DNA of 64,000 nucleotides from Escherichia phage MN03, in the sequence record NC_070990.1; one strand, given 5' to 3'. The stretch's first letter is position 1. Every line of letters begins with the position of its first letter. The position numbers and the translations under genes are program-made. Below, one piece after another: positions 1 through 64,000 of the stretch. The notes beneath the pieces are model-generated. The model made no database searches. It saw nothing but the letters and a program-made list of their open reading frames with translations, and had not been told where the DNA came from.

Positions 1-1
1 A

Positions 2-823
2 GAAGATGAAGATGAATCCTCTGAAGCAGAAGAACAAGAGGAAGAAGATTCAAGCGATGCAGAGTATGAAGATGATTCTGCTGACGGTGAAGGTGAAGTC
101 TTTGATGTAGACTACGAGACCGTTATCACCCTTCCTGATGGACGTGAGATGACTATTGAAGAACTTTCTAATGGCTATCTTACTGGTGCTGATATGACAG
201 AACGAGAATCAACTCTTCAGCGTCATATGGAAGCATTCGAGGAACGTGTAGTAGGTTTGAAGGATGTATTAGAACTAGCGTCTTTAGAAGCAGACCGAGT
301 AATTGAAGATTATAACGGTTTTGATTGGGACAAGCTTGCAGTAGAAGATCCTCAAGCATATGTTGAAAACAAACGTTTCCTAGAGAAGTACACAGCTCGC
401 CGTCAACAGCTTGAACAGGCTCAGGTCCGTATTAAGCAGGAAGCAGCAGCTAAAGAGCAGGAAGCTTTCCAAGCCAAGAGTATTGAATGTGTTAATATTC
501 TGAAACGTGAGATTCCAAATTGGGATGAAAACTTATATCAAAACTTAATGCAATACGCAATTGACTTAGGTGCTACTGAAGAAGAAGTATTGAAGGAAAA
601 CCGTCCGTCTATTTTCCTAGCTCTCCACAAAGCATACCAATTTGATAAAGGTAAGCAACAGGTGATGGCTAAGATTAAACGTCCCGGTGCTCCACGCAAG
701 GTTGTGAAGTCTGATGCTGCAAAGTCTCGCACTTCCAATAAGCCCGACAACGCTAAGGTTGCCAAGGCATTCGCAGAGGGTCGCGTTAGTCACGAAGACG
801 CATTCAAATTCCTCGTAGATTAA
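2..823 (+). CDS. putative head scaffolding protein, 5' end outside window
   Basis: Frame is open from nt 2 with no stop before the ATG at 149; E/D-rich acidic N-part and charged helical body; lies immediately upstream of the capsid gene. Confidence 0.45.
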   Translation, partial: EDEDESSEAEEQEEEDSSDAEYEDDSADGEGEVFDVDYETVITLPDGREMTIEELSNGYLTGADMTERESTLQRHMEAFEERVVGLKDVLELASLEADRVIEDYNGFDWDKLAVEDPQAYVENKRFLEKYTARRQQLEQAQVRIKQEAAAKEQEAFQAKSIECVNILKREIPNWDENLYQNLMQYAIDLGATEEEVLKENRPSIFLALHKAYQFDKGKQQVMAKIKRPGAPRKVVKSDAAKSRTSNKPDNAKVAKAFAEGRVSHEDAFKFLVD

Positions 824-864
824 TCGACAAATTAAATTATTAATAGTATAGGAGCTAACATAAC

Positions 865-1923
865 ATGGCTAATCCAACTTTATTTGTATCGTATGACCAG
901 AATGGTAAAAAACTTTCTTTTGCTAACTGGATTTCTGTTCTGTCCCCTCAGGATACCCCGTTCGTATCTATGACCGGTAAAGAGTCTATCAACCAGACTA
1001 TCTTTAGCTGGCAGACCGATGCACTGGCAAGCGTTGACGGTAATAACGCACACGTCGAAGGCTCTCGTGCTGAAGACGGCGAAATGAAACCGACTGTTAT
1101 CAAATCTAACGTTACTCAGATTCTGCGTAAGGTTGTTCGTGTTTCTGATACTGCTAACACCACCGCTAACTACGGTCGTGGTCGTGAACTGATGTATCAG
1201 CTGGAGAAGAAAGGTAAAGAGATCAAGCGTGACCTCGAGAAAATCCTTCTGTCCGGTCAGGCTCGTACCGACGTTCTGGCTGATCAGTACCTGACTAACT
1301 CTGCAACTGATCCTGCAACTGTTGGTCTGAACGACACTCATGCAGCTCGTAAGACTGGTGCATTCCAGTTCCTGTGTGCTCACGGTGGTCTTGCTGGTGG
1401 CGTTGTTGACAAGACCAAGAATGGTCCTGCTGACCCGGATACTGGTGCAGTAACTGTTAAAGTTGCACAGAATGCTTCTAACCCGACCACTAACATTGGT
1501 TTTGACGAAGCTGATATCTTTGATATGACTCTGCAACTGTATACCGCTGGTTCTGAAGCAGATATCATCATGATTAACCCGGCTCATGCTAAGATCTTCG
1601 CTGGTCTGCAAGAAAATACTCAGGGTTCACGTAAGCGTATCTTTGAGAACACCAAGCAGTTCATCTACGAAGTTAACAGCATCACTGACCCGCTGGGCCA
1701 GAGCTACAAAATCATCGTTAACCGTTGGATGCCTACCGATGCAGTTTACTTCTTCCGTAGCGCTGACTGGACTCAGATGGTTCTGCGTGCTCCGAAACGC
1801 ACTGAACTGGCTAAAGACGGTTCTTACGAGAAGTGGATGATTGAAATGGAAGTTGGTCTGCGTCACCGCAACCCGTACGCTTCCGGCGTTCTGTTCACTG
1901 CCGCGGGAAAGGTGGTGGCGTAA
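865..1923 (+). CDS. major capsid protein
   Basis: AGGAG RBS; strongly biased high-expression codon usage; followed by an Ig-like -1 frame ORF and a strong intrinsic terminator; position after scaffold. Confidence 0.7.
   Translation: MANPTLFVSYDQNGKKLSFANWISVLSPQDTPFVSMTGKESINQTIFSWQTDALASVDGNNAHVEGSRAEDGEMKPTVIKSNVTQILRKVVRVSDTANTTANYGRGRELMYQLEKKGKEIKRDLEKILLSGQARTDVLADQYLTNSATDPATVGLNDTHAARKTGAFQFLCAHGGLAGGVVDKTKNGPADPDTGAVTVKVAQNASNPTTNIGFDEADIFDMTLQLYTAGSEADIIMINPAHAKIFAGLQENTQGSRKRIFENTKQFIYEVNSITDPLGQSYKIIVNRWMPTDAVYFFRSADWTQMVLRAPKRTELAKDGSYEKWMIEMEVGLRHRNPYASGVLFTAAGKVVA
1905..1911 (+). other. candidate -1 ribosomal frameshift slippery heptamer G_GGA_AAG
   Basis: X_XXY_YYZ heptamer in the capsid frame 4 codons before the capsid stop; the -1 frame is open from 1845 to 2447. 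Confidence 0.5.
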
Positions 1924-1934
1924 CAGTAGACAGT

Positions 1935-2447
1935 GTGACTGTTAGCCCTGCGTCTTTAGCAAGTCTAGAGACAGGGGCTACTCGGCAGTTCACTGCAAGC
2001 GCGGAGAAAAGTGATGGTTCTACCGAAACAACTGGCTTTACTTGGTCAGTGACAGGAGGTGGTTCTATCACTCAGTCTGGTTTGTATACTGCTCCGAGTG
2101 CGTCTCAATCCACTGATGTATCCATTACTGCAACTTTAGAAGGTGTTTCTGGTACAGCAACCATTTCTGAAATTGTTGCTCCTGCTCCTACTATTGTAGC
2201 TAAGGGTCCAATTACGGGTAAAACTGGTGGTTCTTCCACTAACTTCACTACCATGTTTACTGTAACTAGTTCTACTGCTGCGGATTACACGTTTGTTGTA
2301 ACCCCTACAGAAGCTGGTACAGTAAGCGCCGCTGGTGCGTTAACCTTAGATGCTGCTGCAAGTGGCGAAGTTACTGTTCAAGCAAGTTTGACAGCTGACC
2401 CATCCATCAATGCAACATGCACTTTTACTGGTGTAACACCTGCTTAA
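1935..2447 (+). CDS. Ig-like (Big_2-type) domain, probably a C-terminal extension of the capsid protein made by -1 frameshift
   Basis: T/S/A/G-rich Ig-like sequence (VTVSPASL...TGFTWSVTGGGSITQSGLYTAP); only a GTG start and no SD; in the -1 frame relative to the capsid gene. Confidence 0.5.
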   Translation: MTVSPASLASLETGATRQFTASAEKSDGSTETTGFTWSVTGGGSITQSGLYTAPSASQSTDVSITATLEGVSGTATISEIVAPAPTIVAKGPITGKTGGSSTNFTTMFTVTSSTAADYTFVVTPTEAGTVSAAGALTLDAAASGEVTVQASLTADPSINATCTFTGVTPA

Positions 2448-2454
2448 AATTAGA

Positions 2455-2480
2455 CCCTGCCTTCGGGCGGGGTTTTTTCG
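2455..2480 (+). terminator. rho-independent terminator after capsid/Ig ORF
   Basis: CCCTGCC-TTCG-GGCGGGG hairpin followed by a T-run. Confidence 0.8.
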
Positions 2481-2506
2481 TTTTAAGACCTATACAAGCC
2501 AGTGTG

Positions 2507-2515
2507 TAATGTATA
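2507..2515 (+). promoter_or_regulatory. TAATGTATA motif, candidate phage-sigma promoter
   Basis: Exact TAATGTATA 33 nt upstream of the ATG at 2549; the same motif recurs at similar spacing before other genes. Confidence 0.45.
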
Positions 2516-2548
2516 TTCTTTGTCTACATATAACAAGGAGGACAACCT

Positions 2549-3301
2549 ATGGCAATGCCAGATGTTCAATACCCCATCAATACCTATGGGTGGCTAAAGA
2601 AGGCCGTGGCCCTCTGGGCAGATAGGGACGATGACGAATTTGTTAATCAAATTCCAAACTTTATTAACTTTGCAGAGAAAGAGATTTATCGTAACTTACG
2701 TATTCCTCCTCTGGAAAAAGAAGTATATTTAGATATTAAAGATGGAGTAGCTTACATTCCTCCTGATTACTTAGAAGCTCAATGGATGATGAGAGCCAAA
2801 GATGGCACAATCTTCCAAGTAACCTCTCCTGAAGAGATTAGCTATCGTAGACAGCATGGAACAATTAACCCATCTCACTGGAATAACCAACCTGTCAACT
2901 TTGCTCGTTTCGGTAGTCGTTTCATTTTCTACCCTAGCATCGAAGCAGATACTCCGTACTACCCTGATGATGGAAGCCCTTTGATTCCAGCAGAAAACTC
3001 AGTGATTCTTAGCTATTATGCAGACCCACCGGAATTCCATGAAGATACAGATACTAGTACTATTCTTACTATAGCACCAGAACTTCTTCTGTATTTCACC
3101 CTACGTCATGCTTGTCTCTTTGTTCAAGATGATAATGGTGTTCAGAAATGGTCAGCATTAGGAAAAGCTATCCTTGATGAAATGGTAGAACAGAATAAGA
3201 AACAAGAGTACTCAGGTTCACCTATCGCAATTCCGAATAACATGACTCGACTTCAGAGCAGCTTGCCTGATATTTATGGTATTCGTACTTCTCGTGTATA
3301 A
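2549..3301 (+). CDS. hypothetical virion protein (possible head-tail adaptor or tail protein)
   Basis: AAGGAGG RBS; position between capsid and tail fibre genes. Confidence 0.45.
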   Translation: MAMPDVQYPINTYGWLKKAVALWADRDDDEFVNQIPNFINFAEKEIYRNLRIPPLEKEVYLDIKDGVAYIPPDYLEAQWMMRAKDGTIFQVTSPEEISYRRQHGTINPSHWNNQPVNFARFGSRFIFYPSIEADTPYYPDDGSPLIPAENSVILSYYADPPEFHEDTDTSTILTIAPELLLYFTLRHACLFVQDDNGVQKWSALGKAILDEMVEQNKKQEYSGSPIAIPNNMTRLQSSLPDIYGIRTSRV

Positions 3302-3310
3302 GGAGATAAT

Positions 3311-5869
3311 ATGATCGTTTATAATAACCAAGCACCTGATGCAGTGAATAACGTTGGGCAGTTTGGTGCTACTGAAGGCTCTATCGGAGCTTACAAGCAA
3401 GCAGCAGAATATGCAGCTGACTCCAAATATTGGGCACTGCTAGCAGAATCTAAGTTTGGTACAATTGATGATTTAATCGCTGAAGTAGAACGTCTATATC
3501 AACAGGGTGTTCTGATGAAGCAGGATATTGAAGATCTTAAGCAGGATTTTAAGGATCAAGATGCTCGTTTGATGACTCTGATTGCCCAAACCAACGCAGC
3601 AGTATCGGATGCTAATAATGCCGTTGCTCTCATTAACCAAAAACTTATTGAAGTCCAGAATCAGCTTGATGTTCTGTTAGGAATGTCTGTTGATGTAACA
3701 ACTCTCCCTCCGGGAACTCCGGCTACTGGCTCTTTTAATCCTAACACTGGTGTAATCTCTTTAGGTATTCCAGAAGGTGATCCCGGAAAAGATGGTTCTG
3801 TTAAGGATTTGGATACAGCACCTACAGGTGTTCCAGAGCTAGGTGATTTAGGTTTCTATGTTGACAAAGATGACAATACCGTCCACAAAACTACTCTAGA
3901 TAACATTGCTAATTTAATCCCATCTGTTCGTTCTGTCTCTATTAACGGCGGTCCAGCTCTTGATGGAGAGGTTGCTCTAACACTTAACAAAGAGACGGTA
4001 GGTTTAGGGAATGTTCTGAACGTTGCTCAGTACAGTCGTCAAGAGATTAATGACAAGTTTGATAAAACCACCAAGACATATCAATCTAAAGCAGAAGCTG
4101 ATGCTGACGCTCAGTATCGCCAAGTTGGTGAGAAGGTCTTAGTTTGGGAAGCTACTAAGTATGAATTTTATACTGTTGCTGCTAACAAAACATTAACTCC
4201 TGTTAAAACTGAAGGTAGAATTCTTACTGTTAATTCCCGTTCTCCAGACTCCAGTGGTAATATTGACATTACCATTCCAACAGGAAACCCTTCTCTATAT
4301 CTTGGTGAGATGGTAATGTTCCCTTATGACCCAACGAAGAATATCTCCTATCCGGGCGTTCTTCCAGCCGATGGTCGTCTAGTGTCTAAAGAGTCTGCTT
4401 CAGATTTAGGCCCATCCCTTGTCAGCGGACAGCTCCCTGTTGTTTCAGAAACTGAATGGCAATCGGGGGCTAAACAGTACTTCTCTTGGGGTAAATTGGC
4501 AGATGGTATTACCGATGCAGATTCTACTAATTTTATCAACATTCGACTTCCTGATTGGACTGGAGGGGAGGCAATAAGAGCACCAGATTCTGATAAAGAC
4601 TCTCAGTACAATGGGTCTGTACAGGCTCAGAAACCTTATGTTGTTACTGTAAATAACCAAGCTCCTGATGAGATTACTGGTAATGTGAACATCTCCAGAT
4701 CAATTTTAGGTGCTGCCGCTTCTGGTACAAACTCTGATATAACATCCCTCACGGGACTCACTACAGCACTGTCTGTCACACAAGGAGGCACTGGAGCTAA
4801 AGACGCTGCTAGTGCTCGTTCTAATCTAGGTCTAAGCTCCATAGCTACACTCAACACAATTCCTATAGCTAATGGTGGTACAGGGGCAACTACTGTTGAT
4901 GCTGCTCGTTCCAATTTATCTATAGATAGAGTTGATCAAGCCTCTGGGGAGAGTAGATTACTATCTCCTAACAAAGAAACCTACCTCTTTGTGGATAATA
5001 ATGGGTGGGGATGTTATAGTACCTCGCCTGGAAGAGTTGGCGATTTGGCTCTAGGTGTTGAAAGAGGAGGCACTGGAGCTAAAAATGCTGCTAGTGCTCG
5101 TTCTAATCTAGGGTTGGGAAGTGTTTCTACTCTGGATAATGTACCTATTGCTAATGGTGGGACAGGGGCTGGAGATGCTGCTGGTGCAAGGTTCAATATT
5201 GGAGCGCTAAGTAACACCCCAGCAAATTCAGGCGTAGGTGGTACTGGGGATCGTGTCCAACATGCCTCCGGGAACGGCCTGTTTACTTTAGACTTGTTTA
5301 ACTGCTACTGGTATATGCAGCCAGAGGATACTAACTTCTGGATTGCCCACGGTGTGTCATATGCAGGGTCTGGTGGCGAAGCCTCACAATACGGTCGCAT
5401 ATCTTACGCAATAAAGATTGCAGACGGAACAATAAAATATGTCCATTGTCTTACAAACAAAAACACCACTGTTGATGTAAACGGATTTATCAAAGCGGCA
5501 TCTCCGGTAGTTCATATTTACTCCGACGGTAGATATGAGACGAACGAGGAATCTGAGGGGGTTAATGTCATTCGGCAAGGTGTTGGTGAGTACTTGATTA
5601 CCGGTTGCCTTGGCTTAAACGCAGATGCAAAATGGGGAGGCATTGACGGCGGCTTTGAAATCCCTACTGACCGCAACAAACAACCTAGGGTTTGGCTGGA
5701 CTATGAGATTAAAGAAGATGGTTCTATTTTAGTTAAAACCTATCACAGAACCCATCCAACCTCTCCGGTTTTTGCTAGAAATGAGATAGAAGGTTTTTCT
5801 GACGGTGATCCTATTGATATCCCGAGTGATGCTTTTATTTCAGTTCGTGTTGAAATGCCTTCTGAGTAA
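3311..5869 (+). CDS. tail fibre protein
   Basis: Repeated GGTGA(K/T)xAAxARSNLG phage fibre-repeat motifs and an internal ~50-bp near-identical nucleotide repeat (about 4780 and 5057); 852 aa. Confidence 0.7.
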   Translation: MIVYNNQAPDAVNNVGQFGATEGSIGAYKQAAEYAADSKYWALLAESKFGTIDDLIAEVERLYQQGVLMKQDIEDLKQDFKDQDARLMTLIAQTNAAVSDANNAVALINQKLIEVQNQLDVLLGMSVDVTTLPPGTPATGSFNPNTGVISLGIPEGDPGKDGSVKDLDTAPTGVPELGDLGFYVDKDDNTVHKTTLDNIANLIPSVRSVSINGGPALDGEVALTLNKETVGLGNVLNVAQYSRQEINDKFDKTTKTYQSKAEADADAQYRQVGEKVLVWEATKYEFYTVAANKTLTPVKTEGRILTVNSRSPDSSGNIDITIPTGNPSLYLGEMVMFPYDPTKNISYPGVLPADGRLVSKESASDLGPSLVSGQLPVVSETEWQSGAKQYFSWGKLADGITDADSTNFINIRLPDWTGGEAIRAPDSDKDSQYNGSVQAQKPYVVTVNNQAPDEITGNVNISRSILGAAASGTNSDITSLTGLTTALSVTQGGTGAKDAASARSNLGLSSIATLNTIPIANGGTGATTVDAARSNLSIDRVDQASGESRLLSPNKETYLFVDNNGWGCYSTSPGRVGDLALGVERGGTGAKNAASARSNLGLGSVSTLDNVPIANGGTGAGDAAGARFNIGALSNTPANSGVGGTGDRVQHASGNGLFTLDLFNCYWYMQPEDTNFWIAHGVSYAGSGGEASQYGRISYAIKIADGTIKYVHCLTNKNTTVDVNGFIKAASPVVHIYSDGRYETNEESEGVNVIRQGVGEYLITGCLGLNADAKWGGIDGGFEIPTDRNKQPRVWLDYEIKEDGSILVKTYHRTHPTSPVFARNEIEGFSDGDPIDIPSDAFISVRVEMPSE

Positions 5870-5878
5870 TTTAACAAT

Positions 5879-5897
5879 GCTCCCTTCGGGGGGCTTT
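5879..5897 (+). terminator. hairpin (weak terminator or processing site)
   Basis: GCTCCC-TTCG-GGGGGC hairpin with a short T-run. Confidence 0.4.
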
Positions 5898-5909
5898 AAG
5901 GAGATTTAA

Positions 5910-8108
5910 ATGTCTAGAGAATTAATGCCCAAATCTGGTATAATGATGCCTCATGTGGTTGTAACCAGAGACGCGGCTGTTGTTGGGGTTTCTACTGTAG
6001 ATGGACAGGCTGGAGCTATTAACCTCACCGGAAAATATTTACAGAAAACCGACGCAGCTGCTACCTATCAAACTAAAACAGAGGGTGCATCTAAAGATTT
6101 TGTGCTGGATTCGATTCAACCTATTATGTCTGGTGCGCTGTTCCGAGAAGACCCTTGGGTTGTTAATGATACCCCATTCCGTTCTACTGGAGCTAATGGT
6201 GTAGAATCAGTTGATATGATGAAAGTTACTACTGATAACTCAATCAAGATTGGTAGTTATGCCTCTTCAGTTCAAGGTGTAGAGATTCATTCTGCTGGTC
6301 GTCTTCAGGTTGTTGACCAGAATGACTCTGGGGTAGAAACTAAGTATCCAGTTTATTCTAAACGTTACCGTCCTGAGATTGAGGATTTGCCTTTTGCTGC
6401 AATTGGTTCTTATGTTAAAGACTCTAAAGGTCGTACGGTAGGTGTTACTCGTACAGGGATTAACTCTGATATCAAACAGCTCACACAGAAAGTTACTTTC
6501 ACTCAACCAGTAACTGTCCCTGATGCAGTTGGTGATTATGATGCGGTGACTTTGAGACAGCTTCGAAACAGTGGTGGTGGCTCTGGTGGTCCTACGATGA
6601 GCGGTATCTCTAACTTTGGTATTGGTGATTTCCATTTACGTGACAGTCGAGCTTTTATTCCAGCTTTTGAGGTAACGTCAGACGGTCAGCTTCTTAATCG
6701 TTCAGAGTACCCAGATCTCTGGGCTTATGCACAGCTGTTATCCCCTATCTCAGATTCTGAATGGCTTAGTGATGCCCAAAAACGTGGACAGTACTCTACT
6801 GGTGATGGTTCTACTACTTTCCGCGTTCCAGACCGCAACGGGGTTCAGGTCGGTTCTATTAGGGAGCTATTTGGTCGCGGTGATGGTGGTACATCATCCA
6901 ACGATGGTGTTATCTATGATTCTGCTGCACCTAATATCAAAGGTAAGGTCGCTGGTGTATCAGCCGGGACTTATGCAGGGATATTCGGGACGTCTGTGCA
7001 AGATTCATTCTATACGGATAACAGTTTGTATCCGGCTGGTGGAGGGGACACTATACCTCCGGGGTCCGGTGCAGTTGATGGACGTAATAATACTCTAGTC
7101 TTCGACGCAAGCCAGTCCAACCCAGTTTATGGTCGTTATAGTATCTCTGACAACATTATACCGAGAAACTTTGTGGGGGTTTGGACTATTCGTGCTCATG
7201 GTGGATTTGTTGCTGCTAATACTTCTTGGTCTGTTATTAATAGTGACACCACACGACCTTCCAACGGAACGAAAGTTTCTAGTGGGTCAGTTGTCTCTGA
7301 GTATAAAATCGGTTCAGAAGTAGAAGCTTCTACTACTCTCAAAACTGATGCCTACATCAACGGAGCTTACTATGGAATCATTGACGTCTACAATAAAACT
7401 AAAGGAGTTACCAAGCAGTTAGCTTTCGACGATTCTGGTACACTGAATTCTGATAGGTATGTTTCTAGATTTGGCACTTTGATGTCTTGGAGTGAAACAG
7501 GAGCTAGGAAAGGAACATTCTCCATGGACAACCAAGGGCTAGGGTCTAACTTCTCCTTCAATTCCATACTAAGTGCTTCTCAATCATCTAGTGGGGGATA
7601 CAAGACCACCACTCATGTTGGCATGATTCACAACGACGCCGGAACTTTTGCCGATTCTTGCTGGCACGTTGCAGGTGATGAAGACAACAAATACGGTTGC
7701 CGTCTAACACTTCGACCAAACAGGAATGAGATTTTATATTATACTTGGCAACCCGGCTCTACTGGAACATACACTCTTGCTCTGAATCCCGTGTCAGATG
7801 AAAGATTAAAACATGATATCCAAGATATTTCCCCTGAGAAAGCTATCAAAGCTATTAAAGGTTTGGATTTCAAATCATTTGTGTATAACAATGATGAGCA
7901 AGGAAGAACTCGTCGTGGTATTATTGCACAGCAAGCAGAAAAGGTAGAACCTCTTTATGTTAAGACTCGTAGGTTCCACGACAATGATGGTGTAGAGCAA
8001 GAACAGAAAGAGCTAGACTCAGCTCCTATGCTCCTTGATACTATGCAGGTTGTTCAAGACCTTCTGAAGCGTATTGAAGTTCTAGAAGCAAAACTAGCAG
8101 AGAGGTAA
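5910..8108 (+). CDS. tail fibre/tailspike with C-terminal intramolecular chaperone (peptidase S74-like) domain
   Basis: C-terminal NPVSDERLKHDIQDI...GLDFKSFVY motif typical of self-cleaving endosialidase-type chaperone domains; 732 aa. Confidence 0.7.
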   Translation: MSRELMPKSGIMMPHVVVTRDAAVVGVSTVDGQAGAINLTGKYLQKTDAAATYQTKTEGASKDFVLDSIQPIMSGALFREDPWVVNDTPFRSTGANGVESVDMMKVTTDNSIKIGSYASSVQGVEIHSAGRLQVVDQNDSGVETKYPVYSKRYRPEIEDLPFAAIGSYVKDSKGRTVGVTRTGINSDIKQLTQKVTFTQPVTVPDAVGDYDAVTLRQLRNSGGGSGGPTMSGISNFGIGDFHLRDSRAFIPAFEVTSDGQLLNRSEYPDLWAYAQLLSPISDSEWLSDAQKRGQYSTGDGSTTFRVPDRNGVQVGSIRELFGRGDGGTSSNDGVIYDSAAPNIKGKVAGVSAGTYAGIFGTSVQDSFYTDNSLYPAGGGDTIPPGSGAVDGRNNTLVFDASQSNPVYGRYSISDNIIPRNFVGVWTIRAHGGFVAANTSWSVINSDTTRPSNGTKVSSGSVVSEYKIGSEVEASTTLKTDAYINGAYYGIIDVYNKTKGVTKQLAFDDSGTLNSDRYVSRFGTLMSWSETGARKGTFSMDNQGLGSNFSFNSILSASQSSSGGYKTTTHVGMIHNDAGTFADSCWHVAGDEDNKYGCRLTLRPNRNEILYYTWQPGSTGTYTLALNPVSDERLKHDIQDISPEKAIKAIKGLDFKSFVYNNDEQGRTRRGIIAQQAEKVEPLYVKTRRFHDNDGVEQEQKELDSAPMLLDTMQVVQDLLKRIEVLEAKLAER

Positions 8109-8111
8109 TAT

Positions 8112-8130
8112 AAGCCCCTTCGGGGGCTTT
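8112..8130 (+). terminator. rho-independent terminator-like hairpin
   Basis: AAGCCCC-TTCG-GGGGCTT hairpin with a short T-tract. Confidence 0.55.
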
Positions 8131-8200
8131 AGTAGTGAGTACCCTTAGTAAGTAATGAAACTAATATATCCCAAGAGGTTAATATATAGGAGACACTCAA

Positions 8201-8419
8201 ATGAAAATGATGAAACAAGCTGCATATGGTTTAATATGTTTAGGCGCAGGTGTTGTGGTATCCACCGCAGTTCCTGTAGGCGCAGTTCATCCATTAGTAA
8301 CTGTCCCTGCTCCAGTAGAGAAGCTTAGCTCTCAATGCAAGCAGAGAACAATTCAAAATAACTTAGTTGTTATTTGCCCTGATGCTGAATCTAACGCTCT
8401 GAGAAAGATACTACCTTAA
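8201..8419 (+). CDS. small signal-anchored or secreted protein (holin-like candidate)
   Basis: 72 aa with an N-terminal 23-aa hydrophobic segment; immediately upstream of the lysozyme gene. Confidence 0.4.
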   Translation: MKMMKQAAYGLICLGAGVVVSTAVPVGAVHPLVTVPAPVEKLSSQCKQRTIQNNLVVICPDAESNALRKILP

Positions 8420-8448
8420 TTTAAAGGGACTACAAAAGGAGGTTAGAA

Positions 8449-8940
8449 ATGGATAACGTCGCATTGCCACCTGTACAACTAAACTTAAGCCCAGCTGGAA
8501 TGGAATTCATCATGAAGCATGAGGGTATGAGAACAAAGGCTTATAAAGATTCCGCAGGTATCTGGACTATATGTGTAGGGGCTACGCGCGATATGAATGG
8601 TTATCCGGTTAGACAAGGATTAACGTATTCTATAGAGGATTGTCTAGCTCTGCTAGATAGAGACACACAAGACTCTGTTCGTGCTACTCAGAAGAACATA
8701 AAGGTTCCTTTACTAGTTCATGAGTTTGATGCACTCACTTCTTTCAACTTCAATGTTGGCAGTGGGGCTTTGAGCACATCTAAGTTAAGGAAGGTAATCA
8801 ATGGAGATGTTAAGGGGGATGTTTATTCCGAATTTCTTCGTTGGGATAAAATAACGGTCAAGGGAGAGAAGCAGAGAAGTCAGGGTCTTCATAATAGAAG
8901 AGTTGCAGAAGCTAATCTTTACACCGAAGGTAAATATTAA
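8449..8940 (+). CDS. lysozyme (GH24 phage lysozyme family)
   Basis: MKHEGMRTKAYKDSAGIWTICVG and FNFNVGSGAL motifs typical of T4 e / lambda R-type lysozymes. Confidence 0.75.
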   Translation: MDNVALPPVQLNLSPAGMEFIMKHEGMRTKAYKDSAGIWTICVGATRDMNGYPVRQGLTYSIEDCLALLDRDTQDSVRATQKNIKVPLLVHEFDALTSFNFNVGSGALSTSKLRKVINGDVKGDVYSEFLRWDKITVKGEKQRSQGLHNRRVAEANLYTEGKY

Positions 8941-8952
8941 TGGAGGTGCCTT

Positions 8953-9756
8953 TTGGCTATCGAAACTAATGCGGTAGTTATTACCGACTTAAACCCACTC
9001 TATCCTAGAGACAGGGATTACATCTACGAAGGGGCGGCTCAAATCCGCCTCATTAAACAAACGTTACAGAACACATTCCCCAATGTTACAGAACCGGTTG
9101 ATATAGATTCTGACACCTTTAAGATTATGTCAGAGAAGCTCAAGTTTACTGGTGATGCAATGGATGTTGGTGGTCTTATGATCAAGAACGTTACTCCGGG
9201 AACTGGTGACAAGGATGTTGTTACTAAAGGTCAGATGGAAGCGTTCATGAAGAACTGGATGGAGAATAAGCTCTATCGAATTGGTTCTTACTACATCACT
9301 GAAGAAGATATTAACCCCGGTGATTCTATCTCCTTAGGGTTTGGTTCTTGGGCTAAAGTGACTGGTGTCATTATGGGTACTGGTGTAGTAAACCCTGATG
9401 GTTCTGTCCCTAATGCTCAGAGAGTTGAGTTCCAAGCAGGTGGTACTGGTGGTCGTGTCTTCAATACCATTCGAACTGAGAACGTACCTCTGATGACAGT
9501 TAATGGCTCCAGCTTCTCTCTATCCAGTAACACTCACAGTCACAATATGGTGTTTGGTCGTGGAGATGCTAGTGGTCATAACAGCTCACCAAACTGGTAT
9601 AGTCCGGGTGGTGGTTACAGTCAGAGAACTGATAGCGACACTCACACTCATACAATCTCTGGTAGTGTAAGTCTTGGTCGTGATGATATCTCTCGTCAAC
9701 CTATTAACACTTTGCCACCATTCAGAGCAGCTCACATTTGGAGACGTATTAGCTAA
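8953..9756 (+). CDS. tail protein with HxH motifs (fibre-tip-like)
   Basis: TTG start with GGAGG RBS; His-rich THSHN / THTHT motifs like metal-binding fibre tips. Confidence 0.4.
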   Translation: MAIETNAVVITDLNPLYPRDRDYIYEGAAQIRLIKQTLQNTFPNVTEPVDIDSDTFKIMSEKLKFTGDAMDVGGLMIKNVTPGTGDKDVVTKGQMEAFMKNWMENKLYRIGSYYITEEDINPGDSISLGFGSWAKVTGVIMGTGVVNPDGSVPNAQRVEFQAGGTGGRVFNTIRTENVPLMTVNGSSFSLSSNTHSHNMVFGRGDASGHNSSPNWYSPGGGYSQRTDSDTHTHTISGSVSLGRDDISRQPINTLPPFRAAHIWRRIS

Positions 9757-9765
9757 GGAGGAATT

Positions 9766-12700
9766 ATGGCGCTGTATCCAATAAAGTCACTAGGTGCTGT
9801 AGGCGTTATCGCTGATCAGGCTCCGACAGACTTAGCTCCTAATGCTTTCACTAATGCTATAAATGCTCGATTTGTTGAGCAGAGAGTATTTAAGACGGGG
9901 GGCAATGCCCCTCTTTCTTATGTAGATGAAGATAAGGATTTAACCCCTCTGTCTTTCGTTTCTATGCCTTTCGATTATTATAGCGCAGGTAATAGCTTTC
10001 TTGTTGTAGGTACGGATAAGAAGTTATATAAACTGACAGATGAAAGCTTGACTGATATTAGCCGTAAGGTTGCTACAGTCACTAAGAAGGCTTCTGCCTC
10101 AATTAAGATTTATCCAGTTGTTTCTCAGATCGTTCCTAAAGAATCAACTATCTCAATGAACTTCAATCAGACCAAGAATCTAGAGGTTTCTCTTCTCCCT
10201 GCTGATGCTAACAATACTGATCTTATTTGGGAGGTTAGTAACTCATCCTATGGAAGTATTGCGGTAGACCCTAGTGACTCTAAACTTGCTACTCTAACAT
10301 CTTTTGAGAAAGAGGGTAATCTTGTAGTAACTATCTCTACTGCCAATGAATCCGTAGTGGCTCAGATTGCTGTTAATATTATCGACGGTGATTCAGGCAT
10401 CTTCTTGAGTCAAGACACTGTTACAATTCGTAAAGGGGGGACTACTACTCTCACGGCTGTTACTGGCAAAACTCCTGTAACTTGGTCCAGCAATAACGCT
10501 TCTATTGTATCCGTAACCCCTAACGCCAACTCTTTAACTGCTGTCATTACAGCGAATGGAGAAGGTAATGTAACAATCACTGCTGATAACGGAACGAAGA
10601 TTGCTTCTTGTGAGGTTGTTTCCATCCCTCAGATTGATAGTATCTCTTTAAGCCAGTCAGATGTTACTGTTAGTAGAGGTTCTCAGTATATCTTAACTGC
10701 TACCCTTTCTCCTGCTAACGCCCCTAATCAAAATATTACTTGGACCTCTTCTAATCCAAATATTGCAACAGTATCAGGGACTAGCACACAAGGGACGATC
10801 AACGCTCTACTTGCTGGTTTTACTGAGATTACAGCTACCACTGAAGAAGGTAACAGAGTTGCTGTCTGTACTGTACGTGTGGATTTAGCTGGAAGGACAA
10901 TGAGAACAAGTGCTATGGCATTTGCCGCTCCTGTGTCAGAGTCAGTAGAAACTCAAGAGGAAGAAGTAGTAACTCCTCCTGAAAGTGAAGAGACGGTTTA
11001 TTTTGCTGAGCCTACATCCGGTATTGATACGTCAGGGATGTACGAAGGTAATAACTTCTATGACTACTCTAACGTGAATGACATTGAAGGTTTTGCAAGA
11101 GCTTCTTTACTGGCAACCCCTTTGTCATCTGTAACCTTAGATATTGTCAGTGCTTCTCTTGATGTTGGTGAAGAGATTGTCATTACAGCCACAGCTTCTC
11201 CAGAAGGTGAGTACTCTTATCAGTGGTCTGTTGATAAAACTGGTTATGTTTCTACAACCTCAGTTACTGGTAAATCTATCAAACTGGTTGCTCTTCGTAA
11301 AGGGGAGATTAATGTAACATGTACTGTCAGTCAGATGACTCAGAAAGATTACGATGCTTTTGATGACTATCCTTGGTATCACGCTGTTATCTCTAACTGT
11401 GCAGTTGCTACAACTCACTATGAAACTCCTCAGGTAAAAGAATTCGAATCAGAATACTTTGTAGACCTTCCGGGATGGGGTGAGCAAACAGTTGTGGATA
11501 ATGATGGAAACCCTTCAGTCAAGAAGTTTAACTGGAAATGTGAGAGAGTAAGATCTTTTAACAACCGTCTTTTTGCTCTGAATATGAGAGAGGCTAATGC
11601 TTCTGGTGTTACCACTAACTATCCGCTTCGTCTTCGTTGGTCTAACTTTGCCAATGAGAACAAGGCTCCTACACTGTGGGATGACTTTGCCTATGATCGA
11701 GTTGTGTCTTCGGACTTAGCTTCTAACATCGTAGGGCAGACTCAGGCTCTAGAGAATGGGTATGCTGGTTACATTGACTTAGCTGACTCTAATGGTAGCT
11801 TGATTGATATCCTGCCTCTTAAAGATTACTTGTTTGTTTATACAGAGTTTGAAACGTATATTGGTTCTCCAACTAATAACACGTACCAACCTCTAATGTT
11901 CAAGAAGCTTTTTAACGACTCTGGTATCCTTGCTCCTGAGTGTGTGGTTGAAGTAGAAGGTAGTCACTTCGTAGTTACTCAGAACGATGTAATCTTACAC
12001 AACGGTGCAACTAAGAAATCAATTGCATCTAACCGTGTCAAGAACATGCTGATTAACGAGGTGTGTCTGGTTAATCCTTTAGCAACTCGAGTACACTTGC
12101 ATCAGGATAAGAAAGAGGTTTGGGTTCTGTATGTAGGTCCGGGGGAGCCAAAAGAAAGCTTCGCTTGTACTAAAGCTGCTGTATGGAACTACGAGTTTGA
12201 TACTTGGTCCTTCCGTACTATCCCATATGCTCAGTGTATTGGTCTGGTTGATCCTCCTGTTTTAGAAAGAGGTCCAATCTGGTCCGACTTCCAAGAAATC
12301 ACTTGGGATGATCCATCTATTAAAGAACTCGTTTGGAGAAAGGATGCAACAAACTTTAGACAGAGGGTTACGATAGTAGGTTCATTCTTGAAGGGATTCT
12401 ATCAAGTGGATGTGGGTGCTCTTGATTACTTCTATGACAGGCTAAATGATGTTGTTATAGAGAAGCCTCTGGAAATGAGGTTGGAGAGGACTGGTATAGA
12501 TTTTGATAATGTGACGAATGAGTGGAATCAGAAGCATATTAACAGGTTCCGACCTCAGACAACTGGTTCAGGTACTTACATATTTGAAGCTGGTGGTAGT
12601 CAATTCTCAAATGAATATGGACACCCACACACATCTAAGACATATACGATCGGTGTTGACAGGCATGTCTCGGTGAGACTGAACCATCCATACCTTTTCT

Positions 12701-12783
12701 ATAATGTTATAGATAATGATGTTAATAGTAATGCTGCTATCAATGGTTTAACGATAGAGTTTGCTGTTGGCGGGCGGAGATAA
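9766..12783 (+). CDS. large virion structural protein with tandem Ig-like (Big_2) domains
   Basis: AAGGAGG RBS; about 4 Big_2-like repeats in the N-terminal half; 1005 aa. Confidence 0.55.
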   Translation: MALYPIKSLGAVGVIADQAPTDLAPNAFTNAINARFVEQRVFKTGGNAPLSYVDEDKDLTPLSFVSMPFDYYSAGNSFLVVGTDKKLYKLTDESLTDISRKVATVTKKASASIKIYPVVSQIVPKESTISMNFNQTKNLEVSLLPADANNTDLIWEVSNSSYGSIAVDPSDSKLATLTSFEKEGNLVVTISTANESVVAQIAVNIIDGDSGIFLSQDTVTIRKGGTTTLTAVTGKTPVTWSSNNASIVSVTPNANSLTAVITANGEGNVTITADNGTKIASCEVVSIPQIDSISLSQSDVTVSRGSQYILTATLSPANAPNQNITWTSSNPNIATVSGTSTQGTINALLAGFTEITATTEEGNRVAVCTVRVDLAGRTMRTSAMAFAAPVSESVETQEEEVVTPPESEETVYFAEPTSGIDTSGMYEGNNFYDYSNVNDIEGFARASLLATPLSSVTLDIVSASLDVGEEIVITATASPEGEYSYQWSVDKTGYVSTTSVTGKSIKLVALRKGEINVTCTVSQMTQKDYDAFDDYPWYHAVISNCAVATTHYETPQVKEFESEYFVDLPGWGEQTVVDNDGNPSVKKFNWKCERVRSFNNRLFALNMREANASGVTTNYPLRLRWSNFANENKAPTLWDDFAYDRVVSSDLASNIVGQTQALENGYAGYIDLADSNGSLIDILPLKDYLFVYTEFETYIGSPTNNTYQPLMFKKLFNDSGILAPECVVEVEGSHFVVTQNDVILHNGATKKSIASNRVKNMLINEVCLVNPLATRVHLHQDKKEVWVLYVGPGEPKESFACTKAAVWNYEFDTWSFRTIPYAQCIGLVDPPVLERGPIWSDFQEITWDDPSIKELVWRKDATNFRQRVTIVGSFLKGFYQVDVGALDYFYDRLNDVVIEKPLEMRLERTGIDFDNVTNEWNQKHINRFRPQTTGSGTYIFEAGGSQFSNEYGHPHTSKTYTIGVDRHVSVRLNHPYLFYNVIDNDVNSNAAINGLTIEFAVGGRR

Positions 12784-12789
12784 CAACAA

Positions 12790-12816
12790 GGGGCTTCGTG
12801 CCCCTTTTATTGTTTT
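12790..12816 (+). terminator. rho-independent terminator
   Basis: GGGGC-TTCGT-GCCCC hairpin plus TTTTATTGTTTT. Confidence 0.65.
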
Positions 12817-12826
12817 GGAGGAACTT

Positions 12827-13795
12827 ATGGGTGCAGGTGGTTTTCGTAAGAATACTGGTCGCAACAACACCACACTCCCGTACAACGTTGGGTTTCTCAA
12901 TAATGTACAGGACACAGAAACATATAACGTAGCCGTGTATGATGAATTACAAAAAGTTAGCACAGCTACTAACCAAATGTTCCAAGCTATAGATGAAATT
13001 CACGAAGAGATTGATGTTCGTATTAAAGCTCTTAATGCAATGAATCTACAATTTGATGAGCTTGAGAATAGAATTACTACAGAGATAGAAACAGCTATTG
13101 CAGATATCCAAACCCAGATGGGGAACCTGTCCACTGAGGACATTTGGGATAATTCTGTTCAACCTCCTGTGAAGCTAGAAAGCACTGTATCTGGTTTTAA
13201 GACCAGCATCGAAGATAACACAACTAAAATTCAGACAGTAGAAGGTATTGTTAACGATCAAGGTCAAGAGATTGCTCTTGTTCAGACAGAACTGCAAAAT
13301 ATCAACGGAAGCCTTTCTCAGTATATGAAACTCTCTGAGTATGAAGCTACGTGGGGTGTTAACTCTACAGTCAACGGAAGATATGCTGGAGTCAAGTTAA
13401 CTAACAACGGAACAAACAGTCAATTCCAAGTAACAGCTAACAAATTTATTGTTGGTGATGGCAGCTCTGGGAATACCCCCTTCGTATTTGAGGGTGGGCG
13501 AGCTAGGATGGAATTCGCTGACATAAAGAACGTCAACATCACAACTGCTCAGATTGCCAACGCTAGGATCCAATGGGCACAGATTGATAACGTATCTATC
13601 TCCAATGCTCAGATTCAGAACTTATCAGCGGATAAAATCACTGCTGGTTCTATGTGGGGTTCTAACTGGAGACTTACTGTTGGTGGTGATTTTGTTATGG
13701 GTGGTACAGGTGGTTCTCAGTTGTGGATGAATGGTAATAGAATAGATTTTTATGATGGGAGTGGAACTCTTCGAATAAGAATAGGGAGTTGGTAA
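12827..13795 (+). CDS. tail fibre-like protein
   Basis: GGAGGA RBS at this ATG (the ORF-track start at 12761 overlaps the terminator hairpin); coiled-coil N-part and NVSISNAQIQNLSADKITAGS fibre-like motif. Confidence 0.5.
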   Translation: MGAGGFRKNTGRNNTTLPYNVGFLNNVQDTETYNVAVYDELQKVSTATNQMFQAIDEIHEEIDVRIKALNAMNLQFDELENRITTEIETAIADIQTQMGNLSTEDIWDNSVQPPVKLESTVSGFKTSIEDNTTKIQTVEGIVNDQGQEIALVQTELQNINGSLSQYMKLSEYEATWGVNSTVNGRYAGVKLTNNGTNSQFQVTANKFIVGDGSSGNTPFVFEGGRARMEFADIKNVNITTAQIANARIQWAQIDNVSISNAQIQNLSADKITAGSMWGSNWRLTVGGDFVMGGTGGSQLWMNGNRIDFYDGSGTLRIRIGSW

Positions 13796-13796
13796 C

Positions 13797-14831
13797 ATGG
13801 CATATGGAATATGGACACGCCCGGTTGGTCCGGGTCCAGCGGCACCTGCTGATATTTACATCGATAGTGGTAGCACATTCCCTCAACTCAGAAATAGAGT
13901 CAGTGGGAATTTCTCTTTTAGTGGAAATACCTGTGACTTGCCTATAAGTGGTTGGGATGGTAGTGGTCAGATAGTTGTAGTTCCAACAGGGTCTGTTGTT
14001 TGGGAGAGATACATACCTCCTAACGTAACGTCTGATGTGTATTGGATAACGGATATATCTGTTATTAATAACTCAACCTTCAGAGTTACTATGGACTATA
14101 ATGTAAACGGTTGGGTATTTGATATGGCTTTTAATGTGTATCAAATATGGCCTAGAGCTAACAGGAATTATGGAATCACATTCTCCAACTCTGCTGACTA
14201 TTTCTCAATATCCGATTCTGGGGTTGTTGGTCAATGTATTTGGGCTTGGGAGGGTGACATAAATGGTTCTCTTCAAATACCAGATATTGGTGGTTTTGAT
14301 ATGAGCCGAGCAACTGTCTACGCGAATTGGAGTAACGGTGGAGCAGGGCTGCTATACAATCCATCCAATAGGGTTGTTTATGTGTACCAGAACAGGTCTC
14401 ATGATAATGGTAACACAAACCAAACAGGATACATTGGTGGTGTTAGAATTGCCGTCTTCTGTGATGGTTCTGGAGTACCAACCCACAATGGTGGTTTAAA
14501 TATCTTCTCTCCAAATGGGTCTCAGTGTGTATTTTCTACATATAGAACCCCTTTTAGTGTTGAGGGATTTATGCCTATGAGTGGCGGTAACACATCTCTG
14601 GCCTATCCAATGATACCACTATCTTACGGAGCAGGAGCAATAAGAGGCAAGGCTAGTGGTTGGTATTTTCAACACACAAGATCTCACATGATGAATGGCT
14701 CTTCTTTCGGTACAGGTTTCGGAAGGATGATTTACTCTTGGAGTAGTCAATATGATTTAGGAGGGGGTGGTGCCCTCGGGTTAAGTATTCCAATATTAGA
14801 TGCTAGAAAGATATTCAGGAGTATACAATAA
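13797..14831 (+). CDS. hypothetical virion or tail protein
   Basis: Tightly coupled to the upstream gene; 344 aa. Confidence 0.4.
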   Translation: MAYGIWTRPVGPGPAAPADIYIDSGSTFPQLRNRVSGNFSFSGNTCDLPISGWDGSGQIVVVPTGSVVWERYIPPNVTSDVYWITDISVINNSTFRVTMDYNVNGWVFDMAFNVYQIWPRANRNYGITFSNSADYFSISDSGVVGQCIWAWEGDINGSLQIPDIGGFDMSRATVYANWSNGGAGLLYNPSNRVVYVYQNRSHDNGNTNQTGYIGGVRIAVFCDGSGVPTHNGGLNIFSPNGSQCVFSTYRTPFSVEGFMPMSGGNTSLAYPMIPLSYGAGAIRGKASGWYFQHTRSHMMNGSSFGTGFGRMIYSWSSQYDLGGGGALGLSIPILDARKIFRSIQ

Positions 14832-14840
14832 GGAGATATT

Positions 14841-15623
14841 ATGGCAATCAGAATGGGTATCGAAGAACTAGACCCAATGGTACAGCAAGCTTCAAAGAAG
14901 TATGGGATTCCTGCTGCTTTGATTCATGCTGTCATCCAAAGAGAGTCCAGTGGTCGTCCTACAGTGGCCTCTGGAACTGGTCCTGTAGGTTTAATGCAGA
15001 TCAGTAAAGGGTTGGCTAAAGATTACGGTTACAAACTAGAAGATAGACTTGACCCAGCAAAGAATATTGATATGGGCGCTCGTTACATAAGAGATAACTT
15101 AAAAGCTTTTAATGGTGATGTTAAGAAAGCAATGGTTGGTTATTCAGAAGGTATCGGTGGAGCTAAGCAAATGTTCGCTGGTAAAAAGGGGTTTACTCCA
15201 CAAGCTCTTGACTCCATGAACAATAAACACTTTCTTCCTTTCTATGGTGATGCAGCTTCTCAGATTGCTAACCCTGTTGGAGCTTTGCAAGCTGTTCAAC
15301 CAGTCAATCAGTTTAGTCCTGACTTGTTAGATAGAGAGAAGGCCGCACAAGCTCCAACTCAGGCAGAGATTGCTGCTTCTAAGACAGGTGCTTTAGGCGG
15401 AAATCCAGTAGAGTTTTACTCTGATGAAGTGCAGGAAGGCGAAAATCAGAAACCTCAACAGAACTTTGGTAATGCAGTATTAGGGGTAGCTGCTATGCTT
15501 GCTGGTAAACCTCCCACTTCTCAAACAGTTCAGAGGGCAAGTGCACCACATGCAGCAGGTTCTCAGTACAGTCCACAAACACAAGCAGTGCTCAGACGTC
15601 TGGCTAGCATTGGTGTAAAGTAA
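14841..15623 (+). CDS. virion-associated lytic transglycosylase (SLT domain)
   Basis: ALIHAVIQRESSGRP...GLMQIS motif of the SLT family. Confidence 0.65.
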   Translation: MAIRMGIEELDPMVQQASKKYGIPAALIHAVIQRESSGRPTVASGTGPVGLMQISKGLAKDYGYKLEDRLDPAKNIDMGARYIRDNLKAFNGDVKKAMVGYSEGIGGAKQMFAGKKGFTPQALDSMNNKHFLPFYGDAASQIANPVGALQAVQPVNQFSPDLLDREKAAQAPTQAEIAASKTGALGGNPVEFYSDEVQEGENQKPQQNFGNAVLGVAAMLAGKPPTSQTVQRASAPHAAGSQYSPQTQAVLRRLASIGVK

Positions 15624-15642
15624 TAATCTTTAAGGAGGACTT

Positions 15643-16695
15643 ATGTCTTTATTTGGAAAATCAGCTTCTAGCAAAACCACAGTGGCCCCTTCCTCTCAGG
15701 TTGATGCCCTGCTGAAGCAGATTGTTGCTAATGCTCAGAATATGCAGAACAACGATCCGGGATTCATCTCCCAACAACTGGCTGGGTTTAATGGCAACCA
15801 ACAGGGTGCTCTGAACAACTTAGCAGCTTCTACTACTCAGAAGCAATTGGCTGATATGTACACGCCTCGTACACAGCAAGGGTTGGACCAATTAAACTCT
15901 CTTGCACAGCAGTATCAGAATATTGTCAATGGTGGTGGTCTAACTGCTGATGGTGTTAATAACTTTAGTAAAGGATTGAATAACTCAGCTCTTGCTCAAG
16001 CGACTAGTAAGGCAGCTTCCAATGTATCCCTCGGAAATGGTTCTGATTCAGGCTCTCTCCGTAGAGCTGCTGCTCAAGGTGCTGCTCTGAACAGTGCTAA
16101 TACAAACTTAGCTCGTACTATCAGTGGCAAGAATATGGGAATCAGTGCTCTTCAACAAGACCAAAACTTCCAGAGGGGCTTACTTGGTGCTCAGTCAGGA
16201 TTGGCTGGACAGAATCTCAATCTTGGTGCTCAAGGTGTTCAGGCAACTCAACAAGCTATCCAGAATCAACTCATGGCTGGTAATCTACAACAGCAACAAG
16301 CCCAAGCTCAAGCTGATATTAATTGGCAGAACGCTATTGGCTCTCAACAGTATGGGTGGAATCAGCTTAACAACCAACTTAATGTATTAAATAGTGTAAG
16401 CCCAATGGCTGGGTACACGATTAAGAATGCTGCTCCGGGGGTTAATACTGGACAACAGCTCCTAGGTGCTGGTATCACTGGATTAGGTATTGCAGGTCGT
16501 ATGGGTGCTTTCTCTCCTAATCAACAGACTCAGAATGCTTGGAGTTCCTATAACAACTCAGGTGGGCAATCTGGAATGGCTGGTCCTATGATTGGTGGTT
16601 CTAATCTTTCTCAACAGAAAGGTCAGTCTAACTGGTTATCCACAGCAGGTAGTAATATCTTAGGTGGTGTCTTAGGGGCATTTGGAGCAAACTAA
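15643..16695 (+). CDS. Q/N/G-rich internal virion protein, paralog 1
   Basis: Starts MSLFGK; low-complexity Q/N-rich; Gly-rich hydrophobic C-terminus; paralogous to the next gene. Confidence 0.45.
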   Translation: MSLFGKSASSKTTVAPSSQVDALLKQIVANAQNMQNNDPGFISQQLAGFNGNQQGALNNLAASTTQKQLADMYTPRTQQGLDQLNSLAQQYQNIVNGGGLTADGVNNFSKGLNNSALAQATSKAASNVSLGNGSDSGSLRRAAAQGAALNSANTNLARTISGKNMGISALQQDQNFQRGLLGAQSGLAGQNLNLGAQGVQATQQAIQNQLMAGNLQQQQAQAQADINWQNAIGSQQYGWNQLNNQLNVLNSVSPMAGYTIKNAAPGVNTGQQLLGAGITGLGIAGRMGAFSPNQQTQNAWSSYNNSGGQSGMAGPMIGGSNLSQQKGQSNWLSTAGSNILGGVLGAFGAN

Positions 16696-16707
16696 AGGAG
16701 ATTTGAT

Positions 16708-17676
16708 ATGGGACTTTTCGGAGGCGGGGGTAGTAAAACTACTTCCCAAATGATTCGCCCTGAATACATTCAACAGTATATTGACCAGCTTAACCAACAG
16801 ATTGGTAATACTAGTTCAGGGGATTATGTTTATCGTGACAATGTAGGGTTTAATAACAATCAGACAGAGGCACTTAACAACCTAGCACAATCTGGCGCTC
16901 TAGGTACTCTCTCACAGCAGTATATGGATGCAGCAGGTCAAGGCTTGGGTTATCTAGATAATGCCTATAAAGGTTATCAGAGCCTCTCTGGACAAGGTGG
17001 GATTACTGGAGAGCAGATTGGTGCTCTCGCTGGTCAACTGTATGATGATGACGCTGTGCAAGCAGCCATTACAGCTAATAATGAACAGGTTCAACAGAAC
17101 TTGGCACGTAATGCTCTTCCTCAGTTAGCTCAACAGTTTGCTGGTCAACAAGGTTCAGGTGCTCGTATGGCTAAATCTTTTGCCCAAGGTGATGCTCTGA
17201 ATCAGATGCAAGGGCAAGCAACAGATATTACCAACAGTGCCTATAACTCAGCTATCAGCCAAGCTGAAAGCATCCTCTCTGGTAATAGACAGAATCAGGC
17301 AGCTGCTCTCTCTGGTCTTTCTAATATTGGTTCTAACCTTTCTAACCTAGGTCAGCAGGGTGCTAATTTGTCTCAACAGCAAATAATGAATCAATGGAAT
17401 GCAGGGTTGCAGCAACAACAGCAACAACAGAATGAATATGATAATGCCTACCAGAATGCTCAGAACGCAGCTAATTGGGGATGGCAAGATATCAATAACC
17501 AACTCGGTGCAGCAGGTGTACTTAACGGTGCTCTCGGACAAACTACAACTACTAAAACATCTGGTGGCAAAGGTGGTTTCCTTGGTGGAGCTATGAGTGG
17601 TGCAGCAGCTGGCTCTTCCTTTGGACCTTGGGGTGCATTAGCTGGGGGTGTAATCGGTGGGTTGGCTAGTACTTAA
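16708..17676 (+). CDS. Q/N/G-rich internal virion protein, paralog 2
   Basis: Starts MGLFGG; same architecture as 15643..16695. Confidence 0.45.
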   Translation: MGLFGGGGSKTTSQMIRPEYIQQYIDQLNQQIGNTSSGDYVYRDNVGFNNNQTEALNNLAQSGALGTLSQQYMDAAGQGLGYLDNAYKGYQSLSGQGGITGEQIGALAGQLYDDDAVQAAITANNEQVQQNLARNALPQLAQQFAGQQGSGARMAKSFAQGDALNQMQGQATDITNSAYNSAISQAESILSGNRQNQAAALSGLSNIGSNLSNLGQQGANLSQQQIMNQWNAGLQQQQQQQNEYDNAYQNAQNAANWGWQDINNQLGAAGVLNGALGQTTTTKTSGGKGGFLGGAMSGAAAGSSFGPWGALAGGVIGGLAST

Positions 17677-17689
17677 TTAGGAGATAAAT

Positions 17690-19339
17690 ATGCAACAGAC
17701 AACTTACGCTCAGGTCAGAAGTCGTGACCCGAGAAATACTTTCTATGGTGTTAATCCGGGAGCGGCTTCGGCCTCTCCTTATATGGCTAGACCAACTCAG
17801 ACAGCAGATATTTCTATGTATCAACGTCCTGCTATACCTGCTGGGCTTTCCTCTCTTGTAGGTCAAACTTCAGTAGATTATCAGAATATGTTGAATCCTG
17901 TTCAGAGTAATGGTCTTCCTTCTGATATCCCAAATGATGTACAACCTCAAGCACAACAGGCTGTAACTCTTCCTGAGTTTGAGAATCAAGAAACCATGCA
18001 AGCTGCTGGACTTTCCCCTTCTTCTATTCCTCCAGAATCAGAACCTCTTCCGGTAACACCTCCTACTAAACCGTTAGAAGCTGGTCCTATGGAGTTTACT
18101 CCTTCTCAGGTGGAACAGGCACAAGGTGTGATTAATACTCTTGCTCAAGGACAAGACGCTGGTGATGGAATGACTGCTGCTACTCGTGCTAAAGATCAGG
18201 AACGTGTTAACAACGATATCTTGCAAGTTGCGAAAGCTAAAGACCCTTCGGAAGCTTGGAACAAACTACAGAAAGAACCATTCTATCAGAACTCTAGTTT
18301 CTACACAGGTTTGATGGGTGTAGGTCTTTCCATTATGTCAGGTAAGTCTCCTATTGAAGCTTTCCAGATTGGTCAGGGAATGGCTAATCAAGATGAGACT
18401 AAGAAGCAACTGGAAGCTAACCGTGATGCTCTGATTGAACAAGGCTTCTCTCAAGACTCGATTGCAGCTGCTATTGCTAACGGAGACCCATCTCTACTGA
18501 AGATGAGATCTGTAGACCCTGCTCAGAAAGAAGCGTTGTATGCTGCTCGTGAAGAACGACAAAATGCTGAATGGGATAGACGTCAACAGATTCAAGAGCA
18601 AACTATGCGTGAGCGTGCTGATGAAACTCGTCGTGCCGCTGAAGAAAGAGCTAACATGAACTTTGAACGTCAGAAAGAGTTGATTGGTTATCGTGATAAG
18701 GTTAAGGCTGAACGTGCTGAACAAGCTGCTCAGAGTTTTAACTTTAACCCGAAAGAAGTTCGTCTTGCTCAGAATACAGCTGAAGGTACGGTTGCTAAGC
18801 AGTGGGCAGAGAAAGGTGGCCTGTTTAACCAGTCTAACAAAGACTTGGATTTGGCTGATAAGGCTGTTAAGGATAAAGACTATCAGACAGCTCGTTCTGC
18901 TTACATGCAGGCTATCATGAACTCCGCAAGGGCTGAAATCGGTGCTACTCGTTCTCTTACCGAAGAAGACTTGGGGCACTTTGCAGAAGACCCATCAATC
19001 TTCGTTCGTGTTGGCAACAAGTTTGCACTGAAGTCTGGATGGCGTCCTACTGATTCTGCTCTTGCTTATGCTCGTAAGCAAGCTAACGTTGGTCACACCT
19101 CTGCAATGAAAGGTGTTGCTGATGCTAAGAGAGCTACGATTGAAGCTTACATCGGTTCTGGTATGGATAAGAAGAGAGCTACTGCATTGGTTAACCGTGC
19201 AATCCCTTCTGGTGGTTTCTATGACCCTCTAGGTGTTTTCTCTGAACAAGCAGAAGAAGCAGTTGGTGGTGCAGCAACCAATCCTAAGCTTAATGGTGCT
19301 TTATCAGCTGTCGAAGACACTAGCTGGTTTACTCAATAA
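17690..19339 (+). CDS. internal virion protein
   Basis: 549 aa; Pro-rich N-part, hydrophobic segment, charged helical C-part; in the internal-protein block. Confidence 0.4.
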   Translation: MQQTTYAQVRSRDPRNTFYGVNPGAASASPYMARPTQTADISMYQRPAIPAGLSSLVGQTSVDYQNMLNPVQSNGLPSDIPNDVQPQAQQAVTLPEFENQETMQAAGLSPSSIPPESEPLPVTPPTKPLEAGPMEFTPSQVEQAQGVINTLAQGQDAGDGMTAATRAKDQERVNNDILQVAKAKDPSEAWNKLQKEPFYQNSSFYTGLMGVGLSIMSGKSPIEAFQIGQGMANQDETKKQLEANRDALIEQGFSQDSIAAAIANGDPSLLKMRSVDPAQKEALYAAREERQNAEWDRRQQIQEQTMRERADETRRAAEERANMNFERQKELIGYRDKVKAERAEQAAQSFNFNPKEVRLAQNTAEGTVAKQWAEKGGLFNQSNKDLDLADKAVKDKDYQTARSAYMQAIMNSARAEIGATRSLTEEDLGHFAEDPSIFVRVGNKFALKSGWRPTDSALAYARKQANVGHTSAMKGVADAKRATIEAYIGSGMDKKRATALVNRAIPSGGFYDPLGVFSEQAEEAVGGAATNPKLNGALSAVEDTSWFTQ

Positions 19340-19359
19340 GACCTAAGTCCTGCCTTCTA

Positions 19360-19368
19360 TAATGTATA
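19360..19368 (+). promoter_or_regulatory. TAATGTATA motif, candidate phage-sigma promoter
   Basis: TATAATGTATATA 38 nt upstream of the ATG at 19407. Confidence 0.45.
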
Positions 19369-19406
19369 TAGGGGGTAGGACATTTTTATTTATAAAAGGA
19401 GACGTT

Positions 19407-22400
19407 ATGGCTAACATTAAACCGTGGGAAGAAGCTTCCAAAGCTCCTGCGTATCTGAATGCCTCTCCGGAGCAACAAGCTCAAATGAGAGAACAATATA
19501 AGGCAGCAGGTGGCTCTATTCCTGAGGAACAACCAGTAGCACAACCACAACAAGAAGAACGTGGTGCTATAGGTGAGTTTGCTCAAGGTGTGTCAAATGC
19601 TCTTCAATCTGGTGGTGCAAATATTGCAGCTAGTGCTGCTAAAGGTATTGGTGGTTTAGTTGAGATTGGTGAGAATCTAGCTGGAGCACAAACTAGTTAT
19701 GGTAAGCGTATCCAAGAGAACTCTCAGAACCTTCTGAAAGAACGTATGGATAAGATTGAGGATGGGATTGGTAAAACTGTCGGTCAGTATGCTGGCGTTG
19801 CTGGTGATATCGGTTTGACAGTTGCTAACCCATTGGCTGCTGCTGCTATCATCGCAGGTCGTGAGACAGGTCGTGCATATGCAGACCAAACCCCTGAAGA
19901 GGGAGAGGATAAGTCTATTCTAGATGCAGCCTTAGTTGGTGGTGCTAACTATGCAGCTCAGAGAATCCTTCCGGGTGCTGTTGGTACAGCTGAGTCCACA
20001 CTTGGACGTATTGGTCAGAACGTTGCTAGTAACGCAGTGGCTGGTGCTAAAGGTGGTGCTCTTGTGGGTGCTGCTGAAGTTCAGAACAAGTATGGCGACG
20101 ACAACGATCTAGCTAAGACATTGGAAGGTGTTATCGAAGAAGGGGCTATGGGTGCTGCATTTGGTGGCGCAGTTGGTGGGGTTCATGGTTTGATTAGCCG
20201 TCCAGATTCTGCTGTCTTCAAGAACACTCCAGAGTATGCGAAGACTGATATTGCTGCTGATGATGAACTGATTCGTAGTGCTAAGAATATTGATGAACTG
20301 AAAGAAGCTTATTCTAAAGCTGAAACTGCTAATGCTGCTTCTGCTCTGAACCTTCTGGATGAGAATGGATTCCGTATTACAGATGCTGTTGCTGTAGACT
20401 TCCCTGCTGCTCAGCGTATTCTTAATACTGACCAAGCTCGTGCTGAGAAAGCTGCTTCCGTTCAGAAAGAACATTCCAACATTCCGGGCCTCAACCCTTT
20501 AGCTTCTCCTGCTAAGACTCGTGGTAAAGCATTCGCTGACAACGAGCACAACCAGAAGCAGGCTGTTGCTATGAAGGATGCAATGGCTGATTACACCAAA
20601 GACAATACGAAAGCTCTTACAGATGTTCTAGATAACCTAGACCGTGAATTAACTTCTCTCCGAGCTTCTGGTGATTTTACTGGTAGTCCGATTGATATTA
20701 AGAACCGTACACAAGCCGACCGTGATTTCATTGATGCTTACAAGACTTTCTACAATGAAGCAAATCGATTCAAAGCTCGTGATGGTGAAGACTTTAATAA
20801 CTTTGTAGAGAAAGCTGCTGAACTACAGAAGATGGCTGATAATGTTTCTCCAGAGATGAAGAAAGCTATCGGTGGGTTGAAGAAACTGAAAGGTATGCCT
20901 GAAGGTTTTAATCCTATCCAAGATGCTTACACTCTGAACAATACAGCTAAGTTCATGAGCAATCAAGATCGTGGTTGGACTTCCCTGACTGATGATGGAT
21001 TCCGTGAGACTTCTTCACCTAGTCTGGTAATGAACACTCTCGGTGCTGCTAAGTATGCTCTGAATCGCTTCTCTTCTCAGCGTGCTCGCTCTCAACGTGT
21101 TAAGCAACAAGAATCTAACAGTGAAGCTATCCGCTCTCTGGCTCGTGGTGATTTGGAAGTTGCTCGTGCTAAATCTACTGCTGATGAAGCTCGTGCTAAG
21201 ATGGAAGAAGAACCAGTTGTTGATGACATTAAATTTAAGACGCAAAATGACGTGGAAACCGAACCGGTTCTGGAGCCTTCTTCTAGTACTGTGACGGAAG
21301 AAAATCTTCCTTCTTCTACTCCTCAAGAAACCCCTCTCACAGCTCGTGATTTAGTTGCGCAAAGACGCGCTATCCGTCAGGCTGAACAGCGTCGCGCTGA
21401 AGAAGAGGCGGCGGCGGCTCAAGAAGCTCCGGTCGAACAAGCTCCACAGGCTGAACCTCTCCCTGCTCGTAACCCTCTAGAGGAGCGTCGTGCAATGGAA
21501 CAGCAACGTGCTCAAGAAGAGGCCGCACAGGCTCCAGAACCAACCGTAGAGGAACCAACAGTCAAAGCTGAGCCATTACCTGCTCGTGCTCCTAAAGCTC
21601 CTAAGGAAGCTGTACAGGACGTTAAACCGGCAAGTGGTGTAGAACGTTTAGCTGCTATGTCTAGTGCTGCTCGTCAGGCTACTAAAGATCGTGCAGAACG
21701 CTTTGCTCGTTCTCTGTACTCTAAGGCTGCTAAAGCTAAAGCTACTGCTGAAAACTTCTTGGCTTATAAAGGCGATCCTAAGGAACTGATGCGTCGTATT
21801 CGTCAGGAAGACAATGCTATCAACACTGAACGTCATGAAGAAATGGCTCGTAACCAGCTGGCTTCTCAGCAAGGTATTGCTACTGCTAAGAACAACACTG
21901 TACGAACTAATTTTGCTGAATGGGTTAAGGAACGTGGTCTGCCAGAAGACATTGCTACTAAGGCATTACGTGCTGAAGAGAAAGGTTTAGGTGGGAACGT
22001 AACTAACTTGGATAGTCTGAAACGTCGTGCTGAAAGGTTGTATCAGAAGCAGCGTGAGGATGAGTTTGATAGACTGTATCAACAAGCTCTAGAAGAGAAC
22101 AAAGCTTTCGATAAGAAAGATGCTCCTAAACTGGTTGACCAGAAGAAAGAGCTTCAGTCTGAGATTGATGCTTTGATTGATTCAGAACCTTTACGTCCTG
22201 CTCAGAAAGATGCTATGCGTAAGCTGATGAATGACTTTGTAGATGGGAAGTTTAAATCTTCAGAGAAGGCTGGTAGGGAAGAGGCTTTGGAAGTTGGTCA
22301 GATGAAGGATATTTGGGATGGGTTTATTAACACCTACAACAGAGAAGTGAATGCCTTCAACAAAGCTAACAAGAACTCTCAGTACGAAGCTGCTGCTAAG

Positions 22401-23828
22401 CACTTACAGGCTCGTGAAGAACGTCTTGCTACCCTCAGGAAAAAGGCTCAGGCTCGTTCAGATGCTAAGGCTGCTGTTGAGAATGAACGTAAAACTTTAG
22501 AGGCTATTGCAGCTCAGAAGAGTGAGATTGAGAAGATGATGGAAGGTTTACCTAAACCTGTTCGTGAGGCTCAGGAATCTCGTACATTGAAACAGTTGGC
22601 TGCTCACCATGACAAGAACTCTCCAGTTCCTCCAGAGAAGTTCCGTAGTTACATTGAACGTATCCACAACGCCGAGTCAGATTACCTTGATCGTCAGCGT
22701 CGTTTAACTGATGCAGAGGAAGATGCTCGTCAGGCCAAGTGGAACAAGATGTACGAGCAAGCGGAAGAGATGAACCGTAAGTTTGATGTGGACAAGAGAG
22801 TTAAGCGCAGTGAAGAGCTTAAAGCGGCCCAAGAGCGTGAGAATGATCTTATGGCAGTACAACGTCAACGTGATGACATTCATCGCCGCCTGATGCGTAC
22901 TATGGAAGATAAGGGCATATCTAGAGAGGATGCTGAAGCGTTTGCTGGTTCCTATATGGACAACCGTTATGCACTTCTTGAGAAACCTATGACTCCTACT
23001 GAACATCAGAATGCTCGTTCTCGTATCGAAGCTGATGTTGAGAAGTTTGCTAAGAAGTACGAATCAATGACTCCTATCGAGAAAGAGATTGTTAAGGTTA
23101 CTGGAGATACTGAAGGTAAGCTTGATAACTTGGATGCGGATACTAGGAAGGCTATTGAGGAGGCTCAGAAGGTTGACTCTGATATTAAGAAACTGCAAGA
23201 GGAAGAGTTGGAGATGGAGAAGATTCGTTCTGCTCTGCCTGATGATGAAAGATCTCAAGCAAATTCTGATATCTTGGAAAGCATTAAACAACAGGAAGAG
23301 GTCTTTGCTGATAAAGTAGAGAAAGCTTTCTTGAGTGGGAAGAGCTTGGATGAGTTGGCTAGTGTGGCTGAAGTTTTAGACAGGGTTCATGGTGCAGATA
23401 AGGCTGGTAACAACCGTCGCTTTGTACGTGCATTGCAGACTGCTGCTGAAAACAAGAAGAAGTATGGTGATAATCCAGTAGCTTGGTTTAGTGCTGATGA
23501 TTACTCTGCCATTGCTAAACTTGGTGCTTCTTCCGCAGGTGGTAACAAATCCAGAGCACTGGAGAAGATCTTTGGTTCTACAGCTGAACAGGCTAAGAGT
23601 AAGTTGCTTGGTAGGGATGATGTAGCGAAGATGAGACGTGTGATTGAAGAGAACCCTGATATCAAGATTCCTTCTTACAAGACAACAAATCGTACTGAGT
23701 ACTTGCAGTTCTTGGAGAAGTTTAATGACGAAGGGAAGCCTAAGATTAAACGTGGCTCATTGTCAGAGAAGCTTGAACGCAGTAAGCGTCAATCGAGACT
23801 CCGTGTAAGAGTTCGACCTAAGGAGTGA
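19407..23828 (+). CDS. large internal virion / ejection protein (1474 aa, highly charged, repeat-containing)
   Basis: AAAGGAGA RBS at this ATG (the ORF-track start at 19362 overlaps the promoter motif); EPLPAR repeats and long charged helices; last late gene. Confidence 0.5.
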   Translation: MANIKPWEEASKAPAYLNASPEQQAQMREQYKAAGGSIPEEQPVAQPQQEERGAIGEFAQGVSNALQSGGANIAASAAKGIGGLVEIGENLAGAQTSYGKRIQENSQNLLKERMDKIEDGIGKTVGQYAGVAGDIGLTVANPLAAAAIIAGRETGRAYADQTPEEGEDKSILDAALVGGANYAAQRILPGAVGTAESTLGRIGQNVASNAVAGAKGGALVGAAEVQNKYGDDNDLAKTLEGVIEEGAMGAAFGGAVGGVHGLISRPDSAVFKNTPEYAKTDIAADDELIRSAKNIDELKEAYSKAETANAASALNLLDENGFRITDAVAVDFPAAQRILNTDQARAEKAASVQKEHSNIPGLNPLASPAKTRGKAFADNEHNQKQAVAMKDAMADYTKDNTKALTDVLDNLDRELTSLRASGDFTGSPIDIKNRTQADRDFIDAYKTFYNEANRFKARDGEDFNNFVEKAAELQKMADNVSPEMKKAIGGLKKLKGMPEGFNPIQDAYTLNNTAKFMSNQDRGWTSLTDDGFRETSSPSLVMNTLGAAKYALNRFSSQRARSQRVKQQESNSEAIRSLARGDLEVARAKSTADEARAKMEEEPVVDDIKFKTQNDVETEPVLEPSSSTVTEENLPSSTPQETPLTARDLVAQRRAIRQAEQRRAEEEAAAAQEAPVEQAPQAEPLPARNPLEERRAMEQQRAQEEAAQAPEPTVEEPTVKAEPLPARAPKAPKEAVQDVKPASGVERLAAMSSAARQATKDRAERFARSLYSKAAKAKATAENFLAYKGDPKELMRRIRQEDNAINTERHEEMARNQLASQQGIATAKNNTVRTNFAEWVKERGLPEDIATKALRAEEKGLGGNVTNLDSLKRRAERLYQKQREDEFDRLYQQALEENKAFDKKDAPKLVDQKKELQSEIDALIDSEPLRPAQKDAMRKLMNDFVDGKFKSSEKAGREEALEVGQMKDIWDGFINTYNREVNAFNKANKNSQYEAAAKHLQAREERLATLRKKAQARSDAKAAVENERKTLEAIAAQKSEIEKMMEGLPKPVREAQESRTLKQLAAHHDKNSPVPPEKFRSYIERIHNAESDYLDRQRRLTDAEEDARQAKWNKMYEQAEEMNRKFDVDKRVKRSEELKAAQERENDLMAVQRQRDDIHRRLMRTMEDKGISREDAEAFAGSYMDNRYALLEKPMTPTEHQNARSRIEADVEKFAKKYESMTPIEKEIVKVTGDTEGKLDNLDADTRKAIEEAQKVDSDIKKLQEEELEMEKIRSALPDDERSQANSDILESIKQQEEVFADKVEKAFLSGKSLDELASVAEVLDRVHGADKAGNNRRFVRALQTAAENKKKYGDNPVAWFSADDYSAIAKLGASSAGGNKSRALEKIFGSTAEQAKSKLLGRDDVAKMRRVIEENPDIKIPSYKTTNRTEYLQFLEKFNDEGKPKIKRGSLSEKLERSKRQSRLRVRVRPKE

Positions 23829-23835
23829 TAAAAGA

Positions 23836-23870
23836 AAAGCCCCAACCGAAAGGAAGGGGCTTTATTTGTT
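23836..23870. terminator. bidirectional terminator at the convergence of the two arms
   Basis: AAAGCCCC-loop-GGGGCTTT hairpin flanked by A-rich sequence on the left and T-rich on the right. Confidence 0.65.
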
Positions 23871-24022
23871 TCTAAGTTTTAAAAACCATCAAATTCGTCA
23901 TACATCCCAATTCTCTTCAGAAGTCTGGATGTTCATCTTCAAAGCATCCTGAGATGCCTCCATAGAACCAATCCGATTTACTTCCAAGGATAACAACTTC
24001 TTCATTCATATACCCTCCTAGA

Positions 24023-24178
24023 TTGTGTTTATAAAATTAATAAGCTTCTCTTCGCTTTCATCAAAAGCTTTTCCAGCTGCTTCCATCTCCCAAGTATGGG
24101 CGTTGTTGATAAAGCTCTGAGCTTCTAATAGGTCGTGGATTAAGTCGAAGAGTTTATTTTTATCTGCTTGTGTGATCA
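24023..24178 (-). CDS. hypothetical small protein (51 aa)
   Basis: AGGAA RBS; below the ORF-track size cut-off. Confidence 0.25.
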
Positions 24179-24187
24179 TGTCAGTTC

Positions 24188-24445
24188 CTAGATTAAATCG
24201 TAATACTGAATAATGTCAGAGAGTTTGAACTCTCGAATCTCATCTTTCTCTACATCTATCGCTGTCATAATCCAACAAGGTTTGCCACCGTTATGAAAAC
24301 GGGAGCTAGCAACGGAGGTTCGGAGTGGAATAACGGACCGGTCAGCAACCTCGCCTCTCCAATTGCGATAGCGAAAGCGAAGCACTTGTTGCGTAGATTT
24401 TTGATCATCACTCATTTCCTTTTTTGAATTGTTTTCTTGCATCAT
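24188..24445 (-). CDS. hypothetical protein
   Basis: The longer ORF-track version overlaps the HNH gene; trimmed to an internal ATG. Confidence 0.3.
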   Translation of the reverse strand: MMQENNSKKEMSDDQKSTQQVLRFRYRNWRGEVADRSVIPLRTSVASSRFHNGGKPCWIMTAIDVEKDEIREFKLSDIIQYYDLI

Positions 24446-24809
24446 TCTCTTCTTTTGTTTTAATCTTATGACAAGGGTCTTTACACAGAACCTGAAAACC
24501 TTCTTTCTCACATAGAGCACGAGAGATGATTTCATCCCAAGTTGCTTCATGATCTAAGGGAACTATAGGCTCTATGTGGTCAATAGCCATATCCTTTACA
24601 GGGTGGTCAGAACCACACATGGCACACTTAAAGTGCATTGCCAGTCTTCCTGTCTTTGGATTAATCTTCTGCTCTGTCTTGGCGTCTGCTAGTGCATCGA
24701 ACATGGGCTTCCACTTTCTAGTCAGAGAACGAATCCCTGACTTGATGAAAGAGTTGTAACGAGCTTCAGTCCACATTCCACTACAGCGAGTCTTCTCAGA
24801 CTTCGCCAT
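24408..24809 (-). CDS. HNH endonuclease
   Basis: CxxC...DHIEPI...CH HNH motif. Confidence 0.7.
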   Translation of the reverse strand: MAKSEKTRCSGMWTEARYNSFIKSGIRSLTRKWKPMFDALADAKTEQKINPKTGRLAMHFKCAMCGSDHPVKDMAIDHIEPIVPLDHEATWDEIISRALCEKEGFQVLCKDPCHKIKTKEENDARKQFKKGNE

Positions 24810-24975
24810 AATCAGCTTCTTCCCAAACTCGTTTGTTTACACGATGACTCACCTTACCCTCACGAGGAATACGACCAGTTCTCTGATCAAACAGTTGATG
24901 TTTAATCTTTTGGTCTTTACGAGATTCACGGTTGGAGGAGTTTTCATCATATGAACGATAATCAAATTTACCCAT
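24796..24975 (-). CDS. hypothetical small basic protein (59 aa)
   Basis: AAGGA RBS; own translation. Confidence 0.25.
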   Translation of the reverse strand: MGKFDYRSYDENSSNRESRKDQKIKHQLFDQRTGRIPREGKVSHRVNKRVWEEADYGEV

Positions 24976-24988
24976 TATAATATCCTTA

Positions 24989-25807
24989 TTACCAAGATTT
25001 ATCTAACCATGTCCAGTCGAACAGGTCTTCCGGAGTCTGACCAACAAAGAGCAGCCGAGCATTCTCAAGCATCTTCTCTTCATCTTCAGTATCGAACTTC
25101 TTATAATATTCCATTCGTACTATATGATACATGGTCCACTTATCCGTAACACCAGCCAATAGTTTAGCTGCTGCTTTCTTCCCTATTCCTTGACGTCGAA
25201 GCTGGAGCTTACCACCCCACATAACTTCTTTACGTTCTCCACATCCGGGGATATTATCTGTACCATCTCCAACCAGCATCTGATAGAAGAAATTTTGCCA
25301 TGAAACTAAATCAGATACGTAGTGAGGAGGAACCTCTTTCTGTCTTTCTCCACAAGCCCAACGATAATGCCATCCGGGAGTTATCAACAAATCCTTGTCT
25401 CTAGTACAGATGATAGTATTCTTATCTCTACGTTGCCTTTCAGCTAGTGCATCATCAGCCTCTCTCCCAAATACATCTATGTATTCATACTTACCTTTAA
25501 TATAATCACCAACGTTTTGCCAGTGAAAAGGTCTTTCTCCGGGAGGTCTATTTGCTTTGTAATCTTGCTGCTTAGCAACATCGAAACGGAAATTACCACC
25601 TTCGCTGAAGTAGAACACAACCTTGCTGCAACCTGAGCGAGCAATGATTGTATCTATCTTGTACTGAAGTCGTTCAATCATGAAATTGTAATCAACTGGA
25701 ACACGTCCTGTGTCAAGAAAGGGATGCTCCTGAGTAAGAGCACCCACTTCATATCGAAGAACGTCAGCATCCACTATAGCAACTTCAGGGAGCTTAACTT
25801 CTTCCAT
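24989..25807 (-). CDS. 5'-3' exonuclease / flap endonuclease (FEN family)
   Basis: GREADDALA motif and H3TH-like VGDGTDNIPG. Confidence 0.65.
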   Translation of the reverse strand: MEEVKLPEVAIVDADVLRYEVGALTQEHPFLDTGRVPVDYNFMIERLQYKIDTIIARSGCSKVVFYFSEGGNFRFDVAKQQDYKANRPPGERPFHWQNVGDYIKGKYEYIDVFGREADDALAERQRRDKNTIICTRDKDLLITPGWHYRWACGERQKEVPPHYVSDLVSWQNFFYQMLVGDGTDNIPGCGERKEVMWGGKLQLRRQGIGKKAAAKLLAGVTDKWTMYHIVRMEYYKKFDTEDEEKMLENARLLFVGQTPEDLFDWTWLDKSW

Positions 25808-26683
25808 AAATATCATCCTGAGCTTGTGCAATAATCCAATCTAGATCTGATACTGCTGATTCAATAGTTGAGTCATTAAACAGTAGATATGTTTTTCTCT
25901 GTTCGCCTTCAATATATGAGCGAGAGTCTCCATCAAAAGAGCAACCATCTCTAAGAACTTGGACAACTTGGACATGGAAATTCTTTTCTAGTTCTCGTAC
26001 CTCTGCATCAAAACCTCCGTCAGTAAACACGACAATATCATCCTGACCTAGCCCTTCTTGTTTGATGCTTTTTACAGCAAGATCCCCCATATGATTGTTG
26101 CCAAACATAGGTTTTAAGAAGTCTTCACTTGTAGAAATCATCAAATCTCTTACAGACTTCCCTCCCCATTCTGGTCTAGGTTTTTCTTTCCATTCACGGT
26201 CTTCATAGCGTGCTAGAAAGTTTTCTAGAGGTATGCCTAGTGCAGCAGCAGCTACCTTGTACATTGGCTCCTTGAAGGATTTGGTTGAATAATTGTGATG
26301 GTATGAATGGGCATTAACCCAAGCATTGGCTATCGTATCTTTACCACAACCCGGAGGCCCATTAAGAATTACTACTAAAGGCTTATAGTGGGAATCTCCC
26401 ACCATATTGGTCAGTGCTGGATTGCCTTGAGATTCCATTTCTAATTGCTCCGTGTGGTCATGTGAGTAATCTACTGGAGAAGTTTTGTTACCAGTAACTT
26501 TAGGTAAAATCGCTCTAGTTGTTTCTACGTACCTACCGCCATCAACATTGATTTGAAACTCTACAAGTTCATTCTGTAATTCATACCCTGATAAGTTGGA
26601 TAGCTCCTCCAACTCATCTCTGACGAAATTTAAATGTTTGATTTTAATTGCAAGAGCTTTCTTTAAAGCTTTTACCTCTTCAT

Positions 26684-26693
<10 letters not shown>
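25794..26693 (-). CDS. P-loop nucleoside monophosphate kinase-like protein
   Basis: NGPPGCGKDT adenylate/NMP-kinase-type P-loop with an extra N-terminal domain. Confidence 0.5.
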
Positions 26694-28179
<1,486 letters not shown>

Positions 28180-28180
<1 letters not shown>

Positions 28181-28443
28181 TATTCTATTCCACGCTCTTT
28201 CAGAGCTTCTAACAATCCATTGTGATTGGCAGCACATTCTGTGTACTGGTCCTGATACCACTCCAACGTAGTGGCTAATGCTTTTCCTTGAGCACTTTCT
28301 AAAAGAGGCAGGTCAACCCTACATTCAGCTTTTAGGTTTGTTGGTAAGGGCATTGATTGCCTGCTGTTGTCGCTCGTTGAACAAGCTGACATACTCATCA
28401 CTAGCGCAGACATTATAAAAAACTGGTTTAGTTTTCTCATAAT
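28180..28443 (-). CDS. o-spanin (Rz1-like outer-membrane lipoprotein)
   Basis: Signal peptide with lipobox MSAC, Pro/Cys-containing periplasmic part; starts inside the i-spanin gene in another frame. Confidence 0.55.
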
Positions 28444-28675
28444 GCATCTCTTTATAAACGGTTTCCGTGTTCTTCTTCCAGTTAGATAAACCGGTAAGAA
28501 CCCTCTGAGCAACTTCATCAGCTGCTCTATTTCTTTCAATCTCTAACTCTTGTTGATGTTTCTCTTTGTCCAGATTACTGCTGTCTGTTTGATATTCGTT
28601 AAACTTCATACCACCAAAGAATACAAGAGCTGAGAAAACGATAAACCCTAAGTTATCACTTAATGTGTTTTGCAT
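28325..28675 (-). CDS. i-spanin (Rz-like)
   Basis: N-terminal TM then coiled-coil periplasmic domain; GGAG RBS at ATG 28675. Confidence 0.55.
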   Translation of the reverse strand: MQNTLSDNLGFIVFSALVFFGGMKFNEYQTDSSNLDKEKHQQELEIERNRAADEVAQRVLTGLSNWKKNTETVYKEMHYEKTKPVFYNVCASDEYVSLFNERQQQAINALTNKPKS

Positions 28676-28688
28676 GTTGTCTCCAACG

Positions 28689-28710
28689 AAAAAAGCCACC
28701 CGGAGGTGGC
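28689..28710 (-). terminator. rho-independent terminator (minus strand)
   Basis: GCCACC-TCCG-GGTGGC hairpin plus TTTTTT on the minus strand. Confidence 0.6.
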
Positions 28711-28732
28711 TAAGCTATAACAAGGAGAGTTA

Positions 28733-29479
28733 TTAGAATGGGCTATCGTTGTCGTCTTCGTAAGTAGAAGCAGGCTCTTTATCAATCGTAGGGATTGAAG
28801 GAGTAGCTTCTTTCTGCTCTGTTTCAGAAGCACGAGTAATTTCACGACCAGCCAGAGGCATATTCTTAGCGTCATTAGCTTGAGTAAGCAGGTTGCGCTG
28901 GAACGGGAACATCAGTTGATAGGATGCTACGTTCTCATCGGTTTCAGCATACGGTTCGAAGAATACCAGAGGACTACGAGCTTCACCAACTGCTGCACGA
29001 TATTTGGTTGGGATTGGAGAAATGGTCTTGATGGAGTTTTTAACTTCACCAGCTTTGTTAGTGTAAGAGTTAACCAGAATGTTAACAGGCTGACCTAACA
29101 GAACATCTTTGAACCAAGACAGATCACCTTTCAGTGCTTGAATACTTGGGTCAATCATCTTGCAAAGATCAAGAATACCAGAGTTCTTAGCTCGTGGGTT
29201 TACATCATAACTCTTGAACTGGCAAGCTGGACGTGGTTCTAATGCCTTACCATCGGAATCTTTACCAGTAGCATCAACACCAATCAGCTCGAAAGCTAAA
29301 TCCATACGGAAAGCCGGATTCTTAGGAGTTACTGCTTTGGTCTTCGGGTCAATCCAAGGGTCACGATTGTGAACACCCAAACCTACTACACGAACGATAC
29401 GTGCTTCGTATTCACCATCAGGGATTACATCGTAGTTGGATTTACGGGAAGAAGTTGCGATAGTTGGAATCATAGACAT
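28733..29479 (-). CDS. putative ssDNA-binding protein
   Basis: Acidic C-terminal tail ending DDNDSPF like SSB/gp2.5 tails; phage-sigma motif upstream. Confidence 0.4.
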   Translation of the reverse strand: MSMIPTIATSSRKSNYDVIPDGEYEARIVRVVGLGVHNRDPWIDPKTKAVTPKNPAFRMDLAFELIGVDATGKDSDGKALEPRPACQFKSYDVNPRAKNSGILDLCKMIDPSIQALKGDLSWFKDVLLGQPVNILVNSYTNKAGEVKNSIKTISPIPTKYRAAVGEARSPLVFFEPYAETDENVASYQLMFPFQRNLLTQANDAKNMPLAGREITRASETEQKEATPSIPTIDKEPASTYEDDNDSPF

Positions 29480-29538
29480 AGTGTAATTTCCTTATTTAAT
29501 TTGAAAGATTGTTGCTCTCTTTGAGCGGTTATGTATAG

Positions 29539-29547
29539 TATACATTA
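29539..29547 (-). promoter_or_regulatory. TAATGTATA motif on the minus strand, candidate phage-sigma promoter
   Basis: Reverse complement gives TAATGTATA 59 nt upstream of the ATG at 29479. Confidence 0.4.
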
Positions 29548-29610
29548 CGCTTATACCGATAAGAGTACTATATAATATAAGAACCTTTGGTAGTAGATAT
29601 AACACACTAG

Positions 29611-29619
29611 TAATGTATA
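29611..29619 (+). promoter_or_regulatory. TAATGTATA motif on the plus strand with no downstream plus-strand ORF
   Basis: Exact motif pointing into minus-strand genes; no ATG-initiated plus ORF for more than 600 nt. Confidence 0.3.
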
Positions 29620-29715
29620 TATTGTATAGCTGATAAAGTTATTGCAGGCTTGTATATTGGGCAATTCACAGAATCCCTTGCAAGTACCGAAGGGCAGGAG
29701 CCACCTGCGAGATAA

Positions 29716-29781
29716 AAATAGAGAATTAAGGAATCCTTGATTTAGGTTGTAGGGACTCCTAGGGACTTTGATTCTCTATTT
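29716..29781. promoter_or_regulatory. 11-bp perfect inverted repeat (AAATAGAGAAT/ATTCTCTATTT) flanking a duplicated AGGGACT core; candidate operator or origin-like element
   Basis: Arms at 29716..29726 and 29771..29781; AGGGACT at 29751 and 29761; inside a 416-bp AT-rich intergenic region. Confidence 0.4.
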
Positions 29782-30025
29782 AAAAGAATATTAATTACTT
29801 ATTACCTAAATAATTAACTAACTTACTTAAACCAAATTCAAGAATAATAGATAAAAAGATTATTCCTAAGAAAGCTAAAAAGTAAAGGATATAAGTTACC
29901 ATTCAAGTAAACCTTTAAAGTTAGACTGTTCTAATATCCTCTGATAACGGAGATTAGAATCAGCTTGTTTCTTTAACATCTCATTATATTGATCTCTGAT
30001 AGAGTCTTTATGTACTACAGGTTCT

Positions 30026-30529
30026 TTAAATAATGAGATCTTGTTCTTTTCTTCTTTCATCAAAAACCTTCCTAATCTCTTGCAGAGAAACAGCTTTATA
30101 ATCAATTTGCTCCATTGATGTACAGAAATATCTCCAATCATCAATTACATGATTATGTGTATGAGCATAAATATTAAACTTTCCTCTCATCTCATCAGTG
30201 TGAATAGGAATATGAGTTACCCAAAACTCTTTGTACTTATAATCACCAGAGATTCTACGGAAGACTTTCATCATATCAGGGAGAAGTTCTAACCTGTCAT
30301 GGTTTCCTAAGACTAGATGCTTCTCTCCTTTTACTTCAGCGATGATATCAAGGGCATACTTTTCAAACACCCAGTCACCAGTAAAGAAGATTTTATCTCG
30401 CTTAGTTACATGATCAAATGCAGCTAGAATTGCTTTGTCATGTTCTTCGATGGTTTTAAATTGCTTACGAAAACTACAGATGTTGCGATGACCTAAGTGA
30501 CCATCCCCTGCAAAATAAACTTCAGCCAT
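30026..30529 (-). CDS. calcineurin-like metallophosphoesterase
   Basis: GDGHLGH, GD and GNHD motifs. Confidence 0.6.
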   Translation of the reverse strand: MAEVYFAGDGHLGHRNICSFRKQFKTIEEHDKAILAAFDHVTKRDKIFFTGDWVFEKYALDIIAEVKGEKHLVLGNHDRLELLPDMMKVFRRISGDYKYKEFWVTHIPIHTDEMRGKFNIYAHTHNHVIDDWRYFCTSMEQIDYKAVSLQEIRKVFDERRKEQDLII

Positions 30530-30538
30530 AAAGACCTC

Positions 30539-30754
30539 TTAGATAGTGCACCCGTCGCAAGTTAAATCACCTAGAAGGGATAGAGAAAGTAATCTGGATT
30601 GCTCATCACTGTATAGTTGATCTATCTCTTCTTTAAGTTTTGCCAACTCAATGAAATTGATAAGTTGACCATGTTCAAGACAGTCAGCTTTTAGTATGAA
30701 CAAAACTTCAGCGTCTGTTGAATCTTCACTTGAGTATTTATCAATGTATTCCAT
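30539..30754 (-). CDS. hypothetical protein
   Basis: ORF with RBS. Confidence 0.3.
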   Translation of the reverse strand: MEYIDKYSSEDSTDAEVLFILKADCLEHGQLINFIELAKLKEEIDQLYSDEQSRLLSLSLLGDLTCDGCTI

Positions 30755-30756
30755 TT

Positions 30757-30978
30757 TTATGCCACATCTCCTTGTTTATTGTTAATAACATCCAGTGCTG
30801 TATAAGCTTTACCTGTTCCTAAGTATTCCAGAACAGGAGGACTCTTCTTTTCTTCAGCGACTATATAAGGTGTGATTTTTCCTTTCAGTACAGCCTGAGA
30901 TGCTTTAGCACTATCTTCAGATGTGTGAATAGTAGTAAGCCCTTTCTTCCCAATTCTATAAGTGTGAACCCAAATCAT
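30757..30978 (-). CDS. hypothetical protein
   Basis: ORF in a tightly packed array. Confidence 0.3.
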   Translation of the reverse strand: MIWVHTYRIGKKGLTTIHTSEDSAKASQAVLKGKITPYIVAEEKKSPPVLEYLGTGKAYTALDVINNKQGDVA

Positions 30979-30980
30979 TC

Positions 30981-31142
30981 TTATTCCTCATATTCCCAAT
31001 TTCTTTCATAATATCCAGAGTTATAGTTTAGGGCGCACTTCTCGGCCTCTTCTATATCGTCAGTGTTTAGGATATTTACCCATCCTCCAACTTCATCAAA
31101 ACCTTCTTCTACTTCGTTAAACCATACACTATACTTTTTCAT
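30981..31142 (-). CDS. hypothetical protein
   Basis: Internal ATG overlapping the upstream stop (ATGA). Confidence 0.3.
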   Translation of the reverse strand: MKKYSVWFNEVEEGFDEVGGWVNILNTDDIEEAEKCALNYNSGYYERNWEYEE

Positions 31143-31315
31143 CGAGAAGTTCTTCCCCAATCTTTTACATAGCATCGACCGTTAACCCACTTTGTCTCTG
31201 ACTTAAATTCCTGAGACAATCTCACTTCACAGTCTTCTCTACTAGCATCTCCTCCAATATCAATCAGATATAAGAATAGAGCTATACCTAAAGCCCAAAG
31301 AATTATCTTCTTCAT
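31139..31315 (-). CDS. small membrane protein (58 aa)
   Basis: N-terminal hydrophobic segment; start abuts the upstream stop. Confidence 0.25.
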   Translation of the reverse strand: MKKIILWALGIALFLYLIDIGGDASREDCEVRLSQEFKSETKWVNGRCYVKDWGRTSR

Positions 31316-31722
31316 CGAATCACCAAAGGCTCTTCAGAGTACACAGGAGCGGCTATTTCTACAGGAGGTGCTGCCCTAAGGTCATTAAGTCTTACGCCCT
31401 TCAGCATACCGTCTAGGTGGTCCTTTTTAGGGATTCCAACAGGGAAGTCATCAATCCAGATATCGACGAAGAAACCTAACTGTCGACACACCTCATCCTT
31501 CTGTACACCATTACAAAAGATGACAGGGATTTGCAGGGTCTCTGCATCATAGAGGATATCCACGTTATCATAACCGTTAGGCTCTGAGAAACGGAAAGTC
31601 ACGAATCTTACATCATGTCCATACCCTTTCATCAAGCCTATCACATCTCTCCACAGTCGTCTGTCTGCTGTGTAAGTGTCATCATAATCTAAACCAATAT
31701 TCATGTCAAATCCTTTAGACAA
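31312..31722 (-). CDS. HAD-superfamily phosphatase (nucleotidase-like)
   Basis: DxDxT motif (GLDYDDTYT) near the N-terminus and VDIWIDD. Confidence 0.45.
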   Translation of the reverse strand: MSKGFDMNIGLDYDDTYTADRRLWRDVIGLMKGYGHDVRFVTFRFSEPNGYDNVDILYDAETLQIPVIFCNGVQKDEVCRQLGFFVDIWIDDFPVGIPKKDHLDGMLKGVRLNDLRAAPPVEIAAPVYSEEPLVIR

Positions 31723-31744
31723 GAAAAGCCGCCCGAAGGCAGCT
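31721..31744 (-). terminator. rho-independent terminator (minus strand)
   Basis: AGCTGCC-TTCG-GGCGGCT hairpin plus a U-rich tract on the minus strand. Confidence 0.5.
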
Positions 31745-31750
31745 TCTTAT

Positions 31751-31927
31751 TTAACTGTTCACTTTAGCTTCAAGTGTTTCGTTTTCAATACTCAAGTCAA
31801 TCACTACACCAGTAAGCTCAACGACTGCTTGGCGAAGGGCATCTTTACCCATAGAGTGTACTTGAGATAAGAAGAAAGCTTTACCTTCTTCAGTGGATAG
31901 GGTTTCTTTTAATTCAGAAGCAGTCAT
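31751..31927 (-). CDS. hypothetical small protein (58 aa)
   Basis: AAGGA RBS; ends just before the terminator. Confidence 0.3.
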   Translation of the reverse strand: MTASELKETLSTEEGKAFFLSQVHSMGKDALRQAVVELTGVVIDLSIENETLEAKVNS

Positions 31928-31936
31928 TGATATTCC

Positions 31937-32131
31937 TTATGTTATGTTATAAATTCGCATGATTGTACCACCATTGGCTTCAATAGCAGCAACCATTTGG
32001 TTTCGTTCTTCATCCGTGTAAACTAACACACTTCTAAACTCACCTGTTGCATCAGTATAAAGGATGTTATATTTCGGAGGTGGCTTACGGTAAATACCTT
32101 CCATCACTCTTTCTCCTCTCGCTCTTTCCAC
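31937..32131 (-). CDS. hypothetical protein
   Basis: ORF; start uncertain. Confidence 0.25.
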   Translation of the reverse strand: MERARGERVMEGIYRKPPPKYNILYTDATGEFRSVLVYTDEERNQMVAAIEANGGTIMRIYNIT

Positions 32132-32287
32132 AGTTCGGCTAGCTCTAGATAGAACTCAGCCTCATCAGGACGACCTTGTTCATTACAGATGGCGCTCTGA
32201 CGATAACACCAATCCGATGGCATCTCTTCCACTTCAATCTCCTTGTTATGAACCAATCAATAAGAATAGTTCATTCGTCTTATTTAT

Positions 32288-32482
32288 TCACTCTACCAAT
32301 GCAGGTACTTCTATCCGTTTAACTGTGAATGTCTTGTTTGGAAACTTTCGAACTAGCTCTGCTGCTTTGGTTATTGCTAAGTTCTCTGTCTCAAAGATAC
32401 ACAGTTGACCATTTAATGCTACGAGAGTGGAGCCACCGCTGAAGACGGCCCAAGATTCATAATAACCACGAACACTCATCAC
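32288..32482 (-). CDS. hypothetical protein
   Basis: ORF. Confidence 0.3.
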   Translation of the reverse strand: MMSVRGYYESWAVFSGGSTLVALNGQLCIFETENLAITKAAELVRKFPNKTFTVKRIEVPALVE

Positions 32483-32847
32483 TCAACCTCAATATTATAT
32501 AGAGTTTTCAGTGTATCTTTAATCCAAGTAATTCGTTTTTGGTTCTTGTGGTGTGATCTGTTATCTCTATCTCTGAAATATTGGTCACAGCCAAAAGGGT
32601 ATGTATGGTCCGAGAATTTATCTTGGTTAAACATATTCTTCATGTCATCCACGTCTAGATGTTTTGTGAAATAATAATACTTCTTATAACAGCGGAAGTT
32701 GAAGCATAGTCCGTGATCTTCATTAAACCAAGGAGGACACTCTTCTGTTTGAGTTATATGATAATACTGGAGGAGGAAATCTTCCATCCCTCTCTCCTTG
32801 AATAAACACCTAAGTGTTCTATAGATTATATTAGTTTCTTTCATCAC
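32479..32847 (-). CDS. hypothetical Cys/His-rich protein
   Basis: ORF with overlapping stop/start coupling. Confidence 0.35.
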   Translation of the reverse strand: MMKETNIIYRTLRCLFKERGMEDFLLQYYHITQTEECPPWFNEDHGLCFNFRCYKKYYYFTKHLDVDDMKNMFNQDKFSDHTYPFGCDQYFRDRDNRSHHKNQKRITWIKDTLKTLYNIEVE

Positions 32848-32852
32848 TCACC

Positions 32853-34697
32853 TTAGTGTGTGTGCATCCAGTTAAGTCCAATCTGACAATCAGAAGCCAG
32901 AGGGCATTCCATGTTCAAATACTCACCAGCCTTCTTAACACAAAGCTCGGTGTGCTCTTTGAGTTTCTGTACATCATTACGGTTCACTGAGAATTGACCT
33001 TCATCGTGCATATCAATTACCTTAGCACAACGAACCTTATCTTTCTCAATCCACTTGTTAAGGAACATCATAGCATATTTCATAACAACAGCACCAGCAC
33101 ATTGCAGGAGTGTGTTAAGGGCTTTATGAACCATAACCTTACCAGTGGCATCCCGTCTCATTGTAATCTTACGACCATCAACTCCAATCAAGTATCCTTG
33201 AGCAGCTTTCTCTGTCATACGATCAATGAGGATTGCAATACATGGGTTCTCTGCTAAGAAACGTGCTCGCATCACTGAACCTTCGTCAGCCCCACCACCT
33301 ACAATTGAACCAAGCTTAGCGTCACCAGCACCATAGTTGAATGCGTAGATAAACGTCTTAGCGTTGTCACGAGTAGGAAGACCAGCAAGTTTCTGGTTGT
33401 GGGAGTGGATATCACCTTCAAGGAGAATATCACGATACATAATAGCAGAAGCTAAACCACGTTCTGCCAGAGCTTTCTTAGCTGGATTGTTCTCTTCGAT
33501 TGCCTCAGCAAGCATATCCCTACACTCTTTAATGAGGTAGTGAGCGAGCATACGAAGTTCAAGCCCAGAACCATCATACCCTAAGAATACTTCTTTACCA
33601 GCGGGTATGTAATATTTGTAAGCACCTACAGGTTTGTCTTTCTTCCCCGGTTTACCTTTCTCATAAATTACGTTAGTACCTTTTCGTATATAACAACCAT
33701 CAGGAACAACGTTAGTAATAACGAAAGGACGAGAATGATCACTGTCTGAGTTATAGTCAGACTCAAACAAACTGCGACACTCGTGACCAAACAAACCACG
33801 GGAGGGAATATTAACCACGATACGATGTTTGAATCGAAAAGTCGGCGTAGCGCAGCTGTTAGCTTCTGCCGAAAGTTTACCATCTTCTCGCTCCTTTGCT
33901 ATGAGTCCACTGATAAGACCTAGCCTGTGAGCCGCCACAACGCGTCTCTTAAGCAAACTTCCGACACTCCCTAGCTCACCCCCTAACCCTTCTTCAAGAG
34001 TCTCCTCGAGGTTTGTAGGAGCTGTAGGCCACTTGTTTGATGTGGCTAGTGCTTTCTTAATCTCATCAAACGTTACAGGATTACGGCGATTAGGGTTTAA
34101 TCCCAAACCAAACACGTAAGCCTTCATGTAATTCTTAGTCTTAAACCTGAAATGCTTTTCTAAGAACTTCTTAATATCAGCGTCAACCATCTCAGCTGTC
34201 TGCTTCTGCTTAGCATTGCCTCGCATCCAAGCAGTATACCATGCTTGGTATGTTCCATACTTTCTCATATCTTTCTTAATTTCGAAAGTATTCCAAGGCT
34301 TCTTAGATACGTTAAACTCTGGAGGAAGAAAGCCCTCATCCATAAGAGCTTCTTTAACTCGTGCATCTTTCGATGGGTCAAAGTCTACGTATTCGACACA
34401 GGTGAATGCTCCACCAATATCTTCTCTCTTCAGCCCAACCCTATCACAATAGGCTTGAGGCCACTTCTGTAAAGCTCCAGACTTCTTAAATGGCTTCATG
34501 TAAGTAGAGCCATCTAATCTCATCTTAGGTAAGAGAGGAATCAACTCTCTGTCAATATTAACAATAATCTCTTTAAGGAGGTGAACATACCACCGAGCAT
34601 TTCTTCGGTTGAAACTCACTCCGTGCTTTGCTTGCTTAGAGATTATATCAGCGACAGTCATCTCTGTCAAAAATGGAAGAGCGTCCGGGTTGCTCAC
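32853..34697 (-). CDS. DNA polymerase, family A, polymerase domain only
   Basis: Motif A LGYDGSGLELR, motif B RDNAKTFIYAFNYGAG, motif C MHDE. Confidence 0.85.
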   Translation of the reverse strand: MSNPDALPFLTEMTVADIISKQAKHGVSFNRRNARWYVHLLKEIIVNIDRELIPLLPKMRLDGSTYMKPFKKSGALQKWPQAYCDRVGLKREDIGGAFTCVEYVDFDPSKDARVKEALMDEGFLPPEFNVSKKPWNTFEIKKDMRKYGTYQAWYTAWMRGNAKQKQTAEMVDADIKKFLEKHFRFKTKNYMKAYVFGLGLNPNRRNPVTFDEIKKALATSNKWPTAPTNLEETLEEGLGGELGSVGSLLKRRVVAAHRLGLISGLIAKEREDGKLSAEANSCATPTFRFKHRIVVNIPSRGLFGHECRSLFESDYNSDSDHSRPFVITNVVPDGCYIRKGTNVIYEKGKPGKKDKPVGAYKYYIPAGKEVFLGYDGSGLELRMLAHYLIKECRDMLAEAIEENNPAKKALAERGLASAIMYRDILLEGDIHSHNQKLAGLPTRDNAKTFIYAFNYGAGDAKLGSIVGGGADEGSVMRARFLAENPCIAILIDRMTEKAAQGYLIGVDGRKITMRRDATGKVMVHKALNTLLQCAGAVVMKYAMMFLNKWIEKDKVRCAKVIDMHDEGQFSVNRNDVQKLKEHTELCVKKAGEYLNMECPLASDCQIGLNWMHTH

Positions 34698-34713
34698 TTT
34701 ATACTCCTTTAAA

Positions 34714-35136
34714 TTATTGGTAAAGTAAATCTGTAAATGCTTGGTTATCTTCTACTACATTCAACATGGTAGCTTCATCACTATAAGCCCTAACCGTCCC
34801 GTTGACAACTGTCCAAGGAGGAGGTGGAGGTGGTGCATGGTTAGCCCTAGCTTCACGAGGTTGCTCTCGTACTAAATGAGCCACAACCCTCTGATTAGCA
34901 ACTTCTTCTCTTTCTCTGATAGCTCTCTGAATGTAGGCCAGCTTCATGCCCCAAGCTTCTTCAAACTCTTGAGGGTGTTTATCACTGATAACCACATACT
35001 GACGTTCAGGAATACCAGAGCGAATTTCTGATAATAATTCATGGAACAAATCCAGTTCATGTTCAGTGAGATTCATTTCGATATCATCCCACTTGAGAAC
35101 TAAGAAACGGTTTGGATATCTAGCTGGTAATGGCAT
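34714..35136 (-). CDS. hypothetical protein
   Basis: ORF. Confidence 0.35.
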   Translation of the reverse strand: MPLPARYPNRFLVLKWDDIEMNLTEHELDLFHELLSEIRSGIPERQYVVISDKHPQEFEEAWGMKLAYIQRAIREREEVANQRVVAHLVREQPREARANHAPPPPPPWTVVNGTVRAYSDEATMLNVVEDNQAFTDLLYQ

Positions 35137-35299
35137 CCTACTCCACCTCTACTTCAATGTAAGTTCTCTCGCCAACATCGTCTTTTAAGACCCATGACTT
35201 GGCATCTTCTTCCGACTTAAAAGCTTTCACAACGCTGTATCCGCCTTCCCATTCATCGCCGAACCAGCGCTGTCCTACGTAAATGTATTCTTTCATCAC

Positions 35300-35584
35300 T
35301 CAACCTCTTGGGAATGGCATCAAAAATTCCATAGCAGATTTAATCTCATTATTGATTCGTGAATCACGATAAGAGATAAACTTACCTTTGCTATCACGTA
35401 ACATCACATGGGTTCTGGCTGTTTTGTGAGGGAGCAATGTGATACTAGTTGGAATAGCATCAATCCCTACAGCGTATTTGTCAATAGTCTTACTTTCAGC
35501 CAACAGATAAGACCAAGTACGCGGTTTCTGCTCCGGGCGGTTAGGGTATGTGTCCCGAATTTGAACCATAGCTAACTTATTCAT
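35300..35584 (-). CDS. hypothetical protein, paralog pair member
   Basis: Shares ART-V-LRD-GKFISY motif with 35586..35840. Confidence 0.4.
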   Translation of the reverse strand: MNKLAMVQIRDTYPNRPEQKPRTWSYLLAESKTIDKYAVGIDAIPTSITLLPHKTARTHVMLRDSKGKFISYRDSRINNEIKSAMEFLMPFPRG

Positions 35585-35585
35585 A

Positions 35586-35840
35586 TTAAACTCCTTTAGG
35601 GAATGGGATGAGATTTTCTACTGCAACACGGAAAGATTTTTCTACGTTCTTATTCTTATAAGAGATAAATTTTCCATCAGCTCCTCGAAGGAGTACGTTA
35701 GTGCGAGCTGTATTTGGGTTTTGTTGAATCATAGAACGAATGATGTTCTCTGAACCTCTATGCTTATTGGTGAATTTCCAACTGATAGTTTTACCGGTAC
35801 GAGTTACATCAATGATGTTTACGATTTTTACAATAGACAT
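35586..35840 (-). CDS. hypothetical protein, paralog pair member
   Basis: Shares the motif with 35300..35584. Confidence 0.4.
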   Translation of the reverse strand: MSIVKIVNIIDVTRTGKTISWKFTNKHRGSENIIRSMIQQNPNTARTNVLLRGADGKFISYKNKNVEKSFRVAVENLIPFPKGV

Positions 35841-35909
35841 ATTTATTACCTAAGAAGTTTAATTTGGTTTATATAAAAGAAAAGGCCACCTGATTAGGCA
35901 GCCTTTGTT

Positions 35910-36203
35910 CTAGAGACGAAGCCAAGTTTGATAGTCAGCTTCAGTGTAATGGTTGTTTCTAGAGTTATTTTTCATTTCCTTGAGAGTAGCTCTCAGGTCA
36001 ATGTTATGCTCTCTCCTTGTTCTATTCGGGTCTGTATCTTCTAATAGATGGGAGTGATCACTACAAGAGTAGTGCTTATAGTGGTCCCTGTATCCTCTAC
36101 TTGGAGAATACTTGGTCATTAAAGTTGCAACTCTTTTTACACCCTCTGCTTTACAGAATTTACAATAAGTGTGAATTGTACATCTTTTTGTTTCTGCTGA
36201 CAC
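35910..36203 (-). CDS. hypothetical Cys/His-rich protein
   Basis: ORF. Confidence 0.35.
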   Translation of the reverse strand: MSAETKRCTIHTYCKFCKAEGVKRVATLMTKYSPSRGYRDHYKHYSCSDHSHLLEDTDPNRTRREHNIDLRATLKEMKNNSRNNHYTEADYQTWLRL

Positions 36204-36213
36204 TATAACCTCT

Positions 36214-36528
36214 TTATGAGCTTAAAGCTCCTTTGCGTGCTCCAGCTGCTTTTCCAGCTCGATCACCACTTTTGCCGCCGTTTGAACGGTTTGAGCTGAC
36301 TGATTCAACACGTAAGTTGCTTGACGCATTAGAGCCTCCAGACTTGACAGCTCGTTTGTGTCCAACGTCTTTACCTCTGACAGCAGCTTTTCCATCGCGC
36401 TTTTCAACGATGCGACGTGCACGGTGGCGCTGAGCATCTCCGCTCTTGCTCCCAACGCCTGTTTCACCACGGGCAATTGCGGTACGTCTTTCTTGTGCAT
36501 AATCTCTCTTTCCTACATGATCTGCCAT
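36214..36528 (-). CDS. basic Gly/Ser-rich protein
   Basis: Strong AAGGAG RBS; GC-rich codons; phage-sigma motif 36 nt upstream. Confidence 0.45.
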   Translation of the reverse strand: MADHVGKRDYAQERRTAIARGETGVGSKSGDAQRHRARRIVEKRDGKAAVRGKDVGHKRAVKSGGSNASSNLRVESVSSNRSNGGKSGDRAGKAAGARKGALSS

Positions 36529-36564
36529 TTAGAACTCCTTAATATATCAGTGTACACTAAGGAG

Positions 36565-36573
36565 TATACATTA
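36565..36573 (-). promoter_or_regulatory. TAATGTATA motif on the minus strand, candidate phage-sigma promoter
   Basis: Reverse complement CTTATAATGTATACT; 36 nt upstream of the ATG at 36528. Confidence 0.45.
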
Positions 36574-36584
36574 TAAGTTACTGT

Positions 36585-37322
36585 TTAAGCTTTCTTTTCC
36601 ATTGCTTTAACAATCGCCTTACAGAAACCAGAACGAACAATATCATCTGATTCACCATCTACAATCTCAGCAAACTCATACAGATCGTGTTCATCAATAA
36701 AGTTAGTAGCCCAAGTTAGACCACTCTCGCGACCACGCATATCATGCTGGTTTGTATCACCCATACAGAACAATTGAGAGGTTTCTCCCAATCGAGTCAT
36801 GATGGAGAAGGCTTCATCCTTAGTTGTGTTCTGGAACTCATCAACAATAACAATAGCATCATTGAAAGAACGACCACGGAGATATTCCAGAGGTACAAAC
36901 TCAATGTTACCATTTCCGATTTGGCATTCATAGAATCCCTTACCATATCGCTGAGTAATAACATCAATGATAGGCATCAGGTATGGTTCAAACTTCTCAC
37001 GCATTCCTCCCGGAAGTAACCCAAGAGAGTTGCCCATGCCAACCGAAGGGCGACTCAGAATGATCTTCTGAATCTTACCGCTCTTCAGTGCATCAATAAC
37101 TGTGGAAGTGATTACAAAGGTCTTACCACAGCCCGCAGGAGCGTCTGTGAACACAACTTGTTTAGTCTTAATAGCATTGAGTAGCTCAGACTGAAACTGG
37201 TTCTGAGGGACTACAGGCTTTGCTAAAACCACCTCTTCATACTCTCGCTTACCCTTACGAGTAACAAGTGCTTCTCGACGAAGGTCTTTCCGTGATTCTT
37301 TCCGTGATTGACGACGACTCAT
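36585..37322 (-). CDS. phoH: PhoH-like ATPase
   Basis: Walker A GCGKTF and PhoH-like length and pattern. Confidence 0.7.
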   Translation of the reverse strand: MSRRQSRKESRKDLRREALVTRKGKREYEEVVLAKPVVPQNQFQSELLNAIKTKQVVFTDAPAGCGKTFVITSTVIDALKSGKIQKIILSRPSVGMGNSLGLLPGGMREKFEPYLMPIIDVITQRYGKGFYECQIGNGNIEFVPLEYLRGRSFNDAIVIVDEFQNTTKDEAFSIMTRLGETSQLFCMGDTNQHDMRGRESGLTWATNFIDEHDLYEFAEIVDGESDDIVRSGFCKAIVKAMEKKA

Positions 37323-37516
37323 TTACGCTCTCCAATTTCTTCGTAATGACATTCAGTAGTTAAGCAGTCTTTACAGATTGCTGTATAAACCCTGACGTTA
37401 GTAAATCGTTTGTTCTTCCCTTTGGTTGGAGAGCCTTTGGCAAGCTCTCTGATAACCTTGTTACTTAAGTGAAGGTTTGTTCCTTCACATTTAGAGCACT
37501 TCACCACAATGTCCAT
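37319..37516 (-). CDS. zinc-ribbon protein
   Basis: Two CxxC pairs. Confidence 0.35.
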   Translation of the reverse strand: MDIVVKCSKCEGTNLHLSNKVIRELAKGSPTKGKNKRFTNVRVYTAICKDCLTTECHYEEIGERK

Positions 37517-37701
37517 TCAGTAAGAGACCACAGAGAGTCACCTATGTGGGCATTGTCATTCCTGATGAGGTCTTTGATTTTATCAACATCAGTTAAGTGA
37601 GTCACATTCAAAATGTCCTCAACATCCGGGGCATATTTAAATATGGCAACAATACTGTTGTGATCTTCAGCGTATCTTTCTAGAACATAAACTACGCTCA
37701 T
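37501..37701 (-). CDS. hypothetical protein
   Basis: ORF. Confidence 0.3.
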   Translation of the reverse strand: MSVVYVLERYAEDHNSIVAIFKYAPDVEDILNVTHLTDVDKIKDLIRNDNAHIGDSLWSLTEWTLW

Positions 37702-38021
37702 GCGACGTTAACCTCTTTATGAAGTCTGTAAACAGCTGTCGCCATACAAGCAACAGCTTCGTTATGTGGGAGATGCATACCTGTAGAACCATCCCAATCT
37801 TTAAACTCGTTGTCAAAGACTCCAGTAGGTTCTGGATACAGAGCTTGCAGCTCCACTAGATCATTAGCAACTTGTTGCCATTTATCATCAGACCAGATAG
37901 GGTCATCCAACCAGTAATACAAATAGGAATGGATGATCAATTGCCTTCTATGCCGATTGATTACTTCAGCGGGACTTATTTCACTTCCATTTGAAGTCCT
38001 AAATGTATTACTGTCAATCAT
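37698..38021 (-). CDS. hypothetical protein
   Basis: ORF. Confidence 0.35.
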   Translation of the reverse strand: MIDSNTFRTSNGSEISPAEVINRHRRQLIIHSYLYYWLDDPIWSDDKWQQVANDLVELQALYPEPTGVFDNEFKDWDGSTGMHLPHNEAVACMATAVYRLHKEVNVA

Positions 38022-38203
38022 TTCACAACCTTAAATTTGAATGTTGTTGGGTGATAATAGTGCAACCTATTGATAGTATGCTTTGTTTCAAGATATATCC
38101 TGCAAGAGTGGCACATGACATGGGTCAGACCGGTTACAGGGTTAGGTTTGAAGTTGGCGACAGGCTTCTCTTTCTTACAGAAGCTACAGACTTTCTTTTC
38201 CAT
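38018..38203 (-). CDS. zinc-ribbon protein
   Basis: CSFC...CHSC motif; trimmed to an internal ATG. Confidence 0.3.
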   Translation of the reverse strand: MEKKVCSFCKKEKPVANFKPNPVTGLTHVMCHSCRIYLETKHTINRLHYYHPTTFKFKVVK

Positions 38204-38417
38204 CTTTTCTCCAGTGGTCAACGAATTGCTGAAACACCTTATGGTCGAATGTGAAACCACGAGCAATCCCACACTCTACGAAAGTAGAAGGCATATAGTC
38301 TACATCATCTTTAGATGTATGACCATAAACTTGAATAAGCTTTTTAATCTTATCCTTCTCTCTTCGAGGAAGCATCCTAAATGCCTCCTGAATATCTGTA
38401 ATATGTTTGATTTTCAT
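38184..38417 (-). CDS. hypothetical protein
   Basis: ORF. Confidence 0.3.
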   Translation of the reverse strand: MKIKHITDIQEAFRMLPRREKDKIKKLIQVYGHTSKDDVDYMPSTFVECGIARGFTFDHKVFQQFVDHWRKDGKESL

Positions 38418-38433
38418 CAGAAAGCCTCTGATA

Positions 38434-39090
38434 TTAACTCTCCAAAGTTTTCTTCAGAGCTGCCCATGAGATTGGGTAGAGCTTAGACATCTCTTCATCT
38501 ACGGATTTAGCAAACACTCGAACTTCATATTGAGCGTGAGATGAGAGTCGCTGACGACACAACTCAAACCAGCCATACAAAGAACCAGTCCACACCCACT
38601 CAGTGATCATCCCCTGAGGAAGAACAAATCGAGCTTGCTCTGGTGCAATAAATTCAATCAACTTGTCATATGTTGCTAGAGAAGCTTCATATGCATCGTT
38701 AATCAACATTAATGCTTCAGCTCGTTCTCCGTCGATGAGTTGAATCCCTGAACCTGCATGGAGGTCCGAAGGTCTCGCAAAAATCTCTTTAGGGATGAAG
38801 ACTTCAACTGCTCCATCTTTATACCGCCGGGACATTTCGTTCCACGAGAATCCAACCTGATGCTTGCCCAACTGTCTCGCAATTGCAATAGGTGCTTTGC
38901 ATCGGAAACTGACTTGCGGGTGTCGGAATGGGGTAACATGCTTCTCTCTTGCGAGGAAGTTGATGAGACGTTCATCACGTTCATTTAAATCACCTTCACG
39001 GGTTACGCCAAAGGAAACTCGAGCTGCGTTTACTACGCTACGATCACTTCCCATAGCTTCGATTAATGTTGCTTGTAGTTGTTCATTCAT
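38434..39090 (-). CDS. thyX: flavin-dependent thymidylate synthase ThyX
   Basis: TPFRHPQVSF ... HQVGFSWNEMSRRY matches the ThyX signature region. Confidence 0.75.
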   Translation of the reverse strand: MNEQLQATLIEAMGSDRSVVNAARVSFGVTREGDLNERDERLINFLAREKHVTPFRHPQVSFRCKAPIAIARQLGKHQVGFSWNEMSRRYKDGAVEVFIPKEIFARPSDLHAGSGIQLIDGERAEALMLINDAYEASLATYDKLIEFIAPEQARFVLPQGMITEWVWTGSLYGWFELCRQRLSSHAQYEVRVFAKSVDEEMSKLYPISWAALKKTLES

Positions 39091-39105
39091 CCGTGAATAT
39101 CCTTA

Positions 39106-39381
39106 TTACTTATTGCTCAGGGCTGTGTCCAAAAATGCTTTCAGGTTTGCTTCAGTCTGCATACCAGAGAGGCTATAGTGTGCACCACTGTTACGGTCAG
39201 GCACAACGAAAGCAGGGATACTTCGTACACCATACTTAACAGCTTGCTCACGACCATCACCTTCAAGGATGTTAATCTCTTCCACTTCTACATCAAACTC
39301 CTTAACAACCTTCTCAAAGGTAGGAGCCATTGCTTTACATGGAGCACACTGATCACTATAAAACTTAATTACTTTACTCAT
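39106..39381 (-). CDS. thioredoxin
   Basis: CAPC active site in a thioredoxin-like context; AAGGA RBS at the internal ATG. Confidence 0.7.
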   Translation of the reverse strand: MSKVIKFYSDQCAPCKAMAPTFEKVVKEFDVEVEEINILEGDGREQAVKYGVRSIPAFVVPDRNSGAHYSLSGMQTEANLKAFLDTALSNK

Positions 39382-39571
39382 TCTATTCCTTGTTAATAAA
39401 CAGGTTGATATGACGCTGGGTAGCAGGAACAACAATAAAAGATTTATACTGACCTTTTGCTAGGTCATGAGCAATCTTCTTTGTCTGACCAAGACCCATC
39501 ACACAGCCACTAACGATAATGGCATGTGCTTGTAATTCTTCAGGTAGGTTTAGTTTCACTCTTTGGATTCC

Positions 39572-39757
39572 TTATAGCATACAAAGAATAATAACAAGAG
39601 GTAGTGTTATAGCAAAATGTACCAGAACAACACTACCTAGCTTGATAGCTTTAACATCCTCTTCTGCTGGGTTTTCTTTAATTGCTAAATTTCGAGCTTT
39701 ATATATAACAGTACCAACTATTAACGACCACACGGCCCACACAATCAGTGAAATCAT
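39572..39757 (-). CDS. small 2-TM membrane protein, paralog A
   Basis: 61 aa; paralogous to 39768..39946. Confidence 0.4.
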   Translation of the reverse strand: MISLIVWAVWSLIVGTVIYKARNLAIKENPAEEDVKAIKLGSVVLVHFAITLPLVIILCML

Positions 39758-39767
39758 ATCAAATCCT

Positions 39768-39946
39768 TATGCAGTCAGGAGGTGAAGCAGGAATGGGATA
39801 ACAACAGCTACGATAACCATGATAGTTGATGCTGTTTGAATCTCACCTTTCTTATCAGGGGTTTCTTCAATAAGCTTACCAGAAGCCCAATAAATACCAC
39901 CACCAATAAAGATAGCCCAAATACCCCATACGATTGCTGATAACAT
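39768..39946 (-). CDS. small 2-TM membrane protein, paralog B
   Basis: Own translation (MLSAIVWGIWAIF...); AAGGA RBS. Confidence 0.35.
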
Positions 39947-40006
39947 ATATCTATATCCTTATAAATAAGTTCGCCCCACCTCGGGTTAGGAGACAGGGCG
40001 GAGGTT

Positions 40007-40570
40007 TTAGTAAGACACGTCACCACTTGAATGGGACATGTTGCTCTTGACGAAGTAGCAATACTTGCCAAGACCTTCATTAATCTCTTGAAGCATACTC
40101 TGATCAACAGGGTAGGTGGCTAAATCACCATCAAACTCATCCATCTTCTCAATAATACACATCAAGGTCATGCACATATCAGAGAGCATACCGTCCATAT
40201 CTAGGTCAGCATTACCCTCTGAGAACCAAGCATGAGAAAGATAGTTAGCTGCTGTAGCGTCCACTTTAACGCAGTGGTAACGCATACGTTCAGCAATACG
40301 ATCTCCTACCTGTCGTGCGTAATCTTCCAGCTCATCAAACATACCATGAACACCCTGAAATCCTGCACCAGAGACGTTCCAGTGGTAGTTTTTAGCTTTG
40401 ATATGCAAGAGTTCCATGTTAGCTTGTAAGCAGCTCAGGATGTGTTCTAGGCTGTTTGCACTAATCATGCCTTGCATTGTTTCAAGGCGAGAGATTGAAA
40501 GATCAGACCGGTCTAACATACTATAGCTGTCACGACCAATCTCAGGTAAATCAAAGACATTCTTATGCAT
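40007..40570 (-). CDS. Dps-like ferritin-fold protein
   Basis: HWNVSGAGFQGVHGMFDE ... DRIAERM matches the Dps signature. Confidence 0.6.
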   Translation of the reverse strand: MHKNVFDLPEIGRDSYSMLDRSDLSISRLETMQGMISANSLEHILSCLQANMELLHIKAKNYHWNVSGAGFQGVHGMFDELEDYARQVGDRIAERMRYHCVKVDATAANYLSHAWFSEGNADLDMDGMLSDMCMTLMCIIEKMDEFDGDLATYPVDQSMLQEINEGLGKYCYFVKSNMSHSSGDVSY

Positions 40571-40892
40571 TTGGGTTTTCTCCATCAAGTTCAACTGAGT
40601 TAGCAACGTTACGTGCAATATTATCCATTACCTGCTGGGTAATTACGATGCAGTTCTGTGGGTCTACTGACTTAGAACGCCCCATTTCAGGGTCATACAC
40701 CTTAACTCGCTTAGCAGTTGAACCTGTAACCTGAAGAACCTTCAACAGATATCCCTGATTACCAATAGACCAAGCAACAACATCACGATTCTTGATAAAG
40801 CGACCAAGCATATCACGATGATAAAACTGTTGCATCACCTTGGATTTTGTAATCTCTTCAGTGGGCGGGGCCACTTTACTCAAATCTAACAT
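40563..40892 (-). CDS. hypothetical protein
   Basis: ORF; AATGTATA-type motif 39 nt upstream. Confidence 0.4.
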   Translation of the reverse strand: MLDLSKVAPPTEEITKSKVMQQFYHRDMLGRFIKNRDVVAWSIGNQGYLLKVLQVTGSTAKRVKVYDPEMGRSKSVDPQNCIVITQQVMDNIARNVANSVELDGENPNA

Positions 40893-40931
40893 AACTCTCT
40901 CCTGTAAAATACAAATTCTTATTGTACTCTA

Positions 40932-40940
40932 TATACATTT
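40932..40940 (-). promoter_or_regulatory. AAATGTATA motif on the minus strand, variant phage-sigma promoter
   Basis: One mismatch from TAATGTATA; 39 nt upstream of the ATG at 40892. Confidence 0.35.
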
Positions 40941-40964
40941 GAGAGTTACCATATCTACTACCAA

Positions 40965-50675: not shown

Positions 50676-51779
50676 TTACAGCGCTTGCTCTAACTGATTT
50701 TCCAGATGGTCTGGAATGTACCCTGTGATATTGCTATCACTGTGACCAGACTCACGTAGTAAGTCAAAAATAGCACGGATACGTTGTTCTGGAGCGTGTC
50801 TTACTTGAGATAGATCTGCTGTACGAAGCATAACCAAAATCTCTTGATACAAGTTGTTAGCGTTCCCTCGGACATACCCAAGGAAGCCATAGAAGTCTGA
50901 CATAAGACGTAAGTCAACAAGAGCCTCTCCGTTGGAGTTGGTTCGACGTAAACGAATACGACCAGACTGTTCTACTTCATGAGAACGGCAATACAAAACA
51001 TCACGGGCCATACAATATCCTGAATGCAAATCAGATTCATCCAGATTGTAATCCAGAGGAAGGTAAGGAAGCATTGGGGCAAATCGTACAGTATTTAAGT
51101 GCTCAATAAACTGATCATTGCTCATATCTGCGTTATCTAAAGCCAGCTTCTTCAACATCAAGAAGCGGTTAACCAGATTGAGAAGTTGACCACGTTTCCA
51201 CTTAGGCTCACTGATACGGAACTCAATTGAACCGTATTGGGCAAGTGGCAGAAGGTTCAGAGATGTATATTTATCCCATGAACGAACCAGACGGTTGAAG
51301 AATTCTTCACCATCGTAGTTAAATGCGTCAGAGGCATTCATTACCTGTGCTTGTACCACTGCAAACGCAGGACAGAAATTGCTACGGTAACGATGGTAGC
51401 CTGAACACTTGAACAACATCTTTTCATAGAAGGTCCAAGCAAGGATGGTCTTCTTGAGGATATTACTATCAGCATCCCTCATATCCATATGAACGTGAGT
51501 AGAGCAACGCCAAGTCCCCTCGGCGTGCGATTCAGCTACTGCTTCACTCAGGTTGTTGATAGCGTCTAACAACTCCTGTCCGTTGTAAGGTCGTGAACAT
51601 ACCATTTCACAACCGTTACGCAGGGAACCATCCTCTGTGCAATCCCACATATCTGCTTCGATATGTTCAGAACCTTCGAGTTCAAGTTCAATACCGACAC
51701 CGCACTGAAGTGCAATTGAACTATGCGCCTCAGTTAAACGACCTTCTCGATATCCAAAAGTTTGCGCTACAGTTGTCAT
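50676..51779 (-). CDS. amidoligase-like (glutamine-synthetase-fold COOH-NH2 ligase) protein
   Basis: GVGIELELEG, DGSL, GCEMVS and THVHMD motifs. Confidence 0.5.
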   Translation of the reverse strand: MTTVAQTFGYREGRLTEAHSSIALQCGVGIELELEGSEHIEADMWDCTEDGSLRNGCEMVCSRPYNGQELLDAINNLSEAVAESHAEGTWRCSTHVHMDMRDADSNILKKTILAWTFYEKMLFKCSGYHRYRSNFCPAFAVVQAQVMNASDAFNYDGEEFFNRLVRSWDKYTSLNLLPLAQYGSIEFRISEPKWKRGQLLNLVNRFLMLKKLALDNADMSNDQFIEHLNTVRFAPMLPYLPLDYNLDESDLHSGYCMARDVLYCRSHEVEQSGRIRLRRTNSNGEALVDLRLMSDFYGFLGYVRGNANNLYQEILVMLRTADLSQVRHAPEQRIRAIFDLLRESGHSDSNITGYIPDHLENQLEQAL

Positions 51780-52393
51780 AACGAATCCACCAACGTAATA
51801 TTATAATTGCTAAGGTTTTCAGAGATGTGATGAAAATGTTCCAGAAGTCGCATCGGTTGTTGACCGTAAGAGTCACGAGGCGCTTCCAGATCTACCTGAC
51901 CTACCAGTGCACCTTTATAATGCACTTTACCATCTGTAGGATTGATGTAAATATAACGAGTAACCAATCCATCAAATTCAGGATTGAACAGACTGTAAAC
52001 CATTTCACCAGAGATCGAACGACCAATCCCCGGAGCGTTTCGAATCTTGTTACCCATCAAACCCTTCGCTCTCTGACGAACAGGATTGATATGAGTCCAG
52101 CTTACAGTGTTACCGTTATGGAACAGATAACCAACATCAGGTGATTCGAGAATCAAGGTTGGGTCGAACACTGGAATATTCATCGTAGTGTTTCGGAGAT
52201 TCCCATGCTCGTTCTTGTACCACTGCTCTACAACAAAATACAGAGCCTGTTCTGCTTCATGCGAGAAGTCATCGCTGCGGAAGTTACCGCTCTGCTCAAC
52301 ACCAATCACAAAACACGGAAGGTTGATATTGCCTGCTCGTTTAGCAATCCATGTACCATTATAGTAATGAGAAAAATCAGCTACTAAGCTCAC
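51776..52393 (-). CDS. hypothetical protein in the amidoligase cluster
   Basis: Translationally coupled to neighbours. Confidence 0.35.
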   Translation of the reverse strand: MSLVADFSHYYNGTWIAKRAGNINLPCFVIGVEQSGNFRSDDFSHEAEQALYFVVEQWYKNEHGNLRNTTMNIPVFDPTLILESPDVGYLFHNGNTVSWTHINPVRQRAKGLMGNKIRNAPGIGRSISGEMVYSLFNPEFDGLVTRYIYINPTDGKVHYKGALVGQVDLEAPRDSYGQQPMRLLEHFHHISENLSNYNITLVDSL

Positions 52394-52402
52394 GATAACC
52401 TC

Positions 52403-53209
52403 TTATGCTACCTGAAGGAGTTTGATCTGCTGGTCAGCTTCTTTAACGTTGTTCCCGTTAATGATTTCATGAAGCTTCTCAATCGGAAGGCGAGAGTGCA
52501 ATGCCATCAGAGTGGACATATCACACTGCTGAACAACCTTGTCAACCTGATCGTAAACAAACTTACGGTTTTCACGATCACTAATCCAGAAGTTAGACAG
52601 AGAGCGGTATTCAATACCATAGTCTTTATAACGGATTGCAGATGCTTTACCGTAGAGTTCTTTACGGCGAGTATCTTTGTCCATAATTACTGCTGGGAGA
52701 GACAGGAAGTAGTCACACAACACACCCAGCATCATCTGAGTTTGCAGAGTGATATCCAAAGCACCAACTACGCCAAGATGTACGTGACCACCGGCAGTAC
52801 GAAGTCCCTTATTCTGAGAAGTCGGGGATGGGTTTTTCTGACCAGTGAAGGCGTTGAAATCAGGAGTGCACCCGAAGATGAACGCTGATTCGTTAAAGGT
52901 CTTCATCTCTTCTTCAGTGAAGATGTGAGAGCTAACACCCGGAGCTGTTTCCATGTCCAGTTTGTTCAGGACATTATTGGTGAGATCAATACCACGTTGC
53001 ATGTTATCGTTAAACGCTTCAAAACCGCTCTGTGGGTCAATATCAAACTCAGCCAGTACGTTGTCCTCTTGGAGACGAACATCCTTAGCCAGAGCGATCT
53101 TATCGTCCTTAGAGCAGCCTAATAAACCGGCTACAGAAGTGATGATACCATTACTAGTACGAACGAACATTTCAGGGTCAGAGCCGATGAGGAATTTGCG
53201 CTTAGTCAT
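52403..53209 (-). CDS. hypothetical protein, possibly a second amidoligase-like enzyme
   Basis: IGSDPEMF and GGHVHLG motifs. Confidence 0.3.
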   Translation of the reverse strand: MTKRKFLIGSDPEMFVRTSNGIITSVAGLLGCSKDDKIALAKDVRLQEDNVLAEFDIDPQSGFEAFNDNMQRGIDLTNNVLNKLDMETAPGVSSHIFTEEEMKTFNESAFIFGCTPDFNAFTGQKNPSPTSQNKGLRTAGGHVHLGVVGALDITLQTQMMLGVLCDYFLSLPAVIMDKDTRRKELYGKASAIRYKDYGIEYRSLSNFWISDRENRKFVYDQVDKVVQQCDMSTLMALHSRLPIEKLHEIINGNNVKEADQQIKLLQVA

Positions 53210-54173
53210 TGTAATACTCCACTAGTTCAGAAAAGAGAGATGAGATTGTGTTACCAACTTCTTCAAGAGTAAGACCGGAATCTGCTCCAGTTCTTTGAAT
53301 CAGTCGGGATGTAAAGTTTTGTACCGTAATGTTTCCCAACTTGTCGTCTATTGCTTCACGTTTGTGACCATAACAGTTGGACCAGAGTCTTAACCACTCT
53401 GACATTGTTTCATACTCGTCTGGGTCTTGATCTTTAGCACGAGCAAATCTTCGTAAGGCATCTTGGTTGTGGTTACGAACATAACCATTCTCATTGTCGC
53501 CAACACCGAAGGGGTTTTGAACCCATACTTGCTTCGTATATTCATCAGAGTCTACAACCAAAGGAAGGAAAGCTGCTGCTGACATATTGTTGTTAATAAC
53601 AATAGAGGTGCTCTCGCTACTCCCATTGGCTCTTCCTCGTTGAGACCACCCACCGAAGAAGTCACGACCCAACCCAGCTAACACTAGAGCGATGCCGATG
53701 CGTTTACGCTTCAGCCACTCTTCCCTGTCTTCAATTCCTTCTGCTAGGAAATCCATTCCACGATATTGCCCTTCCAGAATACTACGGAAGAGCATAAGTC
53801 CTGTGAAGATCTGATCTGCTGGATGCTCACGAAGATTGACAGCAACACTGTTCGCTGAAGTGATAGTAAATACATCACGATAGCAAGACATAGAATTCAT
53901 AATGTCTGCTGTTTCAATCAAGTTCTTTTCAATATCAGATGGAACATGACCATGAAAAGAGTGGGTCCAGTAATTCAACATCTCCAATTGCAAGTTAATG
54001 TCACGGTTGAAGCGTTTATGGCGCCCATCTTCCATTACACATTCGTCATTAACATCATATACGACTTGACCTTGCATGTAGTTGTGGATACCGAAGCACC
54101 CACGACCTAAGAACTTCTGTTCCCCTAAATCCTGTTGAAGATTAAGAGGTACGATCGTTGTGGAGATTGACAT
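53202..54173 (-). CDS. hypothetical protein in the amidoligase cluster
   Basis: ORF; coupled. Confidence 0.35.
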   Translation of the reverse strand: MSISTTIVPLNLQQDLGEQKFLGRGCFGIHNYMQGQVVYDVNDECVMEDGRHKRFNRDINLQLEMLNYWTHSFHGHVPSDIEKNLIETADIMNSMSCYRDVFTITSANSVAVNLREHPADQIFTGLMLFRSILEGQYRGMDFLAEGIEDREEWLKRKRIGIALVLAGLGRDFFGGWSQRGRANGSSESTSIVINNNMSAAAFLPLVVDSDEYTKQVWVQNPFGVGDNENGYVRNHNQDALRRFARAKDQDPDEYETMSEWLRLWSNCYGHKREAIDDKLGNITVQNFTSRLIQRTGADSGLTLEEVGNTISSLFSELVEYYND

Positions 54174-54183
54174 AACTAACCTT

Positions 54184-55383
54184 TTATTTTCCTAAAAATA
54201 ATCCGCTCATAATACCATCCCACTCAGAGGATGGAATCACTGAATACTCCGAACTTTGGTCCAGAGTTCCACTACTAAATCGCTGAATAATGTTGTAGAT
54301 GTTGAACAGGTCTTTAGCCTCGGCACGAATGCCGTAGATTAGCCTGTTAGCTGTTCTCTCATTTTTAGACACGCGACGGGTAAAGTTAACCAAAAGATTA
54401 TCGCCTTTAAGTATCTCTGACCCATCTTTTACTAGATCGGGGTGCATCACTGGCAAGAACATTGAGTTGTTAACTCGCAATTCTGCTGTTTCGTCGTTCT
54501 CATAATGAATCCACTTAAAGTCTTCATCACGGAAGTGACCGCATCCATCTCTGTATGACTGTTGACGCCAAGGAACTTGAAATGCTTCAGCGTATTTATC
54601 AGCCATGCCGACTGTAAACAGCGACGCTGGGAAGATACAAGCATCCCAATCATTACCAACCAGAGTTGCTTTCGTTTCCCCTAAGAGGTTAGTGTAAGTG
54701 CTAACCATTCGTGAGTAAACATAAGCCTGAAGGATTGTCCAGCCCTCAACCAACCATTTATGAAGGAAGGTTTCAACTTGACTCTCTTCATCTTCACAAT
54801 AGAAGGTTCGGTCTAACATCAAATAGAACAGACAACGATCAGCAGGAACATTCTCAGTTGCTACACCCATAAAACCTTTTTCGTGCCAGCGTAAACAGGA
54901 GGGACGATCTTTGTCCACAAATGCTTCCATAGCTTCCAGTACAGCACGAGGTGTGGTTTGATGTTCAGGGTTTTTGTCGTTCCAACGTTCGATGTTGTTC
55001 TTAGGGGGCGTGTCTTCATCTTCATACGAACACCAACTTAAAGCTTCAGCTACATGCTTTTCATCACGCCAACGTCTAAAACCTAACATCTTCATATGAG
55101 TTCCAGAGTTCCAGATATGCTTGATTTTACACATATCCATCTCTCGGCTTAACAGGAACTCTTCCCCATCAGCACTACGAACGTTAGCTTCTTCATGCCA
55201 CACTCGAACGTGCATATTCCATCCATGAGTTGCCTCATACATGTTAGGGTCGAAGTAGTCATCATACTCTTCATCGTCTTCATCAACGCCACCGTTATAG
55301 TTGCGAAGCTGAAGGAACCCATAACAAGGAGGGTTGACTGTTAAAACATTACCTTCAGTATCTTCTAATGTTACTGGAAACAT
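54184..55383 (-). CDS. hypothetical protein in the amidoligase cluster
   Basis: ORF; acidic DEDDEEYDDYFD segment. Confidence 0.35.
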   Translation of the reverse strand: MFPVTLEDTEGNVLTVNPPCYGFLQLRNYNGGVDEDDEEYDDYFDPNMYEATHGWNMHVRVWHEEANVRSADGEEFLLSREMDMCKIKHIWNSGTHMKMLGFRRWRDEKHVAEALSWCSYEDEDTPPKNNIERWNDKNPEHQTTPRAVLEAMEAFVDKDRPSCLRWHEKGFMGVATENVPADRCLFYLMLDRTFYCEDEESQVETFLHKWLVEGWTILQAYVYSRMVSTYTNLLGETKATLVGNDWDACIFPASLFTVGMADKYAEAFQVPWRQQSYRDGCGHFRDEDFKWIHYENDETAELRVNNSMFLPVMHPDLVKDGSEILKGDNLLVNFTRRVSKNERTANRLIYGIRAEAKDLFNIYNIIQRFSSGTLDQSSEYSVIPSSEWDGIMSGLFLGK

Positions 55384-55394
55384 TATACCAACCT

Positions 55395-55757
55395 CTATTG
55401 GTTTTTAATCAACTCAATCGACTTACGAATATAAAGAATATCTCGGAAGTTTCGATAGTTGTTCATAAATTGATGCTTCTGGAACTCAGCTTCTTCCAGA
55501 GCTTTCTTTGCTTCTGCGTAGTTTTTACGGGCAAGATGTACAACCCGCTCCGGTAACACGTTTGCACGATGGATTAGATACTTATGAGCTTTCATGTTAC
55601 TTTGCTCACGAGCAATCTTACCTTTAGCAACCTTGATACCATTTGCAATCCAAGCAAGTTCTTGATCAAGCTCTTCGTTGGACATACCACCGAGGTTTGA
55701 TGCAACCTTGTTCAGAGTTTCAATATTAACGTTGCCCTTGATGGGACGTGTATTCAT
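55395..55757 (-). CDS. hypothetical protein
   Basis: ORF. Confidence 0.35.
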   Translation of the reverse strand: MNTRPIKGNVNIETLNKVASNLGGMSNEELDQELAWIANGIKVAKGKIAREQSNMKAHKYLIHRANVLPERVVHLARKNYAEAKKALEEAEFQKHQFMNNYRNFRDILYIRKSIELIKNQ

Positions 55758-55759
55758 AC

Positions 55760-55912
55760 TTACTCCTGTTGTTTACACTCGTCAATAACCCACTGATAAG
55801 TGGATTGCCCAGAAAAGAAACACTGAATAAATCCAGATGTTCTCTGCGTTACCAGTGCTAGTGCACAAATCACTACCGCTGCTGCTAGCAGTTTTAAATC
55901 TAATTTAGACAT
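55760..55912 (-). CDS. small membrane protein (50 aa)
   Basis: GAGGAA RBS; one TM segment. Confidence 0.25.
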   Translation of the reverse strand: MSKLDLKLLAAAVVICALALVTQRTSGFIQCFFSGQSTYQWVIDECKQQE

Positions 55913-55929
55913 ATTTCCTCTCGTTGAAT

Positions 55930-55956
55930 TTAAAAAAGGACTCTCCGAAAAGAGTC
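55930..55956 (-). terminator. rho-independent terminator (minus strand)
   Basis: GACTCT-TTTCGG-AGAGTC hairpin plus TTTTTT on the minus strand. Confidence 0.55.
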
Positions 55957-56020
55957 AAGCTTTAAATACAAAAAGATATTACCCAATATCTGTGGATAAC
56001 CTGCTCTTAAAATATCTATC

Positions 56021-56140
56021 CGACGGATGTTCGAGGAATGTTCCTCTCCCTAGCATCGGCCCCATACGGGAAATATATTAAGATTAGGTTAGTTGAGTCA
56101 GAATAACTCACATAGCCCTCCGAAGAAGGCTATAGGCGTT
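56021..56140. repeat. conserved noncoding element, copy A
   Basis: CGGATGTTCGAG, CTCTCCCTAGC and CTCACATAGCCCTC plus hairpin; shared with copy B. Confidence 0.5.
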
Positions 56141-56147
56141 ACTACAA

Positions 56148-56363
56148 CTAAAAATCACTTGATTTTACAAAATCATCACTAAGGATTTCGTCAATTTCTT
56201 TGTTAGTCAAGTCTTTCCTGAACCAACAACAAGGTACATCCACCCATTGACCAGAGTTGTTTTCTACAGAGCATCTATTGCCTGTCTTACTCTTGCACTT
56301 ATAGGTCTTACCTTTGTCTAGACGGTAGTGTATTCTGTAAACGATCGACACAAGTGTTATCAT
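56148..56363 (-). CDS. hypothetical Cys-containing protein
   Basis: ORF. Confidence 0.3.
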   Translation of the reverse strand: MITLVSIVYRIHYRLDKGKTYKCKSKTGNRCSVENNSGQWVDVPCCWFRKDLTNKEIDEILSDDFVKSSDF

Positions 56364-56596
56364 TACTCGCCTTTCTTAGCACGATCTTTGGCAGTTTTGC
56401 CAGTGCGGATGCGATGAGAAACGTTAACCAGAGTGCCACCATCAACTACGGTAACGCTCTTGTTTTTAGCCAGATCGAACACAGTTTTCTCTGTGCCACC
56501 CAAGCGAATTTGCTTAGGTTCGCTGAAGGTTTGGGTTGATTTGGATTGGAACTGGAACGGTTGACGGATTGCATCAATTGCACTTACTTTAGACAT
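56363..56596 (-). CDS. hypothetical basic protein
   Basis: ORF. Confidence 0.35.
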   Translation of the reverse strand: MSKVSAIDAIRQPFQFQSKSTQTFSEPKQIRLGGTEKTVFDLAKNKSVTVVDGGTLVNVSHRIRTGKTAKDRAKKGE

Positions 56597-56827
56597 AGGG
56601 GAAATTCCTTAAAAAGTCATGGCTGCGTAGAGGGAATTCCCTACGCAAATTGGGCCGCCCACAGAGAGGCGTCATAGTACTAAAAGGAGGAGAGAAGAGA
56701 GCCTATTTAGCTACTTTTTTCTGTCCGTTTACGAACCAGATAATTGAACCGTCAGGCTGTCGTTGACCGAAGCCTTTCTGGTTAATCATATCGTCATAAG
56801 AATATGCTTTACGTCTCATTTGTTTTC

Positions 56828-57082
56828 CTACGAAGTTAAGATGATTTCAGCCTTAATAAACTTCTCACCAACAACCATATCACCAGAGATGACACGTAGT
56901 TCTCCAGTGCCTATGTTAACAGCTCCAGCAGGTTGACAACCCCTGCTTTTAGCTGTCATCATATAAACCTTTTGATTTTGGCACTCTTGGAGAGTGAACA
57001 CATCTGACATATTTAGATCTCTGACGCGGAGGATTTTTTCCTCTTTGTCTTTAACTTTAATGTTAATAATGCTCATATGCAC
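56828..57082 (-). CDS. small paralog family protein (GxVF family), member 11
   Basis: LNMSDVFT motif. Confidence 0.4.
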   Translation of the reverse strand: MHMSIINIKVKDKEEKILRVRDLNMSDVFTLQECQNQKVYMMTAKSRGCQPAGAVNIGTGELRVISGDMVVGEKFIKAEIILTS

Positions 57083-57327
57083 TACTCCTGAACCACTGAC
57101 ATACGAATCATTTCTACCTGATCATCAAGACCTTTAACAGATAACACACCTGTGGAAAGGTTTACCACAGGAACCCAACCACTGGCTATACGGATGTTAC
57201 CAGAAGCATTTTCAACCCTCATATAATACTGAGGAGAGGCACTTCCGTGCTGAATCACGAAAGGGTTTCCGGGAATGATTGTTTCCAATCGAACCGTATT
57301 ATCCTTTTTCTTTGGGATGATTTTCAT
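57082..57327 (-). CDS. small paralog family protein (GxVF family), member 10
   Basis: MKIIPKK start; IIPGNPFV motif. Confidence 0.4.
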   Translation of the reverse strand: MKIIPKKKDNTVRLETIIPGNPFVIQHGSASPQYYMRVENASGNIRIASGWVPVVNLSTGVLSVKGLDDQVEMIRMSVVQE

Positions 57328-57575
57328 TATGTATTATCCACCAAAAGTTCTGCCGACACAGGAATAACTCGACAATAAATAGAAGGTGCTGTTACATTGC
57401 CATCAGACAGACGAAGAGTGATTGATCTGTCAGAGTTGATAGTAACGTTTGGACTTGCAGACACAGACCCTTTGACATACAGGGTTGCATTGTCAGGAAA
57501 CTTAAACACAGCTCCGCTGGGAAGTGAGTTGAGGTCAACTGTAGTCACTTCTTCTTTCTTGTGAGTAATCTTCAT
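57327..57575 (-). CDS. small paralog family protein (GxVF family), member 9
   Basis: Trimmed to MKITHKK; LNSLPSGAVFKF motif. Confidence 0.4.
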   Translation of the reverse strand: MKITHKKEEVTTVDLNSLPSGAVFKFPDNATLYVKGSVSASPNVTINSDRSITLRLSDGNVTAPSIYCRVIPVSAELLVDNT

Positions 57576-57576
57576 A

Positions 57577-57807
57577 TTATTTACCCTGAATAATAAGTTT
57601 AGATTCGAACAGATCAACAGTATTGGACAAAGGGACAGGAAAGAAAATATCTTTAGGGTTCCGAACACACATTGCAGAATGCTCCCCTGTTTTTATCCAG
57701 AATTTAGGGACTACATCGTCACCAGTAAAACGAAAAACATCTCCATTCTCCAAGTCAGAGAAAGTCTTGGAGGGTGTTTTGCTTTTTGGTACTAGCTCAA
57801 AATTCAT
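57577..57807 (-). CDS. small paralog family protein (GxVF family), member 8
   Basis: LENGDVFRF ... KFWIKTG. Confidence 0.4.
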   Translation of the reverse strand: MNFELVPKSKTPSKTFSDLENGDVFRFTGDDVVPKFWIKTGEHSAMCVRNPKDIFFPVPLSNTVDLFESKLIIQGK

Positions 57808-57815
57808 CTTGATTC

Positions 57816-58127
57816 CTATTTAAGTTTGAGGCTAATGTTAAGGTGCATACATGCCCTGTTCTGTACAGCAGCATAACTTCTACCAAGCATGTCAGCCATT
57901 CTCTGAATAGACATAAACCCGGCATTACGGATAAGGAACTGATCTTCTTCTTTAGACCACTTGACTCGGATTGAAGCTCTTGATATTCCGAATTTAGTGC
58001 AAGCTGTGTTAACAGCATTCTCCGTTACATTCATAATCTGAGCAACTTCTTGAACCGAGTACTCTTTGATCAGTCTCCGAAGATTTTCAATCTGCATCGG
58101 AGTCCATATAGTTCTTCGTGCTTTCAT
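57816..58127 (-). CDS. DNA-binding protein with two tandem HTH-like repeats
   Basis: Two repeats of W(T/S)xEE...L...VQExAQxMN... type. Confidence 0.4.
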   Translation of the reverse strand: MKARRTIWTPMQIENLRRLIKEYSVQEVAQIMNVTENAVNTACTKFGISRASIRVKWSKEEDQFLIRNAGFMSIQRMADMLGRSYAAVQNRACMHLNISLKLK

Positions 58128-58417
58128 ACATCCTCCAATTAAACGTTTATATAAGACTTGCTTAGATAAAGATTCAATAAAATAGGGGGAGGGGACGAAT
58201 CCTCCCTTATCCTATTAGTTAATATTGCATGTAAGATCTAACAATCGGTTGCCTTTGTAGGAATAAGCGTTATGCTAATCCAGCACTAAACTCCCGCCCC
58301 CTTAGTGGGCTGGGTTATTAAAGGGTAACGCCCTTATGGGCTAGTTACATGAATGTTAGTTTGATAGGAGATCTGAAGTCCTATCTCAAAGGACTCTCGT
58401 AAGAATCCTTCACGATA
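58128..58417. other. 290-bp structured noncoding region
   Basis: No ORF with RBS; hairpins GGGAGG...CCTCCC and AGTCCT...AGGACT. Confidence 0.3.
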
Positions 58418-58675
58418 TTACTTAAAGATAAAATGCATAACTGCATCATATGCTTTAAACAGAAGCCAACCTATTGGATAAAAAACTCCTGACAGTATTG
58501 AGATAGGCCACAACACAATTAAGAGAACAACCATCATCTCATCAGGTTCAGAGCTGGTAGACCCTGTTGTAATGACCCCTTTTAGTAGACCTTTCTTGTA
58601 TAGCAGTTTCATCACTAAGACAGAAAGGAATACTCCAATAAAGTAAACTGAGATAAAAATATCAAGTAAACCCAT
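58418..58675 (-). CDS. small multi-TM membrane protein (holin-like candidate)
   Basis: 85 aa, 2-3 predicted TM segments. Confidence 0.4.
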   Translation of the reverse strand: MGLLDIFISVYFIGVFLSVLVMKLLYKKGLLKGVITTGSTSSEPDEMMVVLLIVLWPISILSGVFYPIGWLLFKAYDAVMHFIFK

Positions 58676-58824
58676 TTAATCGTCTCTTACTTGTTCAACT
58701 TTCGTCGGCTATCTCTCCAAGCCAACCAAGTGTAGGTTTTCAGTTCTTCAAAGTCTTCTGGAGAGAATAGATAATCTTTGAAGGTGTTCCCAAACCACTC
58801 TAAAAATTCTTCAGTCATAAGATT

Positions 58825-59001
58825 CTCTTAACAAGATTGGTCACACGGCTGATCACCACATGTTTTACAGATCACTGGTGAGTAACTACAGGCAGGATAA
58901 ACAGACACCCCATCAAACGTCTCACATCCACAATCAGGACATGTACCGTTGGATTCCATGTCATCATCGTCATCTACTTCACCGCCACCAAAACAACTCA
59001 T
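58825..59001 (-). CDS. Cys-rich small protein (58 aa)
   Basis: Strong AAGGAG RBS; 10 Cys including CPDCGC and CKTCGD. Confidence 0.35.
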
Positions 59002-59010
59002 ACAGGCTCC

Positions 59011-59232
59011 TTAGTAAACTAAACCTGTAGCCTTTGCATCAGGCTGAGGGACTACTTTTGCACTAGGGCGATAGCCATCCACTGAGCCGTTCCAAAGATT
59101 GACACAGGTGATATATCCATCGTCTATGATGTCTGTTTTAATCCAGAAGTGTTTATCATGACCAAAAATACTTCCGTTTGGCAGCGTGGACAGCTCAACG
59201 GTTTTAAGTGACTGCTTAGAGTCTAGTTTCAT
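59011..59232 (-). CDS. small paralog family protein (GxVF family), member 7
   Basis: LSTLPNGSIFGHDKHFWIKTD. Confidence 0.4.
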   Translation of the reverse strand: MKLDSKQSLKTVELSTLPNGSIFGHDKHFWIKTDIIDDGYITCVNLWNGSVDGYRPSAKVVPQPDAKATGLVY

Positions 59233-59241
59233 ATAAGTTCC

Positions 59242-59439
59242 TTAATATACCAAACCATGTAAAAGAAACACCCTCTTTGTAAGCTCTGCTTTAGCTCTGT
59301 AATAAGCCTTAGAACCTAACAGGCGGCTCTTAACAAAGAACTTAATGTCATTGCTAACATCTTGTATTAAACGCTCCTGTACAGTTTCTGAGGAGTTATT
59401 AATCGAATCAATTAACACCTTTGTAGATGTGTAATTCAT
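59242..59439 (-). CDS. hypothetical protein
   Basis: Trimmed to an internal ATG next to the lipoprotein stop. Confidence 0.3.
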   Translation of the reverse strand: MNYTSTKVLIDSINNSSETVQERLIQDVSNDIKFFVKSRLLGSKAYYRAKAELTKRVFLLHGLVY

Positions 59440-59440
59440 A

Positions 59441-59740
59441 TCACCACTCCTTACCAGTGGTAACTGTAGAGCCACCACACCACAACGCTGTATCAATCAC
59501 AACATTATCCGGTGTAGATTTCTCTTCGTTGACAGAGGGGTTAGCATTAGAGCAGGTTGCTCCGTTCCAGCGCATATCAATTTCACCAGAAGGAACCTTC
59601 TCACCTTTATGCCAGCGAGAAACACAAACACCTTCCACTGCTACTGCACACCATCCATCAGGACGGCTCTGTACGCAGCCTGTAAGGGCTATGCAGACAA
59701 GGAAGATACAGATTAGGGATATTACACCACCCCAACTCAT
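59441..59740 (-). CDS. predicted lipoprotein
   Basis: Signal peptide with lipobox ALTGC; Cys-rich mature part. Confidence 0.5.
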   Translation of the reverse strand: MSWGGVISLICIFLVCIALTGCVQSRPDGWCAVAVEGVCVSRWHKGEKVPSGEIDMRWNGATCSNANPSVNEEKSTPDNVVIDTALWCGGSTVTTGKEW

Positions 59741-59759
59741 AACTGCCTCCTATTAGATT

Positions 59760-59835
59760 TGGTGCGCCCTACAGGACTCGAACCTGTAACCAATAGCTTA
59801 GAAGGCTACTGCTCTATCCATTGAGCTAAGAGCGC
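59760..59835 (-). tRNA. tRNA-Arg(UCU): tRNA-Arg (anticodon UCU)
   Basis: Manual fold: acceptor GCGCTCT/AGGGCGC, D-arm GCTC/GAGC, anticodon stem GTAGC/GCTAT with loop CTTCTAA, T-arm ACAGG-TTCGAGT-CCTGT, discriminator A, encoded CCA. Confidence 0.85.
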
Positions 59836-59843
59836 AGAATTAT

Positions 59844-60008
59844 TTAGATCATATCTCGCTTGGTGATATGACCACATGTTTTACATCGAAGTATATAACG
59901 AGTACCTGTGTCTTCTATTTGACCGATCTCATTGTATATGTGTAAACGAATTTCTTTTATTGTCTCCCAATCATGGAGATGGAAGAAACGTTTAAACCAC
60001 TTGAACAT
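59844..60008 (-). CDS. zinc-ribbon protein
   Basis: CKTCGH motif. Confidence 0.3.
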   Translation of the reverse strand: MFKWFKRFFHLHDWETIKEIRLHIYNEIGQIEDTGTRYILRCKTCGHITKRDMI

Positions 60009-60015
60009 ATTAACC

Positions 60016-60267
60016 TCAAGCACAAGCAGGGAGTGTGATGATTTTATGCTTACCATCAAACTCTCCAAATAAACCTAAGAATGTGGGACTGTAAGTACCA
60101 GTACAAACAAACTCATCAAACAATGCGTTATAACTAGGCTTAATCTTCCAAGCCCATACATAACCCATCTTGTCAATTGCAATATAACGAGTGTTCAGAG
60201 GAACAGCCATCATCACATCATTAACTGCAATCACTTTAGTTATTGGTGCAGCTTGGAAGTTTTTCAT
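60016..60267 (-). CDS. hypothetical protein
   Basis: ORF. Confidence 0.3.
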   Translation of the reverse strand: MKNFQAAPITKVIAVNDVMMAVPLNTRYIAIDKMGYVWAWKIKPSYNALFDEFVCTGTYSPTFLGLFGEFDGKHKIITLPACA

Positions 60268-60488
60268 CCTACTCTCCTAACGTTTAGGGTAGCTTGATAA
60301 AATTTGACAGGACAACTTCTGTCAAACGTAAATCTTGTTTCAGGATTATTTATACAGATAGCATGTCTGTGCATAACCTTCATATATAAAGGAGGTTTTG
60401 TATCCCCATCTATCTCTAGAGAGAACACATCACCATTACGGAGGCTACCAAAAGTGTTATCTTTAGGCTCAGAGCGAACGATAATCAT
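60264..60488 (-). CDS. small paralog family protein (GxVF family), member 6
   Basis: LRNGDVFSL. Confidence 0.4.
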   Translation of the reverse strand: MIIVRSEPKDNTFGSLRNGDVFSLEIDGDTKPPLYMKVMHRHAICINNPETRFTFDRSCPVKFYQATLNVRRVG

Positions 60489-60661
60489 ACTTTACCTTTG
60501 ATAAAAATATCATTACCACAGACACAGCATGAACGAACAACAGTAGCGCCACGCTGAACGATACGAACCTCTTCCTTAACCAGATTAATACGAGCACCGC
60601 AGCAAGGAGAGTTGACATAAGAGTAACCAGCTTGCGTATGTTTGATTGTTTGCTTAGACAT
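60488..60661 (-). CDS. Cys-rich zinc-ribbon protein (57 aa)
   Basis: Own translation; CCGAR ... CCVCGN. Confidence 0.3.
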
Positions 60662-60699
60662 TTTAGCTTCCTCTTGTTAGTTTAAGTAAGAGTTGTCCC

Positions 60700-60734
60700 T
60701 TAATTAAAACAACAAAGGCCGCCCGAAGGCAGCC
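60700..60734 (-). terminator. rho-independent terminator (minus strand)
   Basis: GGCTGCC-TTCG-GGCGGCC hairpin plus TTTGTTGTTTT on the minus strand. Confidence 0.55.
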
Positions 60735-61131
60735 TCTCTTTATTTGTTAACTGTTATACGTCCAATTACCTTGCTTGTTACGGATGGCTGACATTGCATG
60801 AATCCAAAAGCCTTCCAGTTTCAGAGCACCATTAGCTACTGCATCCATACGTTCAGGGCGGTTCATACGTTTGGTTGATACTTTCATACATATCTCTCTT
60901 TGTTAGTGGAGGCATTATTGCCAGTTGATATAAGGGATAGCCCTAGTCAGGAGGCTAATTCTGACCGCGTACTCATTGCCGACCTTCTCTGCCTAAGAGT
61001 TCAGGTTCTAGAGCTATCTCTTATTCCAACTGGTGAAGACTTCCTACCCCTAGGAAGTCTCCTGAATCCCAAACCAATACGTACCCCTACATATTGGAAA
61101 GTCTTTCGAAAATTAACAGGTTTTAGTCTAG

Positions 61132-61245
61132 CACCGGATGTTCGAGCAAGCTCTCCCTAGCGGTGTGGCATATGCCTGAATTAATAAGTTAATGAGGAAC
61201 ACCCTCACATAGCCCTCTGATAAACACAAGGGCTATAAGTCGGTG
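61132..61245. repeat. conserved noncoding element, copy B, inside a 355-bp gene-free gap
   Basis: Same three blocks and hairpin as copy A; begins right after a minus-strand stop codon. Confidence 0.5.
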
Positions 61246-61464
61246 TTACTTTTGGGATAAACACAGATCGGGACGTGGCATAACAGTGGTTGATAGACCG
61301 AAGACTTCAACAGAACCACTGCTCAAGTTAGCAGCCTTACACAAACCATCAGGGGTTTTATCTTCTAGCATCAGCCAGAAACGTTTATCATAAGAGAAAA
61401 CATCACCACCTTTAACGTCCTCTGCATTTGCATATTTAGGATAATCAACTACTTTAATTTCCAT
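61246..61464 (-). CDS. small paralog family protein (GxVF family), member 5
   Basis: VKGGDVFSYDKRFWLM. Confidence 0.4.
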   Translation of the reverse strand: MEIKVVDYPKYANAEDVKGGDVFSYDKRFWLMLEDKTPDGLCKAANLSSGSVEVFGLSTTVMPRPDLCLSQK

Positions 61465-61474
61465 CTAATTGCCC

Positions 61475-61693
61475 TTATTGATATATAGAAAGGTGGATAA
61501 GTTTATTAACATGAGCGAAGTTAGGAAGGATTTGCATCTCATTGTTGAAGATATTAAAACAACGAACCCCGCCCTCTACAGCATAAGCAGATTTCTGAAA
61601 CAGACTGCCTCCCCACACAAATACATCATGTGTTTCAAGAGATCGTAACTGAACAGCCTCGTCAACAACCTTCTTTTCAATGTTCATATTCAC
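61475..61693 (-). CDS. small paralog family protein (GxVF family), member 4
   Basis: LRSLETHDVFVW. Confidence 0.4.
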   Translation of the reverse strand: MNMNIEKKVVDEAVQLRSLETHDVFVWGGSLFQKSAYAVEGGVRCFNIFNNEMQILPNFAHVNKLIHLSIYQ

Positions 61694-61941
61694 TTCCGAT
61701 TGGTAATTACTGCATCATGGATAACTGAAACAGGTAAGTTTGAATCTAGCTTCATTACTTGATTGGTGCTTAAACTGAGCACTACACAACCATTCCGAAG
61801 ATCAGTCTCTGACACATGTGGTGTATATAACTGAACGATCATGTAATAATCAATACATGTTGCCTTAACTTGGAATACATCACCAAGTTTCAAATCACCC
61901 ACACACAATTCTTTAGCTTTCATCTTAAGATCAATCTTCAT
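61690..61941 (-). CDS. small paralog family protein (GxVF family), member 3
   Basis: LKLGDVFQV. Confidence 0.4.
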   Translation of the reverse strand: MKIDLKMKAKELCVGDLKLGDVFQVKATCIDYYMIVQLYTPHVSETDLRNGCVVLSLSTNQVMKLDSNLPVSVIHDAVITNRK

Positions 61942-62167
61942 CTTTAGCCTCTATGTTGGTTATGTGAAGATCACTACGTACTTGGCAGACTTCATCCCGT
62001 TTAAAAGGCATGAGCTTTCCAGTTACCACATCAACACAGTTGACATAATTGTCTGCGTACAATGTGTCGGTTCTGATGTAAAGGGATTCTTTACGCTCAA
62101 ACAGAACCCCCGGCTTCATGTTATTTAAGCGAAGCATTGTACGATCGGATTTAATATTAACTTTCAT
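61931..62167 (-). CDS. small paralog family protein (GxVF family), member 2
   Basis: MKPGVLFER. Confidence 0.4.
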   Translation of the reverse strand: MKVNIKSDRTMLRLNNMKPGVLFERKESLYIRTDTLYADNYVNCVDVVTGKLMPFKRDEVCQVRSDLHITNIEAKDED

Positions 62168-62169
62168 CT

Positions 62170-62427
62170 TTAATCCACCTTATTGGTAAGTCGAGCATTA
62201 TCAACTACCTGAACAACAGTATCTTTTCTCAACATTGTTATTCTATCCGAAGTGAGATCTACTACTACTCTTTCGTCAGGCTTCCAACTAGCTGAATAAA
62301 CGGTTGAGGAATCTAGCTTTACTGTAAGATATATTTTATTTTTAGGTGGAACAGTTTCAAAAACACTCCCCACCTTCAGGTCTTTCAGTTGCTTGACTAC
62401 AGGGGCTGTATTAATATCATGCTTCAT
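62170..62427 (-). CDS. small paralog family protein (GxVF family), member 1
   Basis: Trimmed to MKHDINT with AGGAG RBS; LKVGSVFE. Confidence 0.4.
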   Translation of the reverse strand: MKHDINTAPVVKQLKDLKVGSVFETVPPKNKIYLTVKLDSSTVYSASWKPDERVVVDLTSDRITMLRKDTVVQVVDNARLTNKVD

Positions 62428-62713
62428 TGTTAATCTCCTGCTGTTTAGCAATAGCCACTCGCAAGTCTTCATTAGCACGAGCAAGGCGTAACACTTCGTG
62501 GTTGAGGTTCTGAAGACGCTTGTTTCTGTCCTCTACTTGCATAATAAGATCGTTAAGTGTTACTTTAACTTTCTCATTATACATCTCATCCACTCGAACT
62601 AGGGATTTATACATTCTCTCCCAGCTTGCTGCTTTGTTTCTGAGAATAATAAATCCTAGAACGCTGATAGTTAAACAGCTTACAAAAAGGAATTTATATA
62701 CTTCTAAAGTCAT
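62417..62713 (-). CDS. small membrane / coiled-coil protein
   Basis: N-terminal TM then a heptad-rich helix; first gene after an AT-rich intergenic region. Confidence 0.4.
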   Translation of the reverse strand: MTLEVYKFLFVSCLTISVLGFIILRNKAASWERMYKSLVRVDEMYNEKVKVTLNDLIMQVEDRNKRLQNLNHEVLRLARANEDLRVAIAKQQEINNEA

Positions 62714-62913
62714 ATCATTTTACCCTTTATCAGAGATTAAAAGTAATATTATTTAAGTAAGTTATATTTAGTAAACTTATTTTCTAAGAAATTTTCAAAG
62801 GGTCTATATACAGAGCATTACCCATAGTCCCAGAATACTACCATCTTTTTCAATAAATTTACTAAGTGGTTGGTTTATAAAGGAATTTAGTTTGTCAAAT
62901 CTGGCACTAGTGA

Positions 62914-63303
62914 TTATTCCCTAGAGCTATTATCGAACACTAAATCACCACAATACATAGGATTGGCATACCATTTTGGCACCCCTTCGCTCTTACTCTG
63001 AAAGTAAGTCCCACTGTACAGCGGAACATAATTCTTCTTAAGGGCACGTTTAGCAAGTCGCTCGCTTTCTCCAATGGCTTGCTTAGTCATCGGATTTTTA
63101 TCACGAATCAGCTTTACATAACGTTTATAAGGTTTCTCCTGTTTTAATAGTACCGGAATCCACTCAAACTGGTTCTTCTGTCTTATCACCTGTTCAGCGG
63201 TCAGTTTTCGTTGGGCCATTCTATTTATCACGGTATCCGCAACTAAAGCCTTACATGCGGTTGGCTGATTCCCTGCCTCATAATAAATAGTCAATGTCAA
63301 CAT
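62914..63303 (-). CDS. cell-wall hydrolase, SleB/CwlJ-like
   Basis: IYYEAGNQP ... VINRM ... QVIRQKNQF ... YSGTYF ... GDLVF pattern; weak RBS. Confidence 0.5.
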   Translation of the reverse strand: MLTLTIYYEAGNQPTACKALVADTVINRMAQRKLTAEQVIRQKNQFEWIPVLLKQEKPYKRYVKLIRDKNPMTKQAIGESERLAKRALKKNYVPLYSGTYFQSKSEGVPKWYANPMYCGDLVFDNSSRE

Positions 63304-63379
63304 TAGCTGTGCCGTTGTTATCAGAACTTGCTACCTCCTGTTTTGTTGTTTCAATAAACACCCTCGAAAAGATGCTTAT

Positions 63380-63408
63380 AGAAACACCCCTCCCTTTCGG
63401 GAGAGGCA
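63380..63408 (-). terminator. rho-independent terminator (minus strand)
   Basis: CCTCTCCC-GAAA-GGGAGGGG hairpin right after the stop at 63414. Confidence 0.5.
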
Positions 63409-63413
63409 CTATC

Positions 63414-64000
63414 TTACCACTCGTAACTTACACCAGCGCCCAGAACAGCGTCACTCTCTGAAGTCATTGCCACTGATGCTTTAGTTACTAAGTTTTCATT
63501 GAAACGAGCACTAACACCAATAGCAAGAGCAGATTCACCATCGTAAGCACCTACCCCAGCACCAACAGAGAAAGCAGATCCTTGACTTACTTGCGGGATG
63601 TTAGCCATTGCAGCCACGCCAGAAATACCAGCAGAGGCATGATCACGGTTACGGTCTACTTGTTTTTGCAAAGAAGCAAAACGTTTATTGGTGGATTGTT
63701 CCAGAGCTTTGATGGATTTGGCGTTAGCATTAACGGCAGACATATCTGCATCTTTACCGTTTTTGCCATTTAATCCGTCAACGCCATTCAAACCTGCTGC
63801 ACCAGTTAGGCCAGTTTCGCCTTTCTTACCATCTGCACCAGAATCACCTTTTTCACCTTGAGCGCCTTGTTCTCCATCAATGCCATCTTTACCATCAATG
63901 CCATCTTTACCATCAATGCCATCTTTACCATCAATGCCATCTTTACCATCAATGCCATCTTTACCATCAATGCCATCTTTACCATCAATGCCATCAATGC
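63414..64000 (-). CDS. collagen-like repeat protein with YadA-type C-terminal anchor domain (5' end outside window)
   Basis: Frame is open to the window edge and reads (GIDGKD)n GEQGAQGEKGDSGADGKK...; C-terminus ...AAMANIPQ...FSVGAGVGAYDGESALAIGVSARFNENL...GAGVSYEW resembles YadA. Confidence 0.55.
   Translation of the reverse strand, partial: IDGIDGKDGIDGKDGIDGKDGIDGKDGIDGKDGIDGKDGIDGEQGAQGEKGDSGADGKKGETGLTGAAGLNGVDGLNGKNGKDADMSAVNANAKSIKALEQSTNKRFASLQKQVDRNRDHASAGISGVAAMANIPQVSQGSAFSVGAGVGAYDGESALAIGVSARFNENLVTKASVAMTSESDAVLGAGVSYEW
63880..64000. repeat. 18-bp tandem repeat (ACCATCAATGCCATCTTT), about 7 copies, coding collagen-like G-X-Y repeats
   Basis: Perfect tandem units; in frame with the minus-strand CDS. 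Confidence 0.8.

Follow-up and report, generated by a model that had tools for sequence, protein, structure and literature searches.

Some phiEco32-like virulent coliphages carry an accessory gene for a collagen-stalked protein with a YadA-type anchor, likely a minimal trimeric autotransporter

The DNA analysed here, called the window below, is a stretch of 64,000 nucleotides from Escherichia phage MN03 (NC_070990.1). When positions 62700-64000 were compared with a phage collection by megablast, 98 records matched, nearly all of them from Escherichia and Shigella phages of the phiEco32 group, here Kuravirus (Gordonclarkvirinae). SkaterBoy_Bas90 is 99.4% identical across the whole query and phiEco32 98.8%. 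The minus strand at the right end of the window carries the 3' part of a gene encoding a putative trimeric autotransporter (TAA), referred to as the TAA gene in the following. The features at the locus are:

62914..63303, minus strand: gene for a Hydrolase_2 (SleB/CwlJ-type) protein of 129 aa (Pfam PF07486; PHROG 12974)
63278..63409, minus strand: 43-aa ORF, a homolog of phi32_118, from the ORF list; it begins inside the terminator hairpin
63380..63406, minus strand: terminator-like hairpin (CCTCTCCC-GAAA-GGGAGGGG, then TGTTTCT), read from the sequence, directly 3' of the stop codon of the TAA gene
63414..64000, minus strand: 3' part of the TAA gene, 194 codons plus stop (translation; PHROG 26246, E=1.6e-81)
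63417..63596, minus strand: YadA-type membrane anchor with four predicted beta-strands per chain (Pfam YadA_anchor; PDB and Foldseek matches)
63597..63749, minus strand: collagen-to-helix junction (GKDADMSAVNAN), coiled-coil segment and would-be pore helix (AF2 of ortholog P0002; alignment)
63750..64000, minus strand: collagen-like Gly-X-Y tract, running past the window edge (Pfam Collagen, E=8.3e-17)
63874..63995, minus strand: perfect 18-bp tandem array with the unit GGCATTGATGGTAAAGAT on the coding strand, encoding (GIDGKD)n (Tandem Repeats Finder)

Translation of 63998..63414 on the minus strand gives 194 codons with the C-terminal end ...GAGVSYEW, followed by a TAA stop codon at 63414-63416. 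The sequence-only reading of this DNA had stated that the gene runs off the window, and indeed the frame is open to 64000; the 5' end with the signal peptide, a Cys-loop tip and the first Gly-X-Y triplets lies beyond this position. The gene is the ortholog of phi32_119 of phiEco32 and of Bas90_0117 of SkaterBoy, with 98-100% identity in the shared part. Alternative frames across the repeat, among them MMALMVKMALMVK... and the ORFs of the plus strand, were discarded as its by-products, since only the Gly-X-Y frame continues into the anchor. Host DNA flanking the phage had been considered as well; however, complete phage genomes align collinearly with the window and the gene was found in none of 5,426 complete E. 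coli genomes searched, which rules out a host origin.

The 18-bp repeat forms a single array of period 18 with 6.8 copies, 100% matches and no indels. At the protein level it gives six complete GIDGKD hexapeptides and then GIDGEQ, with a GID-GID variant at the window edge. Thus, where at least seven perfect repeats encoding GIDGKD had been proposed, the perfection of the repeat stands and the count was slightly generous. The array is embedded in a longer Gly-X-Y tract, also as proposed, which comprises 27 unbroken triplets in the window (fragment residues 3-83) and 12-37 triplets in the orthologs; on the fragment the Pfam Collagen model scores 61.2 bits against a cut-off of 27.2. The tract contains no proline, 38-39% of its residues are charged and it is net acidic, with lysine and isoleucine in X and aspartate in Y. 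In the characterised E. coli prophage collagens, about half of the X positions are proline, and acidic residues are found in X and basic ones in Y (PMC3368898). Because the tract lacks proline and its charge placement is reversed compared to these collagens, a stable triple helix at 37 °C can be called plausible but not more. With 0.286 nm per residue, the predicted rod would measure about 10 nm for the 12 triplets of KM01 and about 29-32 nm for the 34-37 triplets of SkaterBoy and EcM-vB1. A proline-free collagen-like stalk on a trimerising anchor might be of interest to collagen and surface-display engineers.

The Gly-X-Y tract is followed by a helical segment, in agreement with the coiled coil proposed at this place, and by the anchor. 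Pfam YadA_anchor (PF03895) matches residues 135-194 over the full length of the model (positions 1-60 of 60; E=7.6e-20, 71.2 bits against a cut-off of 22.7), and the last residue is a tryptophan that at least 90% of 32 relatives share. The YadA-like C-terminus ending in W was therefore correctly recognised from the sequence. A PDB sequence search returned YadA 2lme (4.6e-8) and Hia 2gr7. For structure prediction the ortholog P0002 (226 aa) was modelled as a monomer with AF2, using an alignment of 32 sequences. The model consists of a single long helix (110-164) and four strands (175-224), with block-mean pLDDT values of about 84-92 in the anchor strands and along most of the helix (about 77-91 for most of the helix alone). 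The values drop to about 56-77 at the collagen-proximal end of the helix and stay below 50 in the collagen tract and the tip. In a Foldseek search of this model against the PDB, five significant matches were obtained, all of them anchors of Hia (3emo, 2gr7, 2gr8), AtaA (9vnj) and YadA (2lme), with prob 1.0 and TMt of 0.68-0.87. Among the 32 family members, the junction from the tract to the helix, GKDADM-x-VNAN, is nearly invariant, with the invariant columns G..G..GK.AD.

The part of the protein missing from the window was read from orthologs. Starting at an in-frame ATG that follows AGGAA, the N-terminus consists of MKAIVLSSILALSVMASPVIA, then, behind the likely cleavage site, of KSGNNGNGNGGCGVGQSTNGCGIGDWF, and then of the Gly-X-Y run. 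MKAIVLSSILALSVMASPVIA is predicted to be a Sec signal peptide that is cleaved before KSG, judged from hydrophobicity windows and the cleavage-site pattern in orthologs 98-100% identical to the window. The hydrophobic core reaches window values of 1.8-2.5 (Kyte-Doolittle) and ends in V-I-A, followed by K, at the likely cleavage site. A Sec-type signal peptide is predicted in every N-terminally complete ortholog or relative inspected, including the distant relatives that were read. Between the signal peptide and the Gly-X-Y run lies a tip that contains two cysteines and is about 25 residues long; EcM-vB1 and metagenomic relatives carry a second tip allele, HSDKCxxxKxCE, also with two cysteines. 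The deposited coding sequences start at a TTG more than 40 codons upstream of this ATG and thereby span two terminator-like hairpins. These TTG starts are probably wrong, and the ATG that gives the signal peptide is the likely true start.

With the orthologs supplying the signal peptide and the Cys-loop tip, a minimal trimeric autotransporter is complete. The proposal of a trimeric-autotransporter-like architecture is thus borne out by the order of signal peptide, stalk, helix and four-strand anchor, with the N-terminus taken from orthologs. In trimeric autotransporters the C-terminal aromatic residue serves as the beta-signal for BAM. The hallmarks of type Vc systems are present, namely the anchor, the Sec signal peptide (in the orthologs) and the C-terminal aromatic residue; the trimer and its membrane insertion are predicted. 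We consider it likely that the gene encodes a minimal trimeric autotransporter and is an accessory gene in a subset of phiEco32-like virulent coliphages.

The TAA gene follows phi32_124-120 in the leftward arm, which is made up of small genes. The tail fibre, endolysin and ejection genes, at the left of the window, are about 40 kb away. In SU10/phiEco32 the CDS 69-125 of this arm form the early class, which is transcribed by the host sigma70 RNA polymerase (PMC4281155; PMC12276001). By gene position only, the TAA gene may be assigned to this early class. It is carried by 13 of the 98 related phage records. The relatives without it are 97-99% identical in the flank and thus as close as the phages that carry the gene. 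Its boundaries were taken from an alignment of the window with 172-1, MN05 and SkaterBoy. In MN05 the upstream region with two hairpins is joined straight to the leader of the hydrolase gene, giving a clean junction in the alignment. In 172-1 an HTH gene ending in ...GVSYK occupies the slot, and the last codons of the TAA gene (GVSY) are kept together with its terminator; this 3' remnant shows that the TAA gene has been replaced there. The gene therefore shows the presence/absence pattern of a moron, with sharp boundaries among near-identical genomes.

The earlier reading had left open whether the protein is a trimeric fibre or the product of a cargo gene. In the first case the collagen rod would be an appendage of the phage, a fibre or whisker, and the YadA-like C-terminus would merely be a trimerisation or folding module, as in many collagen-bearing tail fibres. 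The PHROG family is labelled 'tail protein' and many collagen-containing PHROG matches are tail fibres, GenBank uses 'tail protein' or 'tail fibers protein', and gp092 of fHe-Yen8-01, a TAA of a Yersinia phage, is annotated as 'receptor binding protein; phage particle associated protein' (a literature search found no paper on fHe-Yen8-01). However, the 'tail' labels are automatic annotations, and we consider them probably wrong. Virions assemble in the cytoplasm, which the protein would leave by means of the Sec signal peptide predicted in all N-terminally complete copies inspected. With its terminal aromatic residue, the anchor makes up an entire beta-barrel module and is more than a coiled coil. 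Moreover, the gene is located in the early arm, well away from the tail module, and is missing from 85 of the 98 related records in an otherwise 97-99% identical flank, so that neither a place in the structural module nor conservation among close relatives is seen for it. Taken together, the signal peptide, the early arm about 40 kb from the tail genes, the occurrence in 13 of 98 records and the gene's own terminator favour a cargo gene, and a virion fibre appears very unlikely. The protein would most probably be located on the surface of the infected cell and not on the virus particle.

Terminator-like hairpins are present on both sides of the TAA ORF, two of them directly upstream, and the downstream one has a matching hairpin in SkaterBoy (L001 5706-5689). 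The 43-aa ORF is probably not a real gene, since its start falls within the downstream hairpin. A promoter scan found no sigma70-like promoter between the upstream terminators and the ATG. At 15 nt before the ATG, the sequence TACTGTATA agrees with the motif TAATGTATA of the phage sigma factor in 8 of 9 positions; it was set aside, as by our estimate about two such matches are expected by chance in 11 kb and the transcript would start downstream of the ribosome-binding site and hence lack it. With two hairpins upstream and no convincing promoter, expression may be low and occur via read-through.

The neighbouring gene (62914-63303, minus strand) had been described as a SleB-like hydrolase adjoining the collagen gene, and Hydrolase_2 (PF07486) does match its product with 32.2 bits (cut-off 27; E=1.7e-7; model positions 2-85 of 100). 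When the hydrolase was searched against PDB sequences, no SleB match and only noise came up, so that the assignment to the SleB type is a modest one. By eye, YYEAGNQ at the start of the protein would correspond to the catalytic-Glu motif of SleB/CwlJ enzymes. The window also encodes a Phage_lysozyme (8449-8940, E=3.7e-32) and an SLT transglycosylase (14841-15623, E=1.2e-23), and the hydrolase is the third muralytic type in it, as had been noted.

As the two genes adjoin on one strand and both products relate to the cell envelope, the TAA and the hydrolase could form a joint accessory module for lysis or entry that disrupts the envelope. However, the hydrolase gene is kept in relatives without the TAA gene (97-99% identity) and a terminator separates the two, which argues that they are no functional pair; the link implied by naming them together is not upheld. 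In addition, no signal peptide was found in the hydrolase, and holin, endolysin and spanin are already encoded elsewhere in the phage. We regard such a joint module as highly improbable.

A comparison of repeat number among related phages had been suggested from the sequence, and ten related loci were fetched and translated. The copy number varies from 0 to at least 9 and the array is always in frame. The numbers of GIDGKD copies are:

KM01: 0
EK5: 1
phiEco32: 2
phiEc_1: 4
Ec3-ASingh: 5
FS2B: at least 5
window: at least 6
SkaterBoy: 7
PGN6866: at least 9

Differences in array length among the relatives are invariably multiples of 18 bp, and thus only the length of the rod changes and the frame stays intact. 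The records of FS2B and PGN6866 end within the array and that of ShigP1 contains a run of N at this place; therefore, deposited counts of long arrays may be unreliable. Several deposited assemblies are interrupted or cut short by the perfect 18-bp array.

Outside the array, 147 codons were compared in 11 phages. Twelve codons are polymorphic with synonymous changes only and four show conservative replacements; with 107 synonymous and 334 non-synonymous sites in these codons the ratio is about 0.1. Wherever the record of a phage spans the whole TAA ORF, the ORF is intact. The TAA gene outside the repeat evolves under purifying selection and is kept by selection.

A search of the protein database showed that the best 120 matches are almost all of the Collagen plus YadA_anchor type, many of them encoded on contigs with the lengths of phage genomes (70-77 kb or about 45 kb). 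With tblastn, homologs of the anchor were found in 77 phage records, including kuraviruses, the Agtrevirus SKML-39, the jumbo phages GAP32, fHe-Yen9-04, 7t3 and XbC2, T4-like Yersinia phages, and Erwinia, Pantoea and Aeromonas phages; SU10 is absent among the tblastn matches listed. The homologs of Salmonella Ithacavirus are 57-60% identical and also have a collagen stalk. In SP-058, one of these phages, the gene lies between early genes, beside the dUTPase. Leclercia, Enterobacter, Scandinavium, Cedecea, Citrobacter and others have chromosomal relatives of the coil and anchor; these are 55-68% identical, and most of them have no collagen tract. Ewingella americana (L028) has a chromosomal version with a GIDGKDG-type stalk of 49 triplets and the same junction, and P0097 is another chromosomal TAA with a collagen stalk.

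These chromosomal genes bear on the possibility that the TAA gene is passive cargo, an adhesin or virulence gene picked up from an enterobacterial host that is of no benefit to the phage and matters only if it is passed on to bacteria. It was listed as a putative virulence gene by Moreno Switt et al. 2013 (PMC3728262), the closest chromosomal relatives of its coil and anchor are the enterobacterial TAAs with 55-68% identity (Leclercia, Enterobacter, Scandinavium, Cedecea, Citrobacter), and collagen-stalked TAAs do exist on chromosomes (Ewingella L028, P0097). However, a virulent phage offers no route to stable transfer, and none of the 5,426 complete E. coli genomes carries the gene. Replacements are far fewer than synonymous changes, the complete phage copies have an intact ORF, and the same architecture recurs across unrelated virulent phage families. 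Passive carriage is therefore unlikely in our judgement.

The identification of the gene as such is already known; it has been annotated in GenBank since the phiEco32 genome was deposited and was described in the 2013 paper. Moreno Switt et al. 2013 reported a yadA homologue in phiEco32 and in the Salmonella phages FSL SP-058 and SP-076, found that these homologues are not located beside tail genes and listed them as a putative virulence gene (PMC3728262). Orthologs are labelled 'agglutinating adhesin' (phi32_119), 'YadA-like protein' (EcM-vB1) and 'tail protein' or 'hypothetical protein' elsewhere. The present analysis adds the likely true start with its signal peptide, the variation from 0 to at least 9 copies of the 18-bp unit, the clean boundaries of the cassette and the proline-free stalk. 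It also raises the question why lytic phages of many families keep, under purifying selection, a predicted Sec/BAM-dependent autotransporter of the outer membrane.

For the favoured minimal trimeric autotransporter the following course can be proposed. The host RNA polymerase would transcribe the gene early, probably at a low level, by read-through from early promoters. The precursor would cross the inner membrane via Sec, and three C-termini, assembled by BAM, would build up an outer-membrane barrel of 12 strands, through which the passenger would be threaded out C-terminus first. The coiled coil beside the barrel would fold first and nucleate the zippering of the proline-free, highly charged collagen-like rod from the C- to the N-terminus. 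The resulting acidic rod, with a disulfide-looped tip at its end, would be about 10 to 30 nm long depending on the repeat number. Its length would be adjusted by slippage in the 18-bp array, with the frame kept intact.

In type Vc secretion, passengers of TAAs emerge C-terminus first. Collagen helices nucleate C-terminally and zip towards the N-terminus (PMC11923368). The order of collagen, coiled coil and anchor in the protein would thus suit folding during export.

What the rods do is the most speculative part of the proposal. Short acidic rods could coat the infected cell and alter the contact of phages or cells with its surface, and our best guess for the function is a remodelling of the infected-cell surface. 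Candidate roles would be the exclusion of superinfecting phages, a block of progeny adsorption to debris by masking of receptors, and clumping with neighbouring hosts. A literature search on phage-encoded trimeric autotransporters and superinfection exclusion found no paper joining both. SkaterBoy (Bas90), a member of the BASEL collection, can infect E. coli K-12 in which the O16 O-antigen is restored, so that a knockout test would be feasible; the gene is unmentioned in the BASEL paper.

More broadly, and rather tentatively, virulent phages from six or more unrelated lineages (among them Kuravirus, Ithacavirus, Agtrevirus, jumbo phages, T4-like Yersinia phages, and Erwinia, Pantoea and Aeromonas phages) might plant a short TAA in the outer membrane of the doomed cell, and such rods could be a class of phage-encoded surface remodelling. 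The passenger of Kuravirus and Ithacavirus would then be a bare collagen-like rod, in kuraviruses with a length set by the slippage-prone 18-bp array. If this were true, the rods would act as a steric or electrostatic fence or as glue, which excludes competitors, spares progeny from debris or tethers infected cells to fresh hosts.

Among known systems, T5 Llp, phi80 Cor and lipoproteins of the Ltp type offer a possible functional analogy only, as envelope proteins made during infection that block adsorption or entry. They are unrelated to the phage TAA in sequence and fold, and a role of the TAA in exclusion is hypothetical.

The EPclA-type tail-fibre proteins from prophages of E. coli O157:H7 resemble the TAA in that a phage Gly-X-Y domain stands beside a trimeric coiled coil (PMC3368898). 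However, EPcl proteins have N- and C-terminal domains of phage fibres and neither signal peptide nor anchor. About half of their X positions are proline, with acidic residues in X and basic ones in Y, whereas the phage TAA has no proline and the reversed charge pattern. The VtaA proteins of Glaesserella (Haemophilus) parasuis are TAAs with a YadA anchor, many of which carry collagen triple-helix repeats (PMC6211672). Judged by their description they are set apart from the phage TAA as chromosomal, much larger, multi-domain virulence factors.

The same gene at the same locus is gp119 of phiEco32 (phi32_119, ABY52920) with its Kuravirus orthologs, which are 98-100% identical outside the repeat. 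In the comparison with gp119, the number of 18-bp units alone differs, being 2 in phiEco32 and at least 6 in the window. With YadA (Yersinia), Hia (Haemophilus) and AtaA (Acinetobacter) the phage protein shares the signal peptide, the coiled-coil stalk, the anchor with four strands per chain and the terminal aromatic residue. In contrast to these, it lacks a head domain and any of the usual connectors of the stalk, and its passenger is almost entirely a collagen-like rod plus the tip of about 25 residues. The mature protein is also small, about 175-240 aa, and it is encoded by a virulent phage.

The immunoglobulin-binding Eib proteins are prophage-encoded TAAs of E. coli. They belong to temperate prophages, are expressed by lysogens and have passengers made of coiled coil and beta-roll that contain no collagen. 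The likeness is that an E. coli phage carries a TAA. Unlike the Eib genes, the gene described here resides in a virulent phage, is absent from the 5,426 complete E. coli genomes and encodes a collagen-like passenger.

The slot that holds the trimeric-autotransporter (TAA) gene (63414..64000, minus strand) acts as a hot spot at which accessory genes are exchanged by recombination. In phage 172-1 a gene for an Xre-type HTH protein has replaced the TAA gene, and its final codons (encoding GVSY) as well as its terminator come from the TAA gene.

L003 (phage 172-1) 2865-3182, Xre-type HTH protein of 105 aa, occupying the TAA-gene slot

Upstream of the TAA gene, just past the right edge of the window, two hairpins are placed in SkaterBoy between the homolog of phi32_120 and the TAA start codon. 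Both are kept in the relative MN05, where the TAA gene is missing. The deposited TAA coding sequences begin at TTG codons upstream of both hairpins, and these starts are very likely a misannotation of the start codon.

L001 (SkaterBoy) 6502-6640, two strong terminator-like hairpins

On the 3' side of the TAA gene a small ORF is annotated as phi32_118/Bas90_0116. Its start codon falls within the TAA gene's terminator hairpin, and the ORF overlaps the start of the neighbouring SleB/CwlJ-type hydrolase gene; it is probably not a gene.

63278-63409, minus strand, 43-aa ORF with GTG start

Within the TAA gene itself, the perfect 18-bp tandem array is the point at which the deposited genomes of PGN6866 and FS2B stop, and at this position the ShigP1 record shows a stretch of N. 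For these phages, the repeat breaks assemblies built from short reads.

In the early arm at least seven small ORFs (72-85 aa, window 59011-62484, minus strand) look like paralogs of one family. The pattern MK...L(K/R)xGDVF...C.NL... is common to the seven listed here, four of the family are arranged in tandem, and the other members align pairwise with the first at 14-30% identity.

59011-59232, minus strand, member 1, common pattern
60264-60488, minus strand, member 2, common pattern
61246-61464, minus strand, member 3, common pattern
61475-61693, minus strand, member 4, common pattern
61690-61941, minus strand, member 5, common pattern
61931-62167, minus strand, member 6, common pattern
62170-62427, minus strand, member 7, common pattern

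Three further features were noted in this arm.

62417-62713, minus strand, 98-aa ORF, given as 'DNA helicase' in several records
59760-59835, minus strand, tRNA-Arg (anticodon TCT)
59441-59740, minus strand, 99-aa ORF with a hydrophobic N-terminal stretch and a lipobox-like LTGC

The 98-aa ORF has a transmembrane-like segment at the N-terminus and a coiled-coil-like tail, and as a Pfam search with it gave no match, the helicase label looks unfounded. The tRNA-Arg is annotated in phiEco32 and SkaterBoy too. The 99-aa ORF is the positional counterpart of phi32_106, annotated as 'putative phage lipoprotein', and would be a further envelope-targeted early product besides the TAA; as a superinfection-exclusion candidate it would be more conventional than the TAA.

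In other virulent phages, collagen-stalk TAA genes are located close to genes of the tellurite-resistance type, namely TerC and TelA in a metagenomic phage contig (L015) and TerB in Salmonella phage FSL SP-058 (L020).
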